DNA from: Octopus sinensis
Taxonomy: Eukaryota
Assembly (NCBI RefSeq): GCF_006345805.1
Contig: NW_021832452.1
Location: forward strand, 1-31,201
Direction: 5' to 3'
DNA length: 31,201 nt
Every line of letters begins with the position of its first letter. Positions within the stretch are counted from its first letter, which is position 1. The notes beneath the pieces were generated by a model. The model saw nothing but the letters and a program-made list of their open reading frames with translations. It was not told the origin of the DNA and ran no database searches. The position numbers and the translations under genes were made by a program. Of the stretch, positions 1 through 31,201 are shown one piece after another.

Positions 1-91
1 CCACTCTTATCAACAAGTCTAACACTGATTTTTAAATTTGTGTTTTTATAGGTTCTGAGTGAAAATAATTTCTAATATATCTGATCTTGAA

Positions 92-180
92 ATGCCACCT
101 CGTCGTCGTCGGCGCTCACCTGACACTGAGAGAAATATAGGAGATTTAAATGACATAAGAGCTAAGAAGATTGCATCTTG
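92..180 (+). CDS. DCUN1D5: DCUN1D5-like coding exon 1 ([29 protein letters not shown])
   Basis: ATG at 92 and donor GTAAGT at 181. An acceptor (tttttatag) ending at 51 suggests a non-coding exon upstream of the window. The basic NLS-like start resembles MPVKKKRKSP. Confidence 0.85.
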
Positions 181-3100
181 GTAAGTTAACCACTCACATT
201 TCACTGGAAATTATGTTAATAAAACATACTTTGAGAACAATTAATCATCTGTCTTAGCATGTAACCATCCAAACCAGAGTAAGCTGAAATTATGGAATAC
301 AGCATGGTGTATGTAAACTATTTCAGCAAATGAGTTTACTGAGTCAGTGGCAAATATCACTAGATGCTGAGAAAACTACTGCTATCATATGTAATCATGG
401 CATGTACATCATCATCATCATCATCATCCTTTAACGTCTGCTTTCCATGCTAGCATGGGTTGGATGATTTGACTGAGGACTGGCGAACCAGATGGCTGCA
501 CCAGGCTCCAACCCGTTCTGGCAGAGTTTCTACAGCTGGATGCCCTTCCTAATGCCAACCACTCCAAGAGTGTAGTGGGTGCTTTTACGTACCACTGGCA
601 TGAGGGCCAGTCAAGTGGTATTGGCAACGGCCACGCTTAAATGGTATTTTTTACGTGCCACCTGCACAGGAGTCAGTCCGATAGCACTGGCAACGACCTC
701 GCTCGAATGTTTTGTTCACGTGCCAGTAAGGCGATGTTGGTAACGATCACGCTCAAATGGTGCTTTATTTCAGCTAATGAAAGATAAATGTGACTAAAAC
801 CCAAATCAGATGTTCAAGCCACATTGCTTGATCAGAATATCTGGCATGGAAGAGTTACTTACATATGTCCAGGCAGTCATCCTACTAGATGATGATGGAT
901 AATCTAAGGAGTTTCATAATACAATTAATACTTATTCTATTTATTTCAGGGAGAAAATATTAAAAAAAAAAATATTCTTTTATCTTATATTTCGTTTATG
1001 CTTGAGGATAAAATTCTGAAAATATTTGAAGAAAGCATTCTGAATTAATGAAGCTATGCCTTTTATAATTGAAATAAAACTGAAAAAAGGTACTCTGAAT
1101 AATTCAACACAGTAGTTATATGAAGATAATACCTTCCTTAACAAATACTTAATGATAAAAAAAAAACATTGCTTAGGAAACTTAGAGTGGAAGATGATAG
1201 CAAAATCATTGTAATCATTACTGTTCTGATAAAAAATATTGTTCTTTGGTAAAAGCTAGAAAGATTAACATGGAAAAGATTTACCACATTATTCATTAGT
1301 TTAAGGATTAAATTTGATTATTAAGATGTTTGAAGACAGATAAATGCAGTAAAACTGCGGTGAACAAATAAACAAATGTATTGGTACATTATTTACATTT
1401 GACGGATATTTGTCCTCATCTTGTTTGTTTTAACACGTTTTGGCAGATAAAACCTCCAGCCTTCATCAGGTGTCTTGGGGAAATTTCGAACCTAGGTTCC
1501 CATCCCTAAGGTATTTTTCAATGTTGTTGTTGTTATTATTATTCTGGTCACTGCCTGGAATCAAACTTGGAATCTTGGTGTTAGTAGCCTGTGCTCATAA
1601 CCACTATGCCATATGCTCGTGGCATAGTGGTTAAGAGCAAGGGCTACTAACCCCAAGATTCTGAGTTCGATTCCAGGCAGTGACCTTAATAATAATATTA
1701 ATATCGAAAAATATCTTAGGAATGAGAACCCAGGTTTTAAATTTCCCAAGACACCTGATGAAGGCTGGAGGGTATATCAGTCAAAATGTGTTAACAACAA
1801 ACAAGATGAGGACAAATATCTGTCAAATGTAAATAATGTACATAATTCCTCATCTCTTAGATATAGAACTGAAATGTATTGGTGTTATATCAGGTTTAAG
1901 TTTGTAGGGAGGTGAATTGTTTAGCGTTTTTAAATGTCTTTGATCAGTCCTGTAAATAATTTTACTAACAAGGTGAAGTAGTGTTGTGAATAAACAAAAA
2001 CAGCATTGTTTTTTTCTCATGTCAAGTATTTTTCTGTTTGAATGAAGTAGATTACTAGCTTTCAAATTTCAATAAGTTAAAGTCGTTTAATCTCTCCTTC
2101 TTCTCAGTTGACAAGTTTGTAGAACTTCCAACCATATCCACTCATTTATCAATAGCATAACTTCATTATTGTTCAGCTTCAAATTTTTAGATACAGGATA
2201 TTTCAGAACTTCTTACTTTTCATTTACAAGTACTTTGATGTACAATACCAGTACAAAATTCCTTAATCCCTTAGCCTTTAAACTGGCCACATCAATCCCA
2301 AATATTCTACCTGCTGGATTTCTTCTGTTATACTTCAGCCTTTCATCTCTTGGCATGAGGCAATCACTCTCTCTATTACAACAACATTCAGACAAAGGAG
2401 GAGTTTTCTTTAGGCTTGCAAGCTACTTGGTGACTTCACTAGGGCCAGTATCATAATAAGAAAAGGATTCCAGTACACTCTGGAAGGTCATTAGCATCCA
2501 ACAGTAGAAACCATGCCCAAGTAGGCTTTGGAGCTCAATGCAGTCGTTTGATTCACTGGATTCCATCAAATTGTTGAACACAGAAGACTGACAGATGTTG
2601 ATGTTGAGTAATTGCTAACTTACCCAGATTGAATGACACATTTTGTGAAAATGTTTCATCAAATGTCTTTTTTTTCTTTCCTGGCTTACATGAAATGAAT
2701 TATATTCTTTATTTGCAGGCCAAAAAAGGACCTAATGAATGACGAAGTAGTTGATACTTTTTCTAAGAAAAGATGTTTAGCATGGTTTCAAGAATACTCT
2801 GGCTCTGGTGAGATTGCTTTTTATATAATTATTTCTTATTGAGGCTTGTGTCCTCATTATTTCATATTACATTTTGCAAGAGGTGTCTTTTTTTTATCTT
2901 TCTTTCATTGTGAACATTATTTTGCAGTATATTTTGACCACATGTGAAAATGATATATAGTTTGTATGCAAACCACTCAACCACTCATTACTTTCAAGTT
3001 AGTTTTATGCTTCACTGAGTTGCTCCCTTTTGTCCTTACATGTTCTGCTGCCAGGTTAATGAAAATGGGGTTAATTATTCAGTGCTTGGCCTAGAATCTG

Positions 3101-4656
3101 GTTTAATATACAAACGTATAATTCTTCAGCAACTAAACCAATATATCTTATTGATTCAGCTGTTCTGACTCTTCTTACCTGTTCTGCAAAATACTTGCCC
3201 TGGAAACAACAGCATGTTATGGAACTGGGACCATAACTTATTGGGTCAGTGAAAATCTTCTTATGTTCCAATGAAATATAGTCAGTTTAAATTATTTGTT
3301 TGGATTCATTAAAAAAAAAACATTCAAGAATTATAATTAATGATTGTTCAAAAATCATTATTAGATAGATTTCTGAAATTCCTTTTTAGCCAATCTCTGA
3401 TAGTTTTATCTAATTCCACAACAATTGAACCTTTGTTGAACTTGCCATCACTATTTTCACTAATTCTAGTGTATTCCAGTCCTTCATTTTGAGAATTCAA
3501 GTTTTTGTTATATTTAAATGTATCTCAGTCACCATTCAAGCTTATCAAATAAGTCTTGTGTAATATACATAACACTCTGGTACATAAAATTGGTTTCAAA
3601 TTTTGGCACAAGGTCAACAATTTTGGGAGAGGGGATAACTTGATTACATCAATCCCAGTGCCCTGCTGGTACTTTTCCTATCAACTCTGAAAGGGATGAA
3701 AGGCAAAGTCAACCTTGGTGGAATTTGAACTCAGAACTTAAGGACAAATGAAATGCTGCTAAACAGTTTGTCTGGCATACTAATGATTCTGCCAGCTTAC
3801 TGCCTTACTGTGGTGCAAAATATTAAATATAATCCTCTCTGTAAATAAGGCTTTATACTTTACAACATTTCTAGATTTCTATTCTTTACTAATTGGTGAA
3901 ATGCGACATATATGTTAGCCAGTCATGGCCTGAATTCATGACACTGGAGTTGGCAATCTATCTCGTCTACTCAGCTAGTCCACATTTATACATACAGATA
4001 CACACGCATGCGCGCGGGCTTAAAATAATATAATCAAATCATTATTTTAACCCTTTAGCATCCAAATTGGCCATATCTGGCCTGCATATTCTACATGTTA
4101 TATATTCAAATCAGCTAGATGCAGCCTCTCACACCTACCCTACAATGTCCTTCTAAAAATAAGCTACCACATCATTAAAATCTCAACACTAAAAGATAAT
4201 TCATGATTAATTTAAAACAATGTGAATAAATAAGCATTGCATTTAACAGCCATATCTGGCCCAAATATTCTACCTGTTTTATGTTCAAACCAGCTTGATA
4301 TGGCCTCTCACACTGACCTTACAATGTCCTAAAACTAAGCAATCATATCATGGAAAATCACAGCTATGAGGAAATGCATAGTTAATTCAAAACAATGTGA
4401 ATAAATAAGGATTATATTTGACAGAATAATCTGAATGCTAAATGGTTTATGCATTAAAATATAAATTGAGGTTTTTAATTCAACTTAGATGTATTATACT
4501 TTTTTTTTTAATCAGAAGGAGCAGATGATGATGTGATTTGTCCAGAAGGTATGGAAAAATTCTGTGAAGATATTGGAGTAGAACCAGAAAATGTAAGCAA
4601 CTGAAATATGTCAGCTTGTTATCCTTTCTTTTTACATACTGTAATACTGTGTGTGT

Positions 4657-4692
<36 letters not shown>

Positions 4693-7600
4693 TCATCATC
4701 ATTTTAAATCTGCTTTCAATGCTGCTATGGATTGAGTGGTCCAATAGGATCCTAGGATCTGGTGAATGCTGTATTGCTTCAGTATTTTGGCTTTGGCATT
4801 CATTTCTACAAATGAATACCCTTTCAAATACTAACCATGGCACAAGCACTAGTGAAGTCACCTTGAAACTGGCAAGACTAAAGAGCACTATGAAAGAGGG
4901 CAGACAAAGAGAAAAAAATTGCAGTTTTAAGTAAGGTGTTGAAAGAAGTTAACAAAAAAAGGCCGGAAGGAAGGGGTTCTATCTTGTACTGAGGACCCTG
5001 ATTGGCCTCCGCAGGTGGCTGTGGAGGTCATAGGGGAAACCGACTTGTGCAGGGTAATGAACTCCTTCCCCAAGGATATATTTAAATTTATGCTAAAATG
5101 GCTCAACTTGGCACCGTCCAGGTGCTTGAATGAGGCAGTGTGCCTAGTCGGGCATGGAAGTAAGAGGCTTTAACCCTTTCTTTACCGTATTTATTTTGAG
5201 ATGCTCTGTGTTTCTTTCAATCAATTTTAAATATAATAAAGAATTTAGTAAAATAACTCAGTTATCATTAAGCTAGTGTTAGGAACATAAATTTTGACTA
5301 AGGTTTGGTGGAAGATTTTAATTCAAAACTTGTGAAAACAAGACATTTGTACTACAGAGCCAGAGGTGGGTGGTTTCAGCTGGGTTGGTATCAAAAGGGT
5401 TAATGCCTTGAGTTGTAAAAAAGGTAAGAGGCTTAGTGCCTCATTTTTGTAAGGACGTGGAGTCCATTTGTGAAAAATGTAAGAGGCTTAATGCCTCATT
5501 TGAAAGCACCATTGAACTATAGTAAAAGATTTATAACCTCAATTGGTTTTATAAAAGAGAAAAAAAGAACAATATTCTCGGGAAGCATAGATCAGCGGGT
5601 GTCGCCTGCCTCTCTCATCAATATCCTTATTTTGCTCATCATTCATTTCATTTGTGTTGTTGTTCAGCCTGCACTTGCTTCTATCTATGTAATTACTTTA
5701 TGGCAAATTGATGATGAAATAAAGGTGTTGAAAGAAGTTAATGTATCATGGAAAGAACTGGGTGTTTTATCAGGTCTAGTAGAGAATAGTGCATATATTA
5801 TATATATTATATATATATATTATATATATAATATATATATATAAAATAAAATGTATGCCTGTATGTATATATATATATATATATAAATCATCTAACATCT
5901 GCTTTCCATGCTGGCATGGGTTGGAAGATTTGACAGGAGCTGGTTAGGCAGAAGACTGCACCAGACTTTGGTGTCTGTTTTGACTTTTTTTTTTTATAGC
6001 TAGATGCCCTGCCTAACACTAACCATCCAGCTCAGTGGACTGAGTGCTTTTTACATGGCACCAGCACAGGTGAGGTTAGTTTTGGCAAGGTTTTACTGCT
6101 GGATTCCCTTCAAACGCCAACCACTTTACAGTGTGGACTGGATGCTTTTTACTTGGCACTAGCACTGGCAGGGTCACCAAGTAACTTGTAAGAACCTTGT
6201 GTGCCTTCGAAAACAGATGCTCATTTCATGCAAGTTAATCCATAATCAGTCTGGAGCATCTCTTGAGTTTCTGTAGCATTTTTGTCCAGTTTACTATAAA
6301 ACTTTATTGCATAGCAAGCTTCTAAATTGTCATCACATCCTGACTGTATTCTGCAAACTAATCAGTTGTGACAAGCAGTGTTTAATAGGGTGTATCAAAA
6401 GTGCTATTATAGCCATCTCCTTCAGTCTGGAATAAAAATCGTTTGTAGGACAACTTATGAGATGTATAGTAATGTTGTACTGAAATTACTATAATCTAGG
6501 ACAGTTATAATTGCCTCTCTTAAAAAAAGCTTCAAACCTTTTGGAATGCAACTTGTCTATCTATCTGTGCGTGTGTATTTATTTATTTATTTGCATATGT
6601 GTGTGTGTGTATGACATTGGAATAAGAAATTATGTAATGAACTTCATTAGCTTACAGCTGTTTCTACTATAAGATGCAACGCACTCAGAGCTGAGTGCTT
6701 GTGTAACACTATAGCTTCATTGGAGCTTCATGTATGTATGTATATATACATGTGTGTGTGTGTGTATCTGGTAAAAGTGGATCCTAGGTTCTTGAAAGTG
6801 TCCACTTTGTCAAATATTACTCTATCATTTACCCCACCAGAATCTCTCTCCCTCTCCCATTCTCATTACCCTCTCTTCCTTTCCAGCACTACCTTCACCT
6901 ATCATATCTTTTCTGTGCCTTCACTTATCTCTCTCCTCTGCTCTACTCCATCTTAACAACTTCTGTATCTGCCATCATTCTCATCACCCTCTCACATCTA
7001 CCATCACGCCCCATTCACTGTAGCTGCTCTTATGTACCCCAATATCTCTTTCTCACCATTCCTACGTCTTGCACATCTTCTCTGTCCCTTCTGTCTATCC
7101 TCCTTACCAAGCCACTTCTCTCTCTCTTTCTCTCCCCACTTCCATACTGATATTTCTCCTCACTACATCTTCACCCTTATTCATCACAACATTAATCTCT
7201 ACACCCACCTCTAATCTCTTCTTATACTCTTTGAGAAATACCCCACTCCCCTAATGCACTGTCTGTTTCCTCTCTTACAGTGTGTACTGGGTGCTTTCTT
7301 TGCACCATTGTCACTAATGGTATTGTCAAGAACTTTGCAGGACAAGAAAAGAACGGTAGGCGGGGGAGCCCAAAACTAAGTGAGGTGGGGAGTATTTGAG
7401 AAAGGGAGGTGACTTCATGTTAGTTGTTGAGAGACTAGGGTATAATAAAGGGACAAGTAAGATGTCTTATTACAGAAGCGATACCCAACATTATAAAGGT
7501 GAATGGAAGCAGCTGGGAAGAAGATGAAATGGTAGAGATTGGGTGCCAGAGCAAACTCTCCAGATATAATAGGTCAAGATAAGAGTCAGCAGGTAGATCC

Positions 7601-7768
7601 AGAGATGCGCATTATAGATAACACTCAGTAGTGCTCAGATCATTTGAGCATACACGCCAAAATCTTTACTGAGGACTAAATCTATGCGGGAAAGAGTTGC
7701 TATAACAGGAATCCAGGTGAGTAAATATGATGATGCAAATAAAACCACTTGGGCTATATATATAAAAT

Positions 7769-7799
<31 letters not shown>

Positions 7800-10700
7800 A
7801 AAACAAAGGCTGAAAATATTCAGACGAATATTCATATATAGATATATGTTAACAGAGCTGACTTACATAGAGTACAGACAAAAAATTAAGGGGAGAAGGT
7901 ATGGAATTACAGGTCCAACAACTGATTCTGAGGACTCACGATTATGTCATAAAGTAGTTTGCAAAACCTCAAGGATATACAACCAGTAGTGGAAGCATAT
8001 AGTCATTAGGTAAATTCAGCCTCCATCTTCAGTGTGGCGAAATAGGTATATCTCCACCCTGGAGACAGAGGTTTGATGGTAGTGAAACTTGAACTGTGAA
8101 TGCAGAGCGCTAGATGGAAATGAAACTAGCATACTCTGATGAATGTGCAATGTCAGTGTGATGTACAACAAAGTACAAATGTACTAAGAGAAAAATTAGG
8201 CATGAGAAGAATCAGATGTATCTGTGTAGGAGAGAAGATTGCTCTGGTATGCAGATGGATGAGGACAACTGTGTGAAGAAGTGCTGATTGCTAAATGTGG
8301 AAGAGGAAGATGTGTGATGAACTGGTGAAGACTATTGTTTCTGGAAAATTTGCAGTGAGACAAATTTGCCGTATGGACGATGATAAAGTGGATTATATCA
8401 GCATGAAAAAAAGTAAAACAAATGTATGATTAAAAGTTTTATAAAAGTATTAAATAGGCGTAGGAGTGGCTGTGTGGTAAGTAGCTTGCTTACCAACCAC
8501 ATGGTTCCAAGTTCATTCCCACTGCGTGGCACCTTGGGCAAGTGTGTTCTACTATAACCTCGGTCAAACCAAAGTCTTGTGAATGGATTTGGTAGATGGA
8601 AACTGAAAGAAGCCTGTCATATGTATATATATATATATGTGTGTGTGTTTGTCCCACCCCCAACATCGCTTGACAACCGATTTTGGTGTGCTTATGTCTC
8701 CGTAACTTAGCAGTTCAGTAAAAGAGACTGATAGAATAAGTACTAGGCTTACAAAGAATAAGTCCTGGGGGTCAATTTGCTCGACTAAAGGCAGTTCTCC
8801 ACCATGGCCACAGTCAAATGACTGAAACAAGTAAAGAGAGTAGGTAAGTCTTCATTCAATGTCAAACATTAAAAAAAAACATTACGAGTCATTTAAAATG
8901 AAATTTGTTATGGCGAATTTTCCTACAGTAAAAATGTTTATGACAAAGTTTCCTATAACCCCTCAAGATATTGAAACTATATATATACTCTTTACTCTTT
9001 TACTTGTTTCAGTCATTTGACTGTGACCATGCTGGAGCACCGCCTTTAGTCGAGCAAAGCAACCCCAAGACTTATTCTTTGTAAGCCTAGTACTTATCCT
9101 ATCGGTCTCTTTTGCTGAACCGTTAAGTTACGGGAACGTAAACACACCAGCGATGTTGGGGGGACAAATACAGACATACACATATACGATGGGCTTCTTT
9201 CAGTTTCCATCTACCAAATCCACTCACAAGACTTTGGTCGGCCCGAGGCTATAGTAGAAGACACTTGCCCAAGGTGCCACGCAGTGGGAATGAACTCGGA
9301 ACCATGTGGTTGGTAAGCAAGCTACTTACCACACAGCCACTCCTACACCTATCAGTAATGATTTTAGCATGATGGCAGAAGGTCCATCAAGTGTCACCCG
9401 TTAGCATCATAGTTTGGCAAGCCATCCCAGAGGAGTTAAAGATGCTTTTGTGAACTGCTATGAGGTAGCTCTTATAGCTGAATTTCTAGTAGGATTAGAG
9501 AAGAAATTCCAGATATAGAACCAAAACTTAGAATCTAGAAACCTGAGTAAAAGATGGGATAAATTTCTTGTTATATTTGGAATTAAGTCTTGTGTTTGTA
9601 GTGGATTTTAATGCTAAGCTTTCTTTTGAGCAGAAATTGCAAGGTCTCTTGTTGACAATATTTATCTTCACCCTGGATACAATTTTCCATTTTAGCATAT
9701 CGTTAGTATTCTTCCCTTTTAACTCCTATATACCTGTTTACATCATCCATCTTCTTTGCATACATGGGTAGGACGGTTGACAGGAGCTGGCCAGGTAGAA
9801 AAACTACCTTAGGCTACTGTGTCTGTTTTGGCAGGGTTTTTGTGGCTGGATGCTTTTTACATTGGTTTCATTTCTTTCTATTCAGGTTCCTAAATGTGTG
9901 AATGTGTTTGTTGCGAAAAAGTTTAAATGGTGAAGAAGTGGAACCAACATATACGTGTTTGTGTGTGTAAATATTATGGGTAATCATTTTCAACTATATA
10001 CAACGCTAATGCTACTTTTAATTCATCGGTATCATTGTATTGGTAGAGTAGATTATTAATGTATTTATGGTCTAAAGAGCAGTTACTAGGATTAATGTAG
10101 TTTTAATTGGTATTCTTGTATATGTTAGCTTAATTGGATAACTTGAGCTCTTACAGACCACAACACACTAGGGTTTTATGAAATTAAGTGTAATGCAGGA
10201 AGAAAATTTTTGAGTGTTATAAAAAAAAAACTCTATCATATCTATGATATTGTGTTAACCACTCCTAAAGACAGGACTCCATTGTAGTATAATGCTGGTT
10301 AATTAAATATTTGTATAATGGGAAAATTTTGGTTTCTAAGGAAAATATTCTTAACAAGATTATTTTCTGGTGGTTAGGTAGAAAGTATATGTAGTGTAAG
10401 GACTCAATTTGTTTCCTAACAGGATATCAGAGTGAATAAGAATGGTCTTATGCTAGATCTAGGAAGCCCACTTCATGAATGTTGGCCTCAATAATGATAG
10501 TGAAACCAAACTTCTGTGAAGAACAAGAGTAGGTCATTTTTGATTCTGTCAGTCCACTGTGGATTGTAGTTACTAAATAACAAAAGGCCATAATCTTGGT
10601 ATAGGTCTCCTTTTTAATGCTGGAAGTAAGAAAAAGACGAATGAGAGTAGTGTTTGTGTAGGGGTTTTTGAATGTATGAATCATCTTGGTGCCTTAAAAT

Positions 10701-12292
10701 TCATGAATTTATGAACTGTCACTAGGCTCTTGCTATAGGTTATAGATTTGACAGTTTAAAAGGGACTTATTTAAAATAGGGGATGTGACTAAATATCTAA
10801 CAAAACAGTCTATACAGAAAACTTTTTCCATATTAATGCAATTGTATGAATACTTCATCTTTATCAAAGACTTACTTATATACTCATAATAAAACTATGG
10901 ATATTTTAGAATAATCAAACAATTGTATAGCATCATATTGATATGTATGTGTGTGTACATACATATATTTCTTGATACCAAGTGGTATCAGAGGAACAAA
11001 ATTTTGCCTATGGAAGAATTTTAGCCTCAAACGTAAGTTACAAAACACTTATTGGCAAGACAGAGGTACTAGATACTAATGTTAGTAAATTATTTACGAG
11101 GGGGTGCTAGAAAGTTCCTGGCTTTAAGTGTATCATGAAAGGGCTGGTTGGAGGTTCAACCTTTTGAGTTCTTTTACAGGGCTTAGAGAAAGTGAAGGAC
11201 TGTTGCAGTGTATGAATCTGAGAGGGAAATATGTTGAATAAAAACATAATCAACTGATCCTCCTGTATTTTCTTTTACTCAAAACCAGGAAATTTACAGC
11301 ACCCACCCACTCATAGCTTATATTTGCAGCTTGTGGGTCAGAAATATCCACTGTTTGAATGTATTTCCCAATTAGTGCTAGTAGCCAGACACAAATCTTT
11401 AGCCAGTAGGCTTGTTTCCTGAAAATATGGCCAGCAGTGGCTTTTTTTAAAAATTATTCAAAAAGTTTGGACAGCTGTCAAATTTACCCTTTTCATTCTT
11501 ATTTGAGTCACAATAAGCTTCAATCTTTATGCAAAGGTTATGTACTGATTTGATAAAATATGTTTGTGTGTAGCTGTAAAAACCCTGCCAAAACAGACAG
11601 GGTAACCTGGTGCAGTCTTCTACCTAGTTGGCCCCTATCAAATCGTCTAACCTATGCCAGCATGGAAACAGACATTATATGATGATGATGATGATTCATG
11701 TCAGTGAATATATATGTGAGGGCTTAAATGGGAAGACATGTATAAATGTGTACCCTTTATTTGTGTGTGTGTGTATGCATGCTTTTTTTTTCTTTTTTAC
11801 AGAACTCAAAATCTAAAAGCATTTTGTGTAGCCTTGAGCTGTCATTGAAACTAGCTGGTCCTTTGATATCAACTTGAAATCACCTTTGTTTATATTTCTG
11901 TAGCAGAGATCTTTTGGGCAAAAATAATACTAAAAATAAAACATATTTTTATTGAATTTAACTGTTTCCTAATTTTGAAATGTAGTTTTATGAAACAAAA
12001 TAGATGCGATGATGCATGTGTGTGAATATTATTGTTATAACTATTGAAATTATATTGTCAGAGTTTCATTTTTTTTTAGACACTTAACTTTTTTTATACT
12101 CTTTTACTGGTTTTAATGATTGAATTGTAGCTGTGCTAGGGCACTGTCCTTAAAGGTTTTACTCAATCATATCAGTCTCAGTACTTATTTCAACTATATC
12201 AATTTCCATTTATCAAACCACTAAGTCAGAGGACAAAGAAACACAACATAAACATAGCATGTGGTTTTTATTTAGTGTAAACTTAAACATAG

Positions 12293-12346
<54 letters not shown>

Positions 12347-15300
12347 CACACACACACACACATGCTTACATATGTCTATTTTATAAGCTTCTGCATACTT
12401 TCACCTGATGCTTTTATGGAAGTGTGCCATGCTGTAACATTGAATCTGGACCCATGTATTTGCAAGGTTCCTCCTTTCTTGGACCTTATTCAACCCTTAG
12501 TAAATCCTACATTTCACATGCAAAAAAAGGACATCTAGCAGATGCTATTAATCTGCTTGAATCTTCAACAATTTCTCTCTTTCTCAACTGAAATTCTCCT
12601 ATATGTTGAAATTATGCTTCTTGGACTAAAGTTTTGGATGTCCTTTTTCTAGTGTAATAAAACCTATTTTCTTCAATGCAATTCTTTCTCACTGTAAACA
12701 AAATCTCTCATCTATTGCAAAGGGGCAAAGCATCTGTGATGTTTATTTCACTATCTAGATCAGTGAGTCCCAACATGGGGCTTGGTAAAATTAAGATGAG
12801 TTGGGATCCCATTCTCTTTTTTTTTTAAGTGGGACATGGAATTGTGAAAATTTTTATTTCACAGCAAACATACACCTATACTCAGCCTAGCCAAACTAAT
12901 CCTTCCAACCAAGCATACTGTCTGAAGACTGATTGCTACAGTATAATGCTATTCTAATGCTCCAGTATGGATATTTCTTTAAAGACATTTCATCTTTGAG
13001 GTATGCATTTTTCTGGAAAGTTATAGTGGAACCTAGGAGAAAATAGGTTGGGAAACACTGATGTAGATAATTTGTCTGTTTTTTTTTTTCTTTCTTTTAG
13101 ATTGTAATGTTGGTACTTGCTTGGAAGCTTGCAGCTAAAAGTATGGGATTTTTTACATCCCAAGAATGGCTCAAAGGAATGTCAGAACTACAGTAAGCTA
13201 AATTTTAATGTTTTTTTTTACATACAACTTTTAAAAACGTACCTTATTTAATTATTACAGTGTTTAGTGTAAGTACAGTTAATAGGTAAAAACCAGACCA
13301 GATTGTTTATTGTCTGGAACTTTTGAGTTTAAATTCCACTTGAATAGCTTTTGCCTTTCATCAATTAAATTAAAAGAATAAACAAAAATTGTAGTTGTGA
13401 TCCCTGTGCCGGTGGCACGTAAAAGGCACCATTCGAACGTGGCCGATGCCAGCGCCGCCTTGACTGGCTTCCGTGCTGGTGGTACGTAAAAAGCACCAAT
13501 CCGATTGTGGCCGTTGCCAGCCTCACCTGGCATGTAAAAAGCACCCACTAAACTCACGGAGTGGTTGGCGTTAGGAAGGGCATCCAGCTGTAGAAACACT
13601 GCCTGATCAGACTGGAGCCTGGTGCAGCCTTCTGGTGTCCCAGATCCCGGTCAAACCATCCAACCTATGCTAGCATGGAGAATGGACGTTAAACGATGAA
13701 ACTAGTATAATGGTGTAAGTTGAATATCTACTCCAATAATATGAGTTACATATACAATATATTTAACTTTTGCTTATTTAGGTTTTCAAGCTGTAAACAT
13801 GTATATTTCATGACTAGATATAAGTTACTGCAGCCTAGGTTATGATCTCTGAATAATCAACAAATATTTCATTAAGATGTAGAGTCTGAGACCAGGATCT
13901 GTTGATGTGGGTGATGATAGAAGTACTTACATTGACATTGTTTCAACCAAATTGAGTTGTCTTTGTGCCTAATGAATACTAAAATATTCATTTTGGAGGA
14001 TGCAGAAGTGTAGGCAATAACTATTGTTACAAACTAAAATTGTTTTATTAATGATGCTGCTTATAAAGAGTGTATACTTGTCCTTTTAATTCATTAAATC
14101 TCCATTTTTTTTTCAGATGTGATACAACTTCAAAATTACGTAAGAAGTTAGATTTCATCCGGTTATATCTCAATGATCAAGTACATTTTAAAAGTATTTA
14201 CCGATATGCCTATGATTTTGCTAAGGTAAGAGGATATAAATTAAAGTAAAAAGCATACAATTAAAGAATAAACTTAATTTAAATATGAATTCTTCAAATA
14301 TTCTGGTGAATTCCATTGTTTTTAGATTAAAGAAATAACATAAGCCTTTTGTATTTGACAAATATAATTAAAAAAGAATTTTACAAAATAGAAACTCCAA
14401 ATATGATAATATATAAGCTATGACTTTGCATAGAGTCTAATTTAGCCAAGACCAACCAACCCTGAAATTGAAATAATATATTTCTAAATCTCTCAGAGAT
14501 ATTTATGCAGTTGCAGCACAATAAAGTGATAGCATGTTGTCAACTTAATGTGACAGTTCCATGAAAGGGAAGAATGCTACTGTTATTTAGCCCTAGGAAA
14601 CATCGCTTCCTGTTGGACTTGACACATTTCCTGTGTCTTTATGTCTTCAAAGTGGAGACAAGCACCTCCACCCAACAAAACCAGCAACCAGAGACTAGTT
14701 TCAGAGTCATTGCTCATCATCAGTCTGGAGTAGCATGGCTTGCTAGCTTGATTTTTTAATTTTTTTTATTATTACTGACATAAGGCCTAAACACAGGACA
14801 TGCTGGAACAAAAAACACTTGAAAGGATGAATCTGAAATGAATAAAATTACAATGCAAATGAGACGGCCATCTCACTCCTGCTGCTTGATTATTACAGGC
14901 ACAAGGCCTAATTACAGAGGGGACATACAAAGACATGCAGGAACATAAAACATATGAAGGATGAATGTGAAATGAATAAGATTATAATGCAAATGAGATG
15001 GCCATCTTGCTCCCACTGTGAGATGAAACCGTGGATTCCTTTTCTTTAACTTTTACACAACCTCTAGCCATGCACCGAGGCGAAACTGCGACTTCCCTTT
15101 TTGCTTTTGTTTTACAATTAAACACCTTTTAAACAATTGTTCATACAAGATTTACTTCTTATTTTTTCCTTTTTTTCAAACTAAAGTCAACCAAATATAT
15201 ATTCCAGTATTTTTTACAAACATTTTGGAAACCTGTTCATTCAATAATTACAAAATTTACTTGTTTTTCCTTTTTTTTATCCTTAAAAGTTCTAACAAAT

Positions 15301-18300
15301 ATGTTTTACAGTCACAGTGTTTACAAGATTACATCGACTTACCTCTTCTGTCTCTCACAATTCCTTTCACTTTTACAATCTTTTACGTTGGGGTGTCCCA
15401 TCTCACTATAATTTCCCTTTTGTTTGTGTTTTTCATGTTGTCTCTTTTTGTTTCTATTTTCCTGCTGTTTTGCCTGTTCTTATATTTTCGTCTCTAAGTC
15501 TGTGTGTTCATGTATTTGTGTGTGTTCGTTTGAATGCAACTCTACGTGTTTCATCTGTGTGTCTATGTTTTTAGGTTTCTGTAATTCTGGGTTGTCTTGT
15601 TTCTGGTCTGAATGACTCTGTCCTTTTAATTCCTTTGCTGGTATTTCCACTGGTAAATTTTCTCCGTTTCTCATTGTGGGTTGGATTTCTTCTTCCATTC
15701 CTTTACTCTTCTTCAAGTTCACTGTCATTAGTGACTTTCTTCTCTCTCGCTTCCTGGGTTTTACGTCCACAAAATTCCCATCAAATTCTAATTTTTGTTT
15801 CTGCTTTTTTTCCACCACTACATCTTCCTGAGCACACTCTTCCACCATTTCCACTGCTGCTCTAGGGCATTTCCTTCTCAAGTGCCCTCTTTTACCACAT
15901 CTGTAGCATTTTGGGGGTCTCCCCTCCAACATTACTTCCAGTTTTTCATTGTTTGGTAATTCCAAAGTTTCTGCCATTTCATCATAATATTTTGGGCTTA
16001 CCACACAGATTATTTCAATATCATAGCCCCAATAATTCAATTGTGTTCTGCCTACTATACCAATCTTCAGGTTTTCTCCATTCTTCCTCAGCTCAGAATT
16101 AAAAGTTGCGGTTATTACCCATTCTGGGTGTATCAATGGTGGGATTCTTCCCATTCTGACCCTGACAATTCTTTTGCCCCAATAGTTCGGCATCAATGTC
16201 CATTTCTTTCCATATAACATCATGTTGCCGGATATTTTTGCCTCCTCTTCTGAAAGAAAGGTTACTACAATAGTTCTATATCTTCTACCTCTTGTAAAAA
16301 ACGTTATCTTCTCTCCCATGTTCACTACTAGCATTTCCTCTATCTCTTCAAGGTACATGTTCTATCCTCCCATTTTCATTTGAGAATGTTCTGAATATTA
16401 CCACTTGCTTTCCATTTTTCTTTTTTCCTCCTCTGGCAGGGTCATTTTTATGTTTGACCCTTCTTTCTTTATATTCTCACAATATTTAGTTAGCTTCTCT
16501 TCATTCCACTCCATCATCTCCGGCTTCAGCACATGTGGGTCTATTATTCACTTCCACCCAAACAATGGTGGCTTCGCATAAAATATTTCGCTTTGAATTC
16601 TTCAAAAAACAACAAAAAGCTTGGCTTGCTAGTTGTTGATACCTATCTGCCTTTGAAAACATATATATTTCAAGTGAAATACATTCACTGATTTTTGAAA
16701 ATAAAAATAATATATTTCCAAATCTCTCAGAGAGTTATGCAGTAGCAGCACGATAAAATGGTAGCATGTTGTCAACTTAATGTGACAGTCCCATAAGGAC
16801 ACAGGAAATGTGTCAAGTCCAACAGGAAACAGTGTTTCCTAGGGCTAAATAACAATAGCATTCTTCCCTTTTATGGGACTGTCACATTAAGTTGACAACA
16901 TGCTATCACTTTATCATGCTGCAACTGCATAACTCTCTTTGAGAGATTTAGAAATGTATTATTTCTATTTTCAAAAATCAGTGAATGTATTTCACTTGAA
17001 ATACATATGTTTTCAAAGGCTGATAGGCATTGACAGCTAGCAGGCCATGCTACTCCAGACTAACAATGAGCAATGACTTTGAAATTAGTCTCTGGTTGCT
17101 GGTTTTGCTGGGTGGAGGTGTTTGTCTCCACTTTGAAAACATAAGGACACAGGAAATGTGCCAAGTCCAACAGGAAACGGTGTTTCTTAGCCCTTTTATG
17201 GGACTGTCACATTAAGTTGGCAACATGCTATCACTTTAGCCCTGTAATTATTTACCAATGAGAATTACTCATTGGCTCTACTAAAGATGCTAGGCTTGTT
17301 CATTTCTGTGAGTCACTTGAAATACTCTTTTTGATATTTACTTGCTTGAAGAATTCTGTTTCATCAAGACTAATTGGTTGCTATAGATCAGAGTTGGGGA
17401 ACCTCACGGAATTTAACTACCTTCTCACAAGGCCACATTTGAAATTAAATGTAAAAAATTGAAAATAAAAAGAACTCTGCTAAACTAATTATTTTATGAA
17501 CAACAATTTTTCATAAAAGCTCTTAATATATATGAAAAATAACTGAGTTCTGGAATAAGCACCCCCACCATAAGATTTTCTTTCCTAAAAATTTCTTCAA
17601 ATTTCTGTTTTAAAACATAGTTGTTATTGCTTTAAACAATTATAAGTTTAGATTAAAAAATATTGATTCTAAAATTTTGCTATTATTTAAAAATAGACTT
17701 TAAATAAAATAAAATTAACAAAAATATATTCTAGTATAATGATTTGTCCTCTAACATTGTGCTTCTTTAAGAAGGCTACCCTTAATCCTTAAGATGGTTG
17801 CATGTAACCTTAGGGTTCTTGACATCAGGTATAAAACAATCCAATTCTACTGATTACCATGTGGGCCATCCTTCACATGTTTAGATAGTTATTAAGTTAG
17901 TGTGTTCAATCACACTTGATTGAAAGTTGAATATACTTTTATTTAGTTTTGTATTGGCTATCATTATTGTATTTGTCAGTGTATAAGATACACTCCTGCA
18001 TAAAACACACCCTGAGTATAAAACTACATTCCTTTGCCAAGCCATGTTGAGCCAGAGTGACAGAGTAGACTCATCAAACCTGTATGATCTCAAGCCTCAA
18101 ATTCATGGCCTTCACATCAGACTGTGGTTGAGTGGGGAGAATATTCTTAGGCCATCGTCCTGCAGTTGACTGAAATTAGGCAATCCAATCCAATCTAGTT
18201 TTAATGAAAGAAGTCAAAAATATTATGAAATTGTAAATTCCCAATATACCAATATCTGCTTAATTTATGCCATGGGAACTTTTTAACTGCTCATTTCCAT

Positions 18301-20883
18301 TACAAATGAGTATTTATTTAATTTGCTATATGATGTGTGAAAATAACTCATTGATTCAAAAAATTAATAAAATGTTGATGTATTTTCTTTCATCTGATTT
18401 TGTAGGACAAAGACCAGAGAAGCATGGATATAGAAACTGCTAAAGCAATGTTATCACTGTTGTTAGGGAAACATTGGACATTGCACAGCTCTTTTCATCA
18501 ATTTCTAGAGGTCAGTGAATTGCCCTTGAGTTATAGTTTAGACAAGGTGTATTTTGGAGCTATGTGCCCATAAATATAAACAAATATCTCAATAAACACA
18601 CTCATTATCTATCTCATATATATGTGTGTGTGTGTGTAAAATATTTTTTCTGTTTTTATTTCTTAAATCTGATGCAATGAAAATCTATCAAGTGTGTTTG
18701 TGTGTCTTCCATCAACATCTAACATGTTTTTCATGCTGGCATGATTTGGACGGTTAGACAGAACCCAGTGAACCGTGGATCTGTGTTGAGCTTCCAAGTC
18801 AGCTTTGATTGGGTTTCTATGGCTGGATGCCTACTTAATACCAACCACTTTACAGAATGTGCTGGGTGCCATCAGCATTAGTGAAGTCACCAAGGACTTT
18901 GCAAGACAAAAAAGAACAGAAAAGGAGGAAAAGGCCTCTTCATCTAAATGGTGGGGATGGGGTAGTATTGCACATCACATCTAATTCCCCTTATGCCTAA
19001 CTTTTTCCTTGCACATCACTTCTAATTCTTCTTATGCCTAACTTTTCTCTCAGTATACTGTACACATGCTAGCTTCATTGCTCTTTAGTTTTTGCATGTC
19101 CACTACATTCAGAGTGCTTGTCTCACTACCACATAGCATTTCTCTGCATACACATGCATCAGACAATCTTCCTTTCACTTGAGGGGAGAGGCCTTTGGTT
19201 GCCAACAGAGGTAAAAGTTCTCTGATTTTTCTCCAACTTATTCTTATTCTAGCAATTACATTTTCCTTACATTTTTCCCCAATGCTAATTAGGCCCCCTT
19301 GGTTGCAGAAATTAGCCACTATGTCTAGAGAGCCTCTGAGACATTAGAGAAAATTTCTCAAGTGTCTGTAGCTTTTATGACTTCTGAGCATTTTCTGCAT
19401 ACAAACATAACTTTCCACGATAACCTTCCTATTATTTCACTGCACCTCTTGTATGTCTATAGCTTGCACAGGGTACACCATATGGAATTCTTCTCTACAC
19501 CTTTCCTTCATATCAAACAGGGCTATTTACTTGATGGGATAGGGTCCTGTGTATTTTCTTGCTTACAAGAACCTTGGTCTTTGCTAAGTTAACCTAAACC
19601 TGAGCTGGGGTGAATAGTATTGAGGGAGACAGCTTTATGCCAGGGGAAGAGGAAATGTTAAAGTATGGTTGAAAGACAGGAACAGGTGTCTTGCTGTTGG
19701 GGAGATATGCTTATCCCAGCTGAAAGGCAAAGAGGATAGTTGTAAAGGTGTGTCAGGGCGTTACCCTCACCCACCGAGTTACAGGAAGGTGAATAACAGA
19801 ATTGGCATGGATGGGTATGTAAGTTCATGGAGTGCACGAGGTAAATAAGCTTTTCTCTGACTATAATTAGTTTGGTTTTGTAATATAGCAATCATGCTTG
19901 CGCACGTGCACAGACACACACACACAAAATTGCTGTGTATAGCAGGCACATTTCCATGTGTGAGTATAACAATCTTTTTTTTTTCTTTGCAGCAATCAAA
20001 ATACAAAGTTATAAACAAGGACCAATGGTGTAATATATTGGAATTTAGTCGAACAATCTACCCAGATCTTTCAAACTATGATGAAGATGGGGCTTGTAAG
20101 TATTTTAGATAATTTTTTTTTCCATTTTCTTTTTACTTTTGTTAGAATTTTTTTAACTAAAACCATTTGAATTGAAACAGGAAGAAAATTATTTTAACAA
20201 CACACATCATGCCATTCACTTAGTTGTGGTTGACCATAGAATTTGATGATAACCATCTTCAATTGAAGATTCTTTGTTTATTGTATAGCGTGATTCTTGA
20301 TGTGCAGCACTTTTTATTGTAGTCTAGACACAAATGTAATGTTTGTATGCAGAAAATGCTCAGAAGTCATAAAAGCTACAGACACTTGAGAAATTTTCTC
20401 TAATGTCTCAGAGGCTCTCTAGACGTAGTGGCTAATTTCTGTAACCAAGGGGACCTAATAAAGTTGCCAGGTATTAATTTGCATGCAGGACTTTTCTCTG
20501 GCTTCTTCTTCTAATAGTGCTGAGTGCATTTCTTCTCCATATCTGCAATCCCTCTCCAGCAATGAGATCTATTCTGTCCATTCTTGAAGGGTTGATGTTG
20601 CTCTTCTTTATATTAGTCTTCAACTGGTCTTTCAACTAACACTTTCGTATTCCATCCAGCTGATGCTGAAGGTGTACCTGAATGTAAAGTCTCATATGGA
20701 AGAGATGTGAGTCAGACATGCACACTACATTTCCTAGACATTTTAGTTAATGTTTGTACAGCATGACTTCAGTGCTGCTCATATTGGTCTGAAAGAGGAT
20801 TTCTGTGTTCAGTATGTCTGCCTGCCTGTCTGTCTATAATATCTGTCTGTCTATCTAAAATATCTGTCTGTCTATCTATAATA

Positions 20884-20919
<36 letters not shown>

Positions 20920-23900
20920 AATATCTATCTATAATATCTATCTACAATATCTGTCTGTAATATCTATCTATAATATCTATCTACAATATCTGTCTGTAAC
21001 ATCTGTCTATAATATCTGTCTGTAACATCTGTCTATAATATCTGTCTATGATATCTGCTTATAACATCTGTCTATAATATCTGACTATAATTTCTGTCTA
21101 TAATATCTGTCTATAATATCTGTTTATAATCATCATCATTATCATCATTTAGCATCCGCTTTCCATGCTAGCATGGGTTGGACGGTTCAACTGGGGTCTG
21201 GGAAGCCAGAAGGCTGCACCAGGCCCAGTCTGATCTGGAAAAATTTCTACGGTTGGATGCCCTTCCTAATGCCAACCACTCCGTGAGTGTAGTGGGAGCT
21301 TTTTACGTGCCGCCGGCACAGGTGCCAGACAAGGCTGGCAAATGGCCACGATCGGATGGTGCTTTTTATGTGCCACTGGCATGGGGGCCAGGCGAGGCTG
21401 GCAATGGCCACGATCGGATGGTGCTTTTTACGTGCCACCGGCACGGAGGCCCGTTGAGGGCGGCACTGGCACTGGTATCACAGCTACGATTTCCATTGAT
21501 GTTGATCGATTTCGATTTTGATTCTGATTTCTCACTTGCCTCAACAGGTCTTCACAAGTAGAGTTTTGTGTCCCAAGTAGGAAAGGTATACATAAGTGGA
21601 CTGGCTACATCCCAGGTAGAGGCCATGGGTTATGGTCTCACTTGTCCTGCCGGGTCTTCTCACGCACAGCATACTTCCAAAGGTCTCGGTCTTTAATGTT
21701 CGAAGGTCGTGATTCACCACCTCGTCCAAGGTTTTCCTCTTCCACAGGTTCCCTCAACAGCTAGGGTGTGGCACTTTTTCACACAACTATCTTCATCCAT
21801 TCTCGTCACATGACCATACCAGTGCAAAAGTCTCTTGCACACCACAACTGATGCTTCTTAGGTCCAACTTCTCTCTCAAGGTACTTACACTCTGTCGAGT
21901 ATGAACACTGACATTACACATCCATTGGAGCATAATGGCTTCATTTCTTGCGAGCTTATGCATATCCTCAGCAGGCACGGCCCATGTTTCACTACCATGT
22001 AGCATGGCTGTTCGTACACATGCATCATACAGTCTGCCTTTTACTCTGAGCGAGAGGCCTTTTGTCACCAGCAGGGGTAAGAGCTCTCTGAACTTTGCCC
22101 AGGCTATTCTTACTCTAGCCGTTACACTTTCAGCACACCCACCCCCGCTACTGACTTGGTCACCTAGGTAGCGGAAGCTATCAACTATTTCTAGTTTTTC
22201 TCCTGGAATGTGGTGGAAGTTGGTCTCTGCGCATTTTCAGTATTTATTGCCCCAGAGCATCTGCCACATACAAAAACTAGTTTCCTAGTTAGCCTTCCTT
22301 TGACATTGCTGCACCTCTTATGTGTCCATAGCTTACATTTGGTGCATCTTATAGAGTTTCTACCTACGCCTTTTCTATAGATCGAGCAGGGCCATCTACC
22401 TGAAGGCGTTTGTGATTTGTCTACCTTTCTACCTACTTTGGTTTTACCTACTTTGGTTTTAGCTAGGTTATAAGGACTTTGGTTTTAAAATATCTGTCTA
22501 TAATATCTATCTATCTATCTATCTATAATATCTATCTGTCTATTTCTCTATAATATCTATCTGTCTATCTATCTATCTAAAATATCTGTCTATCTGAGAT
22601 CTAGAAAGCCAGCAGCTGCACCAGGCTCCAATCTGATCTGGTATTGTTTCTACAGCTGAATGCACTTCCTAATGCCAACCACTCCGAGAGAGTAGTGGAT
22701 GCTTTCCTACAGCGGTTTTCGGTTATTCTACCTTAAGCTTTCTCTTAGGTTATATTATTTATTTGGGCTTTTCTCTGAGTAAGGGAGAATATAATGATTC
22801 AACGTCACTTATACTCAAGTGTTATCATTATACCTAAACCCTAACTACAGTTATAACGTCATATAGACATATACGCATGAAACGCTATATTAATGACATG
22901 TATGTTGAATATTTTAATCGTGTCCTTTAAAACCGCTATAAGAAACATAAATTAAAGATTACAGAAATGCATATTTATTTATGCTCAGTTGAAAAACAAA
23001 TGTGAAGAGAAACATTTTCTTTTAATTAGTTTTTATTATATAAATATAACATTTTACATTATTTACAATGAGAAAGATAACTTTGTCGTGAAGAAGAACG
23101 ACTATAAATTCCTTAGCTAATTTCTTCTTTCTATCTAATACATTAACCAACAAATCAAAATAGATTTGTGATTAACTTAGACATGGCATAAAAATTACCG
23201 ATGTCTCCAAAAGAGTGAGTGACGTGGAGTTATGTGACAACCAACGAACACTGATATATTTTCCAAAATCCAGGGTTTTTATAACTGCTCAACTTGACTA
23301 AAAAGAATCGAAATCCATGACAGATATTCTTTACGAAACTTCTAGAATCTTTATATGAGCAGTTATATTAACCAATGGAAAAAAACGAAATTGATAATTC
23401 TTCGGCAATACGACATTACGTCATATTACCAATTCGCGCCACATTTCAGAATGGCTAAAATGGTTATTGCTACACTTTTTACATACCACCAGCACAGGAG
23501 CCAGTCAGGTGGCCCTGGCATTGATCACGTTTGGATTATCTATCAATATATATATATATATAGTCTAATCAGTATATAATATCTATTTATCAATATATAT
23601 ACATATATATATATATATATGACTTTGCTAAGGCTTTCAACTCTGTGCCACACAAAAGGCTTATGGTGAAACTCTCTGCAATGGGTGTGAGGGATGACCT
23701 TTTTAACTGGTTGAAGTCCTTCATTCTCAACCGAAAGGAGGTAGTCACAGTTCTAGGACAGCATTCTACACCATATGAGATGTCATCGGGTGTACCACAG
23801 GGATCTGTCCTTGGTCCCCTCTTGTTTGTGGCATACATTAATGACATAGATGCAAATTTAAAGAATGCCACAGAATTAAAATATGCAGACGGCATCAAGC

Positions 23901-26779
23901 TGTACCTTGAAATCAAGAGGACAGATCCTGTTGTCTACAGCTCTTTCCTGCAATCAGACCTGGACACAATGCAGCAATGGATCACAGACTGGCAACTGAA
24001 ACTGGCTGTGGACAAGTGTACCACCATGCATTTTGGGAGAAAAAACCCTGCGTCCACATACTCCCTCCACAACACTGATATCAAGAAATCCTCTTGCGAG
24101 CGTGACCTAGGCAGTGATTTGCGTTGGACAAAGCATATCTCTAAAATTGTCAAGAAGGCCGAGGGTGTCTTGGCATCACTCAGCAAGACTTGTTAGCCGC
24201 TCTCCAGCCATCTATTTAAAACTGTATACAGCTATGGTACGACCACACTTGGAATTCGCATCATCAGTTTGGAACCCCTATCTTGCTCAGAACATTGACC
24301 TCCTGGAATCTGTTCAGAGACGTGCACCCAAACGCATACCCTCCATCAGACACCTACCATATTCTGAGCGCCTTGTTTCCCTGGGTATGGATTCACTGAA
24401 GCTCCGGCGTCTGGCGACGGACTTGGTAAACACCCACAAAGTTGTCAACCACCTCACCAATAACAACACTGAACACCTTTTTGATCTCCATGTGTCTAAC
24501 ACACATGGACATGCCTACAAAGTCAGAAAACAACACAGCTCCCATGACTTTTGGAAGCATGGAATAAACTGCCTGCGTCAGTTGTTGACTGCCATGACAC
24601 TGCATCCTTTAAGGCCCTCATGCTTTCCGAAATCCGTCGAAACTACACCTGATTATATATACACTTTCGATGAGCTGTAGTGCACCTGAGCACTACACAA
24701 TGTTTATTATTATTATTATTATTATATGGTAATAGCATTTTTGATACATTTTTTTTGTTGTTGTTGGCTTCTATATTTTAACAATGCATGCAGAGTTGCA
24801 TGATGAATGTTACCCCTATCTCCGACAGCCCCACCAATAACACTATTATATATTAAAAGCGCACATGCACAACTATATTGTACTTATTTGTTTTTATATA
24901 TATATATATAATATAATATATATATATTATATTCGTAAGTTTTTTTACCATAACGCACATATATGAGTCTGTCAAGGGTTGACCAACATGTTGGAATGTA
25001 ACTCCTTTCTTGAAGTTCTTCCTTGATGAAATAACCAGTTAACCAGTTTCAATATGAAAATTTTAGATATTAATTTTATTTTATTTCTCTAATTGAATTA
25101 ATTGGACATGTAGGGAGAAGAATTTCATATTATATTATATTATATATATCTTTGAATAAAGTGATGTCTATATGTCAATTTTTCCATTTTCTTCTTTTTC
25201 TCATTCATGAATATTTTAAATACCAATATACATCAATGCAAAATTAACATATTTAGTTTTTTACTGAACACTGGTATAGACCAGAGAATTAGGATGCAAA
25301 TATCTCCTAAAGGATTATAGATCGTTGGCATGATTTTTATATATATATATATATATATGTGTGGCCATTGCCAGTGCTGCCCTGACTGGCCTCCATGCCG
25401 GTGGCACGTAAATAGCACCATCTGATCGTGGTCGTTTGCCGGTGGCACATAAAAAGCACCATGCGATCGTGGCCGTTTGCCAGCCTCGTCTGGCAGCTGT
25501 GCCGGTGGCATGTAAAAAGCACCCACTACACAAGGTGTAGGAGTGGGTGTGTGGTAAGTAGCTTGCTTATGAACCACATGGTTCCAGGTTCAGTCCCACT
25601 GTGTGGCACCTTGGGCAAGTGTCTTCTACTATAGTCTCAGGCCAACCAAAGCCTTGTGAGTGGATTTGGTAGACGGAAACTGAAAGAAGCTCGTCGCATA
25701 TATACAGATATATATATATATATATGTGTATGTGTGTGTATATGTTTGTGTGTTTGTCCCCCAACATCGCTTCCCAACCAATGCTGGTGTGTTTACGTCC
25801 CCGTGACTTAGCAGTTTGGCAAAAGAGACCGATAGAATAAATACTAGGCTTACAACAAATAAGTTGGTGGGTGATTTGTTCGACTAAAGGCGGTGCTCCA
25901 GCATGGCCACAATCAAATGACTGAAACAAGTAAATGTGTATGTGTATATATATATATCTCTCTCTATATAAACGGCAGTTTGTCTGTGCGTTTTCTGTGT
26001 GTCTGTTTTCTCGTACCCTCACTCTGACCACGGCTTTCAACCGATTCTGATGAAACTTGACACACACATAGCCCAATGTCATAATTCAAAACTAACGCAG
26101 CGAAAATTTTGAAAAGTTCCCCCAGTTCTGAAAAAATCGATAAATTCGACATGGGGTCGAGAATCAGAAACCCAAACCACAGACCGTCTAGGGGACGCAA
26201 CTCCACCTTTTTTAACTCTCAAAAAAATTTACCATCATTTTTTTTTCCATTTTTTTGCTATTTTTTGGCTATAACTCTCTAAAAATGCTTTATAGTTATT
26301 TCCCTTACAAACCTGAGCAACGCCGGGCGATACTGCTAGTATATATATAAATAATGCATTCACATTGTACATCTATAACATTGAGAATGCATTTACTTAT
26401 ATTGGGTGCCATTAGAAATGTTATAAAATTCATCCTTAATTATAAAACATGGGATCAATGAAATAACTAATACCAAATGAATACTGGGATCAATCTAATC
26501 AGCTGTACCCCTGATATGGGAGACTATGTTTGTATTGTTAGTGAATCGAGTGGAAATCAACAAATTTACTGAAAGGTTAATTTAAATTTCTGATTCTTCA
26601 GATTTGTGTGTCTCACATAATTTGTAAATTTAATTTTGTTTTAATAGTCTTCTTTTCTCTTTAATTTTAATAATTTATTACTGTTCAACTGCAATTTTTA
26701 TTTTTTTATATTTCCAGGGCCTGTAATGCTGGATGAGTTTGTTGAGTGGTTAAAGGAACAAAATTCGTTTCGCAGTTGA
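92..26779 (+). CDS. DCUN1D5: DCN1-like protein 5/4 (PONY-domain NEDD8 E3 cofactor), spliced: join(92..180,2719..2807,4516..4592,13101..13192,14117..14225,18406..18510,19993..20095,26718..26779), 241 aa
   Basis: Manual splicing gives one uninterrupted frame with GT-AG introns and consistent phases. The peptide ([10 protein letters not shown]...[13 protein letters not shown]...[27 protein letters not shown]...[17 protein letters not shown]...[16 protein letters not shown]...[20 protein letters not shown]) matches my recall of human DCUN1D5 along its length. It has a basic N-terminus and no UBA domain. D4 versus D5 cannot be fully resolved. Confidence 0.95.
408..770 (-). mobile_element. RTE-LINE 3' end / RTE-tail repeat with (ATG)n tail
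   Basis: (CAT)n followed by ttaacgtctgctttccatgctagcatgggttgg, the same sequence as the 3' end of the RTE copy at 21131-22490. Confidence 0.8.
1384..1841. mobile_element. Palindromic head-to-head pair of tRNA-derived SINE-like units with hammerhead-like tail
   Basis: Arms 1384-1611 and 1620-1841 are reverse complements around an 8-nt loop. A box TGGCATAGTGG at 1620, B box GAGTTCGATTCC at 1663, CTGATGA at 1755. Confidence 0.85.
2719..2807 (+). CDS. DCUN1D5: DCUN1D5-like coding exon 2 ([30 protein letters not shown])
   Basis: Acceptor tttgcag ends at 2718 and donor GTGAG starts at 2808. Contains the FSxKxCLAWF motif. Confidence 0.93.
3590..3808 (-). mobile_element. tRNA-derived SINE (second family)
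   Basis: The minus strand reads GGCAGTAAGCTGGCAGAATCATTAG (A box) ... GTTCTGAGTTCAAATTCC (B box) ... GACTTTGCCTTTCATCC. Confidence 0.75.
4051..4445. mobile_element. piggyBac-type MITE with internal ~179-bp tandem duplication
   Basis: TTAA|CCCTTTAGCAT ... ATGCTAAATGG|TTTA termini. Internal units start at 4070 and 4249 (GCCATATCTGG). Confidence 0.75.
4516..4592 (+). CDS. DCUN1D5: DCUN1D5-like coding exon 3 ([26 protein letters not shown])
   Basis: Poly-T tract then CAG at 4513-4515, donor GTAAG at 4593. In-frame alternative acceptors exist up to 4524. Confidence 0.93.
4690..4880 (-). mobile_element. Degenerate RTE-tail repeat
   Basis: (CAT)n plus a diverged match to the 408-770 sequence. Confidence 0.6.
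4953..5721 (+). mobile_element. Insertion flanked by a 20-bp target-site duplication, probably a 5'-truncated non-LTR retroelement
   Basis: Exact direct repeat AAGGTGTTGAAAGAAGTTAA at 4933-4952 and 5722-5741. The 3' end reads GAAATAAA. Confidence 0.65.
5174..5399. mobile_element. piggyBac-type MITE (226 bp) nested in the previous element
   Basis: TTAA|CCCTTTCTTTACC ... GGTATCAAAAGGG|TTAA. Confidence 0.85.
5888..6195 (-). mobile_element. RTE-tail repeat
   Basis: catctaacatctgctttccatgctggcatgggttgg, homologous to 408-770. Confidence 0.7.
6649..6727 (-). ncRNA. Degenerate type I hammerhead-like motif with long stem II
   Basis: Minus strand: AGCT-CCAATGA-A-GCTATAG...GCACTCAG/CTGAGTGC...TTATAGT-A-GAAA-CAGCTG-TA-AGCT. 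The CUGA core is mutated. Confidence 0.45.
8076..8330 (+). mobile_element. Degenerate RTE ORF2 C-terminal fragment
   Basis: atggtagtgaaac ... tgtgcaatgtcagtgt ... agagaaaaattaggcat, homologous to the reverse complement of 21780-22000. Confidence 0.6.
8457..8842 (+). mobile_element. tRNA-derived SINE (main family, CORE-like segment), full length
   Basis: A box TGGCTGTGTGG, B-box-like GTTCATTCCC, CACCTTGGGCAAGTG, internal (TA)(TG) run and GTAAAGAG tail. Confidence 0.85.
8986..9349 (-). mobile_element. tRNA-derived SINE (main family), inverted relative to 8457-8842
   Basis: Reverse complement of the preceding SINE. Confidence 0.85.
11097..11313 (+). mobile_element. mariner-derived MITE
   Basis: TA|CGAGGGGGTGCTAGAAAGTTCCTGGCTTT ... 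AAAACCAGGAAATTTACAGCACCC..TCA|TA. The internal remnant AATCTGAGAGGGAAATATGTTGAATAA (NLRGKYVE*) resembles a mariner transposase C-terminus. Confidence 0.8.
11570..11697 (+). mobile_element. RTE-tail repeat fragment
   Basis: cctatgccagcatggaaacagacatta followed by (TGA)n. Confidence 0.65.
12100..12470 (-). mobile_element. Degenerate main-family SINE with internal (CT)n(CA)n microsatellite
   Basis: tactcttttactggttttaatgattgaattgtagc ... atctggacccatgt, similar to 8986-9349. Confidence 0.55.
12761..13060. mobile_element. hAT (Charlie/Buster-like) MITE, 300 bp
   Basis: TIRs CAGTGAGTCCCAAC and GTTGGGAAACACTG. The 8-bp TSD ATCTAGAT/ATGTAGAT fits the NTCTAGAN target consensus. Confidence 0.8.
13101..13192 (+). 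CDS. DCUN1D5: DCUN1D5-like coding exon 4 ([31 protein letters not shown])
   Basis: Acceptor ttcttttag ends at 13100 and donor GTAAG starts at 13193. Conserved DCN1 motif. Confidence 0.95.
13390..13700 (+). mobile_element. RTE-tail repeat
   Basis: Reverse complement of 21131-21480. Ends ...gctagcatggagaatggacgttaaacgatga. Confidence 0.8.
14117..14225 (+). CDS. DCUN1D5: DCUN1D5-like coding exon 5 ([36 protein letters not shown])
   Basis: Acceptor tttcag ends at 14116 and donor GTAAG starts at 14226. Confidence 0.95.
14688..14728 (-). ncRNA. Minimal type I hammerhead ribozyme motif, catalytic core intact
   Basis: CCAGA-CTGATGA-TGAGCAATGACTCT-GAAAC-TA-GTC-TCTGG. Stem I CCAGA/TCTGG, stem II GAG/CTC, palindromic stem III ACTAGT, GUC cleavage triplet. 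Confidence 0.75.
14747..16621 (-). mobile_element. ORF1-only non-LTR retroelement (L1/Tx1-derived, HAL1-like), ~1.9 kb
   Basis: TSD TGGCTTGCTAG at 14736-14746 and 16622-16632. Poly-A tail seen as a T-rich run at 14748-14770. Single gag-like ORF and no RT motifs seen. Confidence 0.75.
15480..16517 (-). pseudogene. Retroelement ORF1/gag-like protein with CCHC zinc knuckle, disrupted near the N-terminus
   Basis: The 292-aa ORF (15480-16358) contains [14 protein letters not shown] (CX2CX4HX4C). An in-frame ATG at 16517 (MMEWNEEKL...) is separated from it by two stops, consistent with compensating frameshifts. Confidence 0.75.
17055..17095 (+). ncRNA. Degenerate copy of the hammerhead motif
   Basis: CCAGA-CTAACAA-TGAGCAATGACTTT-GAAAT-TA-GTC-TCTGG. 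The CTGATGA core is mutated at three positions. Confidence 0.5.
18406..18510 (+). CDS. DCUN1D5: DCUN1D5-like coding exon 6 ([35 protein letters not shown])
   Basis: Acceptor tttgtag ends at 18405 and donor GTCAGT starts at 18511. Confidence 0.95.
18710..19600 (-). mobile_element. Degenerate RTE LINE 3' portion (tail plus ORF2 fragment)
   Basis: ORF 19050-19319 ([30 protein letters not shown]...CGSET) is homologous to 21793-22068. RTE tail at 18710-18905 and a 41-bp tandem duplication near 18970-19048. Confidence 0.75.
19993..20095 (+). CDS. DCUN1D5: DCUN1D5-like coding exon 7 ([34 protein letters not shown])
   Basis: Acceptor tttgcag ends at 19992 and donor GTAAGT starts at 20096. Contains part of the cullin-binding DAD patch. 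Confidence 0.95.
20339..20459 (+). repeat. 121-bp inverted duplicate of 19288-19408
   Basis: Reverse complement matches at 118/121 positions by manual alignment. Confidence 0.92.
20812..21130. repeat. (TCTA)n / ATCTGTCTATAAT compound micro-minisatellite (resumes at 22490-22595)
   Basis: Directly visible tandem units. Confidence 0.9.
21131..22490 (-). mobile_element. 5'-truncated RTE-clade LINE
   Basis: ORF2 C-terminal peptide [27 protein letters not shown]...MLQWMC, typical of RTE. 3' UTR with internal repeats and (ATG)n tail. Confidence 0.85.
22708..23472. mobile_element. Unclassified ~760-bp insertion splitting an RTE-tail repeat
   Basis: The RTE tail stops at ...gtggatgcttt (22705) and resumes at ctttttacataccaccagcacagg (~23476). 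The insertion has weak inverted termini. Confidence 0.45.
23619..24725 (+). mobile_element. 5'-truncated CR1/L2-clade LINE with reverse transcriptase remnant
   Basis: [11 protein letters not shown]...[14 protein letters not shown]...YADG (YADD mutated)...ERDLG; a frameshifted second part [20 protein letters not shown]...LESVQRRA; (TTA)n tail. Confidence 0.9.
25360..25532 (+). mobile_element. RTE-tail repeat fragment
   Basis: gccggtggcacgtaaatagcacc units as in 13390-13700. Confidence 0.75.
25534..25933 (+). mobile_element. tRNA-derived SINE (main family), full length
   Basis: Homologous end to end with 8457-8842. Confidence 0.85.
25957..26339 (+). mobile_element. Non-autonomous Helitron
   Basis: 5' A|TC...TCTATATAAA start, subterminal GC hairpin CCTGAGCAACGCCGGG, 3' CTAG|T end, no TSD. 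Confidence 0.8.
26718..26779 (+). CDS. DCUN1D5: DCUN1D5-like last coding exon ([20 protein letters not shown])
   Basis: Acceptor tttccag ends at 26717 and stop TGA is at 26777-26779. Confidence 0.95.
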
Positions 26780-26865
26780 TAGAGCTAAGTTTTGAAAATA
26801 ATCATATGAGCTTTAACCTGAACTTGGACATTTTGTTTCTTCAAAGGTCTGTACAGTATATAACT

Positions 26866-26871
26866 AATAAA
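26866..26871 (+). promoter_or_regulatory. Candidate proximal polyadenylation signal AATAAA (alternatives at 28079, 28531, 28727, 28802)
   Basis: Hexamer about 90 nt after the stop codon. The context is AT-rich, so chance occurrence is likely. Confidence 0.3.
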
Positions 26872-27099
26872 GTCCACTATGTAAACCAAGCCTAAGAAAA
26901 TATAGGAATTTCTCCCTTTCTACTGGATCAGACAATGTACTGAAGTTCAAAATGAGCTCAAGTGTTACTTTAACGAAAAAAAGAAAAATTATTCTTGTTT
27001 TCTTCATGTTTGTATTCTTGAAAACAAAGCATTTATAATTAATGCATTCTATGAATGGAAGCAATATAAGCTCATATTTCTTTAATTTACACACAGACA

Positions 27100-27606
27100 T
27101 ACAAATATGTGCCTATATACAGACACATACATATATACATATATACAGACTTAAAGTATTCATACATGCATTTTTGTATGTAATACATTTATATATGTAT
27201 ATATATATTATATATATATATATTATATATATATGTTACATATATACATATATATATGTGTTATATATATACATATATATATGTGTTATATATAATATAT
27301 ATATATATGTATATGTTATATATACATATATGTATGTTATATATATGTATTATAAGCTTTATATGTATATGTTTATATATGTGTATGTATATATATATAT
27401 ATGTAATATATATATGTGCTATATATATATATGCATATGTTATGTATATATATATGTATATGTTATGTATATATATATATGTATATGTTATGTATATATA
27501 TATATGTATATGTTATGTGTATATATATATGTATATATATACGTATAATGTATGTATATATATATATATATATTATATTTATATATATATATATATATAT
27601 TTATTG

Positions 27607-27646
<40 letters not shown>

Positions 27647-27715
27647 ATGTATGTATATATATATATAAATATATATATTGTATGTATGTATATATATAAA
27701 TATATATATTGTATG

Positions 27716-27746
<31 letters not shown>

Positions 27747-27832
27747 ATCTACACATATTATACATATATATTTTATCTATATATTGTATCCATATATATA
27801 CATATATTTTATGTATATATATATCTGTTTGA

Positions 27833-27875
<43 letters not shown>

Positions 27876-27889
27876 TGTACGTGTGTGTG

Positions 27890-27924
<35 letters not shown>

Positions 27925-27958
27925 TATATGTATGTGTGTGTGTGTATATATATATGTA

Positions 27959-28003
<45 letters not shown>

Positions 28004-28030
28004 TGTATGTTGTATGTATGTGTGTTTATA

Positions 28031-28085
<55 letters not shown>

Positions 28086-28130
28086 TTTTATCTGTTTCAT
28101 ATATGTGTGTGTGTATATATGTGTCTGTTT
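27100..28130. repeat. ~1-kb compound (TA)n/(TG)n microsatellite
   Basis: Directly visible. Confidence 0.95.
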
Positions 28131-29030
28131 ATGTTTACCAGTGCAAACTGGTATTCGGAATTGAGTTTCTTTATGTTGAAAGTGATAACTTAGCCTTTTG
28201 ATAATTAGAAAGTGATAAAGATTAGTAAAAGACTGAAATGCTAGGGTTGTTCATGACTGACTAAAATCCTTGAAGGCAGTGCCTCAACATAGTCACATTC
28301 CAGTGACTTAAACCAGTATAAGAATATAAAAAGGAAAGAGAGTATGTGTGTGCATGTATACTGATGTGTGTTTGCGTGTGTTTTAAAGTATTCCACACAA
28401 GTAAATTTTTCTTAAAAGAACGCAAAGAAAAAAATGCTTGTATTGTCAATGAAAAGAACGTATTGATGTTTCTATAATCAAAATATGCTAATGGTTTCAA
28501 TCACTTTTACCGACAAATTAGTCATTCTGAAATAAATTAAATCCAATTAATCTTTGATGATATCAGTTCTAGAAGTTCTCATATTTTACAAACAGATGTT
28601 ACATGGTGCTGGTATTTTTCTTTCTGATTACTGCTTAGTTGTAATAGTAGCAGCAACAGCTGTTCAAGTCGTTACAATTTTCTAGACTATATTTCAGTCC
28701 TTTTGTTATAAATTCTTTTTTCAAGCAATAAAGAAGTTCACATGTATAAATTATATGACCAGAATTCAATGGTCTCAATTCCTAATTCATAAGAACGTTT
28801 GAATAAAGATTCACTACAGAGGATTTTTTATTGACTATTTTAGCATTATTATTATAATACGCTATATGTCTGTATAAATATGCTTTTTTTTTTGTAAGGA
28901 TTTGAAGCTGTTGAATTTGTTCTACTGTATAAGATTTACTTTGTAAGTCATTCAATACAAGCTAGAGTCATACTTTTTATTTTTTGTATACTTGTATGAT
29001 AATGCTTAATGAAACCTTATGAATGTTAAC

Positions 29031-29415
29031 GATTGTTTGCCAGCATAACATGGCAGTCCTGGTTTAGGACTAATGCTGCTGTAATTTAGCCCTAGGAGAC
29101 ATCGTCTCTAGCTGGCTATATGACACGATCTATGTCCTTATATTTTCGAACAAGAGAATCTAGCACCCCCACTCAGCTCAAAACAATATCTGTGTATTGC
29201 GATTTGTAGGTTATTTTCCTTCATCAGCACAAATAATTGTTCGGCTAGAGGTGGTGCTGCCAAATATATAGTTTTCAAAGTGACAACTAGTCACTGATTT
29301 AAAAATTAGAAAATATTTTTTAATTTTTAAATCTCACAATGTGTTATGTTGGCAAACAATCTTTACTACAAAGTACTGTTGCTGAATATCTCACATTGTG
29401 AGATTTAAAAATAGT
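29031..29415 (-). mobile_element. Hammerhead-like-motif repeat distantly related to the 348-bp unit
   Basis: Shares TTTAGCCCTAGGA(G/A)ACATCG, TGTCCTTAT, TTTTCAA(A)GTGA and CACTGATTT blocks with 14463-17238. Hammerhead-like motif at 29183-29240 (-). Inverted ends at 29031-29050 and 29342-29361. Confidence 0.6.
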
Positions 29416-29717
29416 AATTTTCGAAACCGTTTGATGTTTTCTAAATTATTCAACAACATTTATTTCTTGCTGTAACAGTCTCTCTACTTAATTGTTCTGT
29501 TTGTCTTTTGTATTAGAAAGTTCATTCTGCAATCTTATCTTACATATAATGATTACTGTAAATTGTTTATCAATTTCACACATGCACACCACACACATAA
29601 ATATGTATGAAATTTAATATGAAAGTCTTGTTTGCAAAATATAACTCATGTGATATTTTTTTATCCCATTTGGGTAGAAATATAGAAAAAAAAAAGTTGA
29701 AAATGCACTGAGATTTG

Positions 29718-29934
29718 ATTAGATTTTTTTATTAAAAAAATTTTAAAGACTTAACCAGCTTCACAGATTTCCCTGAATTTCAAAAAAATAGAGGTAGAAA
29801 GACATGGAGCCATGCTGCGATTGTCTTGCTTCAGTTGTAGCATAGCTCCATGTCTTTCTATTTCAACTTTTGAAAGTCAGGGAAATCTTTGAAACCAGTT
29901 AAATCTTTGAACACTTAAAAATAAGAAATCTAAT
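29718..29934. repeat. ~217-bp imperfect palindrome (foldback MITE-like)
   Basis: AGAAAGACATGGAGC pairs with GCTCCATGTCTTTCT, AGATTTCCCTGA with TCAGGGAAATCT, ATTAGATTT with AAATCTAAT. Confidence 0.8.
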
Positions 29935-30289
29935 TGAATCCCAGTACATCTTCAACTTCTTTATATATATGTATATATGTTTGGCAATACAAACAGGAAA
30001 AATATAACTCAAAGTATGAGTATATATATTTTTTATTGATATTTGGCAGAAGTAAGAAAATGATTCAAGAGCTGAGAGTTTTGTGCCTTAACGTATACCA
30101 AACTGAGTCCAATAAGCACTACTACACGAAATTCTCAACCCTTGGTCACCCTGTTACTTCTGACAAATATTTATAAATGTATGTATGTATTCTTTCATTT
30201 CTTATCTTTGCCTACCCTTTCTGAAACCCTTATTTCTTTTTCCAACTAAAATAAATTTAACAGTCTCTCTCTCATATATATTTATATGC

Positions 30290-30320
<31 letters not shown>

Positions 30321-30329
30321 AAATTGCAT

Positions 30330-30725
30330 ATGCATAGCTGTAAGGTAAGAAGCTTGCTTCCCAGCCACATGGTTCTGGGTTCTGTCCCACTGCATGTCAC
30401 TGGGCAAATGATTTCTACTATAGCATCAGTGACCAAATCCTTAATCCTTGCGAGTGGCTTTGGTAGATGGAAAGTGAAAGAAGCCCATCGCATGTGTGTG
30501 TATATATATATTTATGTGATTTTTTCTGTGTTTGTCCACCACTTCTGCTTGACAGCCAGTGTTGATTCGTTTATGTTCCTGTAACTTAGAGGTTCAGCAA
30601 AAAGTTATTACTAGAATAAGTATCAGGCTTCAAAGTAAGTATTGGGGGTCAATTTGTTTGGCTGAGAACTTGTAGGTGGTGCCCTAGCATAACTGCAGTC
30701 TAATGACTGATACAAGTAAAAGATA
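30330..30725 (+). mobile_element. tRNA-derived SINE (main family), diverged
   Basis: Homologous to 8457-8842. Confidence 0.75.
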
Positions 30726-30769
30726 ACATATACATACACACACATGTAACAGCCTGGATAATCACTGAT

Positions 30770-30881
30770 GAAATGCTTTCTACTATGGCCGAGGGCCAAC
30801 CAAAGCCTTGTGACAAGACTTGCTAGATGGAAACTGAAAGAAGCCCACCATATGTATGTGGGTAGGTAGGTATGTACATAC

Positions 30882-30913
<32 letters not shown>

Positions 30914-31201
30914 CAGTAGATAGGTATGTACATACTGTGTATATATATATATATACACACACACATAAGCACAGGCATGGTTGTGAAGAAGACTTTTGCT
31001 TCCCAACCACATAGTTCCAGGTTCAGTCTGACTGTGGCACCTTGGGCTAGTGTCTTCTATAACCTTGGGTAGACCAAGACCTTGTGAGTGGATTTAGTAG
31101 ATGGAAGCTGAAAGAAGCCTGTAGTATATATCACTCGACGACTAATGTCGGTGTGTTTACATCCCCATAACTTAGCAGTTCAGCAGGAGAAATCAATAAA
31201 T
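30770..31201 (+). mobile_element. Partial main-family SINE (30770-30860) followed by another copy (30972 to window end)
   Basis: ccaaagccttgtga...gaaactgaaagaagcc and ggcaccttgggctagtgtc blocks. Confidence 0.7.

What the first reader, a model, noticed from the sequence alone, without database searches (positions are those of the whole stretch)
14463..17238. 348-bp tandem/inverted repeat carrying a minimal type I hammerhead ribozyme (candidate retrozyme or non-autonomous Penelope-like element)
Seen: a non-coding 348-bp unit runs about 1.3 copies forward, then flips at ~16792 into about 1.3 inverted copies. On the minus strand, 14688-14728 reads CCAGA CUGAUGA UGAGCAAUGACUCU GAAAC UA GUC UCUGG, with all core nucleotides, a closed stem I and a tiny palindromic stem III (ACUAGU). 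Established: minimal type I hammerheads with palindromic stem III that cleave as dimers, and tandem-plus-inverted insertions, characterise Penelope-like elements. Metazoan non-LTR retrozymes are tandem repeats of a few hundred bp that yield circular RNAs. Inference: this is a self-cleaving, circle-forming mobile RNA family that may be uncatalogued in this lineage. Stem II is weak (U-U closing), so this copy may be inactive.
Basis: partly seen in the sequence, partly recalled or inferred. Interest (0 to 1): 0.85.

Follow-up and report, generated by a model that had tools for sequence, protein, structure and literature searches.

The report
Ribozyme repeat parasitised by targeted LINEs
This is a 348-base hammerhead-ribozyme repeat, likely copied around the genome by Penelope-type enzymes, and it is split by a second jumping gene from a lineage that repeatedly inserts just in front of such ribozymes, likely to borrow their promoter.

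Summary
The hammerhead and the 348-nt unit are real. The hammerhead at 14688-14728(-) equals the family majority, U.U pair included, and its stems covary across 16 related sequences. Copies carry the Penelope-like (PLE) signature: outer ends at two fixed sites (174 of 190), head-to-head pairs using one of each (64 of 66), and 8-13 bp duplications. Long head-to-tail arrays, circles and an autonomous partner were not found; cleavage is untested. The new part is the insert. L1/Tx1-type families, some young and intact, land about 25-35 nt upstream of the hammerhead core, in sense, in several retrozyme families. A retrozyme directly follows 15, 22 and 12 of 30 LINE 3' ends in three families, 0 of 30 in a sister family, against 13 of 1730 control tiles with any hit. 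One copy carried the retrozyme's 15-nt leader into a U2 gene, pointing to promoter capture. Three loci suggest PLE enzymes also copy LINE-retrozyme chimeras. Verdict: known kind of element, apparently undescribed LINE target.

The parts
14460..14469 (+). Left target-site duplication of the whole head-to-head insertion (10 bp, one mismatch to the right copy)
   Evidence: Sequence; family duplications 8 bp or more in 45 of 66 pairs against 1.4% of shuffled flank pairs
14465..14748 (-). 3' part of arm 1: unit positions 244-348 and 1-179, ending at distal end site B
   Evidence: 95% to family majority; end classes
14688..14728 (-). Type I hammerhead: intact core, U.U plus 3-bp stem II, palindromic 6-nt stem III, predicted cut between 14693 and 14692
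   Evidence: cleavage not tested
14732..14746 (-). Downstream copy of the 15-bp LINE target duplication, in the 5' arm of extended stem I
14747..16617 (-). Nested 1,871-bp ORF1-only LINE derivative (family X), A-rich 3' end facing the hammerhead
   Evidence: ORF1 25-27% to ORF1 of intact APE+RT LINEs, E down to 1e-15
15480..16361 (-). ORF1 of the insert, 293 aa stop to stop, CCHC zinc knuckle at residues 151-166
   Evidence: PF00098, E 4.9e-5
16618..16632 (-). Upstream copy of the LINE target duplication
16633..16796 (-). 5' part of arm 1 (unit 82-244), with a TATA-like stretch at 16656-16671 about 25-30 nt before the LINE site (promoter role inferred)
16792..17238 (+). Arm 2: unit 1-348 and 1-122, ending at proximal end site A; 23-nt deletion near 17190
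17055..17095 (+). Decayed hammerhead of arm 2 (core and stem III mutated)
17240..17249 (+). Right target-site duplication of the whole insertion

Best explanation
The locus is a head-to-head pair of 1.3-unit arms of a dispersed 348-nt hammerhead repeat, likely pasted in by a Penelope-like reverse transcriptase and endonuclease, and later split by an L1/Tx1-type LINE derivative from a lineage that inserts at one fixed site just upstream of the hammerhead, likely the repeat's transcription start. Step 1 (inferred): a TATA-like promoter inside the unit starts RNA near unit position 244, which runs through the hammerhead and a row of hairpins. Step 2 (pattern shown, enzyme inferred): a PLE protein nicks both target strands 8-13 bp apart and primes cDNA at two internal RNA sites, A (about 120) from one nick and B (about 177) from the other, giving two 5'-truncated arms joined head to head. 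The template is uncut or re-circularised RNA, since arms run through the cut site. Step 3 (site preference shown, enzyme inferred): LINE endonucleases recognise the short sequence at the start site and insert in sense, behind the promoter and in front of the ribozyme. Step 4 (inferred from few loci): the LINE is transcribed from the captured promoter, and read-through RNA that reaches A and B can be copied by the PLE enzyme, LINE tail included.
For: Ribozyme: 10 of 12 pairs with compensatory change, 87.9% of cells paired, 0 of 500 shuffles as high, slid controls 22-49% (16 hand-picked sequences); circular monomer z -8.6 against 60 shuffles. PLE signature: 174 of 190 outer ends at A or B, 64 of 66 classifiable pairs (of 79) A+B, duplications 8 bp or more in 45 of 66; matches the tail at one end (PMC8557442) and two RT start sites (PMC11167929). 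RT+GIY-YIG PLEs with open ORFs and palindromic-stem-III hammerheads in their 3' UTRs exist in this genome. Uncut or circular template: 29 of 94 arms span the hammerhead, 0 of 94 begin at the cut. Targeting: retrozyme profile hit directly behind 15 of 30 X, 22 of 30 A and 12 of 30 Y 3' ends, 0 of 30 B; 13 of 1730 control tiles have any hit; most other X and A ends are the target motif plus another LINE 5' end (10 and 6 by eye). Independent insertion: LINE bodies differ 1.0%, their downstream retrozyme flanks 3.5%, rho 0.14 (13 loci); 23 of 30 target sites are empty. Promoter capture: a family A copy at U2 +1 carries 15 nt of retrozyme leader after its own duplication. Co-copying: L180, L241, L367.
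Against: No autonomous PLE sharing the unit's sequence was found next to its ORF in 50 GIY-YIG loci. Cleavage is untested, Rfam misses the motif, and 8 of 9 predicted Xenopus retrozymes did not cleave in vitro (bioRxiv 2026.07.22.740005). The start site is not mapped: the only read support is 6 molecule ends at that base in 1 of 3 raw runs. A strict intact-hammerhead detector scores only 3, 17 and 3 of 30 for X, A and Y because many copies are decayed. The A-B distance is about 55 nt, longer than the 30-40 nt tail in print. 18 of 30 Y-like ends are not directly followed by a retrozyme, and the Y query held 5 nt of target.
Confidence: 0.78

Rival explanations
1. Classical non-LTR retrozyme: tandem arrays release a 348-nt monomer by double self-cleavage, it circularises, and rolling-circle reverse transcription makes new copies. 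Compatible with the best explanation as to template, but makes the circle obligatory.
For: Very stable circular fold; arms longer than one unit, up to 675 nt; 16 of 94 arms include sequence upstream of the presumed start site, which a primary transcript of a short copy would lack; size as in mussel and axolotl.
Against: One exact two-core tandem in the assembly (a lower bound) and 2 of 176 arms with two hammerheads. Reads fall about equally in both directions, 84-88% run on into unlike sequence, no ends pile at the cut (cDNA libraries of a possibly different species can miss circles).
Confidence: 0.4
2. The LINEs sit in front of hammerheads only by hitchhiking: one old insertion in a master retrozyme was co-amplified by PLE enzymes.
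For: L180, L241 and L367 have PLE-type arms that include the LINE 3' end; family A junctions are nearly identical and 18 of 20 fetched copies reach the 5' end or run off the stretch as a tandem.
Against: Different LINE families share one site in the 348-nt family; family X sits in at least five retrozyme families; flanks are three times as divergent as LINE bodies; LINEs stack in tandem, separated by the duplication alone; a 5'-truncated X copy has its own 16-bp duplication (L185).
Confidence: 0.1
3. The LINEs do not read a retrozyme sequence but home to transcription start sites or open chromatin behind TATA boxes; retrozymes are only abundant, harmless promoters.
For: Target sequences differ among families; TATA-like boxes lie 20-35 nt upstream in all of them, also for two family B copies in other repeats (by eye); one copy hit U2 exactly at +1.
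Against: Each family keeps one target motif; the U2 5' end shares six bases with family A's motif; family B keeps a different fixed motif in most of 30 copies.
Confidence: 0.25
4. The hammerhead is a dead relic and the repeat is an ordinary foldback or MITE-like element.
For: No Rfam hit; U.U at the base of stem II; U3.G8 cores in three of 16 related sequences.
Against: Compensatory changes in stems I and II with a fixed core; variable inner junctions and two unequal outer ends do not fit terminal inverted repeats.
Confidence: 0.05

Closest known systems
Metazoan non-LTR retrozymes (Cervera and de la Pena 2020, PMC7229834; axolotl Rtz_353 with HHR_Amex2)
   Same: Non-coding unit near 350 nt, low GC, type I hammerhead with U.U at the base of helix II, self-paired circular fold, duplications longer than 4 bp.
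   Different: No long arrays found; copies are dispersed 0.2-1.9-unit arms, mostly head to head. Stem III has a 2-nt loop (palindromic, PLE-like). Circles not shown. 'Octopus', 'cephalopod' and 'inverted' do not occur in that paper's main text.
Penelope-like element pLTR and tail (Craig et al. 2021, PMC8557442; Anolis Poseidon PAc, PMC11167929); non-autonomous derivatives (Li et al., bioRxiv 2026.07.22.740005)
   Same: Partial tandems, inverted 5'-truncated partner, tail at one end only, two internal RT start sites, uncleaved RNA usable as template.
   Different: No ORF; tail about 55 nt; the two sites are paired one per arm in 64 of 66 insertions, whereas PAc in vitro showed no strand difference; partner PLE not identified. 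Li et al. sampled no mollusc.
Target-specific Tx1-clade LINEs: Tx1L in Tx1D, Tx1-Mar in Mariner-N4, Keno in U2 (Kojima 2015, PMC4494074; PMC4640811)
   Same: APE endonuclease, RT and zf-RVT in ORF2, zinc-knuckle ORF1, fixed site in a multicopy element, tandem stacking, transcription from the flank proposed for SINEU.
   Different: The target is a ribozyme-bearing retroelement and a PLE 3' UTR (L280); the site lies between a TATA-like box and the hammerhead, in sense; the U2 hit is at +1, not Keno's nucleotide 39; co-copying by the host element's enzyme.
HAL1 (half-L1), recalled, from no call
   Same: ORF1-only LINE derivative mobilised in trans.
   Different: Here site-specific and of a Tx1-like lineage.

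Membership tests
Type I hammerhead ribozyme | Core CUGANGA, GAAA, NUH with three covarying stems, stem I open | tested here: met
Type I hammerhead ribozyme | Site-specific self-cleavage | not testable with these tools
   No read-end pile at the cut, uninformative for cDNA libraries
Rfam hammerhead families | Covariance-model match | tested here: not met
   No hammerhead family listed at E up to 5 or 10
Non-LTR retrozyme | 150-450 nt non-coding repeat unit with one type I hammerhead, duplication longer than 4 bp | tested here: met
Non-LTR retrozyme | Two or more consecutive units with complete hammerheads (Li et al. criterion for active) | tested here: not met
   Not at this locus; rare in the family: 1 exact place, 2 of 176 arms. 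Not filed as a classical active retrozyme
Non-LTR retrozyme | Abundant monomeric circular RNA | tested here: inconclusive
   Predicted fold z -8.6; reads low and not diagnostic
Non-autonomous Penelope-like element | Partial tandem plus inverted 5'-truncated copy | tested here: met
   79 of 111 loci head to head
Non-autonomous Penelope-like element | Tail at one end only (two RT start sites) | tested here: met
   64 of 66 pairs A+B; about 55 nt rather than 30-40
Non-autonomous Penelope-like element | Sequence shared with the pLTR of an RT+GIY-YIG element | tested here: inconclusive
   None in sense behind the ORF in 50 loci taken from the top 150 of 5,029 candidates
Tx1 clade LINE (intact relatives of the insert) | ORF1 zinc knuckle; ORF2 with APE endonuclease and L1-type RT | tested here: met
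   closest solved structure human L1 ORF2p, E 3e-61, R2 1e-25. The window insert itself has ORF1 only
Tx1 clade LINE (intact relatives of the insert) | Target-site specificity (over 20% of flanks, criterion in PMC4494074) | tested here: met
   15, 22, 12 of 30
Tx1 clade LINE (intact relatives of the insert) | RT groups with named Tx1 elements in a tree | not tested
   No hit named Tx1 among those listed; the clade name is an inference

The most novel reading that the evidence does not exclude
An octopod Tx1-like LINE lineage has specialised on hammerhead retrozymes and Penelope pLTRs: it cuts at their transcription start, takes over their promoter, ends its RNA just before their ribozyme, is re-copied by the Penelope enzyme as a passenger, and has tracked the target sequence as retrozyme families diversified. 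The strict A+B pairing would be genomic proof that a PLE dimer primes one fixed RNA site per DNA strand.
Probability: 0.5. Interest if true: 0.82.

Novelty: new variant of a known kind. Interest (0 to 1): 0.7.

Why it matters
It adds ribozyme-bearing retroelements to the short list of targets of site-specific LINEs and suggests a three-level parasitism (PLE, retrozyme, LINE). Young intact ORF2 copies (98-99% alike) with different natural target motifs are a ready panel for studying how APE endonucleases change specificity. The two-site, one-per-arm rule ties an animal retrozyme mechanistically to PLE enzymes, a link so far argued from co-occurrence and pLTR similarity, and gives a minimal RNA for testing the open question of how PLE tandem/inverted insertions form.

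Tried and rejected
Rfam scans: no hammerhead hit. Tandem Repeats Finder lists nothing in the interval. Search for an autonomous PLE with the same ends: a related hammerhead repeat lies head to head with a PLE ORF in L093 but across a (TA)n tract and absent from that PLE's 3' UTR, so not accepted as partner. The RT fragment in L256 is a separate nested LINE, not ORF2 of family X, though it led to the intact families. Run search: no RNA holder listed. Cofolding two hammerhead regions gave -30.6 against 2 x -12.3 kcal/mol but not a clean double hammerhead; not used. One search used a stem I pairing shifted by one column; one search is the corrected count, and its L103 row is misaligned. Search for 5'-truncated LINEs with duplications was mostly spoiled by later SINE insertions. 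Distant LINE relatives in metagenome contigs: 2 of 80 have a hammerhead anywhere, one about 185 nt behind the 3' end (L407); inconclusive. Earlier scan notes were not available. Dropped before counting: the window's own loci and duplicates, L141 (satellite), and L113 (probably wrongly flagged duplicate), 7 of 20 loci (off-site, truncated or deleted), and the upstream figure there is inflated by one tandem LINE, so only the downstream one is cited.
Full report
Setting. The window is a whole contig of a 2.72-Gb genome. The closest named relative of a LINE ORF2 from this genome is from Argonauta hians, 65% over the RT region, so the host is likely an octopod (inference).

Observation. Self-comparison shows three pieces of one repeat: 14465-14748 and 16618-16796 on one strand, 16792-17238 on the other. 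Against a majority unit of 348 nt built from 55 other loci, the first two are unit 244-348/1-179 and 82-244, contiguous in the unit, and the third is 1-348/1-122. Between the first two lies a 1,871-bp insert with a 15-bp duplication, an A-rich 3' end and a 293-aa zinc-knuckle ORF. A 10-bp duplication with one mismatch flanks the whole.

The ribozyme. The motif at 14688-14728(-) matches the family majority; U.U at the base of stem II is the norm, and the copy in arm 2 is decayed. Rfam does not see it. Sixteen hand-picked hammerheads from related repeats and one PLE keep the core while stems change: 10 of 12 pairs have changes on both sides, 87.9% of cells pair, no shuffle of 500 reaches that, slid registers give 22-49%. 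Stem III is palindromic in 12 of 16 and too tight to close alone in this family, so dimer cleavage is likely (inference). Axolotl HHR_Amex2 has the same U.U and cleaves, better as a dimer (PMC7229834). The monomer folds as a circle at z -8.6. Twelve exemplars align over the whole hammerhead-to-tail region, so this is a superfamily.

How it spreads. In 111 loci (55 picked by similarity, the rest by an exact 27-mer), 174 of 190 outer 3' ends fall at unit 105-128 (A) or 168-195 (B). Of 79 head-to-head pairs, 66 have both ends classifiable and 64 are A+B. Duplications of 8 bp or more flank 45 of 66, against 1.4% of mismatched flanks. This is the PLE tail present at one end only (PMC8557442), which PMC11167929 traced to two internal RT start sites. 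Arms cross the cut site freely and none of 94 in the pattern-picked set starts there, so the template is uncut or circular, as for PAc in vitro. Arrays are scarce: one exact two-core tandem, two such arms among 176. The genome has PLEs with open RT+GIY-YIG ORFs of 775-781 aa and hammerheads in several 3' UTRs, one with U.U, but none of 50 loci shares the unit behind its ORF.

The nested element. Ten arms in other loci break at unit 243-244, nine of them next to A-rich 3' ends of at least three unrelated sequences. Taking 30 loci by the insert's own 3' end (one is the window), by eye 16 of the other 29 run straight into a hammerhead repeat of at least five families, 10 into the target motif plus another LINE 5' end, 3 into other sequence (two pairs of these come from the same clusters). 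Intact relatives were then picked by RT similarity alone; they have ORF1 with a zinc knuckle and ORF2 with APE, RT and zf-RVT, nearest to human L1 ORF2p among solved structures. Many sit in hammerhead repeats with 15-21 bp duplications starting 28-35 nt before the core, one in a PLE 3' UTR at 47 nt. A profile of the superfamily hits directly behind 15 of 30 X, 22 of 30 A, 12 of 30 Y and 0 of 30 B ends, and anywhere in 13 of 1730 control tiles (exemplars include A's target family). All direct hits are in sense, since only that strand was scored there. A strict detector of intact hammerheads gives 3, 17, 3 and 0 of 30. Family B is a sister lineage with another fixed target, which serves as a control.

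Targeting or hitchhiking. Family A copies are 98-99% alike and mostly full length; their downstream flanks differ 3.5% against 1.0% for LINE 3' ends, without correlation (13 loci), and 23 of 30 target sites are empty. So most are separate insertions. Yet in L180 and L241 both head-to-head arms contain the LINE 3' end before the retrozyme part, and L367 joins a short inverted arm to a truncated LINE, which points to PLE copying of chimeric RNA.

Promoter capture (inferred). A TATA-like box lies 20-35 nt before the site (by eye). One A copy sits at +1 of a U2 gene (Rfam 183.6 bits) and carries, after its own 14-bp duplication, 15 nt of the retrozyme target as a 5' leader, so its RNA began at that site in the donor. 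Six read molecules end at the same base of the 348-nt family in one of three raw runs, a weak hint.

Expression. Three RNA runs of one study, from a species label that is not the best DNA holder, give 429-558 reads in about 12 million, in both directions, 84-88% running on into unlike sequence, with no pile at the cut. This fits read-through of dispersed copies and neither shows nor excludes circles.

Literature. Seen: bioRxiv 2026.07.22.740005 parts 1-3 of 5 (supplements not seen); PMC11167929 parts 1-2 of 4; PMC7229834 parts 2-3 of 6 and passages; passages of PMC8557442, PMC4640811, PMC10886601; PMC4494074 passages and sections 15 and 20. Tx1 families are known to target DNA transposons, LTR elements, satellites, snRNA and microsatellites. 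Searches for Tx1 with hammerhead, ribozyme, Penelope or octopus (listings only) and for octopus hammerheads or retrozymes showed no report of this family or of LINEs targeting retrozymes. Repbase, subscription papers (Kojima and Fujiwara 2004; Cervera and de la Pena 2014) and the identity of the 'satellite' targets in PMC4494074 Fig. 3 were not seen and could hold a precedent. HAL1 and the Inr/TATA reading are recalled.

Verdict. The repeat works like a non-autonomous PLE with a retrozyme-type unit, a new member of a known kind; it fails the strict tandem criterion for an active retrozyme. The LINE targeting of hammerhead repeats is well supported in this genome and appears to be a new variant of Tx1-type specificity. 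Interest 0.7.

Noticed in passing
window 29030-29400 (-): A second, more distant member of the hammerhead superfamily with an empty LINE target site and a TATA-like box in front.
   Followed up: partly
L494:2000-2050 (same place as L292): Family A LINE inserted at +1 of a U2 snRNA gene, carrying a retrozyme leader.
   Followed up: yes
L141:3350-6730: Satellite of about 27 copies of a 125-bp piece (unit 29-153) of the repeat, without the hammerhead.
   Followed up: no
L296, L288, L286, L273; PLE 3' UTRs in L068, L091, L100, L104, L108: Hammerheads with U at position 3 (U3.G8 or U3-A8) conserved in whole families, including autonomous PLEs.
   Followed up: no
L322-L346: Sister LINE family B inserts at a fixed motif of another repeat, clustered on contig C28 at 4.4-5.5 Mb and C2 at 195.3 Mb; target not identified.
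   Followed up: no
L095:674-2113 (+), L098:5500-6939 (-): A 479-aa open frame overlaps the start of the 781-aa RT+GIY-YIG frame in a young PLE family; PLEs are described as single-ORF.
   Followed up: no
L407:4500-4768: Distant LINE relative in a metagenome contig whose 3' end lies about 185 nt before a canonical hammerhead; single case of 80.
   Followed up: partly
window 19288-20459 and 8454-9352: Inverted repeat pairs: 127 nt, 96% alike, 918 nt apart (MITE-like), and 189 nt, 90% alike, of a dispersed repeat.
   Followed up: no
window 14765-15013: About 120-bp tandem duplication at the 3' end of the LINE insert, 76% alike.
   Followed up: no
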